DNA from: Candidatus Latescibacterota bacterium
GTDB taxonomy: Bacteria > Latescibacterota > UBA2968 > GCA-2709665
Reading direction: 5' to 3'
DNA length: 64,000 nucleotides
Assembly (NCBI GenBank): GCA_965219995.1
Contig: CBDCOX010000002.1
Location: 4,192,001-4,256,000, forward strand
Shown here: piece by piece, positions 1-64,000 of the stretch
Layout: each line of letters starts with the position of its first letter
Position numbering within the stretch: position 1 is the first letter of the stretch
The notes under the pieces: generated by a model
The model's input: the letters and a program-made list of their open reading frames with translations, nothing else
What the model was told of the DNA's origin: nothing
The model's database searches: none
Position numbers and translations under genes: made by a program

Positions 1-276
1 CACGCATTGAAGGGCGGTATCATCCACGTGACGCGCCACCTGGCGGTCTACTGGGCGGCGGACCGCGTGAGGGTGAATTGTCTGAGCCCGGGGCCGTTTC
101 CCAACATGCGCAAGGCGCCGCATGAAATGGTGGAACGTTTGTGCACGAAGAGTCCCATGGGTCGCATGGGGGAACCGCATGAACTGAAGGGGGCGATCGT
201 GTTTCTTGCGAGCGACGCGAGCAGCTACATGACCGGCCAGAATCTGACCATCGACGGCGGCTGGACGGCGTGGTAG
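1..276 (+). CDS. SDR family oxidoreductase, C-terminal part (truncated by window edge)
   Basis: RVNCLSPG...PMGRMGEPHELKGAIVFLASDASSYMTGQNLTIDGG is a classic SDR C-terminus; frame is open from base 1. Confidence 0.9.
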   Translation, partial: HALKGGIIHVTRHLAVYWAADRVRVNCLSPGPFPNMRKAPHEMVERLCTKSPMGRMGEPHELKGAIVFLASDASSYMTGQNLTIDGGWTAW

Positions 277-333
277 TGTTCTGTCCCGGAAACAAGCTGC
301 GTGAACTCCACCGTTGCGACTGGAGGATCTGAG

Positions 334-1686
334 GTGAATGAACAGAACACGGCGTCCGGCGAGCATTCAGTCGCCCGCTCGATGGCGGTCTATGAGCGGG
401 CGCTGGAGGTGATCCCTGGCGTGACGCAGTTGCTCAGCCGCCGTCCCACACAGGCGGCGCTCGGGGTCAGCCCGGTGTACGCCGCCCGGGCGAAGGGGTG
501 CCGGATCCGGGACATCGACGGCAACGAATACGTGGATTGGATGAGCGGGGTCGGGCCGATCATACTGGGCTATGCGGACGACGTCGTGGACGCGGCAGTG
601 AAGGAACAGATCGAACGAGGCGGCGTCTGCAGTATCGTGCACGAAAGCGCCGTGGAACTGGCCGAGGAACTGGTGCGGCTGATTCCGTCGGCGGAGATGG
701 TTCGCTACGCGAAGGGCGGGGGCGAGGCGTGTACCGTCGCCGTGCGGATCGCGCGGGGGGTTACGGGACGGGACCACGTTCTGTTCTGCGGTTATCACGG
801 ATGGCACGACTGGTACCTGGCGGCGAATCTGGGCGAGGAACGGCTCGACGGTCACCTCCGCCCGGGAATCGAGCCGATCGGTGTGCCGCGTGTGCTCGAG
901 GGCACGGCAATCCCGTTCGAATACGGCGATCTGCAAATGCTCGAGGACCTTCTGAAGGCGAACCGGAACGAAGTGGCGTGCATCATGATGGAGCCGATGC
1001 GCACGGAGCTGCCGCCGGCGGGATATCTGGAGGGTGTTCGCGAACTGGCAACGAAGTACGGCGTGGTCCTGATTTTCGACGAAGTATCCTGCGGCTTCCG
1101 AATCGCGCTTGGCGGGGTACAGGAGTACACGGGCGTGGTTCCGGACCTGTCCGTGTTCGCGAAAGCGATCTCAAACGGGTATCCGATGGCTGCCGTGGTC
1201 GGCAGGCGGGAGGTGATGGAGCCGGTCTCGAGGATGTTCATTTCGAGCGCCTACTGGGACGACCCGATCGGGACCGTGGCCGCGTTGACGACGCTGAGGG
1301 AACTGGAGCGGCGGAACGCGGTCGCCCACTTCGAACGGATCGGACAGTCGTTCAAGGAGCGGATCAACCGGGCGGCGAGAGAGGTAGGCGTGAACGCCGA
1401 ATGCGTGGGCATTGCCGCCCATCCGGGCATCCGGTTTCAGGTTGACGACCCGGAGACCGCCCGGAAGGTGACGACGCTGTTCATCCAGGAAAACGCGAAA
1501 CGGGGACTGATCCTGTCCACGGGCTTCTTCTTCAATACCGCGCACGACGACGCGGCGCTGGACCACACCGAGGCGGCGGTGAGGGAGAGTTTCGCGGTGA
1601 TCAGGGATGGATTGGAGAACCGGCGGCTGGATGCGCTGCTGCAGTGCGAGATGCGGGAGGACCTGTTCAGGCGCCTGGTGAGTTGA
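334..1686 (+). CDS. class III PLP aminotransferase (glutamate-1-semialdehyde aminomutase-like)
   Basis: DIDGNEYVD, GYHGWHDW, LIFDEVSCGFR, FAKAISNGYP (PLP Lys); GTG at 334 follows GGAGG (ORF open from 301). Confidence 0.85.
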   Translation: MNEQNTASGEHSVARSMAVYERALEVIPGVTQLLSRRPTQAALGVSPVYAARAKGCRIRDIDGNEYVDWMSGVGPIILGYADDVVDAAVKEQIERGGVCSIVHESAVELAEELVRLIPSAEMVRYAKGGGEACTVAVRIARGVTGRDHVLFCGYHGWHDWYLAANLGEERLDGHLRPGIEPIGVPRVLEGTAIPFEYGDLQMLEDLLKANRNEVACIMMEPMRTELPPAGYLEGVRELATKYGVVLIFDEVSCGFRIALGGVQEYTGVVPDLSVFAKAISNGYPMAAVVGRREVMEPVSRMFISSAYWDDPIGTVAALTTLRELERRNAVAHFERIGQSFKERINRAAREVGVNAECVGIAAHPGIRFQVDDPETARKVTTLFIQENAKRGLILSTGFFFNTAHDDAALDHTEAAVRESFAVIRDGLENRRLDALLQCEMREDLFRRLVS

Positions 1687-1705
1687 CGGCTGAACGCATG
1701 TCCGT

Positions 1706-3187
<1,482 letters not shown>

Positions 3188-3628
3188 TTATCGGAAAATC
3201 CGGGTTGTAATCCGCCCTTTTCAAACCGGGCCGAATATACACAGAAACAGGAGTTGCGTAAAGGGTAAATTTCGCTAGAAAACGGGTCTGCTCCAGTGTC
3301 GCTTTGGTGGCTATCCAGGGTAAACGTGAAACGGACCTCGGCCGTCGTCGGGAAACGCGAGGTCTACGACTTGATCGAATGGGTATTGTTCTTTGACGTG
3401 TGGTTAGCGTGTGTCGTGGAAGATGATGTCGAATCCTTTGAGGGTTTCTGGCTCGGCCTTTGAGACTCCAACCGCATAACGTATTGTTGCGGACCTCGAT
3501 TCGGGTTTAAGTATCGATGTTCTCTTGGATAATATCCCGTTTTGGCGTATAACCCTGGTTACCGCGGGCATGCATAATATACAACTAAAAAATAGCTATT
3601 AAAAGATTAATATAAATATATTTTTTAT

Positions 3629-3657
3629 TTGACAAATAGCTGCTTTTTGGTTATTGT
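3629..3657 (+). promoter_or_regulatory. sigma70-type promoter of the RHH-GNAT-XRE operon, with candidate operator
   Basis: TTGACA-17bp-TATTGT in an AT-rich patch; palindrome AATAGCTATT at 3591-3600 and near-copy AATAGCTGCT in the spacer. Confidence 0.65.
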
Positions 3658-3697
3658 TTTCTGCATAATCTCCAGACGATCAAAGGGGGACGAATTG

Positions 3698-3910
3698 ATG
3701 GGCGCCAAGAGGACAATGACACTTAACCTCACAGTAGCAGAGATGGATGTGCTGGAAGAACTGAGCGCAAAGAAAGAGCTAAGCAAGACTGCCCTTTTGC
3801 GTCAGGCATTGCGGATATATCAATTGATCGAGGTAAGGCTTGAAAGTGGCGCAAAGCTGTTCTTCGAGGATGAGAAGACCGAGAAAAAGGCCGAGGTCAT
3901 GCTGCTGTGA
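3698..3910 (+). CDS. ribbon-helix-helix (CopG-like) protein, putative antitoxin or regulator
   Basis: KRTMTLNLT...LEELSAKKELSKTALLRQAL beta-helix-helix pattern; RBS AAGGGGGA; stop overlaps next start. Confidence 0.75.
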   Translation: MGAKRTMTLNLTVAEMDVLEELSAKKELSKTALLRQALRIYQLIEVRLESGAKLFFEDEKTEKKAEVMLL

Positions 3911-4542
3911 CCGCGGCGATTTCGGTAGTCCATCTCTTCAACGTGGCTCGCGGCGAATCGGAAGCTGCCGAGCTGTCCGATGCCATCACGGAGCGGCACC
4001 TCGCTGATTGGGAAGGCGAGTGGATGCCCGCCTTGTTCAACGCGATACGGCGCCTCAAGCGAAAGGGGGTTCCGACGCGGGAATGGCCGCAGAGCAGCCA
4101 TTGGAATTGGCGCAGAAAAGTTAACGCGCTATACGGGATTCTGGCCAGTCCGGGTTTCAGCATCGTCTGCAATGGAATGACGCAGGGTCTGATGATGGTT
4201 GACACGGCGACGCACAAATGTCGAGTCGATGCCCAGAAGGGCAAGCACCTCGTGTACGTTGAGTACGTCGAAAACGCACCCTGGAATCGCCCGGAGTTAT
4301 TCGATCCGCCGCGATTCCGCGGTGTTGGAAGCATTCTAATCAGGGCTGCCGTCGCACTGAGCGAGGAGTTGGAGTTTCGGGGACGAATCGGCCTCCATTC
4401 GCTGCCTCAGGCAGATAGCTTTTATGCCAATACCTGTGGCATGACCGATCTGGGGACCGATCTCGACTATGAGGGTTTGCGCTACTTCGAGATGACACCC
4501 AAACAGGCGCGGGCTTTCGTTACGAGGGGGAGATTGCCATGA
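3907..4542 (+). CDS. GNAT-fold N-acetyltransferase, putative toxin
   Basis: VYVEYVENAPWN...RFRGVGSILIRAAV...LHSLPQADSFY (acetyl-CoA motif A/B). Confidence 0.8.
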   Translation: MTAAISVVHLFNVARGESEAAELSDAITERHLADWEGEWMPALFNAIRRLKRKGVPTREWPQSSHWNWRRKVNALYGILASPGFSIVCNGMTQGLMMVDTATHKCRVDAQKGKHLVYVEYVENAPWNRPELFDPPRFRGVGSILIRAAVALSEELEFRGRIGLHSLPQADSFYANTCGMTDLGTDLDYEGLRYFEMTPKQARAFVTRGRLP

Positions 4543-5021
4543 AGTTGAGAATCAGTAAGGAGTGGTGCACTCGGATGGCAGAACTGGAGGGAGACACCGA
4601 AATCGGAGCCGGTCGCCTGGCAATCGATCCGCATTTTGACGGTGAAACTATCCCCGTCGTCGACAGATTCGACGAACCCAATATCGCCTTCGGTCGTTTA
4701 AACAACCTCATGCGCCGCCGCCGAGGCTTGAGCATTGAGGGGCTTGCCATGGCGGCGAACGTGACCGTAACAGAACTGGTCGAGATCGAAAGCGACGTTC
4801 GTTATAAGCCGAAGTTGCAGACGATCGATAAACTGGCCAGCTACTTCAATTTGCCTCGGTCCGGTCTAATGCAGATGGCAGGACTGACAGCTTCGAAGGA
4901 TGCACGCCTGTCTGAACGGGCAGTTCGCTATGTCGCCCGTGCGGAGTCGACTGCGGAACTGACGCCTGAAGAGAACGCGGCGTTGGAAGGGTTCATGGCT
5001 GTTCTCAGCGAGCAGAAATAG
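4539..5021 (+). CDS. XRE-family HTH transcriptional regulator
   Basis: RRRRGLSIEGLAMAANVTVTELVEIE...TIDKLASYF; ATGA overlap with the GNAT gene. Confidence 0.75.
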   Translation: MKLRISKEWCTRMAELEGDTEIGAGRLAIDPHFDGETIPVVDRFDEPNIAFGRLNNLMRRRRGLSIEGLAMAANVTVTELVEIESDVRYKPKLQTIDKLASYFNLPRSGLMQMAGLTASKDARLSERAVRYVARAESTAELTPEENAALEGFMAVLSEQK

Positions 5022-5155
5022 CTGAAACGCATTGTCGTTGTACTACGTTGACCCGGGGTGTCGAGTTCTTCGCCGAAATTCACCTCAACGTTGCTTTCTC
5101 GGACTCACTCAAAGAATCCCTTTGCAGATGTGGTGTTCCGTCGTTGATAATCCTT

Positions 5156-6238
5156 TCATTTCATCAGATGGATGCTGCCATTCATACTCCGCAGCTTGAC
5201 AACGGCGTCGCCGCCGTCTCCGACGTCGCCCTTCAGCCGGTTTCTGGATTTGCGCCCAGCTTCGACGGCAAAATCGCTGCGGACGCGCCCGTTGCTCGTT
5301 TTGGCGTCAATATGGCCCGACCAGTCGGCTGGAAGCGTCAGTTTGACGGAGCCGTTGTTTGTGGCGGCGGTTACCTGGCCGAGAATTTCACTCACCTCCA
5401 TCTTGATCGATCCGTTTGTGGTCAGCAGCTTCGCGGCGTCGACCAGCCGTTTGGCCTGGACTGAGATCGATCCGTTGACCGTCTGGGCGGTAATCGGGCC
5501 GGTTTCCGCATCCAGTTTCACCGAGCCATTGACGCTTTCCGCGTCGACCGCCCCCTGGGTTCCGCGGGACCTGATTCCGCCCTGGACGGTGCTGAGACGC
5601 AATGCCATCGCCCGCGGCGTTTCGATTTCATAGCGAATGACCACATTGACGCCGCCGGGCGGCGTGGGATGTTCGGCGGAAACGCGAAGCTCGTCGCCGA
5701 CCTGTTCGGCGCGGACCTCGACTTCCCGTTCGAAATCTTCCGTTACGGAACGTCGCCCGTGGACCGCTTTCCACGCGCGGACAACGATCCGGTCGCTGTC
5801 CGTTCCCGTGAGGGAGATCGAGCCGTTGACGGTTTCCGCGCGGACCGCCGCGATGTTCTCGGCATCGAATGTCCATTCCTGCGGATCCCCGGCCCCCCGT
5901 TCTCCGGTGTCCCGTTCCCATCTGGCCGCGGTATCGGCGACGGTCGACGTCGCCTGATCGACAGCCTCGTTCACCATCTTCCCGATGTCCTGCCACCGGA
6001 CCGACTCCATCGCTTTGCCCACCTCGTTCTCGATTTCCCGTCCCAGGTCGCTGAAGGCCTCAGTGAATCTGTCGAAGTTGCCCTTCCTCCCCCCGCGTCG
6101 CACCTCTTCCGTGTCGGTTTCTTCGTCCAGGCGGGACGGCTCATCGAGCGCGCGCAATAACATATCGGCCTCTTCGGGGTTGATTTTCCCGTCCGAAAGC
6201 ATTTTGAGGATTTCCAGTCTTTCCGTGCTCATCGTCAT
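5156..6238 (-). CDS. DUF4097 beta-strand repeat protein with SHOCT-like N-terminus (YvlB/LiaX-like)
   Basis: ERLEILKMLSDGKINPEEADMLL N-terminus; repeated TVNGSI/TNNGSV units. Confidence 0.8.
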   Translation of the reverse strand: MTMSTERLEILKMLSDGKINPEEADMLLRALDEPSRLDEETDTEEVRRGGRKGNFDRFTEAFSDLGREIENEVGKAMESVRWQDIGKMVNEAVDQATSTVADTAARWERDTGERGAGDPQEWTFDAENIAAVRAETVNGSISLTGTDSDRIVVRAWKAVHGRRSVTEDFEREVEVRAEQVGDELRVSAEHPTPPGGVNVVIRYEIETPRAMALRLSTVQGGIRSRGTQGAVDAESVNGSVKLDAETGPITAQTVNGSISVQAKRLVDAAKLLTTNGSIKMEVSEILGQVTAATNNGSVKLTLPADWSGHIDAKTSNGRVRSDFAVEAGRKSRNRLKGDVGDGGDAVVKLRSMNGSIHLMK

Positions 6239-6624
6239 TTCCTCCCCATTTGCTTTATCTGTTCGGCCGCTTCCTCCGCGGATATCTCTCCTTCATTTAG
6301 CCGTTTCAGGATCTCGCGGCGTTTGTCGGAGCTTTCACCGGGAGCGGGCGCATCGGCCCGGACTTCGTAGCCAAGTTCCGCGATGACGGCGTTCAGGCGG
6401 TTGCGAACGGTGGGGTAGGAGATCCCCAGTTCGCGCTCCATTTCCTTGATATTGCCGCGGTTCTTGACGAAACTCTCGATAAAGTCGAGGCTTTGCTGCT
6501 GCAGGCGGCAGAAGGGACAAGTGGAATATTGACTCTCGATTCTGGTGTGGCAGGTGTGACAATGCAGACCGGATATCGTCAGTTCCCCGCCGCACGTCGG
6601 ACATTTCTCCAATACTTTCCGCAC
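6235..6624 (-). CDS. DUF2089 Zn-ribbon/HTH regulator
   Basis: CPTCG...CHTC, GNIKEMERELGISYPTVRNRL, C-terminal SHOCT-like GEISAEEA. Confidence 0.85.
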   Translation of the reverse strand: MRKVLEKCPTCGGELTISGLHCHTCHTRIESQYSTCPFCRLQQQSLDFIESFVKNRGNIKEMERELGISYPTVRNRLNAVIAELGYEVRADAPAPGESSDKRREILKRLNEGEISAEEAAEQIKQMGRK

Positions 6625-7013
6625 GGTTTGTTTGCTCCTTTGTTGTCAGCACATGGTGATTCGACGATAACGATTGCGGATGTAGATCTCCGCCCGGCGA
6701 CCTTTCGCAGGCCGTCCCGCCGGGCAAAGTGCCTTGCGCGTGGTCAGACGGCGGGGTATCTTGATTCATTGCCATCTGCAATCGCGCGGGAAACCGCACG
6801 ACGGCCCGCAGTTCGCACCCGACGGTCGGGTGACGCACATCCTGCTTTCTCAGGAATATAGCATGAAATAGTCAATTTGGCAATATATCGTGTTAAAATA
6901 AATCAAAAGTGTGAAAAATTATACATATTTTTTTCTATTAGAATAAAATTTTAATTCGACTGTCCTGATGGGGGTGGCGTTCGAATCGGTGGCCATGGGG
7001 AGGTTGACACGGG

Positions 7014-8192
7014 ATGACTGCAGGCGATCTTGAATACGCGATGTTTTCCCGTAAGGAGATGGCGCGGCGGTATGCTCGCGCGCGGGAGGAGATGGATCGG
7101 CGCGGGATGAATGCGCTGTTTATCACTGGCGAGGAGAACTTCCAGTATTTCGCCGGCGCGGCGGCGAGCGCGGCCTTGCATGCGTCACTGACCCGACCGT
7201 CGATTCTTATCCTGCCCCTGGATGGGGCGCCGATTGTCGTCACACAGGGACAGGACAACCTGGCGATGGGGTCCTACGTGACCGATGTGCGCGGGTACGC
7301 CGACCTGTTCGCGTTTCCGCAAGCGGTCGTGATCCGGGCGCTGCGGGATGCCGGAGCGACCGGAGGTTCCGTTGGCGTGGAATTGGGGCTGGAGCAGCGG
7401 ATGGGCATGCCGGTGGGGGCGTATCAGGACCTGACCGCGGCGATGCCCGACGTCGCGTTTGTCGACGCGGCGGAAGCGATCGTAAGGCTCCGGATGGTGA
7501 AGTCGGAGGAAGAGATCGCGTATTTCCGGCAGGCGGCAGGGGTGACGGACAGGGCGCGGCAGCGGCTGTTCGGAATGATTCGCCCCGGGATGACGGAGCG
7601 GGAGACCGTCCGTCTGTTGCGCCGGCTGATTCTGGAAGAAGGCGGCGACGGGACTTCGTTTGTCATGCTGCTGCTGGGCATCCCCGGCTCCCGGAACCCG
7701 TTCGGTTACGACAGGCCGCTGGAAGCCGGTCAGGTCATCGGCGTCGACACGGGTGCCCGCGTGGGCATGTATACGATTGACTATACCCGATGGGGCGTTC
7801 TCGGCCCCGCGACAGACGGGTTGAGGCGGATGTACGACGCGCTTCTGGAGGTGAATCGTACGATGGCCGCGAACCTGGGCCCCGGCGTGAAGTGTTCCGA
7901 AATCTACCGCATAGGGATCGAAGCGATCGAAAGAGCGTGTTCGGACGTGAATGGACTGGAGCGGTTCGGGCCTTCCCGCATGGGACACGGGCAGGGAATG
8001 CTGATCACGGAGCCTCCGAGCATTCACCCGGATGATCAGACAATGCTGAAACCCGGGATGGTTCTGAGTACCGAGCCGGGATTGACCGCGGAAGGCACCC
8101 AGATGCTCTGGGAGGACGTCTATGTGATTTCGGAGGACGGATGCGAGCAGATCACACCGGAAACCGACGAGCTTCGGGAGATTCCGTGCTGA
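7014..8192 (+). CDS. M24 (Xaa-Pro peptidase/creatinase) family protein
   Basis: LRMVKSEEEI, DTG...DYTR, GHGQG, STEPG, EDVY metal ligands. Confidence 0.85.
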   Translation: MTAGDLEYAMFSRKEMARRYARAREEMDRRGMNALFITGEENFQYFAGAAASAALHASLTRPSILILPLDGAPIVVTQGQDNLAMGSYVTDVRGYADLFAFPQAVVIRALRDAGATGGSVGVELGLEQRMGMPVGAYQDLTAAMPDVAFVDAAEAIVRLRMVKSEEEIAYFRQAAGVTDRARQRLFGMIRPGMTERETVRLLRRLILEEGGDGTSFVMLLLGIPGSRNPFGYDRPLEAGQVIGVDTGARVGMYTIDYTRWGVLGPATDGLRRMYDALLEVNRTMAANLGPGVKCSEIYRIGIEAIERACSDVNGLERFGPSRMGHGQGMLITEPPSIHPDDQTMLKPGMVLSTEPGLTAEGTQMLWEDVYVISEDGCEQITPETDELREIPC

Positions 8193-8320
8193 ACGGTTGA
8201 TGCCTGTTGATATTGTGGACGCGATGGCTTAGTTTGTGATTAAATCACAGGCGTGCACACACACGCGAAACATCTGATTTCATTCAGATCCGGAATTCTG
8301 AGATTCCGGACAGAGCGAGT

Positions 8321-10528
8321 ATGTCAACCCGTAGCGTATTGCCCGGAACCGAACAGCTCAACGTTGAGGGCGACCTGGCCGCCGCCATGGTCGCCGGTAT
8401 CGATCGATACCTCGAGCGCGAAACCCAATCCGCACGGACGGCCCGAGACGCCCGAATGTCGACGACTTCGAACGAGGCGCTTCGGCAACGCCTTTCGGAC
8501 ATGCTGGGTCTTATCGATTCCCGCGATAGCGGAACGATCCGGACGGTTTCGCCCATTGGCGGACCGACTGAAGTAGCTTCCGGTCAGGGCTACCGGATCT
8601 TCGAAGTCAGCTGGCCGGCGCTCAGGGGTGTGGACGGCGAAGGACTCCTGCTGGAGCCCGAAAGGCCGCCGGCTGCAAACGTGATTGCCCTGCCGGACTG
8701 TGATTTCACGCCGGAGCAATCGGCCGGACTGCATCCCCGCATTCCGGCATCCGCCCAGTTTGCGCGGCGCCTTGCGGAAGATGGATGCCGTGTGCTCGTT
8801 CCTTTGCTCATGGATCGTCGATGCGACCATTCAGGACACCCCGACATCGGCATGACCAACCAGCCGCACCGGGAATTCATCTACCGCGCCGCGTATGAGT
8901 TGGGCCGTCACATCATCGGATACGAAATACAAAAGGTCCTTGCCGCGGTCGACGCACTGGCTTCCGACGGGCTCCAGGTTGGCCTGATCGGACATGGGGA
9001 GGGGGGCCTGCTCGCGTTTTATGCAGCGGCGATGGATGCGCGGATCGACGCCGCAACGGTCTCCGGTTACTTTCAACCTCGCGAAGACCTCTGGCACCAG
9101 CCGATCTATCGAAATCTGTTCGGCCTGCTCGGTGATTTTGGGGACGCTGAAGTCGCAACTCTGATAACGCCACGCTCGCTCGTTGTGGAAATCGCAGACC
9201 ATCCAGAAGTCGAGGGACATTCGGACGCCCGGGGCCGAAGAAAAACCGCCGCTCCGGGCCGGCTGACGACTCCGGATCCGGAAACCGTGCGGGCGGAATT
9301 CAACCGCGCCCGCGAGTTGGCCGCCTGTGACGCCGGCTCGCTCGTCCTCACCACGAGCCCGGATGGGAACCCCGGCGCGGACGCCACGCTGGACGCGTTT
9401 CTTGACGCCCTCGGCGCGTCGACATCTTCCAAGGTGTCGTCGGTCCCGCCGACCCGCGTTCGGGAAGGTGTATCTCACGACGTCCGGTCTAAACGGCAGT
9501 TCGATCAACTCCTGGATCACACGCAGTTCGCCCTGAGGGAGGCCGAATTCCGAAGAGCGGAATACTGGGCCGAAGCCGGGGGAGCCGACACCGGCTTCGA
9601 TGCGGATACGGCTGACGACTACCGCCGCCGGCTCTGGGAGGACGTCATCGGCCCGCTTCCACCCGTTTCGCTGCCTCCCAATCCACGCACGCGGCTTTTC
9701 TACGATGGCCCCGGAGTCAGGGCATATGAGGTTGTGATAGACCTGTATCCGGACGTTTTCGCGTATGGCATTCTGTTGATCCCTGAAGGGGCTCGCGAAG
9801 ACGAAAGGCATCCCGTCGTCGTCTGCCAGCACGGATTGGAGGGACGTCCTCAATCGGTGGTCGATCCCGACGGCCCACGTCACCCGTATCGCAATTTCGC
9901 ATACGATCTGGCGAAAGAGGGCTTTGTCACCTACGCGCCTCAGAACCCCTACATCGGACAGGATGCCTTCCGGGCGCTTCAGCGCAAGGCGAATCCGCTT
10001 GGACTCTCGCTGTTCTCGTTCATCGTCCGGCAGCACGAGCAGACGCTCGCCTGGCTGTCATCCCAGCCGTTCGTGGATGCCGAACGGATCGGATTTTATG
10101 GTATCAGCTATGGCGGCAAGACCGCCATGCGGGTTCCCGCCCTCGTCAAACAATACTGTCTCTCGATCTGCTCGGCGGACTTCAACGAGTGGATATGGAA
10201 GAACGCATCGGCCCGGCACCGGTACAGTTACCTGTTCTCCGGTGAATATGAGATGCCCGAGTTCAATCTTGGAAATACATTCAACTATGCCGAAATGTCA
10301 TGGCTGATCTGCCCGCGGCCCTTCATGGTCGAACGCGGTCACCACGACGGCGTCGCACCGGACGAGTGGGTGGCCTACGAATACGCAAAGACATACCGGC
10401 ACTATGCGCTGCAGGGCCTGCAAGACCGCACGGAAATCGAATATTTCAACGGCCCCCACACCATCAACGGCGCGGGTACCTTCGCGTTTCTTCGGAAACA
10501 CCTTAAGGCGGGGAGCCGTAAGACGTGA
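8321..10528 (+). CDS. double alpha/beta-hydrolase (dienelactone hydrolase/esterase-like)
   Basis: Two hydrolase domains with elbows GHGEGG and GISYGG; PRPFMVERG.DG; FNGPHTING. Confidence 0.75.
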   Translation: MSTRSVLPGTEQLNVEGDLAAAMVAGIDRYLERETQSARTARDARMSTTSNEALRQRLSDMLGLIDSRDSGTIRTVSPIGGPTEVASGQGYRIFEVSWPALRGVDGEGLLLEPERPPAANVIALPDCDFTPEQSAGLHPRIPASAQFARRLAEDGCRVLVPLLMDRRCDHSGHPDIGMTNQPHREFIYRAAYELGRHIIGYEIQKVLAAVDALASDGLQVGLIGHGEGGLLAFYAAAMDARIDAATVSGYFQPREDLWHQPIYRNLFGLLGDFGDAEVATLITPRSLVVEIADHPEVEGHSDARGRRKTAAPGRLTTPDPETVRAEFNRARELAACDAGSLVLTTSPDGNPGADATLDAFLDALGASTSSKVSSVPPTRVREGVSHDVRSKRQFDQLLDHTQFALREAEFRRAEYWAEAGGADTGFDADTADDYRRRLWEDVIGPLPPVSLPPNPRTRLFYDGPGVRAYEVVIDLYPDVFAYGILLIPEGAREDERHPVVVCQHGLEGRPQSVVDPDGPRHPYRNFAYDLAKEGFVTYAPQNPYIGQDAFRALQRKANPLGLSLFSFIVRQHEQTLAWLSSQPFVDAERIGFYGISYGGKTAMRVPALVKQYCLSICSADFNEWIWKNASARHRYSYLFSGEYEMPEFNLGNTFNYAEMSWLICPRPFMVERGHHDGVAPDEWVAYEYAKTYRHYALQGLQDRTEIEYFNGPHTINGAGTFAFLRKHLKAGSRKT

Positions 10529-10543
10529 GACGGGAGAGGATCC

Positions 10544-11584
10544 ATGAATAACGCCGGGTGGGCGCGCGTTCATGAGGACGACCGCAGGATCCGGATCGAG
10601 ACCGGCGAACTCGAAGCCGCGATTCCCAAGAAGGACCCGGTGCGATGGATGACCGGGATTGAGAAAGGGTCGTTCGTCGACAGGAAAACCGGATTCTCCG
10701 AAATCGGCGACGGCCTGATGGTGGTCGATTGGCTGATGGAGCCCGGCAGCGACGAATCGTGGCGCGAGAGCGTAATTGCTGAAGACGGGCACGGCCTGGG
10801 GCGATACCGCTGGCATGAGAACGAGTCAGATTCCGGGAGCAGGGAATACGCCATCCTTGCCCACGGAAGCAGCCATCGCAAGCGCATGATCGAGGGACCG
10901 CAACTCTGCCACCGGATGAAGCCCGTTCAGCCGGACGTGGTCCACGGGACGGACTTCGTCGCGGTGAGAACCCGGTACCGTTTTGAATACGCGGCGCCCG
11001 GCCGGAATACGGGGTCTCGGTGGACGCAGTTGATCGTGTTCCCCAAGGGTGAGCGGTTTTTCGTATTGATGGACCGCATCGAGAGTGTGAACGATTCACC
11101 GGAGATGTTTCTCAGGAACGACACGCCCGGCTGCGTCCGGCATACGCGGGGCGATACGTTCAGCGAGATTTATCTCAGCTATCTGAGCGGCCCGGGCGGC
11201 GTGCGCATCCCGTCCAGTGAATTCTTCGATCCGTTCCCTCCCGACCGGAAATTCGGGTATCGCCGCGACCTGAACAGAACGCCCCGCCGATTCATCCGGG
11301 CGTACCGCCTGCGGGATCCGGAAACGGGCGAAAGCGGGCCCTGGCTGGGCGGCCTGACGCTGGATCCCTCCGTCGTCTGCGAAGCCTGGTGCAGCCAGCG
11401 GCCCGGGGATATCATCGTGATGATCCTCGAGATGCATGGCAGGCCGGTGCAGGCGGGGGATACGTTCAGCGCGGCCCATATCGTAGGGTATTTCGACAAC
11501 ATTGAGGACATGCACGCGGTATACGATCGTCACGAGGGACACAGGAGTCTGGCGGTGGATTCATCGGGCTGGGAACTGAGGTAG
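10544..11584 (+). CDS. hypothetical protein
   Basis: 346 aa, good RBS (GAGAGGA), co-oriented in the operon; no motif recognised. Confidence 0.65.
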   Translation: MNNAGWARVHEDDRRIRIETGELEAAIPKKDPVRWMTGIEKGSFVDRKTGFSEIGDGLMVVDWLMEPGSDESWRESVIAEDGHGLGRYRWHENESDSGSREYAILAHGSSHRKRMIEGPQLCHRMKPVQPDVVHGTDFVAVRTRYRFEYAAPGRNTGSRWTQLIVFPKGERFFVLMDRIESVNDSPEMFLRNDTPGCVRHTRGDTFSEIYLSYLSGPGGVRIPSSEFFDPFPPDRKFGYRRDLNRTPRRFIRAYRLRDPETGESGPWLGGLTLDPSVVCEAWCSQRPGDIIVMILEMHGRPVQAGDTFSAAHIVGYFDNIEDMHAVYDRHEGHRSLAVDSSGWELR

Positions 11585-11658
11585 GGATCCGGCCTTGGCA
11601 GGCGCGGCACGACGGAGAAATCGAGGCGGCGTCGAAACTTTATCCGGGAGCAATCTCT

Positions 11659-12600
11659 ATGAACAACGTGGTGAAGGGACCCGATTGGGTATGCGTCACG
11701 GAGAAGGCGGCTTGGCAGGCGCGGGATTCGCAGGGGGAAATGGTGTGGGACGGCCACATGTGGATTTTTGGCGGCTGGTTCACCCCGCAAACCCCCAACC
11801 CGCGGGACGTCTGGAAGTCATCCGACGGGAAGAATTGGACATGTACGGTGGAGGTCGCACCCTGGGAACACGGCGACCTTCCGGCAACCATGCCATTCAA
11901 GGACCGGATATGGCTGATGGGGGGGCGAAAATTACCGGGCAAGGAGAATACGAACACGGTATGGTCGTCGCCCGACGGCGCCGAGTGGGTCCTGGAAACG
12001 GATGATCCAGGCTGGTGTCCCCGGGTATCGCCCTCGTTTGTCGTGTTCAAGGACAGGATGTGGATCATGGGTGGAACCGAAAATTTCTACCAGGACGACG
12101 ACACGACGCTCAAGAACGACGTCTGGTCCACCGCCGACGGCCGGATCTGGAGGTGCGAAGTCGAAAACGCGGCCTGGTCGAAACGAACCCACGCCCAGGC
12201 CGTGGTCTTCAGGGATAAGATCTGGATCATGGGCGGCGGCGCCTGGCAGCCCGAGACCATCCCCCTCAACGACGTATGGTGTTCCGAAGACGGCGCCAAC
12301 TGGACTCAGGTGACGGCCGGGGCGCCCTGGAAGAAACGGATGTGGTTTTCCCTGGTCGTCTACCGGGACCATATGTGGGTTCTGGGGGGATGGTCGCGCA
12401 AGGACGGCGACTTCGGGGACGTCTGGTACTCGAAAGACGGCGCCAACTGGACGGAACTCAAATCCGACGCGATCTGGACAAATCGCCACGAGCATTCGGC
12501 CTACGTGTTCAAGGACAGAATCTGGCTGGCCGGCGGTCATGCCAGGCCGTTGAACAGCGAGGTCTGGTCACTGGAGTTGTCGCGGGACTGGCAGGGTTGA
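11659..12600 (+). CDS. Kelch-like beta-propeller protein
   Basis: About six repeats of VFKDRMWIMGG...NDVWS.DG.NW. Confidence 0.85.
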   Translation: MNNVVKGPDWVCVTEKAAWQARDSQGEMVWDGHMWIFGGWFTPQTPNPRDVWKSSDGKNWTCTVEVAPWEHGDLPATMPFKDRIWLMGGRKLPGKENTNTVWSSPDGAEWVLETDDPGWCPRVSPSFVVFKDRMWIMGGTENFYQDDDTTLKNDVWSTADGRIWRCEVENAAWSKRTHAQAVVFRDKIWIMGGGAWQPETIPLNDVWCSEDGANWTQVTAGAPWKKRMWFSLVVYRDHMWVLGGWSRKDGDFGDVWYSKDGANWTELKSDAIWTNRHEHSAYVFKDRIWLAGGHARPLNSEVWSLELSRDWQG

Positions 12601-12675
12601 GAAGGGGACTTGACGCAACGGACCTGCCCGGGTTTCTGTACCAGAGAGCAATCCGCAATCAGGAGGAATTTCAAT

Positions 12676-13863
12676 ATGAAGATCAAGTCCGTCCGGGCCG
12701 TTCAGGTGAACTTTCCAGAGACCTACGGGCACCCGAAGCCCGGTCCCGTGGAATACAAGACGGCGCGCCGTCCTTCCTGGGCCTCGCAGGGTCCTGTAGC
12801 CAACCCCATGACGCGTTATCCGCGTTACGCCGCGTTCCGTCCGTCCTGGCTGCCGAAATGGGGAGGGTTCGGCTGTGCCGTCGAGGCCGAAGACGGCACG
12901 CTGGGTTTCGCCACGGCCAGCCATGGCCGTCCGGTGGCGGCCGTCATCGATGATTTTCTCGGACCGAGGCTGGTGGGTGAGAGCTGCATGGCGACTGAAA
13001 AGTGCTACGATATGATGGTGCGGATGGGCGCTTCTTATGGCGCTACGGGCCTGCATGCGTACGCCGTGAGCGCAATTGACCTCGCACTGTGGGATCTCAA
13101 GGGCAAGCTCCTGGACCGGCCGGTATACGAACTGCTGGGCGGACCCGCGCGAGACGAGATGTTCTGCTATGCCACCGGCGGGGACGCCGACTGGTACCTG
13201 GAACTCGGATTCGAGGCCGTCAAGCTGCCCTGCCCGTACGGTCCGGCGGACGGCCTGGAGGGCCTCCGGAAGAACGTCGATCTCGTGGCCGGTACGCGAG
13301 ACCTGGCGGGCGACAACGTGGAACTGATGCTGGACTGCTGGATGGCGTTCGACGTGGAGTACGCCGTACGCCTGGCGGAGGAACTGCGTCCGTTCAAACT
13401 CAAATGGATGGAGGAAATGCTCCGCTCGGAGGATCTGGATGCCCACGCCGAGCTGCGCCGCCGGCTTCCGTGGGCCACCCTGGCCACCGGCGAACACTGG
13501 TACACGACCGTCCCGTTCCAGCACGCGGCAAGCCGGCACCTGCTGGACATCTTCCAGCCCGATATCAACTGGGTGGGCGGCCTCACCGCTGTGGTCAAGA
13601 TCTGCGCAATTGCAGAGGCAGCGGGCATCTCGGTCATTCCCCACGGCGGCGGGAATACGCCGTACGGGCAGCACGTCTGTTACGCGATGCCGGCAATCCC
13701 GTGGACCGAATGTTACATCGCCAGCCCGCCGGGCGTGGACCCGGATGAAGCCGCGCGGCCCCCCGGCGTTTCCGCCCCCCGGGACGGACGGATGAAGCCG
13801 GTCGACGGACCGGGCTTCGGCGTGGAGGTCACGGAAGCACAGGTGTCCCCGTTTCAATATTAG
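12676..13863 (+). CDS. L-rhamnonate dehydratase-like enolase superfamily enzyme
   Basis: VANPMTRYP, SAIDLALWDL, KLPCPYGPADG, LMLDCWM, WMEE, GEH, QPDINWVGG; RBS AGGAGG. Confidence 0.85.
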   Translation: MKIKSVRAVQVNFPETYGHPKPGPVEYKTARRPSWASQGPVANPMTRYPRYAAFRPSWLPKWGGFGCAVEAEDGTLGFATASHGRPVAAVIDDFLGPRLVGESCMATEKCYDMMVRMGASYGATGLHAYAVSAIDLALWDLKGKLLDRPVYELLGGPARDEMFCYATGGDADWYLELGFEAVKLPCPYGPADGLEGLRKNVDLVAGTRDLAGDNVELMLDCWMAFDVEYAVRLAEELRPFKLKWMEEMLRSEDLDAHAELRRRLPWATLATGEHWYTTVPFQHAASRHLLDIFQPDINWVGGLTAVVKICAIAEAAGISVIPHGGGNTPYGQHVCYAMPAIPWTECYIASPPGVDPDEAARPPGVSAPRDGRMKPVDGPGFGVEVTEAQVSPFQY

Positions 13864-13967
13864 AAGGGCGCCGGATTGCGGCAAGCTCCGTCGACAGCAC
13901 CGGGTAGGGATGTCATTCTCCCGCTTGCCACCCGCGAGGTCTGCCTGTGAACACCAGAGGATGCACG

Positions 13968-15692
13968 ATGAATCTGAATGTGTGGGTCATCGCGGCCGCA
14001 CTGGCGACGGGCAACGGGAATGTCAATCCGTCGCCGGCGTGGGCGGGGAATGCCGCCGATAGAGCAACCGCAAACTGCTGGCGGTCGGCGAGTTCGGACT
14101 GTGTCTTGCGGCTGACGCTTCAGGCCGCAAAGGCATTCGCCGCGAGATCCGATTGGGAATTGGAAATACGGGCCGGAGCGTTTGCCGCGGGCGCGGCCGC
14201 CCAGGCCATGAAGGACGATGCGGAGGACGCGAGCGTTAATTTCGATCGGGCGGTTGCCGCCGCCCGCACGATAGAGGGCGGATATGCCCGCGCCCGCGCG
14301 TTACGTAACGTTGCGTCCGTCCAGGCTGGCGCGGGAGCCGTCGAATCGGCCCGGGCGATCGCCGCGTCGATCGGAGATGCGCAGGGCAGGCTCGCCGCGC
14401 TGGTCGACGTTGCGTCGGCGTCGGCGAAACAGGGAGACCTCGGGGCAGCCCTGGAGAGTTTTCGCATCGCCGCCGCGACTGCGCGTTCCACTGGAGAAAG
14501 CCGTCTGCGCAAGCGAGGCCTGAGCAAGGTCGCCGTCGCGCAGGCGGCGGTCGGATACACCGCTTCTGCCCGAGGGACCGCGAGGTCGATTGAAGACGTG
14601 GAAGGGCGGGTCGCCGCCCTGTCCGACGTGGCGTTGACGCTGGCGAAGCAGGGAAGGGACGAAGACGCCAGGGCGTTCTTCGACCTGGCCGTTGAGGACG
14701 CGGGTGACGTCATCGACGGATATCGCCGGGCAATCGCGCTGGGCAAGGTCGCATGGGCGCAGGCGGAAACGGGTGACGAAACCGGAGCCCGCAAAACGCT
14801 GGACAGAGCCCTCCAGGCAGGCGGGCAAGGGATGGACATTTACAGCGCCGGCGTGACGATTGCTTCGCTCACCGACGTCGATCCTTACGCATTCATCCGG
14901 ATCGCAGGCGCTCAGAGGAGGGTAGAGGACCTTAATGGCGCTCGCCAGACCCTGCGCAGGGCGTTTCAGTCGGCCAGCGAGGATTCGTCGCCGTCTCAGG
15001 TGAAATGGCTGTTCAATATCGCATCGGCACAGTCGGCGGCCGGAGATGCCGACGGCGCGCGGCAGACCGTAGAAGCCGCCGCCCGCCGCCTCAGGTCCGA
15101 CGGCGATGGCGACCTCGCGCAGAACCTGGTCTACCATGTCGCGGCGGACCAGCTGCAGACGCTGCTCGAAATTGCCGCATCGATAGACCCCCAGGACATT
15201 GCGACAAGGAGAAATCTGGCCTATCACGTGGCCATGCGCCAGGCGCAGACGGGCGAGATACCCCGCAGCCTGCAAAATGCGAAGATAATCGACAACGTTG
15301 CGAGGCGGGATGCGGTCTTCAGGGAGATCGTAAGCGCGCAGGCACGCGCCGGGCGATTCACGGCGGCCACGTCGACGGCACGGTCAATCGGGGATTCGAA
15401 CAAAAGGGTCCGGGCGCTGTCTGAGATCGCGCAGGCGCAGGCGCAATCGGGTGACGTTGTCGGCGCCGGAAAAACCCTTCGCCGGGCGACAGCGGAACTG
15501 AGCGGATCACGTGGCGCCGTGATCACCACGTGGACCTGCACCGACCTTGCCAGGGCGCAGGTCGAGGCGGGTCGGCCCGGCGAAGCGAAGCAGACCCTGC
15601 GTTACGCCCTCGGGCAGCTCAGGTCGGCCTCCCCGCTCGCCCGCGCTACCTGGCTGCCGGAAATACTGGACGTGATCATGAAGATGGAATAG
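13968..15692 (+). CDS. secreted TPR-like alpha-repeat protein
   Basis: Repeats of RARAL..IA.AQA..GD...A...A.SI; hydrophobic N-terminus. Confidence 0.7.
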   Translation: MNLNVWVIAAALATGNGNVNPSPAWAGNAADRATANCWRSASSDCVLRLTLQAAKAFAARSDWELEIRAGAFAAGAAAQAMKDDAEDASVNFDRAVAAARTIEGGYARARALRNVASVQAGAGAVESARAIAASIGDAQGRLAALVDVASASAKQGDLGAALESFRIAAATARSTGESRLRKRGLSKVAVAQAAVGYTASARGTARSIEDVEGRVAALSDVALTLAKQGRDEDARAFFDLAVEDAGDVIDGYRRAIALGKVAWAQAETGDETGARKTLDRALQAGGQGMDIYSAGVTIASLTDVDPYAFIRIAGAQRRVEDLNGARQTLRRAFQSASEDSSPSQVKWLFNIASAQSAAGDADGARQTVEAAARRLRSDGDGDLAQNLVYHVAADQLQTLLEIAASIDPQDIATRRNLAYHVAMRQAQTGEIPRSLQNAKIIDNVARRDAVFREIVSAQARAGRFTAATSTARSIGDSNKRVRALSEIAQAQAQSGDVVGAGKTLRRATAELSGSRGAVITTWTCTDLARAQVEAGRPGEAKQTLRYALGQLRSASPLARATWLPEILDVIMKME

Positions 15693-15785
15693 AAAATGGC
15701 GTCCAGTGTCCTGTCCCAAAAATACCTCACCATTCCTCCGCCGATTCATCCCGTCTCGCTGCGGTGTGATCTCGTGACTTCGGTA

Positions 15786-15995
15786 AGAGGTTAGACGATA
15801 GAGGAAAAAACTGAAAGTGGTGAGACGGGAGACGGGAGCCGTGAGATGACATCATTGCCCGTTTGGTTTTTCCGTTATGCCTCCGGCACAAAATGAAACC
15901 GGACGCGGCGGACAATCTCTCCCCTCTTACGTCTAACGTCTCCCCGCCTTTAGGGCACTCATATCATCTCCCCTCTCCCCTCTCACCGCCTTTAG
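15786..15995. repeat. intergenic element with inverted heptamer-periodic arms
   Basis: GAGACGG-type purine arm and CGTCT-type pyrimidine arm; ACGTCTCCCCGCCTTTAGGG (15936-15955) identical to 30813-30832. Confidence 0.6.
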
Positions 15996-16162
15996 AGAAC
16001 TGTCGCTTTCACACGGCCGAATTTAGGCAACTTATTTCCGGGACAGAACACTAGCGGGGACATCGATCGAATCGTTACAGAAATGCGAATGCGAACGGAG
16101 GCGCCAGGAAATCGGGCGTCTCTTTTGGGTGTAAACGACCGGTCTGCGATGCGGCCGTAACG

Positions 16163-16200
16163 AAAAGAAGGCGGGCGCCGCTCTTCCGGCGCCCGCCTTT
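16163..16200 (-). terminator. intrinsic terminator after csp
   Basis: AAGGCGGGCGCCG-ctcttc-CGGCGCCCGCCTT stem with T-run on the minus strand. Confidence 0.8.
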
Positions 16201-16222
16201 ACGTGTAAATGCTTCGTTACTC

Positions 16223-16423
16223 CTATCGCTTGGTCACATTTGCCGCCTGGAGCCCCTTCGGGCCTTCGACGATGTCGAATTCGACCTCATCACCCTCGGC
16301 CAAAGACTTGAAACCCTCAGCCTGGATTGCCGAAAAATGCACGAATACGTCTTCCCCGCCGTCCTGCTCGATGAAACCAAAGCCCTTGGCGTCGTTGAAC
16401 CACTTCACTCGACCGTCAGCCAC
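16223..16423 (-). CDS. csp: cold-shock protein (CspA family)
   Basis: [15 protein letters not shown]...DVFVHFSAI (RNP1/RNP2). Confidence 0.97.
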
Positions 16424-16456
16424 TGCTAATTCACCACCTTTCTACCTTGAACTGAA

Positions 16457-16526
16457 TGTGCAGACAATCAAAAAGGCAAGGACCCGAAATTCTGATCCTT
16501 GCCGAATCGTTTTTTTCGACTGCACA
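16457..16526 (-). promoter_or_regulatory. structured csp 5' leader
   Basis: Minus strand GGCAAGGA...TCCTTGCC followed by TTTTT, enclosed by TGTGCAG/CTGCACA. Confidence 0.5.
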
Positions 16527-16699
16527 GGAGACAGAAACAACGTCCTTCTATTTACAACATCACACACTAAGTTAAGTGCTTCGGTTTCGAATGTCAACAT
16601 CTTTTTTACATTGGATGAATTTTCGCACCTCACGCCGGAATCTGACCGACCGGGCCGATGCGACGCCGGCCAGGTCCGAACTGCCCGAACAGTTGCGCA

Positions 16700-17026
16700 T
16701 CAGTGCGTCGAATTGGAGAGATGCAGGCCTGTTACGCCGCCGATAATCAGCCCGATGGAGATCAGTTTGACCGCGGTGACCGGCTCTTTGAAGTACCAGA
16801 AACCGATAACGCTGATGACAGCGGTCCCCAGGCCCGCCCAGACGGCGTATGCAATGCTGACCGGGATCTGTTTGAGCGCCATGGTCAGTCCTGTCAGGGA
16901 GGCCAGGTAGAAGACGGCCACGCCGATCGAGGGCCACAAACGGGCGAATCCGTCCGAGAGTTTCATACATGTCGTGCCGGCGACTTCCAGAACGATGGCG
17001 AAAAAAAGGTACAACCAGCTGGCCAT
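16700..17026 (-). CDS. SMR/DMT family small multidrug transporter
   Basis: WLYLFFAIVLEVAGTTCMKLSDGF (conserved Glu), PVSIAYAVWAGLG. Confidence 0.92.
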   Translation of the reverse strand: MASWLYLFFAIVLEVAGTTCMKLSDGFARLWPSIGVAVFYLASLTGLTMALKQIPVSIAYAVWAGLGTAVISVIGFWYFKEPVTAVKLISIGLIIGGVTGLHLSNSTH

Positions 17027-17150
17027 TGACAGATCTCCTCGGCGGATGATGGTTGCGGTTGACTTTCGTCGGGTCCGTTGGCATTTTAGCCACGTTCCAC
17101 GGATGAGGCAAACGCAATCCAGGGGGTTTTTCAACGGAAAGGACAATTGA

Positions 17151-18017
17151 ATGTCGCTGCCGATCATTATGCACGTGAATTACTGTGAACAGGGGCAGAC
17201 GATCCCTGAGATGTGTCGGAAGGCGGTAGGCTGGGGATACGACGGGATCGAGTTCCGTCGGGTTCGCCGGGGTGACGAGGAGACGACCGAGCAGTACCTG
17301 GATACGATCGCCGCGGCCGCGGAAGCCTCGGGACTGAAGCACGTGTTGTTCGGGGGCCCCGGCGTGGAGTTGATGCAGGAAGATGCCGGCCTCCGCAGGG
17401 CGCAGGTGGAGGAGGGGATAAGGTTCTATCGTCTCGCCGGCGAACGGCTGAAGCTGACGGTGTGCAATATCATGGCAGGTACATTGCGCAGTACGGACCC
17501 GAAGGCGGGGTCGGCGCATCATTTGCATGGTTCCGGAGCCGCGTCGGCGTACCATTACGAATGGGCCGCCGAGGGATTCAGGGAACTCGGCGCGGTCGCC
17601 GAGGAGATCGGATTCAAGCTGGCGTTCGAGATCCACATGGGCTATGTACACGATCTGCCCGCGCCCACGATGAAGCTCCTGGACATGATCGGTTCATCGG
17701 CTGTGGGGGCGAATCTGGACTACGGGAATATGGTGTATTTCCCGTCATGTCCGTCTATCGGCGAAACTGTATCCACGCTGGGGGAGAAGCTGTTCATGGT
17801 ACACCTGAAGAACTCGATGCCAGCGGGCGACGGACGGAACGCCGTGGGCCTGGGCGACGGTACGATCAACCACCGGGAGTACCTGCTGGCCTTGAAAGAC
17901 GCCGGTTTCGACGGTCCCGTCTGCATCGAAGCGCCCAGGGCGGGCGACCGGGAGTGGTACGCCCGGCAGGACGTCGCATATCTGAAATCGGTCTTGAAGG
18001 ATCTTGCGCTGGGGTAG
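17151..18017 (+). CDS. sugar phosphate isomerase/epimerase (xylose isomerase-like TIM barrel)
   Basis: GYDGIE, LAFEIH, NLDYGN, HLKN, GFDGPVCIE. Confidence 0.85.
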   Translation: MSLPIIMHVNYCEQGQTIPEMCRKAVGWGYDGIEFRRVRRGDEETTEQYLDTIAAAAEASGLKHVLFGGPGVELMQEDAGLRRAQVEEGIRFYRLAGERLKLTVCNIMAGTLRSTDPKAGSAHHLHGSGAASAYHYEWAAEGFRELGAVAEEIGFKLAFEIHMGYVHDLPAPTMKLLDMIGSSAVGANLDYGNMVYFPSCPSIGETVSTLGEKLFMVHLKNSMPAGDGRNAVGLGDGTINHREYLLALKDAGFDGPVCIEAPRAGDREWYARQDVAYLKSVLKDLALG

Positions 18018-18078
18018 TATCGGCGTCCGTTTCAGGGATCGAGTTGATCGAAGTTTCGTTCTTCGACAGCGGGTCCCG

Positions 18079-19062
18079 TCAGTTCAGGACCAGGCGGGAC
18101 GCTCCCAGGACGCCGGCGTCGTTGCCCAGTTCGGCCGGGAGGATGCGGGTATGATGGAACATCCCCTCCAGCGTGTATTCTCTGGCCGCGGCGTTGATGG
18201 GGTCCAGAAGAACGCGGCCGGCGGCTGAAATTCCCCCGCCGATGGCGATTACGTCGGGGCTGATGACATTGATGATATTGGCAATGGCGATGCCGAGATA
18301 ACGGGCAACGCGTGCGACGGCTTCACGGGCGAGGCGGTCGCCGTTTTTCGCGGCCAGGCAAATGGTTTCGGGGGTGAGGGGCTCCGCGTTTGAGAGGGAA
18401 GCAGGCGGCGCCTCCGGCAGGCGGCGGCGAACGTATCGGACCATCGCGGGACCGGCGGTGAGCGCTTCCAGACATCCTTTTTTTCCGCATCCGCAGACAG
18501 GGCCGTCCGGCTCCATGCACATGTGCCCGATCTCGCCCGCGGCGAACGAGGCGCCATGGTGGATGCCGCCGCCCAGAACGAGTCCGCCTCCGATGCCCGT
18601 TCCCAGGGTGATGAGGAAGAGAGATTCGCATCCGCGGCCCGCCCCCAGGTGGGCTTCTCCCATGGCGGCAACGCTGGCGTCGTTGTCGATTTCAACGCGC
18701 AGCTGGATCCGTTCCTCCAGGATCCGCTTGAACGGGACGCGGCGCCAGTGGAGATTGGGGGCGATAATCACGTCTCCCTCCGCCGTGGTAACGCCGGGCA
18801 CGCCGATACCAACGCCGGCCACGTCGTCGTTCGCCAGGCCGTGCCGGTGGCAAAGGGTTTCGAAGAGTTCCGCGATCCGGTCCGCCACGCCGTGTTCGCC
18901 GCTGCCGACGTCCGTGGGAACACGGGCTTTGCCTTCGATGCGACCGTCTGCGTCGATGAGCGCGCCCTTGATGCTGCCGCCGCCGAGATCGATGCCGACC
19001 GCATGTCGATGTTGACCTGCCATAGCGGACCTTTCCGGTTTGCCCCTGCCGATGAACTTCAC
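18079..19062 (-). CDS. ROK family sugar kinase (glucokinase-like)
   Basis: GIDLGG, DNDA, LGTGIGGG, GEIGH, CGCGKKGCLE; start may be 19023. Confidence 0.92.
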   Translation of the reverse strand: MKFIGRGKPERSAMAGQHRHAVGIDLGGGSIKGALIDADGRIEGKARVPTDVGSGEHGVADRIAELFETLCHRHGLANDDVAGVGIGVPGVTTAEGDVIIAPNLHWRRVPFKRILEERIQLRVEIDNDASVAAMGEAHLGAGRGCESLFLITLGTGIGGGLVLGGGIHHGASFAAGEIGHMCMEPDGPVCGCGKKGCLEALTAGPAMVRYVRRRLPEAPPASLSNAEPLTPETICLAAKNGDRLAREAVARVARYLGIAIANIINVISPDVIAIGGGISAAGRVLLDPINAAAREYTLEGMFHHTRILPAELGNDAGVLGASRLVLN

Positions 19063-19131
19063 GATGTCCTGTCTATTGACGCAGGAGCGATCCGAGGGCG
19101 CCGGTGCTCGTGGCAGGACCGGGTTCGCGAG

Positions 19132-19452
19132 TCAGGCGTTTTCTGCGATCCAGTCCAGGTACGGCGGATGCCCACGGTGTATGGGAAGAGCGATCACTTC
19201 AGGAACATCGTAACTGTGCAGTTCGTTCGCCCGGGCAATGAGCGCGTCGAGGCTGGTCTGTGAAGTCTTGAGGATCATCAGGAATTCGGCATCATCTTCT
19301 ATGGCGCCCTGCCAGCGGTAGATGGACCGGATCTGACCGGTAATATTGGCGCACGCCGCCAGGCGTTCTTCAACCAGGGCGCGGCCGATTCGGGCGGCCT
19401 CCGCTTCGCTCGGAACGGTGATGAACACGACGTAATTCCGGACTTCAGGCAT
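19132..19452 (-). CDS. cutA: divalent-cation tolerance protein CutA
   Basis: LVEERLAAC, SIYRWQG, HSYDVPE, YLDWI. Confidence 0.95.
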   Translation of the reverse strand: MPEVRNYVVFITVPSEAEAARIGRALVEERLAACANITGQIRSIYRWQGAIEDDAEFLMILKTSQTSLDALIARANELHSYDVPEVIALPIHRGHPPYLDWIAENA

Positions 19453-19666
19453 GGATTACCCCCAGGAGTCGAGACCCATACGAATTCGCGTAGCGAAACG
19501 GCACGCTGGCGGCAGACCGGCGCGTTGGAGGGCGGTCGCATGCCGTTGGGATTCCACCGGAATCTCGCACCGCTGAAGATATGCAGAAGGTTGGGAAAGT
19601 CAAGGCGAGAATCGGATTGAAATTACGTCAGGAAAACAGGCGTCTCCGGCGGCGCTCGGCGAGAAT

Positions 19667-20785
19667 TTGAGGTATTCAGACGAAATGGAATCGGTACGAA
19701 CTGACCGCGATGACGGTCTCGATCCGCAGCGTCGGTTGCGGGTCCGCGAGGTGCTTGAACGCCACGTCCGGGCGAAGAGTACGCCCGGTGTGGTGGGGCT
19801 CGCGGTGCGGGGCTCGGGTGGGGTCGCGTTCTGGACGGCAGGTCGGCACACGTACGAGCCGGATTCACCGGAAGTCCGCCAGGACGACATGTACGATCTC
19901 GCGTCGCTGACCAAGGTGATTGCCACAACCTCCATCTGTATGGCGCTTGAACCCCACCTGGACCTGGATGAGCGGGTGGAGAGATACGTACCGGCGTTCA
20001 AGGGGGACGGCAAAGATCGCGTTACGATAAGGCATCTCCTGGCGCATTGCGCTGGACTGCCGGCGCACCAGCGTTTTTTCGAGACCTTGCAAGGTAAGGA
20101 GGCCGTACTGGCGGCCGCATGCAGGACTCCACTGGCCTATCCGCCGGGGACGGGGACAATCTACAGCGACGTGAGCTTTCTGGTGCTGGGGGCTGCCCTG
20201 GAGCGCGTGGGTTGCGCCCCGCTCGAAGAACTGGCTCAGCGGCACGTGTTCGCGCCGATGGGGATGGCGGAGACGATGTATCTGCCCGGGCGCGAATTGC
20301 TGTCAAGAATACCGCCAACGGAATTTCAGGCGGAGCAGCGCCGGGGGATGATTCACGGCGAGGTACACGACGGAAATGCATGGGCGATGGGCGGCGTGGC
20401 GCCGCACGCGGGACTCTTCGGGACCGCGGCCGATCTGGGACGGTTTTTGAGGATGATTCTGAACGGTGGGGTATACGAGGGAAAGCGGGTCTTCTCTGAA
20501 GCCGCCATCCGCCGGTTCACGTCGCGGGCGGGACTGGCGCCGGGCAGTTCCCGCGCGCTGGGATGGGACACGGTATCGAAGGACGGCAGTTCCGCGGGCC
20601 GGCACTTCTCGACTCGCGCGTTCGGACATACCGGATTCACGGGCACTTCCGTCTGGGCGGACCCGGAACTTGACGTGGGCGTGGTGCTACTGACGAACCG
20701 GGTGCATCCCAGCCGCGAGAATGAGGGAATTCGGAGGTTGCGCCCCGAGTTTCACGATGCGGTGATGCAAGTGGTCTTCCGTTGA
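19667..20785 (+). CDS. serine hydrolase, beta-lactamase/AmpC-like
   Basis: ASLTK (SxxK), YSD, HAGLF, FGHTGFTG, LLTNRVHP; start may be 19685. Confidence 0.9.
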   Translation: MRYSDEMESVRTDRDDGLDPQRRLRVREVLERHVRAKSTPGVVGLAVRGSGGVAFWTAGRHTYEPDSPEVRQDDMYDLASLTKVIATTSICMALEPHLDLDERVERYVPAFKGDGKDRVTIRHLLAHCAGLPAHQRFFETLQGKEAVLAAACRTPLAYPPGTGTIYSDVSFLVLGAALERVGCAPLEELAQRHVFAPMGMAETMYLPGRELLSRIPPTEFQAEQRRGMIHGEVHDGNAWAMGGVAPHAGLFGTAADLGRFLRMILNGGVYEGKRVFSEAAIRRFTSRAGLAPGSSRALGWDTVSKDGSSAGRHFSTRAFGHTGFTGTSVWADPELDVGVVLLTNRVHPSRENEGIRRLRPEFHDAVMQVVFR

Positions 20786-20830
20786 GGGCCGCAGTCATTG
20801 GCGGACGAACCGAAGCGTCTCGATTCCCGG

Positions 20831-22384
20831 CTAAGGCGATACCTTTTTCAGGTACTCCAGGTCCAGTTCCGGGTACGCCGGATATCTGTCGAGCAGATCG
20901 GCTACCGCGCCGCGGGCTTCTTCGAGCGCATCCCTTCGGGTACGTGCCCGCGCCTTGCTGGGATTTCCGGCCTGGTTGCCCTTCTTGATCAAGGCGGGCC
21001 TTGTGTTCAAGAGTACAAGGCGCAAAACAGAAGCGATCTGCCGCATTTCCCCCGCGCCCATGCCGAGCGTGGTGAGGGCCGGTGTGCCAAGCCGGAGGCC
21101 GCTCGTATACCAGGCGCCGTTCGTGTCGAAAGGCAGGGCATTTCGGTTGAGGGTGATTCCAGCATTTCGAAGGACGGACTCCGCCTGCCGTCCGGTGAGA
21201 CCCAGCGGCGTTACGTCGATGAGCACCATATGGTTTTCGGTGCCGCCGGTGAGTACGTCAAGCCCCTCTTCGCCGCAGGCCTCGGCCAGGTCTCGTGCAT
21301 TGTCCACAATTCGGCGCGCATAGGTTCCGAATGCATCCGTACCGGCCTCTTCGAAGGCGACGGCCTTCGCGGCGATCGCATGGGGAAGGGGACCGCCCAG
21401 CACCATCGGACACCCCCGGTCCACGTGTTCGGCGAATTCCTCCCTGCAGAGAACCATGCCGCCTCGCGGCCCCCTGAGGGTCTTGTGGGTCGTGGTGGTC
21501 ACGACGTCGGCGTGGGCCACGGGATCGTATTCTCCCGTGAAGACTCTGCCCGCCACCAGTCCCGCGAAGTGCGCCATGTCCACCATGAAGACCGCGCCGA
21601 CTTCATCCGCGATTTCCCTGAAGATGCGAAAATTGATCTTCCGTGTGTAGGCGCTGTACCCGGCCAGGAGAATCAGGGGTCTGAACGCTTTCGCCTGGCT
21701 TCGGACCCGATCGTAATCGATACGTTTGGTTTCCGGGTCGACACCGTAGGATTCGACGTGGAACATTTTCGCCGATACGTTGTGCCGGTAACCGTGGGTG
21801 AGGTGGCCGCCGGAGTAGTAGTCGAGGCCCAGTAATTTCTGATTGCCCAGCGCGGTCCTGAGTTCCCGCCAGTCGCCGTCGGAAAGGGCCCCGGGATCGG
21901 TCTTTCCCGTTCGATCCATGAACGGCGCCTGGACGCGGGCGGCGAGGATCGCCCAGAACGCCACGAGGTTTGCGTCTGCGCCGGAGTGGGGCTGTACGTA
22001 CGCATGTTCCGCGCCGAAGAGGCCGCGTGCCAGGGTAGCGGCATGTTTTTCGATGGTATCGACGTTGTCGCATCCGGCATAGAAACGGCGTTCGGGTACG
22101 CCTTCGGCATACTTGTCGGTGAAGAGATTGCCTTGCGCGAGCTGTACGGCCAGCGAGCAATAGTTCTCGCTGGCGATCATCTTCAGGTTGCCGCGCTGGT
22201 GTTCGAGTTCGGCGACGATGGATGCGGCAATCTGCGGCGACACCGAGTGAATCTGTTCGAGTGACGCGAGGTAGGCGACAAATCCGGGATCCGCGGGTTT
22301 GCCGGCGGCGGCGGTCTCCGAGAGATACATGGCAAGGGGCGACGTCGAGCGATTCAACCCGGCAGGTGGTGTAGCCTGAACCAT
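20831..22384 (-). CDS. glyA: serine hydroxymethyltransferase (long type)
   Basis: [50 protein letters not shown]. Confidence 0.95.
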
Positions 22385-22723
22385 TCTGTTTCTCCCACGT
22401 TCGGCGGATGGACGGCGCACGTCCGGCGTCGACCGGACACAATAAAACCCGGGCGGGATAACGGTACGTAAAGCCCGGGGGATTGACTCGTTCTGGAGTT
22501 TCTCGTTTTCCATGCGGCGGCTCGTGCGTCTAGCCGCCCAATTGCGCATTGCGCCGCGCGGACACCAATATATCGGTCTTCCGCGACCCGGTCAACTTAT
22601 TTTTCTGGATTCAGGGGCCCTGCGCGGCGCCGGGCCGTCACCGCGCCTACCGTGATTCTCGGAGCCGGAGGCGACCACAATATCGCGGCCGGCGCCCGAT
22701 GAATCCGGTACCGGATTTTCCGC

Positions 22724-22752
22724 TTGCCAATGTCGTGTGGAGGGACTATATT
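22724..22752 (+). promoter_or_regulatory. sigma70-type promoter of the pyrB leader
   Basis: TTGCCA-17bp-TATATT. Confidence 0.6.
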
Positions 22753-22759
22753 TTTGCGG

Positions 22760-22834
22760 ATGGCATTCTCCTCGAAACGAATTCGAATTTTCCGATTTTT
22801 CGATGCTATGGTTGCCGTATTTCCGCTCCCCTGA
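22760..22834 (+). CDS. putative pyrB leader peptide (24 aa, MAFSSKRIRIFRFFDAMVAVFPLP)
   Basis: ATG at the predicted TSS; T-rich codons; TGA lies in the terminator loop. Confidence 0.55.
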   Translation: MAFSSKRIRIFRFFDAMVAVFPLP

Positions 22835-22850
22835 AGGGGAGCTTTTTTTT
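22825..22850 (+). terminator. attenuator terminator upstream of pyrB
   Basis: GCTCCCC-TGAA-GGGGAGC-TTTTTTTT. Confidence 0.8.
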
Positions 22851-22893
22851 GTGAAAAGCAGTATCAAAACAGCGCCTGAGGGAGGATTGCTCG

Positions 22894-23820
22894 ATGGACA
22901 GCCTGTTCCACGTGGTCGAGGCGCAGCAGTTCAATCGGGAATTGCTGACGGAGATCTTCGCGGTGACGAAAGAGATGGAGGAGGTCGTAAGCGTCTACGG
23001 GTCCAGCATACTCAACCGCCGGATCATGGCCACGCTGTTTTACGAACCCAGTACCCGCACGCGGCTGTCTTTCGAGTCGGCCATGATCCGTCTGGGAGGG
23101 AGCGTGGTCACGACGGAGTCGGCCAGGGAGTTTTCCTCGGCGGCGAAAGGCGAGACCCTCGAAGACACCATCCGCATCGTGGAGGGATACGCGGACGTGA
23201 TTGTGCTCCGGCACTACGAGGGAGGATCCGCACGGCGGGCGGCGGAAGTGGCGTCGGTGCCGGTCTTGAATGCCGGCGACGGCCCGGGTCAGCATCCTAC
23301 GCAAGCCTTGCTCGACGTATATACGATTCAGAAGGAAATCGGCCGGCTGGACGGGATTTCAGTGGCGATGGTGGGCGACCTTGCCAACGGCCGGACCGTG
23401 CGTTCGCTGGCCTATCTGCTCACCCGGTATGAAGACGTCAAGCTGTATTTCGTTGCGCCCGAATTGGTGCGCATGAAGGCCGACATCAAGGAATACCTGA
23501 GCCGGAACGGGGTGTACTTCGAGGAGCGGGAAGATCTGATCGAGGTCGTGCGAAAGGTCGACGTGGTCTATCAGACCAGGATTCAAAGGGAACGCTTCGG
23601 CGACCGGACGCGGGACTACGAAGCGGCGCGAGGGAGATACATCATCGATACGAAGGTGATGGAGGCCCTGTCCGAAAACGGCCGCGTGATGCATCCCCTG
23701 CCCCGTGTTGACGAGATCGACCCCGAGGTGGATACGGACCCCAGGGCGGCCTATTTCCGGCAGGCGCACAACGGGCTCTACATCAGGATGGCGTTGTTGA
23801 AGATGGTGCTGGTCGCGTGA
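22894..23820 (+). CDS. pyrB: aspartate carbamoyltransferase (plant-like)
   Basis: FYEPSTRTRLSFESA, HPTQALLD, HPLPR; no pyrI or pyrC adjacent. Confidence 0.97.
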   Translation: MDSLFHVVEAQQFNRELLTEIFAVTKEMEEVVSVYGSSILNRRIMATLFYEPSTRTRLSFESAMIRLGGSVVTTESAREFSSAAKGETLEDTIRIVEGYADVIVLRHYEGGSARRAAEVASVPVLNAGDGPGQHPTQALLDVYTIQKEIGRLDGISVAMVGDLANGRTVRSLAYLLTRYEDVKLYFVAPELVRMKADIKEYLSRNGVYFEEREDLIEVVRKVDVVYQTRIQRERFGDRTRDYEAARGRYIIDTKVMEALSENGRVMHPLPRVDEIDPEVDTDPRAAYFRQAHNGLYIRMALLKMVLVA

Positions 23821-23909
23821 TCGAATTTGTTTACCGGCGCCTTTTCTCGCGTCGTATCTTGTGTTCTCGGCAACGGTCGGCTTTTTCTCTATCGTAAGGC
23901 CCCTATACC

Positions 23910-26900
23910 ATGACCATAATCAAGTCACTTGAGCGAACCGGCACCTGGCGGACATACTCCGTCGCCGATGGCCTGCCGGGTGTCCGCATCGAACATATCG
24001 CCGAAGACAGCCAGGGATATATCTGGATTGCCACCTCGGACAACGGCGCCAGCCGTTTTGACGGGGACGATTTCCGCACGTTTACCCAACAGGACGGGCT
24101 TTGTGGCAATCGGGTCTTTTTCATTCACAGAGACCGTCAGGAGAAATTGTGGTTTGCCACCATTAATGGCGTTTGCTGGTACGATGGCGCCTCCTTCCAT
24201 CATTTGGAGGACGACGGCATCGCCGGACGCTCCGTCGAGTTTCTCTATGAAGATCGGCAGGGCCGTATATGGTGTGGTGGTTCCGGCACTCTGGGGTATT
24301 ACGACGGTACGGCTTTCCACGACATGATCCCCCTCTACTTGCAACACTACCGGCAGCCACCATCGCCTCAGTGGCCCAGCCTGTGTCGGGGCATTGCCCA
24401 GGATCGCGAAGGACATCTGTGGTTTGGTTTTAATTATCTCATCCGCTACGACGGTAAATCCTTCCACCGTTACGAAGAGGAAGACGGTTTCCCCCAGGTT
24501 CACATCAGCTACATCCTGGGGCAGGGCCCTGCGGGCAACGTGTGGATAAACATGCCGCGAGATCGAGGCATTCTTCATTACCCTGCGAGTGGCGCGTTTC
24601 AGTCTTTTCAGGTAGACCTGACTGGCGGCCTCCGCAAGATTCAATGCGACCGGGACGGAAGGGCGTGGCTCTGCACCTCGCAAGAAGCGCTCTACGAGGA
24701 CGTCGACGGGTTCAACAGGTTCACGCCTGACGATGGCCTGCCCCATCCCATCGTCAAAGCCATGTTCCACGACCACGAGGATCGGTTCTGGTTCGCCACG
24801 TGGGGTGGTGTCGGGGTTTACGATGCACATGGTATAAGCGTGTTCGACCTCGGCGCGCAGCGCCCCGAAAACACGGGCGCGGTCTCGCAAATTGTGCAGG
24901 ACCGGCGAGGGGACTTGTGGATCGGGTACGCGTCTCCCTATCTCTTTCCCAACAAGAAAAGCGTCGGCCGCCTGGAGGGCGATCGCCTCGTACGTGTAGA
25001 GACCGAACGTGGTCTTGAAATTGGTAACTGTTTCGCGATTCACGAGGACCTTGACGGAGACCTGTGGTTTGGCGGTCATAGGGGCCTTTTCCGCTACGAC
25101 GGACAGCAAATGAAGGAAGAAGAACCAATCTCATGCGTACGAGGAAAGAACGTCTGCGCAATCGCACAGGATCATAGTGGAAAATTTATTTTGGGGTATT
25201 GGGAAGGCGGCCCGAAGTCATTGGATGGGCTCTATACCAGCCCACTGAAGATCGTCTACCAATGGGGCGGGCAGTTCCGGACGATTTTTGTGGAGGACGA
25301 CAAGAAAGTCCCGTACGGCCGCATTGGTGCTGTGGTCGCCACGCGCCGAAACGAGCTCTACTTCCATTTGACAGGTGGCGATAGCCTGGCAAGCGGCACC
25401 GGCCTGGCTCGCTGGCATCCCGATGATGGCCTGACATTTTATGGGATCGAAGACGATCTGATAGACAACAACGTCACGGACTTGCTGTTGGACCGGCATG
25501 AAAACCTGTGGATCGCCACTGCGAATGGACTCAGTCGTTTTGACGGCAGCGCATTCCGCACCTTCACAACCGAAGACGGGCTGCCGAACGACCACGTCCG
25601 GTGCCTGTATGAGGACCGGCGCGGACACCTCTGGCTCGGTACTCACGCCGGCGTGGCTCACTACGACGGCCGGCTCTTCCAGACCGTCAACTCACCGCAT
25701 ATAGGACTGGTCTACCGGATACTTGAAGATCGCGACGGAACTTTCTGGTTTGGCACGGCAACCGGTTCCGTGATACGATACCGTCTGCGGCAGACGCCAC
25801 CCCGGATTCGACTGCTTCAGGTTATTGCGGATCGTGTCTATAAGGCCTCGGAGGAAGTCATCCATTCCACCCCGGACCAGCAGGTGGTGTTCGAGTACGC
25901 GGGCAGGAGTTTTTCCACCCCTTCCTCCGACATGCTCTACATCTACCGGCTGAACGGACACGACCCCGATTGGCAGCGTGCGTCCAGGGACAGGCGGGCC
26001 TATTATCGTGACCTGCCGCCTGGAGAATACACCTTCCAGGTAAGGGCCGTGGATCGTGACCTCAATTACTCCAGGATAGCGCAAACGCGGCTTTCGGTAC
26101 AGCCCGACCCGCGTATCGAGGCTCTGACCATTGCGCTCAACAGCCAGGAAAACCGGAAATTCATCGGTCAGAGCACAACCATGCGAGAATTCCAAATCAA
26201 GCTGAGACGCGTGGCGGACACGGACACCAGCGTTCTGATTATGGGCGAAACGGGTGTGGGCAAAGGACTGGCTGCGCGGGCGCTGCATGCCCTCAGCGGC
26301 AATCGCGATGGGCCCTTTATGCAGGTCAACTGCGGCGCTTTGCCGGAGGGGCTGATCGACAGCGAGCTCTTCGGTCACGAAAGAGGCGCTTTCACCGGAG
26401 CCGTTTCCCGCCGGCTGGGCAAGGTGGAACTCGCCACGGGCGGCACGCTCTTTCTGGATGAGATCGGCGATATGTCTCTGGAAACGCAGGCCAGATTGCT
26501 GCGAATCCTGGAAGAGAAGACCTTTGAGCGAGTTGGGGGCAGCCGGACGCTGACACTGCAGACGCGGATTGTGGCGGCGACCAATCGCGATCTGGAGTTG
26601 ATGGTCATCGCTGGTGATCTCCGCGAGGATCTCTACTACCGCTTTCAGGCCTTTCCACTGCGATTGCCACCCCTGCGTGAGCGCCTGGAGGATATACCCC
26701 TCCTGGCCGACTATTTCAAGGATCGAATGGCGGCGCATCTGGGCAGGCGGATCGGCGCCCTGCCGCCGGAGATCATCGAGGAGTTGCAAGCCTGCGACTG
26801 GCCGGGGAACGTACGTGAGCTGGAGCACGCCATGCAGCGTGCCGTCATCGCGTGCCAGGGTTCTCAGATTGGAATGGAAGACCTCGGACTTCGTGAGATT

Positions 26901-27140
26901 GGCGCCCGACCTGGACTCCCGGCGCTTCCATTGACAGGATCCCTGCCCGCTTCTCCGGACTTCGAACTCATACCTCTGGATGAACTTGAACGCCGCTACA
27001 TTCTTGCAGTGCTCGAGGCGACCCGCTGGAAGATCAAGGGGAACGGCGGCGCGGCGGCGCGGCTGGGTTTGCCGTCTTCGACGCTGTATAGCCGTATGAA
27101 GAAACTGGGCATCGAACGAGCAAGTCGTTCAGCTGGTTGA
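23910..27140 (+). CDS. sigma54-dependent activator with N-terminal Reg_prop beta-propeller and Y_Y_Y domains
   Basis: Repeated DGL...I.ED..G.LWF; YIYRLNG...YRDLPPGEYTFQVRAVD; [23 protein letters not shown]-terminal Fis HTH. Confidence 0.9.
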   Translation: MTIIKSLERTGTWRTYSVADGLPGVRIEHIAEDSQGYIWIATSDNGASRFDGDDFRTFTQQDGLCGNRVFFIHRDRQEKLWFATINGVCWYDGASFHHLEDDGIAGRSVEFLYEDRQGRIWCGGSGTLGYYDGTAFHDMIPLYLQHYRQPPSPQWPSLCRGIAQDREGHLWFGFNYLIRYDGKSFHRYEEEDGFPQVHISYILGQGPAGNVWINMPRDRGILHYPASGAFQSFQVDLTGGLRKIQCDRDGRAWLCTSQEALYEDVDGFNRFTPDDGLPHPIVKAMFHDHEDRFWFATWGGVGVYDAHGISVFDLGAQRPENTGAVSQIVQDRRGDLWIGYASPYLFPNKKSVGRLEGDRLVRVETERGLEIGNCFAIHEDLDGDLWFGGHRGLFRYDGQQMKEEEPISCVRGKNVCAIAQDHSGKFILGYWEGGPKSLDGLYTSPLKIVYQWGGQFRTIFVEDDKKVPYGRIGAVVATRRNELYFHLTGGDSLASGTGLARWHPDDGLTFYGIEDDLIDNNVTDLLLDRHENLWIATANGLSRFDGSAFRTFTTEDGLPNDHVRCLYEDRRGHLWLGTHAGVAHYDGRLFQTVNSPHIGLVYRILEDRDGTFWFGTATGSVIRYRLRQTPPRIRLLQVIADRVYKASEEVIHSTPDQQVVFEYAGRSFSTPSSDMLYIYRLNGHDPDWQRASRDRRAYYRDLPPGEYTFQVRAVDRDLNYSRIAQTRLSVQPDPRIEALTIALNSQENRKFIGQSTTMREFQIKLRRVADTDTSVLIMGETGVGKGLAARALHALSGNRDGPFMQVNCGALPEGLIDSELFGHERGAFTGAVSRRLGKVELATGGTLFLDEIGDMSLETQARLLRILEEKTFERVGGSRTLTLQTRIVAATNRDLELMVIAGDLREDLYYRFQAFPLRLPPLRERLEDIPLLADYFKDRMAAHLGRRIGALPPEIIEELQACDWPGNVRELEHAMQRAVIACQGSQIGMEDLGLREIGARPGLPALPLTGSLPASPDFELIPLDELERRYILAVLEATRWKIKGNGGAAARLGLPSSTLYSRMKKLGIERASRSAG

Positions 27141-27213
27141 AGCTGCTGCGCCGGCTGATCAGGCCCGGAGGTCTCGGCTTCCGGCTCGGATGACGGCGTC
27201 CGCCGACCCTCCG

Positions 27214-27345
27214 TAAAGGGCGATATATCGACAAGGACGATATATCGCCCTTTATTCATAAATAACTGTTTTTTTTTGGTAATAAACGAGCCAGGCTGAG
27301 TTATTGGACGAAATATCGCCCAATAATGATCGGCCTGGCTCGTTT
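27214..27345. promoter_or_regulatory. candidate upstream activator sequences (three CGAWATATCG boxes in two long inverted repeats)
   Basis: CGATATATCG at 27221 and 27238 within TAAAGGG...CCCTTTA; CGAAATATCG at 27309 centred in AAACGAGCCAGGC...GCCTGGCTCGTTT. Confidence 0.6.
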
Positions 27346-27421
27346 TGTTGTGTGCCTTGAAGTATTCCTAACCTCTATTAAAACAGCATGTTACGAGATA
27401 TTTTTTTCAGTGCGATACACG

Positions 27422-27436
27422 TGGCACAGGTATTGC
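27422..27436 (+). promoter_or_regulatory. sigma54 -24/-12 promoter
   Basis: TGGCAC-AGGTA-TTGC matches the consensus exactly. Confidence 0.8.
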
Positions 27437-27618
27437 CCTTGTAAGAATGCGTTTCATTCATCCGACCCGACCGGGACCCGCGCCGCGATCGCCTTCGACG
27501 CATGCGTACGGGTTCACCCTCACGCCGCATCCGGATGTTTCCGAGGGCGACCGGCTCGGGCTACCCATCTCAAGGCATTTGAGCCGGTAAGAGACGAATA
27601 CAGACGAGGGATGTCAAA

Positions 27619-30324
27619 ATGGGCAAAATCCGAGCTGCCGCCACCAGGAACCGCCAGACACTTTCGTTCGCCGTTCCATTCGCCGCGGCCGTGTTGCTGT
27701 TTCTATGGGTGCTGATCGCGCCATGGTCGTCTTCTTCGCAGTCCAGCGGCTTTTCGCTGACTCTGGATCTGGATGATGCCGAGGGCGACCAGTCTGTATC
27801 CTCCCTGGACGTGGCTCCAGGCGAGTTGCTTTCCGTCCAGATCTTCGGCGTGGATATTCAGAGCGCCAAGGGCATCGCCGCACGCATCGCGTTCAACACG
27901 ACACAGGTTGGGTACGTGGGGTTCGACACCGGGAACCTGTTGCCGAGTGCCCATACGCTTGTCGTACAGGATTCGGCCGCGATCCGAATAACCATCTCGT
28001 CATTGAGTGGTTCCGCAGCCACGAATGCAGGATTGCTGGGGACGGTACGGTTTCGTACGACCCCCGCATTTACGGACACGGAGATCTGGCTGGTGCGCGC
28101 CGAGATAACCCGCGGTGGTCGTTCGGAGCAGGGACCGGACGTCGTAGGGGTTGTCCTGGAGGTTCCCGTGCCGCCATCCTCGGACTTTAATGAGAGCGGT
28201 GTTGTTGACTTTGCCGACTTCGTGCTGTTTGCAGGCGCATTTGGATACCGGGAGGGCGACGAGGCATTCGATGGCAGATACGATCTGAACGGCGACGAGG
28301 CGATCGCGTTCGACGATTTCGTCATCTTCGCGAGGAGGTTCGGGGAAGCGGTGAACCGTGCGCCGGTGTTCGCGCACGAGCTCCCGGCGGCGCGCTCCGT
28401 GATTGAGAACGCAGCTGCGGGTCAACCTGTCGGCGAATCCGTCTCGGCCACGGACGCGGACGGCGATGCGCTCCGCTACGAGTTGCGAGGGCCGCACGCG
28501 GACCGGTTCAGCATTGACGCGAGCACGGGTCAGCTGCTGACGAGACAAGGGATTGCCTACGACTATGAGGCGCAGGACGCGTATTCCGTAACCGTGCGTG
28601 TCGTGGACGGCAAGGGGGGGCGCGCGCGTCTCCGGGTCAACATCGCCGTTACGGACGCGGAGGAATCGCCGGGCGCGGCGCCGCCGCAGTTCGTGGTGGA
28701 ATACGGCGACGAAGGTGTGACGGTGCGATGGGTCGCATCGACGGACGAGGCGGGGAAGCCGCCGGTGAGCGGATACGAGGTGCAGCGTCGACAGACCGAT
28801 AGTGACGAATGGACGGACCTGTCGATCCTGGAAAGCCGTGGGGATACGAGCCTCACGCTGACGGATCTGATCAGCGACAAGACGTATGAGGTGCGTGTGC
28901 GGACGCTCAACGAGGATGGCGCCAGCGAATGGTCGGCGCCCATCACCGTAAAGGGACCGTCGCCGCCACCTCCACCGCCGCCACCGCCGCCACCACCACC
29001 TCCAACACCTCCACCGCCACCACCGCCACCACCGCCACCACCTCCGCCACCACCTCCGCCACCACCTCCGCCGCCGGCTTCCCATGGTGTCTGCGGCCGT
29101 ACCGCGCAGGTGCGTGATGCGATCGTCGCGTCGGCAGGGGTAAGCACGTGTAGTGAGGTCACGGCGCAACACCTGGCTGCAATCACAGAACTTCAACTGT
29201 GGAGAAAGGACATTACAACATTGGAGGCCAACGATTTTTCCAATATGGGTGCGCTGGTGACGCTCAACCTGAACTACAACAGAATCAGCAGCCTTCCGGC
29301 CGGCATCTTCTCCCATCTTTCAAAACTCGAAAGACTCTGGCTATTCCGCAACGAACTCACCAGCGTAGATGCGAGTCTCTTTTCCGGTCTTTCAGCACTG
29401 AAGGAGCTTGTACTGGCAGCCAATAAACTCAGCAGCATTGATACCAATCTCTTCTCAAGCCTGCCGAATCTGGAATTGCTACGGCTGGACGAGAATGACC
29501 TCACCAGCGTTGATGCGGATCTCTTCTCGAACTTGCGGAACCTTAAGAAACTCGCCTTGGGTACAAACCACATCAGCAGCCTGGATGCGAATATCTTCTC
29601 AAATCTGTCGGCGTTGGAGGAACTCAGCCTGTTCGACAACGACATCACCAGCCTGGATGCGAATCTCTTCTCAAGCCTGCGGAACCTGGTGATGCTAAGT
29701 ATCTCGAATAACCCCTTCGGCACTCTGGACTCGAGCATCTTCTTGAATCTGCGGAAACTGGAGTACCTCGGTCTTGCTGATAATGCGCTCGGTAATCTGG
29801 ATGCGGGTCTCATCTCCAGCTTGTCGGCACTGAAGAGACTTCATCTAAGCGGCAATGGAATCAGCAGCCTGGATGCGGGTTTTTTCTCCAATTTTTCCGA
29901 ACTGGAATTCCTGTCATTGAGCCACAACGAATTCAGCTCCCTGCCGGCCGGTCTATTCACCGGGCTGACGTCACTGACAGAGCTTCGCATATATGGGAAT
30001 CCCACCGACCCGTTGCCCATCACAGTTTCTCTCGAGAAGACGGCGGACGGGCAGTTCAAGGCCAAAGCGCACACGGGAGCGCCTTTCAGGATGTCGCTTC
30101 CACTCCAGGTGGTTAATGGTTCGGTCACCGGCGGCGCGGCCAGCATTGTGATATCCCGGGGCAGCCTGGACAGTGACGCTTTGACGGTAACCCGCACGGC
30201 CGGCACTACCGCCGCCGTGACTGTTGACATCGTCTCGCTTCCCGTCCTGCCGGAAAGATACTACGGCATCGCGCTTGTCAAATCGACCGATCTGCCGCTG
30301 CAGATTATCGCGCCGACGCAGTAA
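27619..30324 (+). CDS. modular surface protein: cohesin-like, EF-hand/dockerin-like, cadherin, FN3, poly-Pro, 24-aa LRR
   Basis: N-terminal hydrophobic segment; DFNESGVVDFADF/DLNGDEAIAFDDF; ATDADGD...DYEAQ..Y.VTV; Y.VRVRTLN..G.SEWS; P14-T-P23; LxxLxLxxNxLxxLxxxxF repeats. Confidence 0.85.
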   Translation: MGKIRAAATRNRQTLSFAVPFAAAVLLFLWVLIAPWSSSSQSSGFSLTLDLDDAEGDQSVSSLDVAPGELLSVQIFGVDIQSAKGIAARIAFNTTQVGYVGFDTGNLLPSAHTLVVQDSAAIRITISSLSGSAATNAGLLGTVRFRTTPAFTDTEIWLVRAEITRGGRSEQGPDVVGVVLEVPVPPSSDFNESGVVDFADFVLFAGAFGYREGDEAFDGRYDLNGDEAIAFDDFVIFARRFGEAVNRAPVFAHELPAARSVIENAAAGQPVGESVSATDADGDALRYELRGPHADRFSIDASTGQLLTRQGIAYDYEAQDAYSVTVRVVDGKGGRARLRVNIAVTDAEESPGAAPPQFVVEYGDEGVTVRWVASTDEAGKPPVSGYEVQRRQTDSDEWTDLSILESRGDTSLTLTDLISDKTYEVRVRTLNEDGASEWSAPITVKGPSPPPPPPPPPPPPPPTPPPPPPPPPPPPPPPPPPPPPPPASHGVCGRTAQVRDAIVASAGVSTCSEVTAQHLAAITELQLWRKDITTLEANDFSNMGALVTLNLNYNRISSLPAGIFSHLSKLERLWLFRNELTSVDASLFSGLSALKELVLAANKLSSIDTNLFSSLPNLELLRLDENDLTSVDADLFSNLRNLKKLALGTNHISSLDANIFSNLSALEELSLFDNDITSLDANLFSSLRNLVMLSISNNPFGTLDSSIFLNLRKLEYLGLADNALGNLDAGLISSLSALKRLHLSGNGISSLDAGFFSNFSELEFLSLSHNEFSSLPAGLFTGLTSLTELRIYGNPTDPLPITVSLEKTADGQFKAKAHTGAPFRMSLPLQVVNGSVTGGAASIVISRGSLDSDALTVTRTAGTTAAVTVDIVSLPVLPERYYGIALVKSTDLPLQIIAPTQ
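28963..29076 (+). repeat. poly-proline CCN tract (37 Pro, 1 Thr)
   Basis: CCG/CCA/CCT codons including tandem CCTCCGCCACCA units. Confidence 0.95.
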
Positions 30325-30616
30325 TTTCAGAACGTCCTCGAATTTACCGGTCGTATTCTTTAGCGTCGGCAATATTTGCGTGACATAGTTGCACGCACAA
30401 ACTGGTTCCTGACAGTTCCTGACGCGAAAGGGAGTTTTGTCGGGTATGGGACCTCTACCGGCCTTGGCACGTTGGCGTTCAGTGGCGTAGAGCGAGGCTT
30501 CCGACGAGCCGATAGGGACAAACGGAGGCAGTCGATGAGGATAGTGAGACGCTTGAATGCATCTGTGGGGCGCCGAAGCAGACCACTTCTCGACTGACGC
30601 AAGCACGGATCACAGT

Positions 30617-30833
30617 CCCCCTTCTTTCAGGAAGGGGGCTAGGCGGTAGGTCTCGAAGGCGGGCAGACATTAGACGCAAGAAATGAGATGAAGTGAGTGC
30701 CGAAAGGCCGGGTAGACGTACGAGATTGCCTGCCCCGAGCGGTTTGATTTCTTGCCGGAGGCAAAAAGGAAGAACCAATCAGGCAAGGATGTCATCTACC
30801 GTCTTCCGTCTCACGTCTCCCCGCCTTTAGGGG
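30617..30833. repeat. hairpin plus second heptamer-arm intergenic element
   Basis: CCCCCTTC-tttcag-GAAGGGGG; CGTCTTCCGTCTCACGTCTCCCCGCCTTTAGGG. Confidence 0.55.
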
Positions 30834-30859
30834 GTCGGTGGCGGTGGGTGGGATGCCTG

Positions 30860-32632
30860 CTATTGAAAAGGCGCCGTTTCGGGCATTGTCAACACGCCGT
30901 TCGACGGGATCAGACCGAGGCGGCGAGCCAGAGCGACGACCGGTTCTAGCTGGCGCATCGTATGTACCCATGCGGAAGCAACGGCGGAATCACTGCTGCG
31001 TACGATGCCGTGTTCCAGGAGGTATTCCCACGTGGACTTCGGCCTCGGATAAACCCGCAGCCGGAGTTCGGCATCCGGCGGCAGTTGCGCCGCTTCGCGA
31101 ACAACCTGCAGCGCTTTTCGATATCCACCCAGCTCGTCCACCAGCCCCAACGCCCTGGCGTCCTCTCCGGTCCAGATCCGTCCCCGGGCGATGTCAAGTA
31201 CCCGCTCCTTCGTAAGCGAACGCCCCTCCGCGACCTTGTCGGTGAAATCCTCATACACCGTGTCCAGCCACGCCTGAAACAGTGCCCATTCTTCGTCCGA
31301 AAAGTCCTTCGTGCCGGTCCACATGGTGGAATGGGCGCTGGTGTGGACTTCATCCCACGAGATGCCGGTTTTCTCCCACATGCCCGAAGTCAGCATCTTG
31401 CCCGCCACGACGCCGATGGAGCCGGTGATCGTTCCAGGTTGTGCCACGATCCGGTCTGCGGCCATGGCAACGAAGTATCCGCCGGAACCCGCCACGTCGC
31501 CCATGGATACCACGACCGGTTTGCCCGCATCCCGGGCCCGCACGGTCTCGCGCCAGATCGCGTCGGAGGCGACGTAAGAACCGCCTGGACTGTCGACGCG
31601 GAACAGGATCGCTTCGACCTCGTTGTCGCGAACAGCGCTCCGAAAGGCCCTGGCGACCGTATCCGATCCCATCGTGGTCGCCCCCGATGCGGGGTCGAAA
31701 TCGCTCTTGCCCCGCGTCACGCCGCCGACACCGTAGATCAATGCAACGGTCTCCGTCTGCTCGTCCGGCTGTTCCGTACGCTTCAGATACTTGCGCAGCG
31801 TCAGGTATTTCGCGCCCGCGTCCACCTGTTCTTTCACGCGTTCGTAGACCTCGTCCCGGTACGCCAACCCGTCTACCAGCCCGGCCTCGAGCGCGTCCCT
31901 GGAGAAGAACGGCCCCCGATCGAACAGGTCGCGTACCGTCTCGTACGGCAGGCCGCGCTTGTCTGCGATTCCCCGTACCAACTGATCGAATTGCGAATCC
32001 ATGACTGTCCTGGTCGCCTCTTTGTGTTCGGGGGTGTATTCGCGTTCCGTGTAGAGATTCTTCGCGTTCTTGTACTCTGCTCGGTGGTCCAGGCGAGGGA
32101 CAACGCCGAATTTTTCCAACATTCCACGAATGAATGGGGTCTCTGCAATAAGGCCGGTAAGCCCGACGACTCCCGATGGTTGGAGAAAAATCTCGTCGAA
32201 AGCCGTTGCCAGATAATAGGCGCCGTTGCCCGGGCCGAACTCGCCGAAGGTCTCCGCGTAGGCAACCGCGGGTTTGCCGCTCTCGCCGAAGGCATGCACG
32301 GCGTCACGCACCTCCTGCAGGCGCGCGAGACCCATGCCGCTGTTTCCCACCCTTGCCAGAAGCGCTACAACGCGTTCGTCGGATGCGGCGCGGTGAAGGC
32401 CCTCCACCAGGTCCCGCACGGTCATTGCATCGGGAAACAATACCTCGGCGATCGGATTGCCTGGAACGTATTCTGGAAGATTCCGTTCAAGGTTCACTTC
32501 CACGACCGTGACTCCCGGCACCGGTTCATCTTCCTTGTAGAGCAGCGTGATGGCGACTGCCGCGATGACGATGACAAGCAGTGTGGCCACGCCGCCAATG
32601 ATGGCGAAAACTTTGATTGCGATCCGCTTCAT
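30860..32632 (-). CDS. sppA: signal peptide peptidase SppA (67K type)
   Basis: N-terminal TM; AYYLATA, RVDSPGGS, SMGDVAGSGGY, TITGSIGV, GRIWTG. Confidence 0.95.
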   Translation of the reverse strand: MKRIAIKVFAIIGGVATLLVIVIAAVAITLLYKEDEPVPGVTVVEVNLERNLPEYVPGNPIAEVLFPDAMTVRDLVEGLHRAASDERVVALLARVGNSGMGLARLQEVRDAVHAFGESGKPAVAYAETFGEFGPGNGAYYLATAFDEIFLQPSGVVGLTGLIAETPFIRGMLEKFGVVPRLDHRAEYKNAKNLYTEREYTPEHKEATRTVMDSQFDQLVRGIADKRGLPYETVRDLFDRGPFFSRDALEAGLVDGLAYRDEVYERVKEQVDAGAKYLTLRKYLKRTEQPDEQTETVALIYGVGGVTRGKSDFDPASGATTMGSDTVARAFRSAVRDNEVEAILFRVDSPGGSYVASDAIWRETVRARDAGKPVVVSMGDVAGSGGYFVAMAADRIVAQPGTITGSIGVVAGKMLTSGMWEKTGISWDEVHTSAHSTMWTGTKDFSDEEWALFQAWLDTVYEDFTDKVAEGRSLTKERVLDIARGRIWTGEDARALGLVDELGGYRKALQVVREAAQLPPDAELRLRVYPRPKSTWEYLLEHGIVRSSDSAVASAWVHTMRQLEPVVALARRLGLIPSNGVLTMPETAPFQ

Positions 32633-32671
32633 GACAAGCCTCCGTCGGGAGAGATTCTCTGGCCTTGCGGC

Positions 32672-32932
32672 TCAGGCGCCCAGTCGCCGCTCAACTTCCC
32701 AACCGGGAAAGACCAGGACGGCCGGATGGCACATTAACGCCCGCGCCAGCACCTTGGCGCGCTCGACGCCAAGCCTTATGCGCCCGTTCTCGATGGCCGA
32801 TATTGTGGGCTGGGGAATTCCGGTGCGTCTGGCGAGTTCATTCTGGCTGAGCTTCTGAAGTTCGCGGACCGTGCGGACAGATTCTCCGACGGTTACGGCC
32901 ACGCGTTTCTGCGCTTTTCGATGTTTTCCCAT
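32672..32932 (-). CDS. XRE HTH antitoxin (HigA-like)
   Basis: RELQKLSQNELARRTGIPQPTISAIENG. Confidence 0.85.
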   Translation of the reverse strand: MGKHRKAQKRVAVTVGESVRTVRELQKLSQNELARRTGIPQPTISAIENGRIRLGVERAKVLARALMCHPAVLVFPGWEVERRLGA

Positions 32933-32949
32933 TTCATTCCCTCCCGCGA

Positions 32950-33210
32950 TCACCTGACCAGTATTGCCCTCACACGGATCTCCCGCTTCGTGACTCTGTA
33001 GACGACAAGACATCCGGCGCTGAACCGGGACTGCCGCCGACCCTTTTTCTTCCCCGGTGCGGACTCGTCAACGAACCCTTCGATGTACCCGACGCCTTCC
33101 GGTCCGGAAAGGGATACGATATCCTTCCAGGTCTCGTATCGTATGAGGGCTTTCCGCGGGAGGGTGTCGATCTGCCTGCCAACCCTGCGATGTTCGACGA
33201 CGGTCCACAT
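32950..33210 (-). CDS. RelE/HigB-like toxin, possibly degenerate
   Basis: MWTVVEH...YETWKDIV..SGPEG...GF.DE...G.RQSR....LVVYRV; toxin lies upstream of the HTH gene. Confidence 0.6.
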   Translation of the reverse strand: MWTVVEHRRVGRQIDTLPRKALIRYETWKDIVSLSGPEGVGYIEGFVDESAPGKKKGRRQSRFSAGCLVVYRVTKREIRVRAILVR

Positions 33211-33220
33211 ATTAAATAAT

Positions 33221-33240
33221 ATATAGTCTAAAGACAATAT
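33221..33240 (-). promoter_or_regulatory. inverted-repeat operator in the TA promoter
   Basis: ATATAGTCT-AA-AGACAATAT between TTGTCA and TATTAT on the minus strand. Confidence 0.55.
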
Positions 33241-33326
33241 GACAATGCAATTCGAATATGCGTTCTTTCCCGTAAATCGATCGCCGGGATTCGGCATACA
33301 AAAAGCAGCAATGACAAAAGACAGCT

Positions 33327-33580
33327 CACACAGAGACACGAAGACACAAAGGGAAAGTCAGCGACCAATACCACCTTTTCAGTCCTTTTCGGAAGCTTTC
33401 TCCGCAGTGCCGGCTTGATGGATTTTTCGATTGAAGGCAAATTGCCACAAGAGGCACAAAAACTGCTTTCCTGTAACAGGGCGTATCGCCGAAAAACAGG
33501 GAAATATCCGCAGGGCCACATCATTACGACACACTCCGTTTCGCAGCCATACCCTTTGTGCCTTTTGTGCTTTTTCTGGC
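33327..33580. repeat. short (about 9-mer periodic) CACAAA/TTTGTG repeats in inverted arrangement
   Basis: CACAGAGACACGAAGACACAAAG; GCCACAAGAGGCACAAAA versus TTTTGTGCTTTTTCTGGC. Confidence 0.5.
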
Positions 33581-33744
33581 CAGTTTGACGGTTGTCGTTT
33601 TTCGAATTGAGGTTAGGTATCTTGCCGTTGGAGATTATCCTCCTGGCGGCTTCTTCTTTGTCCCTTTTCGGTTGACAAGAGCCGATGGTACCGTGCATGT
33701 TTATTGTTGTATCCGGTTGTACCGAATTCGACGCTGAGGTCAAT

Positions 33745-34716
33745 ATGGGCGATATTCTCAAGGTGGAGCATCTGGAGGCCGAGCCGGGGCAGCGGAAGGA
33801 CGGCTTTCTCACGGTGGGAGAAATGAAGGATAACTCTCCCGTGCGCCTTCCGGTTGTATTGGTGAACGGTGCGGAGCCTGGTCGCACGCTGTACCTGCAG
33901 GCGACCAGCGACGGCGACGAACTGAACGGTATCGCGGTGATCAGGCGGGTCCTGAAGCGGCTGGACCCGGCCGCCCTCAAGGGCAGGGTGATTGCTACCC
34001 TGATCGTGAACTTTCATGCCTTTCACGCCGGCGAGTCCCTGAATCCCGTGGACGGGAAGAAGATGAACCGGTGTTTTCCGGGTCGCAAGGAAGGTACGTC
34101 GAGCGAGCGCGTGGCGCATCGACTGTTCCATCGCGCGGTGAAACAGTCAGATCTCTGTATCGATCTCCATCAGGGCGGCGTTCGGCCCATGATTGACGAG
34201 GTCCGGGTGCGGGTGGACAGGCGAAAACGCATTCACAGGGCTTGTATGGAAATGGCCCGCGTGTTCGACGTCGGGTTCATTCTGGATTGCCGGGGCCCGG
34301 ACGGACAGCTGGCGCGAGCGGCGCCGGATGAAGGCATTCCCACGATCGATCCGGAACTGGGAGGATGCCACGGATGGGATGAAGGCAGCATTCGGAAGGG
34401 CGTCGCGGGCGTGGAGAACATCCTGAGGCACTACGGGTTGGTCGAAGGACGGCCGCGGACGCCCCGGCGACAGACCGTGGTGGACGGCTTCCTGTCGGTC
34501 ATCGCCGCCAGGGGCGGCTTCGTTGAGTATCGGGCCGCTCTGTACGACCATCTGCAGAAAGGGGACCCCGTGGCCGAAGTGACCGATCCCTTCGGCAGGG
34601 TACTCGAAACGGTTTACGCCCCGCAGGAGTCCGTCTTCTGGGCGCGGCCGCTGCGGCCGATGGTCGCTACCGGCGAGCCGCTGGCCATGCTCGGGAAGAA
34701 TATACGGTACGTGTAA
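33745..34716 (+). CDS. succinylglutamate desuccinylase/aspartoacylase (M14) family
   Basis: DGDELNG, MNRCFPG, IDLHQG, PELG. Confidence 0.85.
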   Translation: MGDILKVEHLEAEPGQRKDGFLTVGEMKDNSPVRLPVVLVNGAEPGRTLYLQATSDGDELNGIAVIRRVLKRLDPAALKGRVIATLIVNFHAFHAGESLNPVDGKKMNRCFPGRKEGTSSERVAHRLFHRAVKQSDLCIDLHQGGVRPMIDEVRVRVDRRKRIHRACMEMARVFDVGFILDCRGPDGQLARAAPDEGIPTIDPELGGCHGWDEGSIRKGVAGVENILRHYGLVEGRPRTPRRQTVVDGFLSVIAARGGFVEYRAALYDHLQKGDPVAEVTDPFGRVLETVYAPQESVFWARPLRPMVATGEPLAMLGKNIRYV

Positions 34717-34742
34717 TCGGCCGCCGGGATGGCGCCTGCTGA

Positions 34743-35006
34743 CTAATCGTGCGCGGGTCTGGCCTCGTCGATCCGTTCGCGGACAAGGGGCCGGATGTAA
34801 ACGTCGTCAAGAGGTAGGCGGGCGAATGCCCGCGCGAAGATCTCAATGTGGGTCCGGACGTCCGGGCCGCGGTTCAGAATGAAGCGCCGCTCTCCGCGTA
34901 CCACGCACAGGCCCCCTTCGCCGCCTTCGAGATTGGCATAGGTGACGGGAATGTCCAGTCGTTCGGCGAGGGCTTCGAATTCCTGCAGTAACTGGGTGTC
35001 GGTCAT
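34743..35006 (-). CDS. small hypothetical protein, ImmA/IrrE-like fold without HEXXH
   Basis: LAERLDIPVTYANLEGGEGGLCVVRGERRFILN; real start at MTDTQ, and the longer ORF is antisense to a real gene. Confidence 0.65.
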   Translation of the reverse strand: MTDTQLLQEFEALAERLDIPVTYANLEGGEGGLCVVRGERRFILNRGPDVRTHIEIFARAFARLPLDDVYIRPLVRERIDEARPAHD

Positions 35007-35171
35007 ATCGCAGTGATTGTAGTTGCAAGGCTTGCGACAGACGGGCGGGGCAGGCATAGGGAGTGCAGCGTTAACGGCTGCAATATAACCCACCCGGCAA
35101 CGCCATCCAATGGCGAAGCGCAAGGCCGGGGAGCGACGCCCGAGGGCGAGTATGCCCCGCGTTGGCTGTAA

Positions 35172-35993
35172 ATGCCACCCGGGCGTTTCCTCAGGACAAT
35201 GATGGACCTCAAGCCATTTACAGGACCGAAATCCTTCGGTAGAGCCTACCGGACGATGCTCGAAAACGATCCTCACGCCGCAGGAAGCGTCGATCTTGAG
35301 ATCATGTCCGGCATGATCAGGCTCTGCCGCGAAACCGCTCCCTATCTTTATCGCGACTACACGGACCTGAACACAGGCTATCCGGCGGGGTCCCGACCGG
35401 TTCTGGAAGAGTTGCTCTCCGAGGCCGAACTGCCAGTTGGTGATCCTGAGCGCCAAGTGGCCCGGATCGCTGAACTCACTCGAGCCCTGGATCGCGAGGA
35501 TGCGCCCGCCGGGTTGGGCGAAATGAAATTCGGAGGAACTGAAGAGGAGATAATCGCGAGGGGAACGGATTGGTGTACCGACGTGGCGCGGGTAGGCTGC
35601 GTGCTGTATCAGGTTGCCGGCTTCCCGAGTCGCATCGTGAGTCTCTTCAATCTCGACGCGGCCTACAGCGGACATGTCATCGTGGAAACGCATCGGCTCG
35701 GAGCCTGGGGCGCCGTCGACACGAACTCGGGGGTTGTCTATCGGAAGGGCGACGGACGGCCTGCAACGACGTGGGACCTGATAAACGACGCGGAAGTGGT
35801 CAAACGGCACGATGCGCAGCCGTCTCAGTTCACCGGAGCCGGGATCGCCAACTACCGTTTGACGGATTCGGATTCTCATGGCTATACGGTGTCCGGGTTG
35901 AACGACTACTACCGCACGATTCTGTCCATGGCCGAACAGGGCTGGCCGGGCGGCCTTCGCTGGCTTCATGGAGAGGCTGGTGAACGATGCTAA
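35172..35993 (+). CDS. transglutaminase-like cysteine protease fold protein
   Basis: GTDWCTDVAR...AGFPSRIV...GHVIVE...WGAVD (Cys-His-Asp). Confidence 0.75.
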   Translation: MPPGRFLRTMMDLKPFTGPKSFGRAYRTMLENDPHAAGSVDLEIMSGMIRLCRETAPYLYRDYTDLNTGYPAGSRPVLEELLSEAELPVGDPERQVARIAELTRALDREDAPAGLGEMKFGGTEEEIIARGTDWCTDVARVGCVLYQVAGFPSRIVSLFNLDAAYSGHVIVETHRLGAWGAVDTNSGVVYRKGDGRPATTWDLINDAEVVKRHDAQPSQFTGAGIANYRLTDSDSHGYTVSGLNDYYRTILSMAEQGWPGGLRWLHGEAGERC

Positions 35994-36133
35994 GGTTCGA
36001 ATTCCGCGGGAACCCTTGACAATTCCACCCGGTTCTTCTACGTTATCGAAGGAGGTACCAAAGACACCTTTGTTTTTGTTCAAGCGCACAAATCTCCGAT
36101 TATCGCTTCTGTCATCATTGTTGGCGGGGCGGC

Positions 36134-36448
36134 ATGGATTCTTTACAGACTGAGCGCATCGCAGCCAGAGCCGCGGACATTTTCGTTACAGACGATTCAT
36201 TGACTGTAGATTTCGTCGACGGTCGGAGTATATCGGTACCATTGGCGTGGTATCCACGACTCGTTCACGGCACTCCGCAAGAACGTGCCAATTGGAGAAT
36301 TGTCGGAAACGGAGAAGGTTTTCACTGGCCGGACCTGGACGAGGACCTTAGTGTGGAAGGTCTGCTTCTGGGCAGGACTTCCGGTGAAAGCCAGCGATCT
36401 TTTCAACGATGGCTGGTCGAACGTGCGAAAGACCCTGAACGATCTTAA
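36134..36448 (+). CDS. DUF2442 protein (TA-associated), orphan
   Basis: DGRSISVPLAWYPRL..GT..ERANW...GFHWPDLDEDLSVEGLL. Confidence 0.9.
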   Translation: MDSLQTERIAARAADIFVTDDSLTVDFVDGRSISVPLAWYPRLVHGTPQERANWRIVGNGEGFHWPDLDEDLSVEGLLLGRTSGESQRSFQRWLVERAKDPERS

Positions 36449-36650
36449 CTTGTCAAATGGCGTTTTCCCTCTGTACAAAACCACCCGGCAGAAACGTCAT
36501 CACTCGTTGTTCTACGTTCATTCGGCGCCTCGGTGACGCAAGACGATTCCTCGCGATTGCCGCCGAAACAGTTACTGCATAAGGCATCACATTGATCTTA
36601 CCCTTGATTACTCACCTCGGAATAACCCCGCAACGTCTCAGTACTCCCGA

Positions 36651-37265
36651 ATGAATAACCAGAGCCTTCCTCGCTGCGTCATCTTCGACCTGTCTGAAGT
36701 TTTCATCGCGGGGCTCCCCGGCGTCGAGAAACGTATTTCCAGGAAACTCTCGATTCCCGAAGACGGTCTTTTGGAGTATTTCGGTGGAGACCCGCTGTCC
36801 CAGGTCCTGGAAGGGCGAGTTTCGGAAGCATCATACCTGGAAGGGATTCTGGATCGAACGGGGTGGAACCTGGATCTGGTGTCGCTCAAGCGAATGCTCA
36901 GGGAGAACTTCCACGTCCAGATCGAGGGGTCTCTCGACATCCTGCGCGAGGTGGCGAGGACCCATCCCGTCGCCATGCTGTCGGACCACGTACGGGAGTG
37001 GGTTCGCTACATCGAGTCGATTCATTCGTTTCTGGATCTATTCGACGAGAGGTTCTATTCCTGCGACCTGGGCAAAACCAAGTACGACCCGACCGTTTTT
37101 CGCGATGTTCTCAATCTACTGGGTTACGATCCACAAGAATGTCTGTTTGTCGACGACCGGATCCAGAACGTGAGAAACGCGGAGTCGGTCGGCCTGCCGT
37201 CCATCCACTTTCGCGACGCCGTGCAATTGCGCGGCGATCTTGAGAGCAGACAGGTCCTGTCCTGA
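36651..37265 (+). CDS. HAD-superfamily hydrolase
   Basis: VIFDLSEV, LSD, K...FVDD..NV..A. Confidence 0.85.
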   Translation: MNNQSLPRCVIFDLSEVFIAGLPGVEKRISRKLSIPEDGLLEYFGGDPLSQVLEGRVSEASYLEGILDRTGWNLDLVSLKRMLRENFHVQIEGSLDILREVARTHPVAMLSDHVREWVRYIESIHSFLDLFDERFYSCDLGKTKYDPTVFRDVLNLLGYDPQECLFVDDRIQNVRNAESVGLPSIHFRDAVQLRGDLESRQVLS

Positions 37266-37371
37266 TGTCGCTGACGAAAATGCGGGCGCAACAGTTGTCA
37301 CGGATGACGCGAATCGGCGGGTTACCCCCAATCCAATTTACTATACCCACTCATTTCGCAAAGGCAACGCG

Positions 37372-38259
37372 TTGATTGACATTATCTCCCACGACAACGC
37401 CGACGATCTGATTTCTCATACCGCCGCGTACCTGGAATTGAACGAGAGTGAGCACAGCCTGCCGCTCGGCTTGATGTACGGGCTTGCCGGGAGTCCGCAA
37501 TGCGACGACGACCGTCCACCGCTGCTGGTGAGTATCGCGGAACGGGGACGGGCGATCGGCATGGCGATTATGACGCAGGGAAGAAAGCTTGTCCTGAGCA
37601 GAATCGATGCGGGTATCGAGGATGCGGTGGATCGTCTGATTTGCCATTTGCGCACAAACGACATCTCCATACCCGGTGTTGTCGGTCCGTCGGCGGAAGC
37701 TCGCGCCTTTTCCAACGGCTGGGCCGGAACCGCGAACGGCATCTCTTCCAGCCTCGCCATGAGTATGCGTGTGTTCGAAATCAGAGAGGTCGCGGCCGTG
37801 CCTCTCTCGGAGGGGGAACTGCGGCGGGCGGGGATGGACGATCACGCCGTTATGACGCGTTGGATTGCCGAATTCTCCGAGGCGATCGGTGAAACCGCGG
37901 ACTTTGAGGCCGCCGCTCGCGGCGCCACGCGATATATCCAGGCTGAACAACTGTATATATGGGATTACGAGGGGCCGGTTTCGATGGCCAAGACCTCACA
38001 TTCGACCAGAAACGGCATCAACATCAATGGGGTGTACACGCCTGCCGGGCATCGTAATAAGGGATACGCGACTTCCTGCGTCTGGGCGCTGACGAGAGAA
38101 CTGCTCTCGGACCGCCATTCGTTCTGCAGTCTGTTTACAGATCTGTTAAATCCCACCTCGAACAGCATCTACACCAAAATCGGCTACAGGCCGGTGGGCG
38201 ACGCGCTGGCGTTTGATTTTTCGGATTCCGGTTCCGAAAGGCCTGATTTGTCTGCTTGA
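37372..38259 (+). CDS. GNAT acetyltransferase
   Basis: VYTPAGHRNKGYA, LFTDLLNPTSNSIYTKIGY; start uncertain. Confidence 0.85.
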   Translation: MIDIISHDNADDLISHTAAYLELNESEHSLPLGLMYGLAGSPQCDDDRPPLLVSIAERGRAIGMAIMTQGRKLVLSRIDAGIEDAVDRLICHLRTNDISIPGVVGPSAEARAFSNGWAGTANGISSSLAMSMRVFEIREVAAVPLSEGELRRAGMDDHAVMTRWIAEFSEAIGETADFEAAARGATRYIQAEQLYIWDYEGPVSMAKTSHSTRNGININGVYTPAGHRNKGYATSCVWALTRELLSDRHSFCSLFTDLLNPTSNSIYTKIGYRPVGDALAFDFSDSGSERPDLSA

Positions 38260-38318
38260 AGCGTCGATTCCGTGCATAACCGACTTGCGCGCAACAGATA
38301 CAGACACGATTCGAGAAA

Positions 38319-39485
38319 ATGGAGTGCGGTATGACGTACGATCTGCTCATCCGTGGAGGGACGCTGGTCGATCCGGCGGCGGGCCTGAGCACTGCGCGGG
38401 ACGTGGGTTTCGCGGCGGGGAGGGTTGCAGCCGTCGGGGAGCGCCTCGACAGGGGCGGGGCCCGGGAGGTGATCGACGCCACGGGTTGCGTGGTGACGCC
38501 CGGGCTGATCGATCTCCACGTCCATGTGTTTCCCGGTGTCAGTCATTATGGCATCGAACCGGATCCCACGTGTCTCGCTCGCGGCGCCACGACCGTGGTC
38601 GATGCGGGTTCCGCGGGCGCCGATATCTTCCCGGGTTTCCGGAAATACGTGATCGACGTGAGCGAGACGCGGATTCTGGCGCAGATGAACATTTCGTCTC
38701 AGGGCATGCTGACTGAAGAGATCGGAGAGTTCGAGATTCCCGAATACGCGGACGTTGACAAGGCCTGCCGGATGATCGAGCGGCACCGCGACGTCGTTCT
38801 CGGTGTGAAGGTCCGGCTTACCCGGCATACAATCGTCAGCGAGCGGTCAGGAATGCTCCCCCTTCACCGGGCGAGGGAGGCGGCAGACGCGGCGGGTCTG
38901 CCCATCATGGTGCATCCTCAGGACGCATGGTGCAATTCAATCGACGACATTCTTAAGGTGATGAAGGGCGGAGACATATTAACGCATTGCTATCACGACT
39001 TTCCGTGCGGGATTCTGGATGGCGAGGGTCGTGTCCGGGATTCGGTTCAGGAAGCGATTGCAGAGGGTATTGTGTTCGACGTGGGGCACGGCGCGGGCTC
39101 CTTTTCATGGGAAGTCGTCGAGAAGGCGCTGTCACGGGACGTCCTCCCAACCACGATTTCATCGGACCTGCACATCTACAATGTGAACGGTCCCGTTTAC
39201 GATCTCGCTTCGGTGGTGACGAAGTTCTTGCATCTGGGCCTGCCGTTGGATGATGCGATCTCCCGCGTGACGTCCGTGCCGGCGGGGATCGTCGGAATGG
39301 AGGGGGAGGTGGGGACGCTGGCGAAAGGTGCGTACGGCGATGCCGTCGTGTTTGAACTGCGGGATGGAGACTTCCGCCTGGAGGACTCGAGAGGGGTCGT
39401 TCGGACGGGCCGCCGGAACCTGGTACCGGTGACCGTTGTCAAGGGCGGCAGGGTCTATACGTCCCGCCGCTCAGCCGAAGCGTGA
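38319..39485 (+). CDS. amidohydrolase/deacetylase metallohydrolase (dihydroorotase-like)
   Basis: PGLIDLHVH, DAGSAG, GVKVR, MVH, THCY, DVGHG, ISSDLH. Confidence 0.9.
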   Translation: MECGMTYDLLIRGGTLVDPAAGLSTARDVGFAAGRVAAVGERLDRGGAREVIDATGCVVTPGLIDLHVHVFPGVSHYGIEPDPTCLARGATTVVDAGSAGADIFPGFRKYVIDVSETRILAQMNISSQGMLTEEIGEFEIPEYADVDKACRMIERHRDVVLGVKVRLTRHTIVSERSGMLPLHRAREAADAAGLPIMVHPQDAWCNSIDDILKVMKGGDILTHCYHDFPCGILDGEGRVRDSVQEAIAEGIVFDVGHGAGSFSWEVVEKALSRDVLPTTISSDLHIYNVNGPVYDLASVVTKFLHLGLPLDDAISRVTSVPAGIVGMEGEVGTLAKGAYGDAVVFELRDGDFRLEDSRGVVRTGRRNLVPVTVVKGGRVYTSRRSAEA

Positions 39486-39500
39486 CGTGAGGTAACAGCC

Positions 39501-40229
39501 GTGAGTCAAAAATCCCGAAGCGCGCAATTCGCGTTGCGCGCCGGCGACTACGACCGACTCCAGCCGGTGCGTATCGAAATGTACGAATTCTACCACAGTC
39601 TGGCCCTGGACTTCATGCCTTTCGAGACCGGGGAGGAATTTCGTATGCTCGATCTCGGATGCGGAACGGGCACTTTTGTCAAACGTATCCTCGATCAGTA
39701 TCCAGGGGCAACCTGTGTCGCCGTCGACTTTTCAGATGAGATGATGGGAATCGCTTCGGAGAAAGTGCGTCTGCATGCAGACCGCGTGGAATTTCTGCGG
39801 GGAGATCTCAATGAGGGGGTGCCCGGGGGCCTGGGGTCCTTTCAGCTCGTCAAGTCGTTCTCAGCGATCCATCACCTCACCGATGAGAACAAGGCCCGGA
39901 TTTTCAGGCAGATCTGTAGTGTGCTCGAGACCGATGGGTGGTTCTTCTTCATCGATCCGATGTCCATCCGTTTTGACGACGACGTATTCCGGCTGGGACG
40001 GCGACGGCACGTGCGCCGCCGAAACGAGAGATTCGAAAGAGCGGGTATTGATATTGAAGAGGCGGACCGGGTTGATGCGATCGTCGGTCAGACCGGGATA
40101 GACAGCCCTGAGAAGGATCGGATATCCGGTTTTTCCGCGCAAGTCGATTGGCTGAAGAAGGCGGGATTTCGGTCAGTCGATCACATCTGGCATTTCTGGA
40201 TGGAGCACTTCGTGATCTGCAGGAAGTAG
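39501..40229 (+). CDS. class I SAM-dependent methyltransferase
   Basis: LDLGCGTG, VDFS..M, AIHHL. Confidence 0.85.
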   Translation: MSQKSRSAQFALRAGDYDRLQPVRIEMYEFYHSLALDFMPFETGEEFRMLDLGCGTGTFVKRILDQYPGATCVAVDFSDEMMGIASEKVRLHADRVEFLRGDLNEGVPGGLGSFQLVKSFSAIHHLTDENKARIFRQICSVLETDGWFFFIDPMSIRFDDDVFRLGRRRHVRRRNERFERAGIDIEEADRVDAIVGQTGIDSPEKDRISGFSAQVDWLKKAGFRSVDHIWHFWMEHFVICRK

Positions 40230-40248
40230 GGGGGTGACCGGGCTTCGA

Positions 40249-41109
40249 TCAATGCATGTGCCAATGGGAAAGCAGCGCCATCAGGGCGATACCGGCAATG
40301 ATCAGCGCAAACTTGGCCATACGGTCGGTGTCTCTCTCCGGCATAGGCACATCGTCGTCACCCGCCAGCGCGCTCAGTACGTATTTCGCCAGACGCATCT
40401 CGCGCGTCGACATCTCGGCATCGATGATTTCAACGGTCGCCACATAGATGAACGTCCCGGCCGCGAGCGCGTTGAAGCTCCCCTCGATAAGAGCAGTGGT
40501 TTCCTCGTTTCCCGCCAGGACGACGCCGGCCAGCAGGCCTGCCAGAACACCCAACGGCGTCATGGAAACGAAAATCGCCAGCATGGACTTCTGTCGACGC
40601 AACCCGATGCCCGCATTATGGACGCTGACCATGAGTGCAAAGGCGGCCGATCCCTTGTGGGAGAGGATCCCGAGCAAGATGACGAACGAGCCCACAACGT
40701 GGGACTCGAGTCCAAGCGAAATACCGGCAATCACCGAGTGGACCGAGAGCAACGCGAGCAGCACGATCGGGTAGAAGGATTGATGAACCCGCAGTTTGTC
40801 CGGCGTCTCGTGCGAGTGATGGTCGCCGTAGATGACGCGATCGATCAGCAGGAGAGCGCCGAGGCCCAGCGCCGCCAGAAGCGCGGCCAGCGGAAACTCC
40901 ACGACCCCTTCCAGCTTTTCCATCCCTTCCGGCAGCAGATGGATGAAACCGACCCCCAGAAAGAGTCCGCCTGCAAACGCGTTGCCCAGTGAAAAGAAAC
41001 GCCGGCTGAATTCATGCCGGGCGGCAAGGAGGGGGATAACGCCGCCGATCACGCCTATTGCCAGGATTGCGAAGGCGGCAAGCAGTTTGAGCGTCAATAG
41101 CGACATCAA
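40249..41109 (-). CDS. ZIP family metal (zinc) transporter
   Basis: FIHLLPE, His-rich loop, HSVIAG, HKG, GTFIYVA. Confidence 0.9.
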   Translation of the reverse strand: MMSLLTLKLLAAFAILAIGVIGGVIPLLAARHEFSRRFFSLGNAFAGGLFLGVGFIHLLPEGMEKLEGVVEFPLAALLAALGLGALLLIDRVIYGDHHSHETPDKLRVHQSFYPIVLLALLSVHSVIAGISLGLESHVVGSFVILLGILSHKGSAAFALMVSVHNAGIGLRRQKSMLAIFVSMTPLGVLAGLLAGVVLAGNEETTALIEGSFNALAAGTFIYVATVEIIDAEMSTREMRLAKYVLSALAGDDDVPMPERDTDRMAKFALIIAGIALMALLSHWHMH

Positions 41110-41287
41110 CTCAACGATCTCGAAGATGCGTCAGGTGAGTATCCCGGCGACTCCCGATCGGCTGTGGATATTCCGTTCAGGATCGTGCAAACCAGACGTG
41201 AATCCGTTTCGATTCCCACGCAATATAGAAGTTTCGATGCGTGGAGACCAACTTTTTATTTTCTGATCGGCAGGAGGAGGCGTATCG

Positions 41288-41632
41288 ATGAACATCAGAA
41301 GATACCCGGGAAGGGCCGTGGGCCGCAGCGAATCCGTCGAACACAATGGCATCGTGTATACGGCCGTCATCGCGGCGGACCTGACAGCGGACTTCGGGGA
41401 GCAGACCCGGCAGGCGCTTGCGCAGTTGGACGCGAATCTCACTGAGGCCGGATCGGACAGAACGCGACTCCTTTCCGCGACGGTCTACATCACGGATATG
41501 GCCAGGAAACCCGTCCTCAACGAAATCTGGGACGCGTGGATCGGGCCGGACAACTGGCCGCAGCGCGCCTGCGTGGAGGTCGGATTGGAGGGAAATACTC
41601 TTGTGGAGATCGTCGCGGTCGCCGCGAAATAG
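41288..41632 (+). CDS. RidA/YoaB family protein
   Basis: QTRQAL..LD..L..AG, NEIWDAW, PQRACV, VEI. Confidence 0.9.
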   Translation: MNIRRYPGRAVGRSESVEHNGIVYTAVIAADLTADFGEQTRQALAQLDANLTEAGSDRTRLLSATVYITDMARKPVLNEIWDAWIGPDNWPQRACVEVGLEGNTLVEIVAVAAK

Positions 41633-41655
41633 GCGGAGCAATCGGAGCGGGAAAG

Positions 41656-42474
41656 ATGCGGGAAAGCAAGGTCGTTGAGAAAACAAAGGCGCCCGCGACG
41701 GTGGATTCTCTGCAGTCGGATCTCAGTGCGCTTGGCATCGCGCCCGGGATGGTCGTTCTGGTCCACTCGTCTCTGAGTGCAATGGGATGGGTGTGCGGAG
41801 GTGCCGTGGCGGTCATTCTTGCCCTTCAGGAGGCGCTGGGCCCCGATGGAACGCTCGTGATGCCCGCGCACTCTCCCGGGCTCAGCGAGCCGGCCAAGTG
41901 GGAAAACCCTCCCGTACCCGAGTCCTGGTGGCCGGTGATACGCGCAAACATGCCGGCGTACGATCCCGCGCTTACGCCGACCGGCAATATGGGCGTAATC
42001 GCAGAGACCTTCCGAATGCAGCGCGGGGTTCTCCGCAGTTCGCATCCGCAGGTCTCGTTCTGCGCTTGTGGGCCTCAAGCGGCGCATATCATAGATGGTC
42101 ATTCATTGGCGTTTGGCCTTGGCGAAGATTCGCCGCTCGCGAGAGTCTACGATCTGAACGGTCTTGTCCTGCTCCTCGGTGCGAGTCATGGATCCAATAC
42201 ATCCATGCACCTCTCGGAATACCGGGCGAATTTTCCAACCCGGCGTATTGTGCAGGAAGGCGCTCCCGTTTCCGTTTCCGGCTCGAGGCGATGGACGACC
42301 TTCGAAGAGGTTGAGCCGGACAGTTCCGATTTCGAACGAATCGGAGGGGATTTTCTCCGGTCCGACGCGGGGAACGCCCTCCGTCAGGGCAGGGTCGGTC
42401 TGGCCGACTGCCAGCTCATGCCGCAACGCAACGTCGTGGACTTCGCAGTCGGCTGGATGGAGGAGAATAGATAG
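41656..42474 (+). CDS. AAC(3)/YokD-like N-acetyltransferase
   Basis: LVHSSLS..GWVCGG, GTLVMP, RSSHPQVSF, NTSMHLSE. Confidence 0.9.
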   Translation: MRESKVVEKTKAPATVDSLQSDLSALGIAPGMVVLVHSSLSAMGWVCGGAVAVILALQEALGPDGTLVMPAHSPGLSEPAKWENPPVPESWWPVIRANMPAYDPALTPTGNMGVIAETFRMQRGVLRSSHPQVSFCACGPQAAHIIDGHSLAFGLGEDSPLARVYDLNGLVLLLGASHGSNTSMHLSEYRANFPTRRIVQEGAPVSVSGSRRWTTFEEVEPDSSDFERIGGDFLRSDAGNALRQGRVGLADCQLMPQRNVVDFAVGWMEENR

Positions 42475-42476
42475 AA

Positions 42477-42662
42477 ATGAAAGAAGTGAAACGAGACGTG
42501 GGCCGCGAGATTCTGGAAGGGTTGCGAGAACTCAGGCGAGGCGAGCATGGACGGGTGATCGATGTACCGGATGTCAGGGGGATTCAGAAGGAGGCCGGAG
42601 GTACGGATCGTTCGTCGAATCGCCGGACGCCCGGGCGTCCGACGTCGAAGCGCGTGCTTTAA
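42477..42662 (+). pseudogene. truncated HTH antitoxin (N-terminus only)
   Basis: KRDVGREILEGLRELRRGEHGRVIDVPDVRGI, then degenerates before the HTH. Confidence 0.55.
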
Positions 42663-42741
42663 CGACAACTGATGACGAAGGCGCGCGGCTTCTGCCGGTG
42701 CATCGACATTGAGACCGATTTCCAAGCCGGAGGGGCGAAAT

Positions 42742-44394
42742 ATGTGGGCTTCATTGCGGGAATTTCTTCGAATTCCCGGTGAACTCACAGGTAGAAATGT
42801 CCGAATTGCCGTCATAGACGGTGAATTCCCGAAACACCCGGATATCAGCACCAATGACCGGCGGACGTCCTACCTGGTTCCCGGCATGTCAGAGTCCGAT
42901 GCGACTCCCGAAGTGTTCACCGCGGAACCGGGACCGTGGAACGGAGGCTGGCACGCGCTGTGCGCGGCGGCGGCTGCCGGAGGATCCGGGGCCGAATCCG
43001 GAGGACTGTACACTGGCGCGGCGCCGGAAGCGGACCTGTTTCTCATTGCGATGTATTCGAGAGAGCCGGGATGGGAGGGTGAAAAGGCACACATCAAAGC
43101 GCTGGAATGGGTTCGAGCTAACTGGAGGAAGTACGAAATACGTGGTGTGTTGTCGTCGCGGAAGAGTCAGATAGGCTCAGGTGTATTCCCGTGGCAGACC
43201 GACCGGCGCCGAATCCTGTGTGAGGAGCTGGTCGCCGACGGTTTGCTCGTGGTCTCCTCATCGGGGAATCGACCGGACGAGACCACTGCCATTGCCGAAG
43301 CCGCGGCCCCGTCCGTCCTTTCGGTTGGCGGCGTCGCAATTCCGCCGGATGGGGACTCGGACCGGGCAATGATGTACCAGGGGTGTCGGGGAACCACGTT
43401 CGAGGACAAATGGGTGCCTGAGGTACTGGCCCCGGCGCAAAACGTCGTCCTTCCACACAGAAACGACGAAGAGATCGAAACCCATTACTACGGAAACATG
43501 GACGATCTGCCGGCCCGATACGCCAGAACAGCGGGAACCTCGTTCTCGGGCCCGGCGCTTCTCGGGGCGGCGGCCTGTGTGTGGCAGGCGCATCCGGACT
43601 GGACCGCAAGTGAAATGAAATCGGTCCTGGTCTCGACGTCGTTGGCGAAGTCTGCGTGGTCCGGATTGCGTGCCGGCCTCGTGTCGGTTACCGACGCCGT
43701 GGCCGGAGGTCCGCCAGGGGCCAACTGTGATCCTGCGAAAAGTCCGTTTCAGACCTGGTCGTCGTTGCGGAAAATCACTCCGGAAGACAGGTTGAATCAG
43801 ATCGAGAGTGACAATCCCGATGACGTCCGGGAAGCCATCCTTTCGTTCATTGGCGACGATCTGTCAGATCGTACAACCCGTGCGATTTGCAAACAGACAA
43901 CGCATCGTGTGCCTCATGTACGCGCCGCGGCCTTGTGTGCGGTTGCACACGGACGCAGGGTCCTGGTGAATTCGGCCTATGCACTTGAAGCGCTTCGAGA
44001 TTCTTCGCAGGTCGTCCGAATGGCGGGTGTTTATCTGTTAATGCGGCGTTCGGACTTCTGGTGGGATTGCCGAGAATGCCTTGCGGATTGCTTCTACGAT
44101 TCAAGCCTTGACGTCAGAATCGAGTCTCTTGTTCTCGCCAGGAGAATGGCGTACCCGGAATTCTCGGGAGGGATCGCCGCCGGTCTTGAAGAGGACGCCC
44201 GAATGGGGCGCATTGCGAATTTCGCCGCTCGAAGAGACGCGCTTGAGGCGCTGACGGGACAGCAATTGCCGACGCGCCCTCCATATAAATTCGGGCAACC
44301 CTCGCAGGGGGATCCGCTGAAGGTTGCCCGTGTGTATCTTGCGTGTCGATGGCAGGATTGGCTGAGCGAAAACTGGGAAACGCGGCGCAGGTAG
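42742..44394 (+). CDS. S8 subtilase with C-terminal HEAT-like repeats
   Basis: IAVIDG (Asp), WHAL (His), SSGN, GTSFSGP (Ser); VRAAAL/VRMAG/VRIES repeats. Confidence 0.8.
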   Translation: MWASLREFLRIPGELTGRNVRIAVIDGEFPKHPDISTNDRRTSYLVPGMSESDATPEVFTAEPGPWNGGWHALCAAAAAGGSGAESGGLYTGAAPEADLFLIAMYSREPGWEGEKAHIKALEWVRANWRKYEIRGVLSSRKSQIGSGVFPWQTDRRRILCEELVADGLLVVSSSGNRPDETTAIAEAAAPSVLSVGGVAIPPDGDSDRAMMYQGCRGTTFEDKWVPEVLAPAQNVVLPHRNDEEIETHYYGNMDDLPARYARTAGTSFSGPALLGAAACVWQAHPDWTASEMKSVLVSTSLAKSAWSGLRAGLVSVTDAVAGGPPGANCDPAKSPFQTWSSLRKITPEDRLNQIESDNPDDVREAILSFIGDDLSDRTTRAICKQTTHRVPHVRAAALCAVAHGRRVLVNSAYALEALRDSSQVVRMAGVYLLMRRSDFWWDCRECLADCFYDSSLDVRIESLVLARRMAYPEFSGGIAAGLEEDARMGRIANFAARRDALEALTGQQLPTRPPYKFGQPSQGDPLKVARVYLACRWQDWLSENWETRRR

Positions 44395-44407
44395 ATCCAA
44401 TGTACCC

Positions 44408-45211
44408 TTATTCGACCACCACCAGCACGGCTTCGCCCTTAAGTAGGCTGTTGACCAGAGTGACGTGGGTGCCGTCACCGCTCAGGCTGACTGTATAGTC
44501 CTTGTCTTTTTTCAGTTTTCCGGAACGGCCGATCAGTTCTTTCAGTTTCTTTCCGCGTTCCAGGGTCAAGCGCTCGCCGATCGCGAAATACTTGACCTTC
44601 ATGTCCTTGTGTCCGGGTTTCTGGACCAGTTTGTACCCTTTGCGGAAGAACCTTCGGCCGGTCTCCAGGAATCCGTCCGCCTTGAGACCATCCTCCGTGC
44701 CCACCACCACGCGCACCGCGTTCTTTGCCTGGTCGAGTTCAGCTTCCGTCTTTTCGATATTCTGTTGCGCCGTATCCAGGTCCTGTGACAACTTCATTGC
44801 AACGTCTCTCTGGTCGCGCAGCGCGACGGTGAGGCTGTCCGATTCGGTAATCAGACGGTCGATTTTCGCTGCGTCGGCCACCTTCTGCTCTTCCAGTTCG
44901 GCGATCGCTGCCTGCAACTCTTCGTTTTTGCGCCTGCGCTGCTCGGCAATGGCGCGATATTTCTTGACTTCCTTCTGGAGTTGTTGGTTTTTCTCCTGCA
45001 GGAGCATCTCGAACTTGGTGAGGCTGTCGAGTTGCGTTTTCAGGGTGACGAGTTCGGTCTGGGCGCTTCCAACCTCGGTCTCCAGGGAGTCGATGCTGGC
45101 TTCTTTCTGTGCAATGACCCGTTTCTGTCTTTCCACTTCGCTTTCTCCGCATGCGCTCAGGCCGATGCAGAGGAGCAGGGCGAAGGATATACCCGAGAAA
45201 ATCCTGTTCAT
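44408..45211 (-). CDS. coiled-coil lipoprotein
   Basis: Lipobox LSAC; long heptad region; VVVGTEDGL C-terminal domain. Confidence 0.75.
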   Translation of the reverse strand: MNRIFSGISFALLLCIGLSACGESEVERQKRVIAQKEASIDSLETEVGSAQTELVTLKTQLDSLTKFEMLLQEKNQQLQKEVKKYRAIAEQRRRKNEELQAAIAELEEQKVADAAKIDRLITESDSLTVALRDQRDVAMKLSQDLDTAQQNIEKTEAELDQAKNAVRVVVGTEDGLKADGFLETGRRFFRKGYKLVQKPGHKDMKVKYFAIGERLTLERGKKLKELIGRSGKLKKDKDYTVSLSGDGTHVTLVNSLLKGEAVLVVVE

Positions 45212-45608
45212 GCGTTCGTCTCCCTTGTTAGGGTTTGCGGTAAGGCCCCGATGCGTAACATCAGGAGCCGTTTTTTTCGTCGCCAACTGTCTTTTCAGCG
45301 TATGTGGCTGAATCGCGAATTCGGTGTTGATGCTGCCTGAACCGTGAAGCCCATGCATCTGGCGACCGCGACTGATTCGCCTGGTGGAATGCGATTTAGT
45401 CAGCCCGACCTGCTCACCCCTTATACATAATGAATTCCGCCACTTTCTGCAAGGTATATACCTGCAAAAAGAGGTAAACTGATGCACACGCGGGTTACCG
45501 GACCGCCTGATCAAACCGGGAACAGGTTTCGAACGCAGTCGAAGAAAATCACGAACTTTTCAAACGGGGTAGCTGCGTCACAGTCGGTTATGCTGATGAA
45601 GCGGATGT

Positions 45609-45636
45609 GAGGGTGGGACAGACGTTCCTGTCTGCC
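45609..45636. repeat. REP-like palindrome
   Basis: GAGGGTGGGACAGACGTTCCTGTCTGCC, near-identical to 48892-48919. Confidence 0.7.
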
Positions 45637-45759
45637 TGCTTCAATGACGACGATGTCTCCGCGGTGTGAGATAGCGTAAACTGGAGAGTGCTCCCTCTAA
45701 CAAATGAACGCACACCAGCGTTATATTTCGATCCTTCAGACACGGCAAGGAACTACACG

Positions 45760-46281
45760 ATGATTTTATCCGGAAAGATGATCCACGAGCAAATGGGAAA
45801 GGACATCATCATCGAGCCGTTCGATCAGGCCAGGCTCAATCCGAACAGCTACAATCTCTCTCTCGCCGATGAACTGATGGTGTACGAGGATGGCGTTCTC
45901 GATATGAAAAAGAGGAACCGGACGCGGTCCATTGTGATTCCCGAGGACGGTTACGAGATGCAACCCCGTAAGCTCTATCTCGGCCGAACGGCGGAGTTCA
46001 CAAAAACTGACAATTGTGTTCCCATGCTCGAGGGACGCTCGTCCGTGGGCAGGCTCGGGCTGTTTGTGCACGTCACCGCGGGTTTCGGCGACGTGGGATT
46101 CGCCGGCTACTGGACGCTCGAGATGTTCTGCATACAGCCGGTCCGGATCTATCCGAACGTCGAAATCTGCCAGATCTACTATCATACGCTGGAGGGCGAT
46201 TTCGAGACCTACAAGAGTGCGAAATACCAGAACAACCGGGGCATCCAGCCCAGCCGCATGTATCTGGATTTTATCGGATGA
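45760..46281 (+). CDS. dcd: dCTP deaminase
   Basis: MILSG, NPNSYNL, EGRSSVGRLGL..H.TAGFGDVGF.G.WTLE, KYQ. Confidence 0.95.
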   Translation: MILSGKMIHEQMGKDIIIEPFDQARLNPNSYNLSLADELMVYEDGVLDMKKRNRTRSIVIPEDGYEMQPRKLYLGRTAEFTKTDNCVPMLEGRSSVGRLGLFVHVTAGFGDVGFAGYWTLEMFCIQPVRIYPNVEICQIYYHTLEGDFETYKSAKYQNNRGIQPSRMYLDFIG

Positions 46282-46883
46282 ATTCGCCGCAAACTGAGGT
46301 TGTTATCGCACACTTCCGGAATCAGGCGGGCAGTGATTTGAATCGTCACGAAGAAATGCAGACGTTCCTGGCGGGCAAGACGCCCTTTCACGAGGCGGAA
46401 GATGTGTGGGCGGACGGGACCATTCCTCTGCGCATACGCTATTTCCGCTCCGATGAACAGCCGCCGGAGGAGTACATTACTTCCGTTCGATGTCTCGTCT
46501 TTCAGGATGATTCCGTTCTGGTTGTCGGCAACCCCGAAGGCAGGCACATTCTGCCCGGAGGACGCCGAGAAGCGGGAGAAACTTACGAACAGACGCTGCG
46601 CCGCGAAGTCGCTGAGGAGACCGGGTGGTCCATTGAATCCATTTCGCGTCTGGGATTTATTCACCTGGAACATCTCGGACCGAAGCCGCCCGGATACCGG
46701 TTTCCCCATCCTCGCTTTTTTCAGGTCGTTTATGTTGCCCACGCTTCCGAATATGTGCCTGATTCAGTGTGCGACGATGACTACGAAGAAGAAGTGACAT
46801 TTGTCTCATCAGGTAAACTGCACAGATTGGGCATATCCGAAGCCGAGTCGGGATTTGTCCGGTTTGCGAGAGACAGGATTTGA
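46278..46883 (+). CDS. NUDIX hydrolase
   Basis: PGGRREAGETYEQTLRREVAEETG; ATGA overlap with dcd. Confidence 0.88.
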   Translation: MNSPQTEVVIAHFRNQAGSDLNRHEEMQTFLAGKTPFHEAEDVWADGTIPLRIRYFRSDEQPPEEYITSVRCLVFQDDSVLVVGNPEGRHILPGGRREAGETYEQTLRREVAEETGWSIESISRLGFIHLEHLGPKPPGYRFPHPRFFQVVYVAHASEYVPDSVCDDDYEEEVTFVSSGKLHRLGISEAESGFVRFARDRI

Positions 46884-47323
46884 TCGTGTTCAGGATCGGT
46901 GTTTTCGGCATCATTACCGATGACGAGGACCGCGTCCTGCTGTGCCACCGGCGCGACTTCGATCTTTGGAACCTGCCCGGCGGCGGCGTTGAGGAAGGCG
47001 AGAGTCCGTGGGATGCGCTCGTGCGGGAGATAGAAGAAGAGACAGGTCTGAGGGCGGCGCCCGAACATCTCAGCGGCGTTTACTGCAAACCGGACCGGAA
47101 CGAGGTTGTATTTTCGTTCTACCGCCGGGTGACCGGAGGCGCGACCCGGTTCACGAACGAGGCGGACCGGATCGAATACTTCCCATTGGATCGTATCCCC
47201 GGGAACACCGTACCGAAACAGGTGGAGCGCATCAGGGATTACTTCGCGGACAGGACGAGGACCCATTGCAATGTACAAACTGGCCCTTCTGCCATTGAGT
47301 TGATTAAGCAGGGTAAGATCTGA
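46880..47323 (+). CDS. NUDIX hydrolase
   Basis: PGGGVEEGESPWDALVREIEEETG; TTGA overlap. Confidence 0.9.
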   Translation: MIVFRIGVFGIITDDEDRVLLCHRRDFDLWNLPGGGVEEGESPWDALVREIEEETGLRAAPEHLSGVYCKPDRNEVVFSFYRRVTGGATRFTNEADRIEYFPLDRIPGNTVPKQVERIRDYFADRTRTHCNVQTGPSAIELIKQGKI

Positions 47324-47383
47324 GCCGACCGTCTATTGTTCAGATTCGCGTCATTGCGTCGCGTCTGACCGGTCATTAACGAA

Positions 47384-47992
47384 ATGACAGATTCAACAAT
47401 CATTGGTGTGGCGATCGTCCTGAAAGAGAAGGATGGCTTTCTTTTCGAGCTCCAGAGATCCGCGAAGTGGAAACGCGGTAGGGATGGGGTCCTGGAAATC
47501 GGATTGAGTTGCATCGGCGGCACGGTGGAAGAAGGGGAGTCCCTCGAATGCGCGCTGCAGAGGGAAGCGATGGAGGAAATCGGATGCAGGGTTGCGTTCG
47601 ATCCATCGCACCGTCCCTTTTCGATGGACCCCGCCGGAAACGTGTCGCCGCTTGCGCAGGGAGACGTTCCGGATGGCGTACAGTTCCTGTGGGAGGGAAA
47701 CGACCCGGGATATGTCCCCGGTGCAAAGGTGGCGGTGTATGCGGGCCGTACGACCGGGCGGGCCGAGCCAGGCGATCTCTCGGCCGTCGCGACGTTGAAG
47801 CCGGAATTGTTCTTTGAACTCGCGACAGAGCATCTCACTGTCGAGGGCCTTCGGCGTCGTGGTGGCATTCTCCGAGAGCGGATACCCGTCCCGCGCTCGG
47901 CTCGGGTGAAGCCGGTGGGAACGGCCGCCAGGCTTCTGGACCTCAGTCGACGACATCCTGATCTGTTGCAGCGCTTTTTGGGTGAAAGGTGA
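47384..47992 (+). CDS. NUDIX hydrolase
   Basis: GGTVEEGESLECALQREAMEEIG. Confidence 0.82.
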   Translation: MTDSTIIGVAIVLKEKDGFLFELQRSAKWKRGRDGVLEIGLSCIGGTVEEGESLECALQREAMEEIGCRVAFDPSHRPFSMDPAGNVSPLAQGDVPDGVQFLWEGNDPGYVPGAKVAVYAGRTTGRAEPGDLSAVATLKPELFFELATEHLTVEGLRRRGGILRERIPVPRSARVKPVGTAARLLDLSRRHPDLLQRFLGER

Positions 47993-48172
47993 TCCTGAGG
48001 TCGCTGCCGATTCCTTGCTGGACTGGAGGACGAATCCGCGCGCAGGCCTGCCGGTCTGGCTGACAGTGGCCGCATCGGCGCCGTGACGAATACCGACAAT
48101 CGATTCGCAACCCGTTCAAGGATAAGATTACTCCTGGTTAAACGCCATCGAACATAGAAAGGAATTCGTCTT

Positions 48173-48838
48173 ATGCAATCACATCTGGCCCTTCTTCACA
48201 CGACACCGGTGCTGATCGATACATTTGATCGTCTTATTGAGGACGCTGATCTGGACCTACCCGTCAGACATATTGTGGAAGAGGAATTCCTGGCGGAAGC
48301 TCGCGAAGAGGGTATCAGCCAGGACCTGGACGACCGGATCGGCGGCCGCATCCGCTCAGCTGTCGAAGAGGGCGCGGCCGTGGTTCTCTGCACGTGTTCT
48401 TCCATCGGCGGAAGCGCGGAAAGAGCGAATGATTCGGCAGGTGGCGTGGTAATCCGGGTCGATCGCCCAATGGCCGAGAAGGCCGTCGAAATCGGCTCCC
48501 GGATCGTCATCGCAGCCGCGCTCGAGAGTACGCTCGCACCGACTCGCGACCTCATTCTCGAAACAGCCGGCGCGCGTCAAAAGTGCGTCGAGCTCATCGA
48601 GGTGTTGTGTGACGAGGCCTGGAGCCGGCTCGAGGCCGGAGACCAGCAGGGATACTTGAGCGAAATCGCGCGAAAGATCAAGGAAATTGCGCTTGAAGGA
48701 GACGTCATTGTCCTGGCGCAGGCCTCGATGGCGGGCGCGGCGGACCTGTGCCCGGAAGTCTCAATTCCCATCCTCAGCAGCCCCGGAATCGGCCTGCAGC
48801 GTGCAATCGAAATCTGGAAACAAAAAAGTGGAGCCTGA
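48173..48838 (+). CDS. Asp/Glu/hydantoin racemase-like protein
   Basis: LCTCSSIG, RVDRPMA, IVLAQASMA, PILSSP. Confidence 0.8.
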   Translation: MQSHLALLHTTPVLIDTFDRLIEDADLDLPVRHIVEEEFLAEAREEGISQDLDDRIGGRIRSAVEEGAAVVLCTCSSIGGSAERANDSAGGVVIRVDRPMAEKAVEIGSRIVIAAALESTLAPTRDLILETAGARQKCVELIEVLCDEAWSRLEAGDQQGYLSEIARKIKEIALEGDVIVLAQASMAGAADLCPEVSIPILSSPGIGLQRAIEIWKQKSGA

Positions 48839-48891
48839 CGCGAATCATTCATCCCCCTGATGGCCTGTCTCGACGTCGACGAAGCGTGTGA

Positions 48892-48919
48892 GAGGGTGGG
48901 GCAGACATTCCTGTCTGCC
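48892..48919. repeat. REP-like palindrome
   Basis: GGCAGAC-ATTCCT-GTCTGCC stem; second copy of 45609-45636. Confidence 0.7.
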
Positions 48920-48945
48920 CTCCTCGCCTCGATAATAAATTCAAA

Positions 48946-49821
48946 GTGAGACAATTCGCCCCGGCGATGGAACCCGCGAATACCTGTGAATCAATCGTCC
49001 TTGACGTCCTCGACGAGCCGGTCGAGTCGCTGGTTCGGGTAGATGAAGGCTGGACGAATGTCGTTCTGGAGGTGAACGGGAGGTGGATTTTCCGTTTTGT
49101 TCGAGATTTCGCGAATACGCAGCTTGCCGTTGAGAAGGCATTTCTGCCAGTGTTCAAGGAATGCTCACCGCTCCCGATCCCGGAAATACGGTATTCGGGC
49201 GCGAACTACATCGGCTACGAAAAGATCGATGGTGTCAAGTTTACCGAGTCTGTTTTCCGGAGTCTCGGCGCTAGAGAGAGGACAGCGTTTGCAACGTATC
49301 TCGGCGGATTCCTGTCCATCCTGCACGCTGTTTCTTTCGAACACCTTCATCTCAAGGCAGCCCCATTCGGGGGCCGGGATTTCTGGCGGGAGTTGTGGCC
49401 GGCCGCATCTCCGCATCTTGAAGGCCGTATTCGCAGTAAAGCCGAAACATATTTCAGGAATGTCATCCCGAGGGTAAACACTGCCGCATACCGGAACGTC
49501 GTTACGCATTCGGACTTCGGAACCGGCAACGTGCTGATCGATACGGCGCATTCGAGAATCGCCGGCGTGATCGACTTCGGCGACATCAGCATCGGCGATC
49601 CGGCGGCTGATTTCGCGACCTTCTGCCGCAGGTTCGGGAAGCCGTTCGCCGAGGACATGGTTGAAAACTACGACTTGCCGCTGGGGGACGATTTCTGGAT
49701 GAGGGTGGACTATGAGTCGAAGCGAAAGCTCTTTTTCGTTCTATTCTTTGCCCTGAATCACGGCTTCGACGAACACGTGCCCGGCATTATCCGCGGCATC
49801 GAGTCCCAATTCGCGGGATGA
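48946..49821 (+). CDS. aminoglycoside phosphotransferase-like kinase
   Basis: HSDFGTGN, GVIDFGD...GDPAAD. Confidence 0.88.
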   Translation: MRQFAPAMEPANTCESIVLDVLDEPVESLVRVDEGWTNVVLEVNGRWIFRFVRDFANTQLAVEKAFLPVFKECSPLPIPEIRYSGANYIGYEKIDGVKFTESVFRSLGARERTAFATYLGGFLSILHAVSFEHLHLKAAPFGGRDFWRELWPAASPHLEGRIRSKAETYFRNVIPRVNTAAYRNVVTHSDFGTGNVLIDTAHSRIAGVIDFGDISIGDPAADFATFCRRFGKPFAEDMVENYDLPLGDDFWMRVDYESKRKLFFVLFFALNHGFDEHVPGIIRGIESQFAG

Positions 49822-49856
49822 TGAGTTTGACATCCACATTGTTTCTCCAACCCCGC

Positions 49857-49881
49857 GTAGGGGCAACCCTTGTGGTTGCCC
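49857..49881. repeat. GTAG-type REP element
   Basis: GTAG-GGGCAACC-CTTGT-GGTTGCCC. Confidence 0.7.
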
Positions 49882-49926
49882 TGGCGATAGCGCCCATATT
49901 CACGAGCAATCAATCCAGGTGTTGAC

Positions 49927-50472
49927 ATGCTACCTGAGCTCATCGAGACAAACCGGTTGAAACTCAGGCCATACAGCCTCGAAGACGTCGAAGACGTTCT
50001 GTCGTATGCAACCGATCCCGAGTGGGCGCTCTATGTTCCTGTACCGCAACCCTACACGAGGGCAGATGCGGAGGAATTTCTGGCGCGCCAACTGTCGCAG
50101 GACAGCAACAAACGTGTGTCATGGGCAATTGAATACGCCGGATCCGCCGTCGGCGGCGTGAATATCGGGTTCGACTTCGGGAACCGCGTTGGCACAATCG
50201 GCTACGGCATCGCCCGGCGTTTATGGGGAAAGGGGCTGACCACGGAAGCGGCCGGCGCCGTGATCGACGAGGCCTTTGCCGGCATTCCCGATTTGAATCG
50301 CATTCAGGCTACGACCGACGAGCGAAACGTCGGTTCCCTTCGCGTCATGGAGAAGCTTGGCCTGGTCCGCGAGGGCGTCCTGCGCCAGGATCAATATGTG
50401 AATGGAGAGTTCAGGAACACGGTATGGTGCGGACTGTTGCGGTGCGAATGGGAGGCGGGAGGAAACCGGTAG
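49927..50472 (+). CDS. RimJ/RimL-type GNAT acetyltransferase
   Basis: ETNRLKLRP, WGKGLTTEAA, NVGSLRVMEKLG..REG. Confidence 0.9.
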   Translation: MLPELIETNRLKLRPYSLEDVEDVLSYATDPEWALYVPVPQPYTRADAEEFLARQLSQDSNKRVSWAIEYAGSAVGGVNIGFDFGNRVGTIGYGIARRLWGKGLTTEAAGAVIDEAFAGIPDLNRIQATTDERNVGSLRVMEKLGLVREGVLRQDQYVNGEFRNTVWCGLLRCEWEAGGNR

Positions 50473-50514
50473 GCTGAAATAGATACACTACATGAACTCA
50501 CATGGATAGACAGG

Positions 50515-50727
50515 ATGAACAGGATAAGAACCCGACGGCAGAGAAAGCGCACATCATTCCGACCTTTGGCGGAGACCGTTGAAAAGCGGAAGGCAAGAGA
50601 CCCCGAATTCGCCGAGAATTACGAAAGCCGCTATCTGGAATTCAAGACCGGTGTCTTGCTCCGGGAAGCCCGAAAAGAGGCCGGACAGACTGGGGATCGA
50701 GACCTCCAAACACCGCAAGACACCTGA
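50515..50727 (+). pseudogene. truncated HTH antitoxin
   Basis: RKARDPEFAENYE...FKTGVLLREARKEAG stops at the start of the HTH. Confidence 0.55.
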
Positions 50728-50764
50728 ACTCGGCTTCAGAAAAAACAACGGAGGACTCAAAGTC

Positions 50765-51493
50765 ATGGTTGAACAGACCGACAAACCGCTTGCTGGAAAG
50801 GGCGCTGTGATTACCGGCGCCGGTCGCGGCATCGGCCGAGCAATCGCGCTGGGCTACGCCCGGGCGGGGGCATCGGTCTGCTGCGCCGCGAGGACCGCAA
50901 GCGAGATCGAGGAAACCGTACAGGAGATCCGGGGAGAGGGCGGAACCGCGGTCGCGTTTCGTGCGGACGTATCGGAATGGCCGGATGTCCAGGCGCTGTT
51001 CGATTTCGCGGAGTCGGAGCTTGCCGGAATTGACATTGCAGTCCTCAATGCCGGCGTGAACGTCGACCACGGCTCCGTTGAGTGCGGCAATCCAGCGGCC
51101 TGGGAGGAGACCATTCGCATCAATCTCATCGGGGCCTACTATTGCGCCCGGGCGGCGATTCCGGCATTGAAGCAGCGTGGCGGCGGAAAGATCATCACCG
51201 TCGGCTCCGGCATGGGCCACAAGGGATTCGCGGAAAGCTCGGCCTACTGCTGTTCGAAGGCGGGCCTCTGGATGTTGACGCGCGTTCTCGCGCAGGAACT
51301 CCGCCAGTACAACATCAGCGTGAACGAACTCATTCCGGGACCGGTACGAACGGATATGGACGCCGTCCTCCACATCGAGGGCGAGTGGTTCAAGTCCCCC
51401 GAAGAGGTTGTGCCGATGGCGCTTTTCCTGGCGACACAGCCTCACGTCGGCCCCACCGCGCAGAGCTACAGCCTGATGCGGCGGGATTCGTAA
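50765..51493 (+). CDS. SDR family oxidoreductase
   Basis: TGAGRGIG, NAG, YCCSK (YxxxK). Confidence 0.92.
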   Translation: MVEQTDKPLAGKGAVITGAGRGIGRAIALGYARAGASVCCAARTASEIEETVQEIRGEGGTAVAFRADVSEWPDVQALFDFAESELAGIDIAVLNAGVNVDHGSVECGNPAAWEETIRINLIGAYYCARAAIPALKQRGGGKIITVGSGMGHKGFAESSAYCCSKAGLWMLTRVLAQELRQYNISVNELIPGPVRTDMDAVLHIEGEWFKSPEEVVPMALFLATQPHVGPTAQSYSLMRRDS

Positions 51494-51940
51494 TGAAATT
51501 TCACGGACGCCGCACAATCGGTCGGTCCTGCGCAAGGCCGCTCAATCCGCATCCTTCTGGCTGAAAGGGCCGCTTTTCGCGGCGTTCAATTCCGCGGCCG
51601 AACCCGCTGATGCAGACGCTGATGTCTTCGCCTGCCTCGCGTACGATTCCAATGGCGATAAACTTACGACGGCGTCGAAGAAAGTCGGGGAAACAGCGGT
51701 TCACACTATAGATGTGGAACTTCGGAAAGCGCGACGGACGTGGGGTGGGTTTCGAGAGCGGAAGAAATTCATCGATTCTGCCAAAGGACAATAGCATTAC
51801 GGTAGAAAAACTGCATTTGAACTCCTGCACTCTCTGTCTGTGCCCGAGCAGGCAGCGGTCTACACCAACGCAATCGGCATCTCGTATGCGGAAGTAGATC
51901 TGAAAAATGCCCGGACTTTGAAAAACAGCACGGAAGCCGG

Positions 51941-51969
51941 TTGCATATTATCTCATATTGCGATATATT
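51941..51969 (+). promoter_or_regulatory. higBA promoter with palindromic operator
   Basis: TTGCAT-17bp-TATATT; TATCTCA-TAT-TGCGATA at 51949-51965. Confidence 0.65.
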
Positions 51970-51975
51970 GTGTAG

Positions 51976-52263
51976 GTGCATGTTATATCTCGCAAAGCTC
52001 TCCGGTTGTTCTGGACACAGCATCCCGACAGCAAGGCGTCACTGACACGTTGGTATAAGATCATGCGCCAGACGCAATTCAGCGATTTTGCGTCATTGCG
52101 CCGGTCTTTTCCTTCATCGGACAAAGTCGGAGAATTGGTTGTGTTCAACATCGCCGGCAATAAGTACCGACTTATCGCATCGATACATTTCAACCGTGGT
52201 AAGGTATATATTCGTCGTCTACTTACCCACAAAGCATACGCTCGCGGAGGATGGAGTAGATGA
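51976..52263 (+). CDS. higB: HigB toxin
   Basis: MHVISRKALR.FW..HP, VFNIAGNKYRLI, LTHKAY. Confidence 0.92.
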   Translation: MHVISRKALRLFWTQHPDSKASLTRWYKIMRQTQFSDFASLRRSFPSSDKVGELVVFNIAGNKYRLIASIHFNRGKVYIRRLLTHKAYARGGWSR

Positions 52264-52658
52264 ACACAATTACGCCGCAGATACAGCGATCGTGGTCACA
52301 GGTCAGTGACCTGCTGAAGATCCAAAACGAGCGGGAGTACGATATGGCCGTGGAGCGCCTGAACGGACTCATTGACGAGGTGGGTACGGACGAGCGGCAT
52401 CCGCTTTATTCTCTGCTCGATACGTTGGGCGCCGTTGTTCATGCCTGGGAGGAACAACACCACCCCATTGACGAGGCGCCGGGCAGGGACGTACTTCGAT
52501 TTCTCATGGACGAACATGGGTTAAACCAGTCTGAACTGCCGGAGGTTGGCTCGCAGGGAGTGGTTTCAGAGATTCTGGGAGGTCGGAGGGAGCTAAACGT
52601 CCGGCAGATCCGCGCGTTGTCCGCACGTTTTGGCGTCTCACCCGCCGTTTTCGTCTAA
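52260..52658 (+). CDS. higA: HigA antitoxin
   Basis: LRFLMDEHGLNQSELPEVGSQGVVSEILGGRRELN. Confidence 0.92.
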   Translation: MNTITPQIQRSWSQVSDLLKIQNEREYDMAVERLNGLIDEVGTDERHPLYSLLDTLGAVVHAWEEQHHPIDEAPGRDVLRFLMDEHGLNQSELPEVGSQGVVSEILGGRRELNVRQIRALSARFGVSPAVFV

Positions 52659-52787
52659 GTGCAATTGGCGTTGAAAGTTACCGGTTCGGAATCCTGCCGT
52701 GGTTGCTGGCCGTTCGGTCCTACTGCCACGGCTTTTTGTTAATCGCTTTGCGACCTGTCAATGCCACTCGCCCGAGGAGATTCCTGA

Positions 52788-53528
52788 ATGGAACGCTACC
52801 ACGCTTATGACGCGATTGCCGGGATCTACAACCGGCACTGGGGAACTTTCGCGGACCGGATCTACCCGGCGCTGCGCCGCCTGGTGCTGCGAGACCTCCC
52901 GCCCGGCTGCGCCGTACTGGATCTCTGCTGCGGTACCGGGCAGCTTGCTGCGGTGCTTTCCGATAGAGGGTACGTCGTTACGGGTGTGGATGGTTCCGAT
53001 GGGATGATCGGGATTGCGCGGAGAAACGCGCCGGACGCGGAGTTCCACGTCCAGGACGCGCGCGACCTCTCTCTGAACGGCCGTTTTACTGCGGTGTTCT
53101 CGACCTACGACAGCCTGAACCACGTGATGAGCCTGGACGAACTGGAGCAGGTCTTTCGAAACGTGTACGCCGTACTGGATGACGGCGGCTGCTTCGTTTT
53201 CGACCTGAACATGGAAGAGGCATACGTCACGCGATGGCGCGGCAGTTTCGGAATGGTCGAGGATGACCTTGTGTGCGTGGCCCGGTCGTCGATGGACGAG
53301 AAGGAGAGAATCGGGAGGATGGACCTGACGGTGTTCGAATTAATCGGAGACGGTTGGAAACGCACCGACGTCTCGCTCCTGCAGCGCTGGTATCCCGAGA
53401 GCGATCTCAGGGAACGACTTCAAAATGCCGGATTCGAAGGAATCCGGACATTTGACGGCGGCGACCCGAGTTTGGAGGGATTGCCGGACTACTCGGGAAG
53501 GATGTTCATCGTGGCGAGGAAAGCATAG
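52788..53528 (+). CDS. class I SAM-dependent methyltransferase
   Basis: VLDLCCGTG, DSLNH, GGCFVFD. Confidence 0.9.
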   Translation: MERYHAYDAIAGIYNRHWGTFADRIYPALRRLVLRDLPPGCAVLDLCCGTGQLAAVLSDRGYVVTGVDGSDGMIGIARRNAPDAEFHVQDARDLSLNGRFTAVFSTYDSLNHVMSLDELEQVFRNVYAVLDDGGCFVFDLNMEEAYVTRWRGSFGMVEDDLVCVARSSMDEKERIGRMDLTVFELIGDGWKRTDVSLLQRWYPESDLRERLQNAGFEGIRTFDGGDPSLEGLPDYSGRMFIVARKA

Positions 53529-53788
53529 GTAAGACACTCCGGTAATGTGTGGTATGTGTCGCAATTTGCAACACATGCCCCGGGTGTCATCGTATTCGAT
53601 CCGGCCGTGTCGAATTGAGGATCGGTCAACGAAGCCTGTGCAGAGGTGAGCCTGCCCGTACGTACGGGCGGCAGCGGGAGACGCGCGGAATACCGGGCTG
53701 AGAGGGGAGAGGACCACCGGCTGTCTTTAGGACGAGACGCCCTCCGTTCAGCGAGGTTGGGGCTCTCAGCCCGGATGGACCCAGCGGA

Positions 53789-55732
53789 TTAATCACTTGC
53801 CTGGTTGTATTTCTTCAGTTTGCGGTGCAGGGTTGCGCGATGGATGCCAAGTGCGTTCGCGGCGCGCGTAACATTGTCGCCGGCAACTTCCAGGGCCAGG
53901 AGCACGGCCTGCCTTTCGACCTCCGCGAGTGAAAGCGACGCCGACCTCTCGAGGTTGTCCTGACTGGACGTAATCGCGGGAGACAGTTGAGGCGGCAGGT
54001 TGCCAGCCTGAATCACCGGGGTTGTCTCCAGCAACACAGCTCGTTCGATGGCATTTTCAAGTTCGCGCACATTGCCGGGCCAATCGTACTGCAGCAGCAG
54101 GCGCAGGGCCGCCGTGGAGATGCCGTCGATGGATTTGTTCAGCCGTTTGGCGAACTTTTCGATGAAATGCTCAACGAGCGCTGGAATGTCCTCCCGCCGT
54201 TCTCTTAAGGGCGGTATCACGATGGGAAATGCCGCGACGCGATAGAACAGGTCTTCGCGGAATTCGCCCGCCTTCACGGCGCGCTCCAGGTCCTTGTTGG
54301 TTGCCGCTATCACCCTGATGTCGACGGATACGGGAGCGGTGCCGCCAATCCGCTGGATTTCGCGCTCCTGCAGAACGCGCAACAACGTGCCCTGAAGCGG
54401 GTAGGGCAGGTCGCCAATTTCGTCGATAAGGATCGTACCTCCGTCCGCGCGTTCGAACGCCCCGACTCTGCGTGTGGTTGCACCGGTGAACGCGCCCTTC
54501 TCGTGTCCGAACAATTCGCTCTCGATCAGCGTTTCGGGAATGGTAGCGCAATCCAACGCCACAAACGGACCATTCTTCCTCAAACTGTTAAAGTGGAATG
54601 ACCTTGCCACGAGTTCTTTTCCGGTACCGCTTTCGCCCTGGATCAGTACCGTAATGTCGCTTTCCGCGGCCTGTTTCATCAGTGCGAACACGGTATGCAT
54701 GACCTTGCTGGTTCCTACCAATCCGGCAAAGGAATACGTTGTTTCCAATTCAGTGCGCAGGCGCTGTACTTCGGCCTTCATCTGCTCGGCGTCGATTGCC
54801 GTGGATACGTCCCGATACAGTACGAGGTTGCCGATGACGTGCCCCAGTTCGTCCGTCACAGGCGCGGTTGAGCGGTAGAACAGGCGCTGCCCGGGCAGTC
54901 CGCCGGCGCCGGTTGTTTCCACGACGTCTTCGCCGTCGAGAGGAAGACTGCCGTCGGTGCCGCCCAGGTCAGGTTTCCTGAACCGTTCCTTGAAACGCGC
55001 CAGGAGATCGTCCGGCGAAATCTCCCCCAGTTCGATATCCTCCAGACCCATGAGTTGCTCGTACATTCCATTGGCGAATACCAGACGTTCTGAGACGTCC
55101 TGCATTGCAATGGCATCGCCCGTGGCATTCAGGACTGCTTCGAGTCTTAAATGGCTGGTGGCAAGTTGCCGCCTTTGTTTCGCGAATTCCTGTTCGATGT
55201 TCCACTTTCCAACCAGCGACAAGGTGATTTGCTGAATCTCCTCGTGGGTGAAGGGTTTTCTGATATAGAGGAGCTTGTGCAGTAATTCCATGTCATAGAC
55301 GATCTCAGGCAGAGACATATCGGTATACGCCGTCATAATGACGATTTCAATGTCGCGATCGATTTCTCTCACCCTACGCACCGTTTCGATGCCATCGATT
55401 CCAGGGGGCATTCGAATATCTATATAGGCGACGGCAACGGGTCGATTCGATTCCTTGCCCTCCCGGATAATGTTGTATGCTTCCTCTCCATTGTTCGCGT
55501 GCATCAATTCGAACTCCGGAAGATAACGCCCTTCCTGCTCGCGGACGAATGCAACCGCCAGATCGTCAGCCGAGCGGCTCGCAATACCGGAACACAGCAT
55601 TTCTGCAAAGTCGTCGTGTATCTCGGGCTGATCGTCGACAATCAGTACCCGTTTGTTTCCGTGATTAAATGTTTCCATCGACCACCCTGGTCCCCGACCG
55701 GTTGACAAGCTATCTGAAAACGGAGCATCCAT
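53789..55732 (-). CDS. sigma54-dependent response regulator (REC-PAS-AAA+-HTH)
   Basis: LIVDD, DIRMPPG, PAS segment, [40 protein letters not shown]. Confidence 0.92.
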
Positions 55733-55758
55733 ATCTCATCCCGCCCTTCGCGTTTTTC

Positions 55759-55774
55759 TGCACAATTTGTGCCA
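55759..55774 (-). promoter_or_regulatory. sigma54 -24/-12 promoter
   Basis: Minus strand TGGCAC-AAATT-GTGCA, just upstream of the regulator ATG. Confidence 0.6.
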
Positions 55775-56256
55775 ACAACTCTCGAAAGCAACCAATTTAT
55801 TGAATATTAAGGAGTTAAATTATCTGGATGACTTACGCCGCATTTTCATTGGTGTTGTATAGTGCGCCGACTGGATTCGCGCAGATGCGTGTGCGCCATC
55901 CTCGAACAATCGAACATAACTATATGATTGTTATTAATATACAAGGATATTTCCGCAATATTCCGGATGGAATGTGGCAATTTGCTACTGAAGTCGTTTT
56001 TTGCAACGCCGCGGCGGGTTTTTGCCCTCGCAATCCATTCAGCATCGACTGCAAACCCGTGGTGGACCGCCATCGTTCAGGTCCGTAGGCGACGGTTACA
56101 CGAATTCGAATAAGGCGGACGTACGGAAACCGACGACGCCTCCTACCGGGAATCCGGGACCTTACGTTGTGTCAATCATACCGGATCCGGAGTGCTTGTC
56201 GCGGGAACGGTGGTTCCCTGCGGACCGGAATTGTGTGCGTGGCGTACCTGTAGCAG

Positions 56257-58371
56257 CTATCCGGCATCCAACCGCGGAGCTACTGAGGTTAGCGGCAGCA
56301 TGACCCGCATGGTTGTTCCATTGCCCTTTCCTTTGCTGGACGGTTCGATTCGTCCACCGGAAGCAATGACGAAGTTGGCCGCCGAGTGGAGGCCGAGCCC
56401 GCTGCCCGATTTCTTCGTGGTATACCCGGGGGTAAATAACACGCGGGTGTCTTGGTATTCGATACCAATGCCGTTGTCGATGACTTCGAGGTTGAGGTAG
56501 CCGTCCACGGCGCTGGCTTTTATCCTGATGCTCGGGGTTTCCCGGAGACCGAACAAGACTGCCTGTTCATCGATGGCTTCGATCGAATTCTTGACCAGGT
56601 TTACCAGCATCTGGTGAAACTGACTCTCGCGGACGCGAATTTGCTGTGGCGCATCCTCACAGTTGACGTCGGTCCGGATCCCCCTCCTGGCGAGTGATTC
56701 TCTTAAAACTCTGAGAGAGCCGGCGAGCGCGTCGTAGAGGTCGATATCCTTGCTATCCATATCGGAACCGTCAAGCGCTTTCTGGGTGCGGATGATGTCC
56801 GCGATGCGATTGGCGCGGTCTCGAACGCGGGAAACCGTTTTCATCAACTCGTCGTTCCGTCTGCCGAAGTCTTCCGCCAGCTTGATGATGAACGGCATGA
56901 CCTTGCGGCCCTGCGGGTCGTTTGAAATGTAGTCGATCCAATCGCTTCGATGTGCGTCGATTGCGCTGGCCAGTGCGAATAGACGCCGGCCTGCGCGGTC
57001 ATTCGAGAGATTCCGCCGGACGGTTTCGATCCCGGTGGTAACACTGTTCATCGCGTTGCCGATGTTGTGGAGAATGGTGTCCACCATCTCCAGCCGCCCC
57101 TGGTCGAATGCCCGCGCCAGTGCCTCCTCGGCAAGCACCCGCTCCGTTACGTCGCGAAAGATAACCACGCCGCCCCTTATTTCGCCCGTGTTGTCGAGCA
57201 AGGGTCGCGCGCTCATCCGGATGTAGACCCCGGCCGGCTTTTTCCTGTTCCGAATGAACACATCCGCCTCATCCGTGGATTCTCCCAGACGAATGGCTCG
57301 CATGAGCGGGAGGTTCTCGGTCTTCATCGGTGTTATTCGATCGGGAAAGTAAACTCCGTATTCCTCGGCACAGTTGTCCGGAAACCCGTCCTTGATATCC
57401 ATCCCCACGATTTGTGTGGCGCCCGGGTTTACGTAAAGGAACTTTCCGTGGGTGTCGGCAACGATGATGCCGTCACTCATGCTCTTGAGGATGGTCTCCA
57501 TCAATTCGGCCTGTTCCTGCAGCTTGGCGAACGTCCGTTCCAACTCGGCTTCCGCCTGCTTCAATTTCGTCACGTCACGGATAACGGCCACGCCGCCTCT
57601 TGACGATCCCAACCGGTCCAGCAGGGGTCTTGCGCTTATGTTCACGTGGACCCCGTCCGGCTTCAGTTCGTTGCGTATCAGGAACTCGGTTTCTTCGGTT
57701 GTCTGGCCTCTGAGCGCAAGCATCAGCGGATTCAGATCCTCGCTGAGGACGGTCTGCCCGTCGGGCAGAAATACACCGTATCTTTCGGGCCACCTGGCGA
57801 TGTCCTTTTCCAGCGGATGGCTGCCGCCGATTTGAGGCCCGCTCGAATTTTGAAACAGGATCGTCCCATCTTCGTCTACAGCCACCACGCCTTCACTCAT
57901 GCTGTTAAATACCGTTTCCATGAGTTCCGCATGGTTCTTGTATTCATCGATTGTTCGTTCAAGGACAATCCGTGTTCTACGACGTTCGTGTTCCCCTTCG
58001 CGAATGGAGACGGCGGCCTGGATATTCAAATGTAGCTGTCGTACGTCGACAGGTTTGAGCACGTAGCCGTACGGTTTCGTTGTCTGCGCCTGTTCAATCA
58101 GGTCTCCCTCTGCTTCGTCGGTCATGTACACGACGGGAACGTCGAACCGCTGGCACAGACGTTTGCCAACCGCCGGTCCCGTCACGTCGCCGCGAAGTCC
58201 GAGGTCGACCAGCGCCAGATCGGGTCGCATTTCAACGGCGACGGTATCGACCTTTCTTCCGTCTGCGACGACCGCGGAGACGGTGTATCCCATCATCAGG
58301 CAGGCCTTCAAATGGGCTGCGAAGGATTCGTCGTCTGCCACGATCAGGATTCGTCGTTCTGCGTTCATCAA
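56257..58371 (-). CDS. soluble hybrid histidine kinase (REC-PAS-PAS-HisKA-HATPase)
   Basis: DLALVD, GYVLKP; two PAS domains; LHNIGN; DNGIG, GSGLGL; no TM. Confidence 0.92.
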   Translation of the reverse strand: MMNAERRILIVADDESFAAHLKACLMMGYTVSAVVADGRKVDTVAVEMRPDLALVDLGLRGDVTGPAVGKRLCQRFDVPVVYMTDEAEGDLIEQAQTTKPYGYVLKPVDVRQLHLNIQAAVSIREGEHERRRTRIVLERTIDEYKNHAELMETVFNSMSEGVVAVDEDGTILFQNSSGPQIGGSHPLEKDIARWPERYGVFLPDGQTVLSEDLNPLMLALRGQTTEETEFLIRNELKPDGVHVNISARPLLDRLGSSRGGVAVIRDVTKLKQAEAELERTFAKLQEQAELMETILKSMSDGIIVADTHGKFLYVNPGATQIVGMDIKDGFPDNCAEEYGVYFPDRITPMKTENLPLMRAIRLGESTDEADVFIRNRKKPAGVYIRMSARPLLDNTGEIRGGVVIFRDVTERVLAEEALARAFDQGRLEMVDTILHNIGNAMNSVTTGIETVRRNLSNDRAGRRLFALASAIDAHRSDWIDYISNDPQGRKVMPFIIKLAEDFGRRNDELMKTVSRVRDRANRIADIIRTQKALDGSDMDSKDIDLYDALAGSLRVLRESLARRGIRTDVNCEDAPQQIRVRESQFHQMLVNLVKNSIEAIDEQAVLFGLRETPSIRIKASAVDGYLNLEVIDNGIGIEYQDTRVLFTPGYTTKKSGSGLGLHSAANFVIASGGRIEPSSKGKGNGTTMRVMLPLTSVAPRLDAG

Positions 58372-58442
58372 TGTTGTTCGCTTTCTTTACAAGGGTGAGT
58401 GGCTGCAGGATTGTCTGACAGAACCGGTTTCCAACCGCCCGC

Positions 58443-59675
58443 TCATTCCGCCTTTGGATTCTCCCACGACACACGCACTCCTTTCTTCCGGAATGCGTCG
58501 ATATGTCTGCGTATGGACTCCGACGATAGGGGGTTCCCGCGTACGGTCAACTTCGTCAGGTCGTCGAGCGCGGAAAGGCGCGATATGTCTGTGACCCGGT
58601 TTTGTCCCAGATTCAGCGTTGCCAGGCTAACCAGCCCGGTCAGCCCCTTGATGTCGCTGATGCCATTGTTGTGAAGGTGGAGGTGTTGGAGATTGGCCAG
58701 TCCGGATATCGGCGATATGTCTGTGATGCCGTTGTGCCCCATATGTAGCCGCTTCAGTTCATTCATCTCTGCCAGCGGCCCCAAATCGCTGATCGCGTTC
58801 CTGTCAACGTAAAGGCGGGTCAGCTTAGTCAATCCCGCCAGCGGCGTCAGGTCGCTGATCCCATTTCTGTCGAGGTCCAGTTCCTTCAGGTTTTTCAGTC
58901 CGGCCAGCGGCTTCAGGTCAGCGATGCCGTTGCTGTCCAGGCGCAGCGCCGTCAGCTCAGTCAGCCCGGAAAGGGGCGACAGGTCGCTGATTCCGTTGCT
59001 GTCGAGGTCCAGTTCCTTCAGGCTTTCCAGACCTGTCAACGGTGTCAAGTCGCTGATGCCGTTGCCTTCGAGGCGGAGCCCCGTCAGACTCGTCAGCCCC
59101 GATAGCGCCGATACGTCGGTGATGCCATTGTTGTCCAGGTCCAGTTCCTTCAGGTTTGTCAAACCGGCCAGCGGCGCTATGTCGCTGATGCCGTTTCCTT
59201 CCAGACGCAACCTGACGAGTCTGTTCAGTCCGGACACAGGCGATACGTCGCTGATGCCGTTGTCGCCGAGATAGAGCCTTTCGAGGATTTGCAGCCTGGA
59301 GAGCGGCGTAATGTCGCTGATGCGGTTGCCCTCGAGACGCAGCCTCTTCAGATTGGTTAAAGCGGCCAGGGGTCCGAGGTCGACGATTTCATTGCCGTTG
59401 ACATTCAGTGCAATCAGGTTGATTGCGTGCTCAATCCCGTTCAGTCGAACAATGCCCTCGCGTTCGGCTTTCAGATGTGTCAACATTGCCAGGTCTGCCG
59501 CCGTGATCGGCTTACCATCCGCAATGTTCAGAGAGTCCCGGACTACGGATCGCAAACGTCCGTCCGGAACCAGCGTCGGTTTCGGCTCCGGCGCCGGAGG
59601 TTCCGTGACTTCCCGCGGGCCGGCGCAGCCGAACAGGACGGCTAAGGCTGCAAATGAGATGACTCTGTATAGCAT
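58443..59675 (-). CDS. internalin-like LRR lipoprotein
   Basis: Lipobox LFGC; about 14 22-aa repeats LxxLxLxxNxISDLxPLxG. Confidence 0.9.
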   Translation of the reverse strand: MLYRVISFAALAVLFGCAGPREVTEPPAPEPKPTLVPDGRLRSVVRDSLNIADGKPITAADLAMLTHLKAEREGIVRLNGIEHAINLIALNVNGNEIVDLGPLAALTNLKRLRLEGNRISDITPLSRLQILERLYLGDNGISDVSPVSGLNRLVRLRLEGNGISDIAPLAGLTNLKELDLDNNGITDVSALSGLTSLTGLRLEGNGISDLTPLTGLESLKELDLDSNGISDLSPLSGLTELTALRLDSNGIADLKPLAGLKNLKELDLDRNGISDLTPLAGLTKLTRLYVDRNAISDLGPLAEMNELKRLHMGHNGITDISPISGLANLQHLHLHNNGISDIKGLTGLVSLATLNLGQNRVTDISRLSALDDLTKLTVRGNPLSSESIRRHIDAFRKKGVRVSWENPKAE

Positions 59676-59849
59676 GTCGACCCTCGTTTGTTTCGTTGCG
59701 ACGCAGGTCTACTGTGCGTATGTAGCGACGAAGCGGGCATAGTACTGCTGAAGAACCAGTCTGAAAACGCCGCAAGCCTTGAGGTCAGGACTCATCGGGT
59801 ATTTTCGAGCGGGTTCACAGGCGAACGCGCTCAGCGCAACCGCATCAAG

Positions 59850-61657
59850 CTACTTGAGGTAGAGCATCCGTTGCGTCTTCACTCCGTCAGGATAGGTCAG
59901 GCGAGCGATGTAGACCCCCGTTGACAGCAAGACGCCGCCCTCGTCGCGCGCATCCCACCGAACCTGGTAGACGCCGGCGGCCTGAGACGCATCCACCAGC
60001 GTGCGTACGGGCTGGCCCAACACGTTGTAGATCACCAGTTGCACAGGGCCGGGACCGGCCAGGTGGTAGGTGATCACAGTGGCGCTGTTGAACGGGTTGG
60101 GCGAATTGGGCGCCAGCCCGCTGAGTGCGACCACCGCCTCGGGGCCACCACCGGCTCATCAGCAATTGCCAGCTTGCCCACGGCCAGCGGTTCGACCCGT
60201 ACGACCCTCATCCCGCCCTCCAGCGTCAGTTCCAGGATCTGGCGTTGATTGCGATTGAGGGGAATGCTGTGCCACTGGCCCACGATATCGCCCACGGCGT
60301 TTCGGGCGCGGGCCCGGTAGTAGCCGCTCACCCCGTCCGGGCTGGAGATGGTCAGGATAAAGCTGCCGCTGGCATTGGTGACGGCACTCCAGTCGTAGCT
60401 GGACGGGCGGCCGGAGACGGCCCGCGAAAACTCGACCTCCAGCCCCGCGACGGCGTCTCCCAGGACCCTGGCGCCTACTACCGTACGGGGACCCGTCGTG
60501 GCTATATCAGGCGCGCGTACATAAAATCCGGACCCTACGATAAAAACCACAGGGCGCGTAGAACCGTCTGCTCTCTCGAGTTCACCGGTAAACTGGCGGG
60601 CGTAGCCCACCTTGGGGACGTCGGCGCTGTCCGTGTCATCCGTCGGATCGTCGTAGAAATACTCCACGAAACCGCCTTCCGGTCCACTCATTGCCGCCGC
60701 TAACACCTTCGGCAAAATGAGCTCTCCGGTAACTCCGTCTCGCGCGATCCCCACCAGAGGCCGCAGTTCGAACAAGTCCGGAAATGCGCCGTGAAACAGG
60801 ACAATGTTGCTGGCAGGATCCAGAATATAAAGGTATACGGACCCGTGTCTCCATGGACCATCCGGATCCCGCAAAGCGACCCTGGCTCTCAAGATAGCGG
60901 GCACAAGACCGCCGCCCTTCTGCTGTGAGAGAAAAGCCGCTCCTGCTTGCGTAACAAAGGCTTTTAAGGTTTCCCTGTCCACCACGTCACGTGCGGTAAC
61001 GGCAGGTATGGCATAATCGAATTCCTCTTCGGCCAGGTGAGATTCGTCGAGGTCGAATCCGGCAAGCAAAACGAGGGGGAATCTGAAATTCCTCGAATAG
61101 TAAACAGCGGTATATCCTGAAGCCCCCGGTATGCCGGGTATGTCGAACTGGCCGCCATCCCTGCCTGCAGCCTCACTGAAAGCAGCCGTTATCGCAACGG
61201 GATCATCCTGTAAACCGGCCAGGTTGATTTCCAACGCCCGGAGAATGGCTCCATAAATCGACGGTTTGAGCAACCTGCCGGACAGCGCCATATTTTTCGC
61301 GTGAATAAACACCCTGCCATCAGGCGTCAGCTTCACAAGATAGGTGGAACCGGAGTGTAAATGGCTCCCGTCCTGCCTCAGGATACAACCCACGTATAAC
61401 TGCAGTTCGGCAGAATCCGTCCTTCGACCGAACCAGTCTCTCGCTTCCAACCCGAATTCACTCAAGGGAGCGCTACCGTCTTCGACCTGCTGCGCCGTAA
61501 CTTGCAGCGTTGGCGGAAGCTTCACACCGGAAGGGGGTGGACAGGCGCCATCCGTCTGCGCCAGGGCGGGACGCGTATTGGCAATGACGCCGGCCAGTAC
61601 GAGCAGACCGGCAGCAGGAATCAGGGAAGCCGACGCGAAAAACCCTCGAATTCTCAT
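59850..61657 (-). pseudogene. secreted Cache-domain protein with FlgD/T9SS-like C-terminal domain, frameshifted near 60140
   Basis: Signal peptide; two GS.YL..L...HG Cache-like units, GGFVEY..DDP; PNSPNPFNSAT...GVYIARL continues in another frame. Confidence 0.7.
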
Positions 61658-62225
61658 TTCGAATGTTCTCCTTTCAGGATGTGAACGATTCACTTTGATT
61701 CGCTATTTTACAACGACCTCTCCTGCCCGGTTCAGGGCTGAAGGATATTTAATGTCTTGACAGTCCGTATAAATTATCTTAATGTATCAGACAGCCCAAA
61801 GGAGGTATCAGATGAACCGTCAATTCAAGTGGTGGTGCTGTCGATACTTGCTTCGGATCATTTGTATAGATTGCAGCTTCAGTGACAAGACTGCGTGTAT
61901 GTTTCACAGGTGTCGGGACGGTACCTATAAGCCCGGACGCCCCGGTTTGATGTGCGAAAAGGGAGCGTGTGTTAACCCTCGCAGAAAGCACGGGATACCG
62001 ACGGCGGTTCAGAAGTACTATGTCTGACGGGATTAATGGAGACGCGAACAATGAGCCCCCGGGTTGTAGAAAACAGCCCGGGGGCTGTTGATGATCGACC
62101 GGTTTCGTCCAATGCGGGATCGTGTCTGCCTCCGGAGATTCATCGAATCGAACGTCGTGATAGACAAACCCACGCGCGGAGCTTCCGGTCCCGACCAGCG
62201 GACCGGAGATTGCGAGTATCGTAAC

Positions 62226-62630
62226 CTACCCCCTCCAATACAGATATCCTCCGATCAATACGGAGCACACTCCCCCCACCAGTAGCAGACTCCACAGAAA
62301 AGCGAAGAACCAACGCATGATCGGGTGTCGGTCCTCACGATGTCGGAAGAAACCCGACCAGAACACGACCGTCAACACAACCAGTGCCGCGAGGCCCACC
62401 TTCTGCAGCGCAAAGACCTCTCCAAGCCAGTATTTGTAGTAGAGGATGTGTTCCTGCATCGAGGAGAGTTTCCATGCGGACAATACCTGATACACCTCAA
62501 ACCAGAACACGATTCGCTGGCGCGCCTCACCCGGGTTTATTGTCAGGCGGCCACCGGTTTTTCCTTCACGAACCCCTTGGGCGCGATGGCTCGCAACTTC
62601 CGAATTTTCATTGGTACTCGCCGATCCCAA
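62226..62630 (-). CDS. hypothetical membrane protein
   Basis: Two C-terminal hydrophobic helices; start uncertain. Confidence 0.45.
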   Translation of the reverse strand: MGSASTNENSEVASHRAQGVREGKTGGRLTINPGEARQRIVFWFEVYQVLSAWKLSSMQEHILYYKYWLGEVFALQKVGLAALVVLTVVFWSGFFRHREDRHPIMRWFFAFLWSLLLVGGVCSVLIGGYLYWRG

Positions 62631-63147
62631 CCAGCCCGTTAATCAGCACGGAATAGTGTTTCACCTGTTCTGCGACCATTTCCAGTACTCTCAATGCTCT
62701 ACCGGTTTCGTGCGATATGTTTCCGGCCGAACGCGCCGCCTGGTCGGCTCGCAAGACCTGTCCATACGACTGGGCTTCTTTCACCAGTCTCAGTTCAAAA
62801 TCCACCTGTATACGGGCTTTATCAATGGCCTCGGTGGCTATTTGGGCCTCACGGAAGTGCTTTGCCAATTCACTCATATAGCTTGTGAACTGCGCCGAGG
62901 GCTTCGACAGTATGGAGAGCTGATTATAGCGTTCCCGCTCCCGATCCCATATTCGTCGAATTTCCGCCATCCGAGTCGTGGCCAGAGAATGCACCCTGGC
63001 AATTTCCCGTTTCTCCTGTTCGACTTCCTGAACCGCAACTTCCACGCCGCCCCGTTGAGTCGCATTACACCACCAAAGAGTCAGATAAAGGCCAGCGTTC
63101 GCACTGATCAGCAACCCAACAATACCATATTGAATCCGACGGTCCAT
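62608..63147 (-). CDS. hypothetical protein (N-terminal TM, helical)
   Basis: RBS GGGAGA; TM followed by coiled-coil. Confidence 0.55.
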   Translation of the reverse strand: MDRRIQYGIVGLLISANAGLYLTLWWCNATQRGGVEVAVQEVEQEKREIARVHSLATTRMAEIRRIWDRERERYNQLSILSKPSAQFTSYMSELAKHFREAQIATEAIDKARIQVDFELRLVKEAQSYGQVLRADQAARSAGNISHETGRALRVLEMVAEQVKHYSVLINGLVGIGEYQ

Positions 63148-63310
63148 TCAATCTCCCGCCTGAATGTCAGGCGCGGCAGGATTACGACAGCAACTCTATT
63201 GCGATTGAATTACGGGAGGGTTGAGCTACCGCCCCTGGTAATCCTTGACGATCAAGTATCAGAATCGCTTAACCGCGCCCGGAACAAAACCGGTGTGATA
63301 AGAGTATGGC

Positions 63311-63823
63311 TCACATCGTAAAGTAGAACTGTACCTGGCCAGTATTCCCAAAGATAATGTCAATGAATGTCAGGTCTCCGGCGTCTAATTCAGTTCCGCC
63401 CCCCTGCCGCATAAAGCTGAGAAACTGGTTCTTGTCCAAACCGATGCTCAACACCCCCTCGTCGATATCGAAATTTGCCTCGAGCACAAATCCCGATGAT
63501 TCCCGCATCGTTAACGAGCTTTCTTGCGCTGTCCACGTGCCCGATCCCCCCACATTGTCCGTAAAGGAACCATCCTGCACGAAAGTCAGCTGCGTTACGC
63601 CAAGGCTCACGCCCTGGTTTTCTGACGTGAAATCCAGAATGACCTGGCTTATCTGGTCCTCACTCAAACCCTGGGCAGCCAGATGCGCCCGCAGGTTCCT
63701 CGCCCCCAATTCCGTAAAGTTCGACCGTTGATAATTCCAGGTGCCTACCAGCGGATGTCCGGAGTACAATCCCTTGTCTCCACACGCCAGAAGCAGTATC
63801 ACCATCGCACAGTATCGTTTCAC
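63311..63823 (-). CDS. lipoprotein, lipocalin-like
   Basis: Lipobox LLAC; LVGTW...F..DGSF...GTW. Confidence 0.65.
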   Translation of the reverse strand: MKRYCAMVILLLACGDKGLYSGHPLVGTWNYQRSNFTELGARNLRAHLAAQGLSEDQISQVILDFTSENQGVSLGVTQLTFVQDGSFTDNVGGSGTWTAQESSLTMRESSGFVLEANFDIDEGVLSIGLDKNQFLSFMRQGGGTELDAGDLTFIDIIFGNTGQVQFYFTM

Positions 63824-64000
63824 AGCGGGCCTCCTGACCTGGTGATTCCCGCACCACGTTACGCGGGAGTTGAAGGTTGTTTCGATATGGTATGGCGCCG
63901 ACGTTTCGATGGCAGCCAGGACGCTTGGCGTAGTCGTTGCGGTTTTTATCTCCAGTCGATCAGGAGAAGCTTGAGCCGGGAGTTGCAGATTCCAATCAGC

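Follow-up and report, generated by a model that had tools for sequence, protein, structure and literature searches.

A predicted one-component sigma-54 switch with a propeller-type sensor next to a gene for a eukaryote-like secreted protein in a Latescibacterota bacterium

Analysis of a 64-kb stretch of DNA from Candidatus Latescibacterota bacterium (GCA_965219995.1, CBDCOX010000002.1, 4,192,001–4,256,000, forward; hereafter the window) points to a locus that, judged by its sequence, probably operates as a one-component sigma-54-dependent gene switch. A gene for a 1076-aa activator (23910–27140, + strand) is followed by three palindromic boxes, an A/T-rich block and a −24/−12 element, which together precede a gene for a 901-aa protein (27619–30324, + strand). 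Comparison with paralogous loci supports the prediction that activator gene, palindromic boxes and −24/−12 site make up a conserved unit.

The activator was analyzed by Pfam, motif search, hydropathy and sequence matches to the PDB, and all the sequence features that typify a bacterial enhancer-binding protein are present. All Pfam scores were above cut-off (Sigma54_activat, 216 bits; Reg_prop, 146.6; Y_Y_Y, 45.7; AAA_lid_14, 75.9; HTH_8, 31.3). The AAA+ domain (PF00158, 216.1 bits with a cut-off of 20.2; residues 752–917, nt 26163–26660) contains a Walker A motif (GETGVGKG at 779), a Walker B motif (LFLDE at 847) and the GAFTGA loop, the sigma-54 contact of activators (residues 826–831, nt 26385–26402), and matched the solved NtrC, FleQ and ZraR domains with E values of 1e-72 to 1e-74. 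The helix-turn-helix (HTH) is of the Fis type (PF02954 HTH_8, 31.3 bits with a cut-off of 22) and occupies residues 1023–1066 (nt 26976–27107). Residues ~1–730 comprise Reg_prop (PF07494) propellers and Y_Y_Y (PF07495) and matched solved sensor domains of Bacteroides hybrid systems (3v9f, E 1.1e-38; 4a2l, E 9.4e-37). The propeller-sensor activator with intact GAFTGA described in an earlier, sequence-only reading of this DNA is thus confirmed by Pfam and motif positions. Because the protein has no membrane segment (top 19-residue hydropathy 0.87, no window above 1.6), its sensor is predicted to be cytoplasmic. Pfam detected 11 families at E ≤ 0.001, none of them a histidine kinase, receiver or AraC output domain, and no NCBIfam equivalog reached its cut-off (best, FhlA, 319.7 bits versus 830). 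The same genome encodes rpoN (Sigma54_DBD, 200 bits, C2:884528–885001, inside a 493-aa open frame).

The three boxes are 14-bp palindromes, assigned to neither strand, of the form GnCGAWATATCGnC. Distal box 1 (GGCGATATATCGAC, 27219–27232, with one mismatched pair) and distal box 2 (GACGATATATCGCC, 27236–27249) are centered at about −222 and −205 from the predicted transcription start. Proximal box 3 (GACGAAATATCGCC, 27307–27320) is centered at about −134, starts 115 nt 5′ of TGGCAC and lies in the loop of a long hairpin. Their 10-bp CGAWATATCG cores (CGATATATCG at 27221 and 27238, CGAAATATCG at 27309) stand 201, 184 and 113 nt upstream of the promoter, in agreement with the distance of about 100–200 bp given by the sequence-only reading. 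CGAWATATCG has five strand matches in the window, a number reached in none of 100 shuffles. Between box 3 and the promoter lies the conserved A/T-rich block TATTAAAACAGCATGTTACGAG (27377–27398, + strand, center about −60), a candidate bending site of the IHF/HU type. The feature common to 51 cassettes is aaAAaAA..a..tT, the genome contains four HU/IHF-family genes, and the block fits seven of nine specified positions of the Escherichia coli IHF consensus.

The predicted −24/−12 element, TGGCAC-AGGTA-TTGC (27422–27436, + strand), lies exactly where it had been claimed, shows the ten-base spacing between GG and GC and precedes the ATG of the 901-aa gene by 182 nt, with a predicted transcription start near 27448. 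It is the sole match to TGGCACAGGTATTGC in the window. On its own the motif is weak evidence, because at least one match occurred in 9 of 100 shuffles and the genome has 16 perfect motifs against a base-composition estimate of ~13 by chance. The family promoter consensus is TCAcaT-TGGCAC-N5-TTGCA. The predicted 5′ leader (27448–27618, + strand, ~170 nt) shares part of its first ~30 nt with a second cassette. An Rfam search of 27100–27700 returned four hits of 20.7–26.9 bits against gathering scores of 62–107, three to miRNA-like hairpins and one to a cis-regulatory family. All were rejected as chance, being far below threshold.

In the proposed mechanism, the Fis-type HTH at the C terminus would place activator dimers on the three palindromes, and a signal at the N-terminal sensor would relieve inhibition and let the AAA+ domains assemble into an active ring. 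Bending of the A/T-rich block, either intrinsic or caused by an IHF/HU-type protein, would bring this ring to the sigma-54 holoenzyme sitting as a closed complex at 27422–27436. ATP hydrolysis would then open the promoter, and transcription from near 27448 would yield the 901-aa secreted protein. By analogy with the Bacteroides hybrid sensors, which have the same sensor fold, and with sister paralogues whose targets degrade glycans, a glycan fragment taken up by the cell may serve as the signal; this is the weakest step of the scheme.

A second cassette with identical boxes was found in the same genome (C2:2,879,841–2,880,066) before an unrelated WD40/dockerin gene and not after an activator gene. 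The two cassettes are 70% identical over 275 bp, and identity is concentrated in the boxes (30/30), the hairpin arms (25/26), the T-run (7/7) and the −24/−12 element (14/15), with 14/19 in the A/T-rich block, 23–54% in the spacers and 41–43% in the flanks. The leaders agree at 25/39 positions over 27437–27475 and 60/146 over 27476–27618, and similarity between the two targets is confined to a dockerin-like segment of 70 aa. Transcription of the WD40/dockerin gene at C2:2.88 Mb is most likely under the control of the 1076-aa activator as well. A third locus (C2:2,253,036–2,253,213, minus strand) has boxes, A/T-rich block and TGGCAC-N5-GTGC, and its first sizeable downstream gene, ~600 nt away, encodes a receiver-AraC regulator. 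A paralogous activator at C2:2,253,299 has similar boxes with the same CGAT core. The sequence-only reading had proposed a self-contained module; with at least two targets in the genome and a paralogue with similar boxes, this part of the proposal falls. Across the genome, 3/16 strict and 8/39 relaxed sigma-54 motifs have an activator AAA+ domain no more than 3 kb away, compared to 0.27 and 0.65 by chance. The arrangement is kept in a related strain, since among contigs of four DNA runs one from another study bridges 27025–28400 with 81 differences and 5 gaps. Of 18 listed sequencing runs that contain the locus, none is recorded as RNA.

The association was explored in 60 distinct full-length paralogous activators from related genomes, drawn from at most 18 scored candidates per genome, with TGG[CT]A[CT]-N5-[TG]TGC as the linkage motif. 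A co-directional motif was present within 450 nt downstream of 34 paralogues. An upstream divergent motif accompanied 18, for 15 of which it was the sole motif, so that 49/60 have a sigma-54 motif beside them in one arrangement or the other; by our own estimate the chance rate is below 0.01 per region. The remaining 11 comprise three with a same-strand upstream site only and eight without any site. These counts are not independent events, because the paralogues are related. Each genome has many copies of the activator, every copy has a box sequence of its own, and the proteins are ~60–65% identical. Their GAFTGA loops read GAFTSA (35), GAFTGA (13), GAFASA (6), GAFTNA (3), GSFTSA (1) and GAFTTA (1), with none in one protein. 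The nearest relative with a cassette (G136) has a −12 element of TTGA, not TTGC, and the near relatives L093–L096 have no cassette on the downstream side. In a metagenome scan for close orthologues, only one unrelated locus (24% identity) was recovered.

Among the targets seen, secreted proteins rich in repeats predominate over glycan loci, and the targets carry LRR, WD40, fn3 and NHL domains; paralogue neighbors also include a PL8 lyase-like protein, a GH2-like protein and a TonB-dependent receptor. The 901-aa protein was rejected as the activator's conserved target: the G009 orthologue has a 154-aa open reading frame and a PPDK_N-like protein in the target position, and G136 has a different LRR lipoprotein.

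The proximal palindrome starts 112–117 nt before TGGCAC in most paralogue cassettes, and the box sequence differs among paralogues and agrees inside one cassette. To quantify this agreement, the anchored proximal 14-mer was scored against own and unrelated upstream regions in 34 cassettes. The own region was best in 13, at 11–14 of 14 compared to means of 8.1–9.2 in unrelated regions. In the other 21, the own region was equalled by one or more unrelated regions; frequent causes were an A/T-rich word at the fixed offset and a different geometry (L007, L019, L043, L055 and others). This scoring replaced a version with fixed 60-nt and 115-nt windows, which gave 9.9 for self versus 9.1 of 12 for non-self and was uninformative because A/T-rich background swamped the signal. 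The half-site core can be set against the residue that follows TL[YF] in the HTH: serine goes with CGAT or CGAA, threonine with CGTT (3/3) and asparagine with CCGT or CCAT. The proposed read-out is incomplete, because the recognition helices are very similar among paralogues with differing boxes and three different cores occur where TLY is followed by glycine. Paired CGATATATCG-N5-10-CGATATATCG sites number 11 in 9 of the 168 genomes of the phylum (reversed control, 0), and 10 of the 11 have a sigma-54 motif 100–215 nt away. A neighboring HTH was found by motif scan for four, all of the TLYS type. The expectation that homologues share boxes therefore holds for their places but not for their sequences, which are the paralogue's own, with CGATATATCG limited to TLYS-type HTHs wherever the motif scan found an HTH. 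The reading of the region as enhancer plus −24/−12 promoter gains support from the second cassette, the 49/60 paralogues and the co-variation of the boxes.

These data also bear on whether the neighboring activator is the one that acts. The promoter could be sigma-54-dependent with the boxes bound by another regulator, or be served by one of 13 other activators, the neighbor being a co-duplicated bystander. The genome does contain 14 strong Sigma54_activat genes, the HTH helices of the paralogues are much alike, and cross-talk is possible because the boxes of the C2:2,253,299 paralogue have the same CGAT core. Yet the boxes change with the adjacent paralogue across proteins of ~60–65% identity, and every paired CGATATATCG site with an HTH found (4/11) adjoins a TLYS-type HTH, and we consider a bystander very unlikely.

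The inverted repeats could instead act in the transcript. Boxes 1 and 2 are able to form a stem with one another in RNA or DNA (−27.3 kcal/mol, z −8.45), and the terminator-like long hairpin (27287–27349, + strand; arms 27287–27299 and 27330–27342, T-run 27343–27349) reaches −41.2 kcal/mol (z −10.46); 0/200 shuffles were as stable in either case. The hairpin was not reported by a terminator scan of the region, whose loop range is 3–8 nt only; hairpin and T-run recur in paralogue cassettes. On this account boxes 1 and 2 would be the activator terminator, the long hairpin a second terminator, and the target would be read from another promoter. Each box is nonetheless palindromic by itself, and box 3, unpaired with boxes 1 and 2 in its loop, has the same sequence as they do within each cassette. 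Neither the second cassette nor the 18 divergent cassettes come after an activator gene, the box core tracks the HTH residue, and no sigma-70-like site was detected in 26900–27800, in a scan that may miss the uncharacterized promoters of this phylum. A purely transcript-level role is, in our estimate, likewise very unlikely. For the long hairpin, a function merely as the activator-gene terminator is insufficient, since the hairpin is kept in divergent cassettes; a terminator role is compatible with the sigma-54 switch and may well be true alongside it. The least probable account, that the −24/−12 match is chance or a relic and that a housekeeping sigma reads the 901-aa gene from a promoter that the sigma-70 scan missed, could draw on the near-chance motif counts in genome and shuffled windows and on visibly decayed cassettes (L009 and L010), but the motif holds its position in 34 downstream and 18 divergent cassettes and is nearly invariant in the second cassette amid diverged spacers, which makes this account highly improbable.

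The predicted product of the switch was characterized by Pfam, hydropathy and Foldseek. From the N terminus, the 901-aa protein has a signal or anchor (one hydrophobic segment), a cohesin-like beta domain, a dockerin-like EF-hand pair, cadherin, fn3, a proline run of ~45 residues, ~12 LRRs and ~100 C-terminal residues of no family. Pfam matched LRR_8 (192.6 bits), fn3 and Cadherin, and the best solved relatives of the LRRs are animal proteins. The dockerin type I match (PF00404, 21.4 bits, E 2.8e-4) falls slightly below the cut-off of 22.9; homologous modules in sister targets exceed it (L012, 31.5; L035, 28.6; L007, 26.0 bits). Pfam Cohesin gave no match at E ≤ 1. Foldseek returned 28 matches at E ≤ 0.001 for a model with mean pLDDT of 52 (beta domain ~60–80), and among the matches listed nearly all were cohesin modules (best 7.8e-5, target TM 0.5–0.65). 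The mosaic eukaryote-like protein of the sequence-only reading is accordingly retained as a predicted secreted protein with these modules.

Classical one-component enhancer-dependent sigma-54 systems include XylR/Pu, DmpR/Po, NorR/norV and NifA/nifH. Like these, the locus has a GAFTGA AAA+ activator with a C-terminal Fis-type HTH, palindromes 100–220 nt before −24/−12 with an A/T-rich block between, and an N-terminal sensor on the same polypeptide without a receiver domain. Unlike them, it has a Reg_prop twin propeller plus Y_Y_Y as sensor instead of V4R, GAF, PAS or receiver, one site in the loop of a conserved hairpin, and a family of many copies per genome in which each box sequence is its own. 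The switch design is classical (upstream activating sequences, A/T-rich block, −24/−12); what is unusual is the cytoplasmic propeller sensor-output fusion and its expansion. With the Bacteroides hybrid two-component systems (3v9f, 4a2l/4a2m and 3ott/3va6), the family shares Reg_prop propellers followed by Y_Y_Y and many paralogues per genome, some adjoining glycan-active genes. In those systems the sensor is periplasmic, between membrane segments, whereas here it lacks a membrane segment and is predicted to be cytoplasmic; the output is a sigma-54 AAA+ domain without histidine kinase, receiver or AraC, and most targets are repeat-rich secreted proteins, not glycan loci. The statement that no characterized system has this architecture agrees with a literature search, mostly outside subscription journals, that found nothing on Reg_prop with sigma54, Latescibacteria sigma-54 or propeller enhancer-binding proteins; databases already list the protein family itself under the name 'sigma 54-interacting transcriptional regulator'. 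According to the accessible text of PMC12993501, sponge-associated Latescibacterota MAGs carry LRR, WD40, fn3 and NHL domains, and in these the targets resemble the eukaryote-like repeat proteins described there. The words 'sigma' and 'dockerin' each occur 0 times in that accessible text; the link to a dedicated regulator is new with respect to it, and it describes no cohesin-like or dockerin-like modules on these proteins.

Taken together, the observations allow a wider reading that, with all its parts combined, we put forward tentatively and regard as possible but doubtful: Latescibacterota would possess dozens of paralogous activators that together make up an addressable array of one-component sigma-54 switches. 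Their cytoplasmic sensors would descend from the Bacteroides glycan-sensor fold, and each activator would be wired to its own variant of a 14-bp operator, GAC-NN-TA.TA-NN-GTC, in which recognition of the inner bases would depend mainly on the one residue that follows TLY. Each switch would respond to its own imported fragment of host origin by turning on one adjoining gene, for a secreted eukaryote-like cohesin/dockerin protein or a glycan-degrading enzyme. If true, the array would give the eukaryote-like proteins of sponge symbionts their first proposed regulatory logic, and its sigma-54 activator/operator pairs would be a natural orthogonal set. The family offers natural activator/operator pairs and a candidate one-residue determinant of interest for the read-out by Fis-type HTHs, and a Reg_prop/Y_Y_Y sensor known from periplasmic Bacteroides glycan sensors would here be cytoplasmic with a sigma-54 output. 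It places LRR, WD40, cadherin, fn3 and dockerin genes behind a tightly off/on promoter type, each adjoining a dedicated sensor-activator, and because of this promoter type and adjoining activator the control of symbiont eukaryote-like surface proteins becomes testable in a heterologous host without culture.

The sequence-only reading had described a 1076-aa activator with an intact GAFTGA, and this was borne out: the open reading frame (ORF) runs from 23910 to 27140 on the forward strand, with Walker A at residue 779, GAFTGA at 826 and Walker B at 847. Its Pfam domains (Reg_prop, 146.6 bits; Y_Y_Y, 45.7; Sigma54_activat, 216.1; AAA_lid_14, 75.9; HTH_8, 31.3) all exceed their cut-offs, and by every sequence-level membership test the protein is an enhancer-binding protein; the cut-off of no NCBIfam equivalog was reached. 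Among solved structures, the AAA+ part most resembles in sequence the domains of NtrC, FleQ, FlrA, NifA and ZraR, and the N-terminal part most resembles the sensors of Bacteroides hybrid two-component systems (3v9f, 1.1e-38; 4a2l, 9.4e-37). A hybrid two-component system was nevertheless rejected, because membrane segments and kinase, receiver and AraC parts are absent. Hydropathy never exceeded 0.87 in any 19-residue window of the whole protein, so the activator, including its sensor, should be cytoplasmic. A literature search found no paper on a Reg_prop/Y_Y_Y sensor fused to a sigma-54 output.

The three boxes claimed upstream of a promoter were likewise in place. Relative to a predicted transcription start near 27448, reckoned with the C of TTGC as -12, box 1 (GGCGATATATCGAC, 27219-27232) and box 2 (GACGATATATCGCC, 27236-27249) are centred at about -222 and -205, and box 3 (GACGAAATATCGCC, 27307-27320) at about -134, within the loop of a long hairpin (arms 27287-27299 and 27330-27342, followed by TTTTGTT). 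An A/T-rich block (27377-27398, centre about -60) precedes the -24/-12 element TGGCACAGGTATTGC (27422-27436), and the ATG of the next gene follows at 27619. The box pattern gave five strand matches in the window and reached five in 0/100 shuffles. The promoter pattern, by comparison, matched once in the window and at least once in 9/100 shuffles, and its 16 genome-wide matches are close to the ~13 of our own composition estimate; taken alone, the -24/-12 motif is therefore not convincing evidence.

The genome (5.44 Mb, two contigs, 60.7% G+C), in which the window spans positions 4,192,001-4,256,000 of contig C2, encodes one rpoN, 14 strong activator genes and four HU/IHF-family genes, and from this equipment can be predicted to use -24/-12 promoters. 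An activator AAA+ domain is found no more than 3 kb from 3/16 strict and 8/39 relaxed sigma-54 motifs, where chance would give 0.27 and 0.65. A second cassette on the same contig (2,879,841-2,880,066) contains all three boxes, the first two again paired, and a perfect promoter; the two copies align over 275 bp at 70% identity. Identity is concentrated in the box cores (30/30), hairpin arms (25/26), T-run (7/7) and -24/-12 element (14/15), compared with 14/19 in the A/T block, 23-54% in spacers and 41-43% in flanks. No activator gene was found upstream of this copy, which precedes a gene for an 896-aa WD40 protein. A weaker third set (2,253,036-2,253,213, minus strand) is divergent from a gene for a 1065-aa paralogous activator with GAFTNA, whose sensor and C-terminal part are 54% and 64% identical to those of the window activator. 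The first sizeable gene behind its sigma-54 motif, after ~600 nt without a convincing ORF, encodes a 254-aa receiver and AraC-type regulator (L003:6678-7442, minus strand; contig 2,251,678-2,252,442). The window also holds another sigma-54 activator gene, a 647-aa frame at 53789-55732 (minus strand; AAA+ domain at contig 4246221-4246721). This gene may itself be sigma-54-dependent, since TGGCACAAATTGTGC (55760-55774) stands ~40 nt before its start on the same strand.

The expectation that homologues would share a downstream promoter held in part. Among 60 distinct paralogues (68 full-length frames from relatives), 34 have a co-directional TGG[CT]A[CT]-N5-[TG]TGC no more than 450 nt beyond the stop codon, but 18 have a divergent site 90-370 nt upstream (the sole site for 15 of them) and 8, including the visibly decayed or interrupted cassettes L009 and L010, have none; a further three have only an upstream same-strand site left by the preceding cassette. 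The 51 promoter-anchored cassettes yield the consensus TCAcaT-TGGCAC-N5-TTGCA and share an A-rich block 30-45 nt before TGGCAC. Most sister-genus copies carry GAFTSA (35/60). GAFASA replaces GAFTGA in a clade of six paralogues (L008-L011, L049 and L050), five of which lack an intact downstream promoter, possibly marking a decaying or non-activating branch.

Palindromes also recur in most paralogue cassettes, starting 112-117 nt before TGGCAC, but their sequence differs between paralogues; the proximal palindrome recurs upstream within the same cassette. In a cognate-box test, the cassette's own upstream region (11-14 of 14 positions) beat every unrelated region in 13/34 cassettes, and several more were tied with only one or two unrelated regions; the test failed in the remainder, mostly through an offset that landed on an A/T-rich word or through a differing geometry. 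In the recognition helix, the residue that follows TL[YF] is associated with the half-site core: Ser with CGAT or CGAA, Thr with CGTT (3/3), Asn with CCGT or CCAT, and Gly with CCAT, TCAT or CGAT. This association is descriptive, as the paralogues are related by a tree and the rows are not independent. The exact paired-box pattern occurs at 11 sites in 9/168 genomes of the phylum (reversed control pattern, 0), 10 of them with a sigma-54 motif 100-215 nt away, and the neighboring helix-turn-helix reads TLYS at all four sites where the motif scan located it.

The long hairpin is not just the terminator of the activator gene, since its arm sequence is kept across paralogues and it is also present in divergent cassettes, which do not follow that gene. 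Our preferred guess is an insulating terminator. The arms GAGCCAkkCTGA and TCAGmmTGGCTC and the T-run (27287-27349; L006-L075) are kept while other cassette DNA is randomized.

The first predicted target (27619-30324) encodes 901 aa with a single N-terminal hydrophobic segment and Cadherin, fn3 and LRR_8 (192.6 bits) domains. The label 'eukaryote-like' is justified as far as sequence similarity goes, since the closest solved structures to its LRR part come from animals (IGFALS, LRRC15, LGR5, TLR13 and TLR3). An almost pure Pro run of ~45 residues (446-490; 28954-29088) joins the fn3 to the LRR part. A dockerin-like pair scores just below the Pfam cut-off (21.4 versus 22.9 bits), and a 70-aa dockerin-like stretch (50% identity) is the only part shared with the WD40 protein. 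The ~140 residues preceding the pair are 48-49% identical to targets of other cassettes. Folded from an alignment of three sequences, this region gave a mean pLDDT of 52 (about 60-80 across the beta domain), and Foldseek returned 28 matches at E ≤ 0.001, nearly all cohesin modules among those listed; a cohesin-like fold is thus moderately supported. The gene appears to be monocistronic. The real gene that comes next encodes an S49 peptidase and lies in convergent orientation; a simple terminator was not seen after the stop codon of the 901-aa frame.

Relatives of the activator form 1115 clusters at E ≤ 1e-10, with an identical domain set in 120/120 clusters listed; few are named, among those listed mostly 'sigma 54-interacting transcriptional regulator' or 'AAA domain-containing protein'. 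The databases list relatives with this activator gene as Candidatus Latescibacterota MAGs. The sensor matches at E ≤ 1e-30 in 95/168 genomes of the phylum, but in only 3/14 other genomes of the window's own genus; full-length near relatives cluster mainly in two other genera. Several sister-genus genomes hold at least 7-9 full-length copies, a lower bound because 18 candidates were scored per genome. The nearest sensors (78-69% identity; G136, G146, G133 and G141, loci L092-L095) belong to another family of the class and are closer than the one found in the window's own genus (62%). These relationships hint at transfer between Latescibacterota lineages or differential loss. Contigs of sequencing runs X5, X6 and X9 cover the cassette in part or whole, and those of X8 only flanking genes; X6 and X8 are labeled sponge metagenome. 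Among the runs listed as containing the locus, none is recorded as RNA. For sponge-associated Latescibacterota, one paper reports LRR, WD40, fn3 and NHL proteins but makes no mention of sigma factors (PMC12993501).

A scan of 23 first ORFs behind paralogue promoters found Dockerin_1 in six and LRR, cadherin, fn3, Calx-beta, NHL, LDL-receptor class B or Ig-like domains in many; others were PL8 lyase-like, GH2-like, the start of a TonB-dependent receptor and a multicopper oxidase. The PL8-like lyase is complete at L066:4072-7125 and L071:4058-7153 (Lyase_N, Lyase_catalyt, Lyase_8 and Lyase_8_C), where the adjoining paralogue's boxes read ACGTTATAACGT. A 128-aa ORF behind another paralogue's sigma-54 promoter (L020:3362-3745, plus strand) has a 38.1-bit match to PF04963, the core-binding domain of sigma-54. 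In L008, L046 and L048, from sister-genus genomes, one activator's cassette precedes the next activator gene, an arrangement that suggests regulatory cascades. G136, whose sensor is 78% identical, is the closest relative that has a cassette; its boxes are of the window's type, its -12 element is TTGA and its predicted target is an LRR lipoprotein. In G009 (68% identical) other genes lie next to the activator, and a second cassette again precedes a WD40 protein.

The window switch would work like textbook enhancer-dependent promoters of one-component activators. Its signal might be a glycan fragment, an idea drawn only from the sensor's resemblance to Bacteroides sensors and from a few glycan-active targets. 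For the window's box type, the predicted target varies, as the G136 and G009 genes differ from the window's, and the common theme is repeat-rich, putatively secreted proteins.
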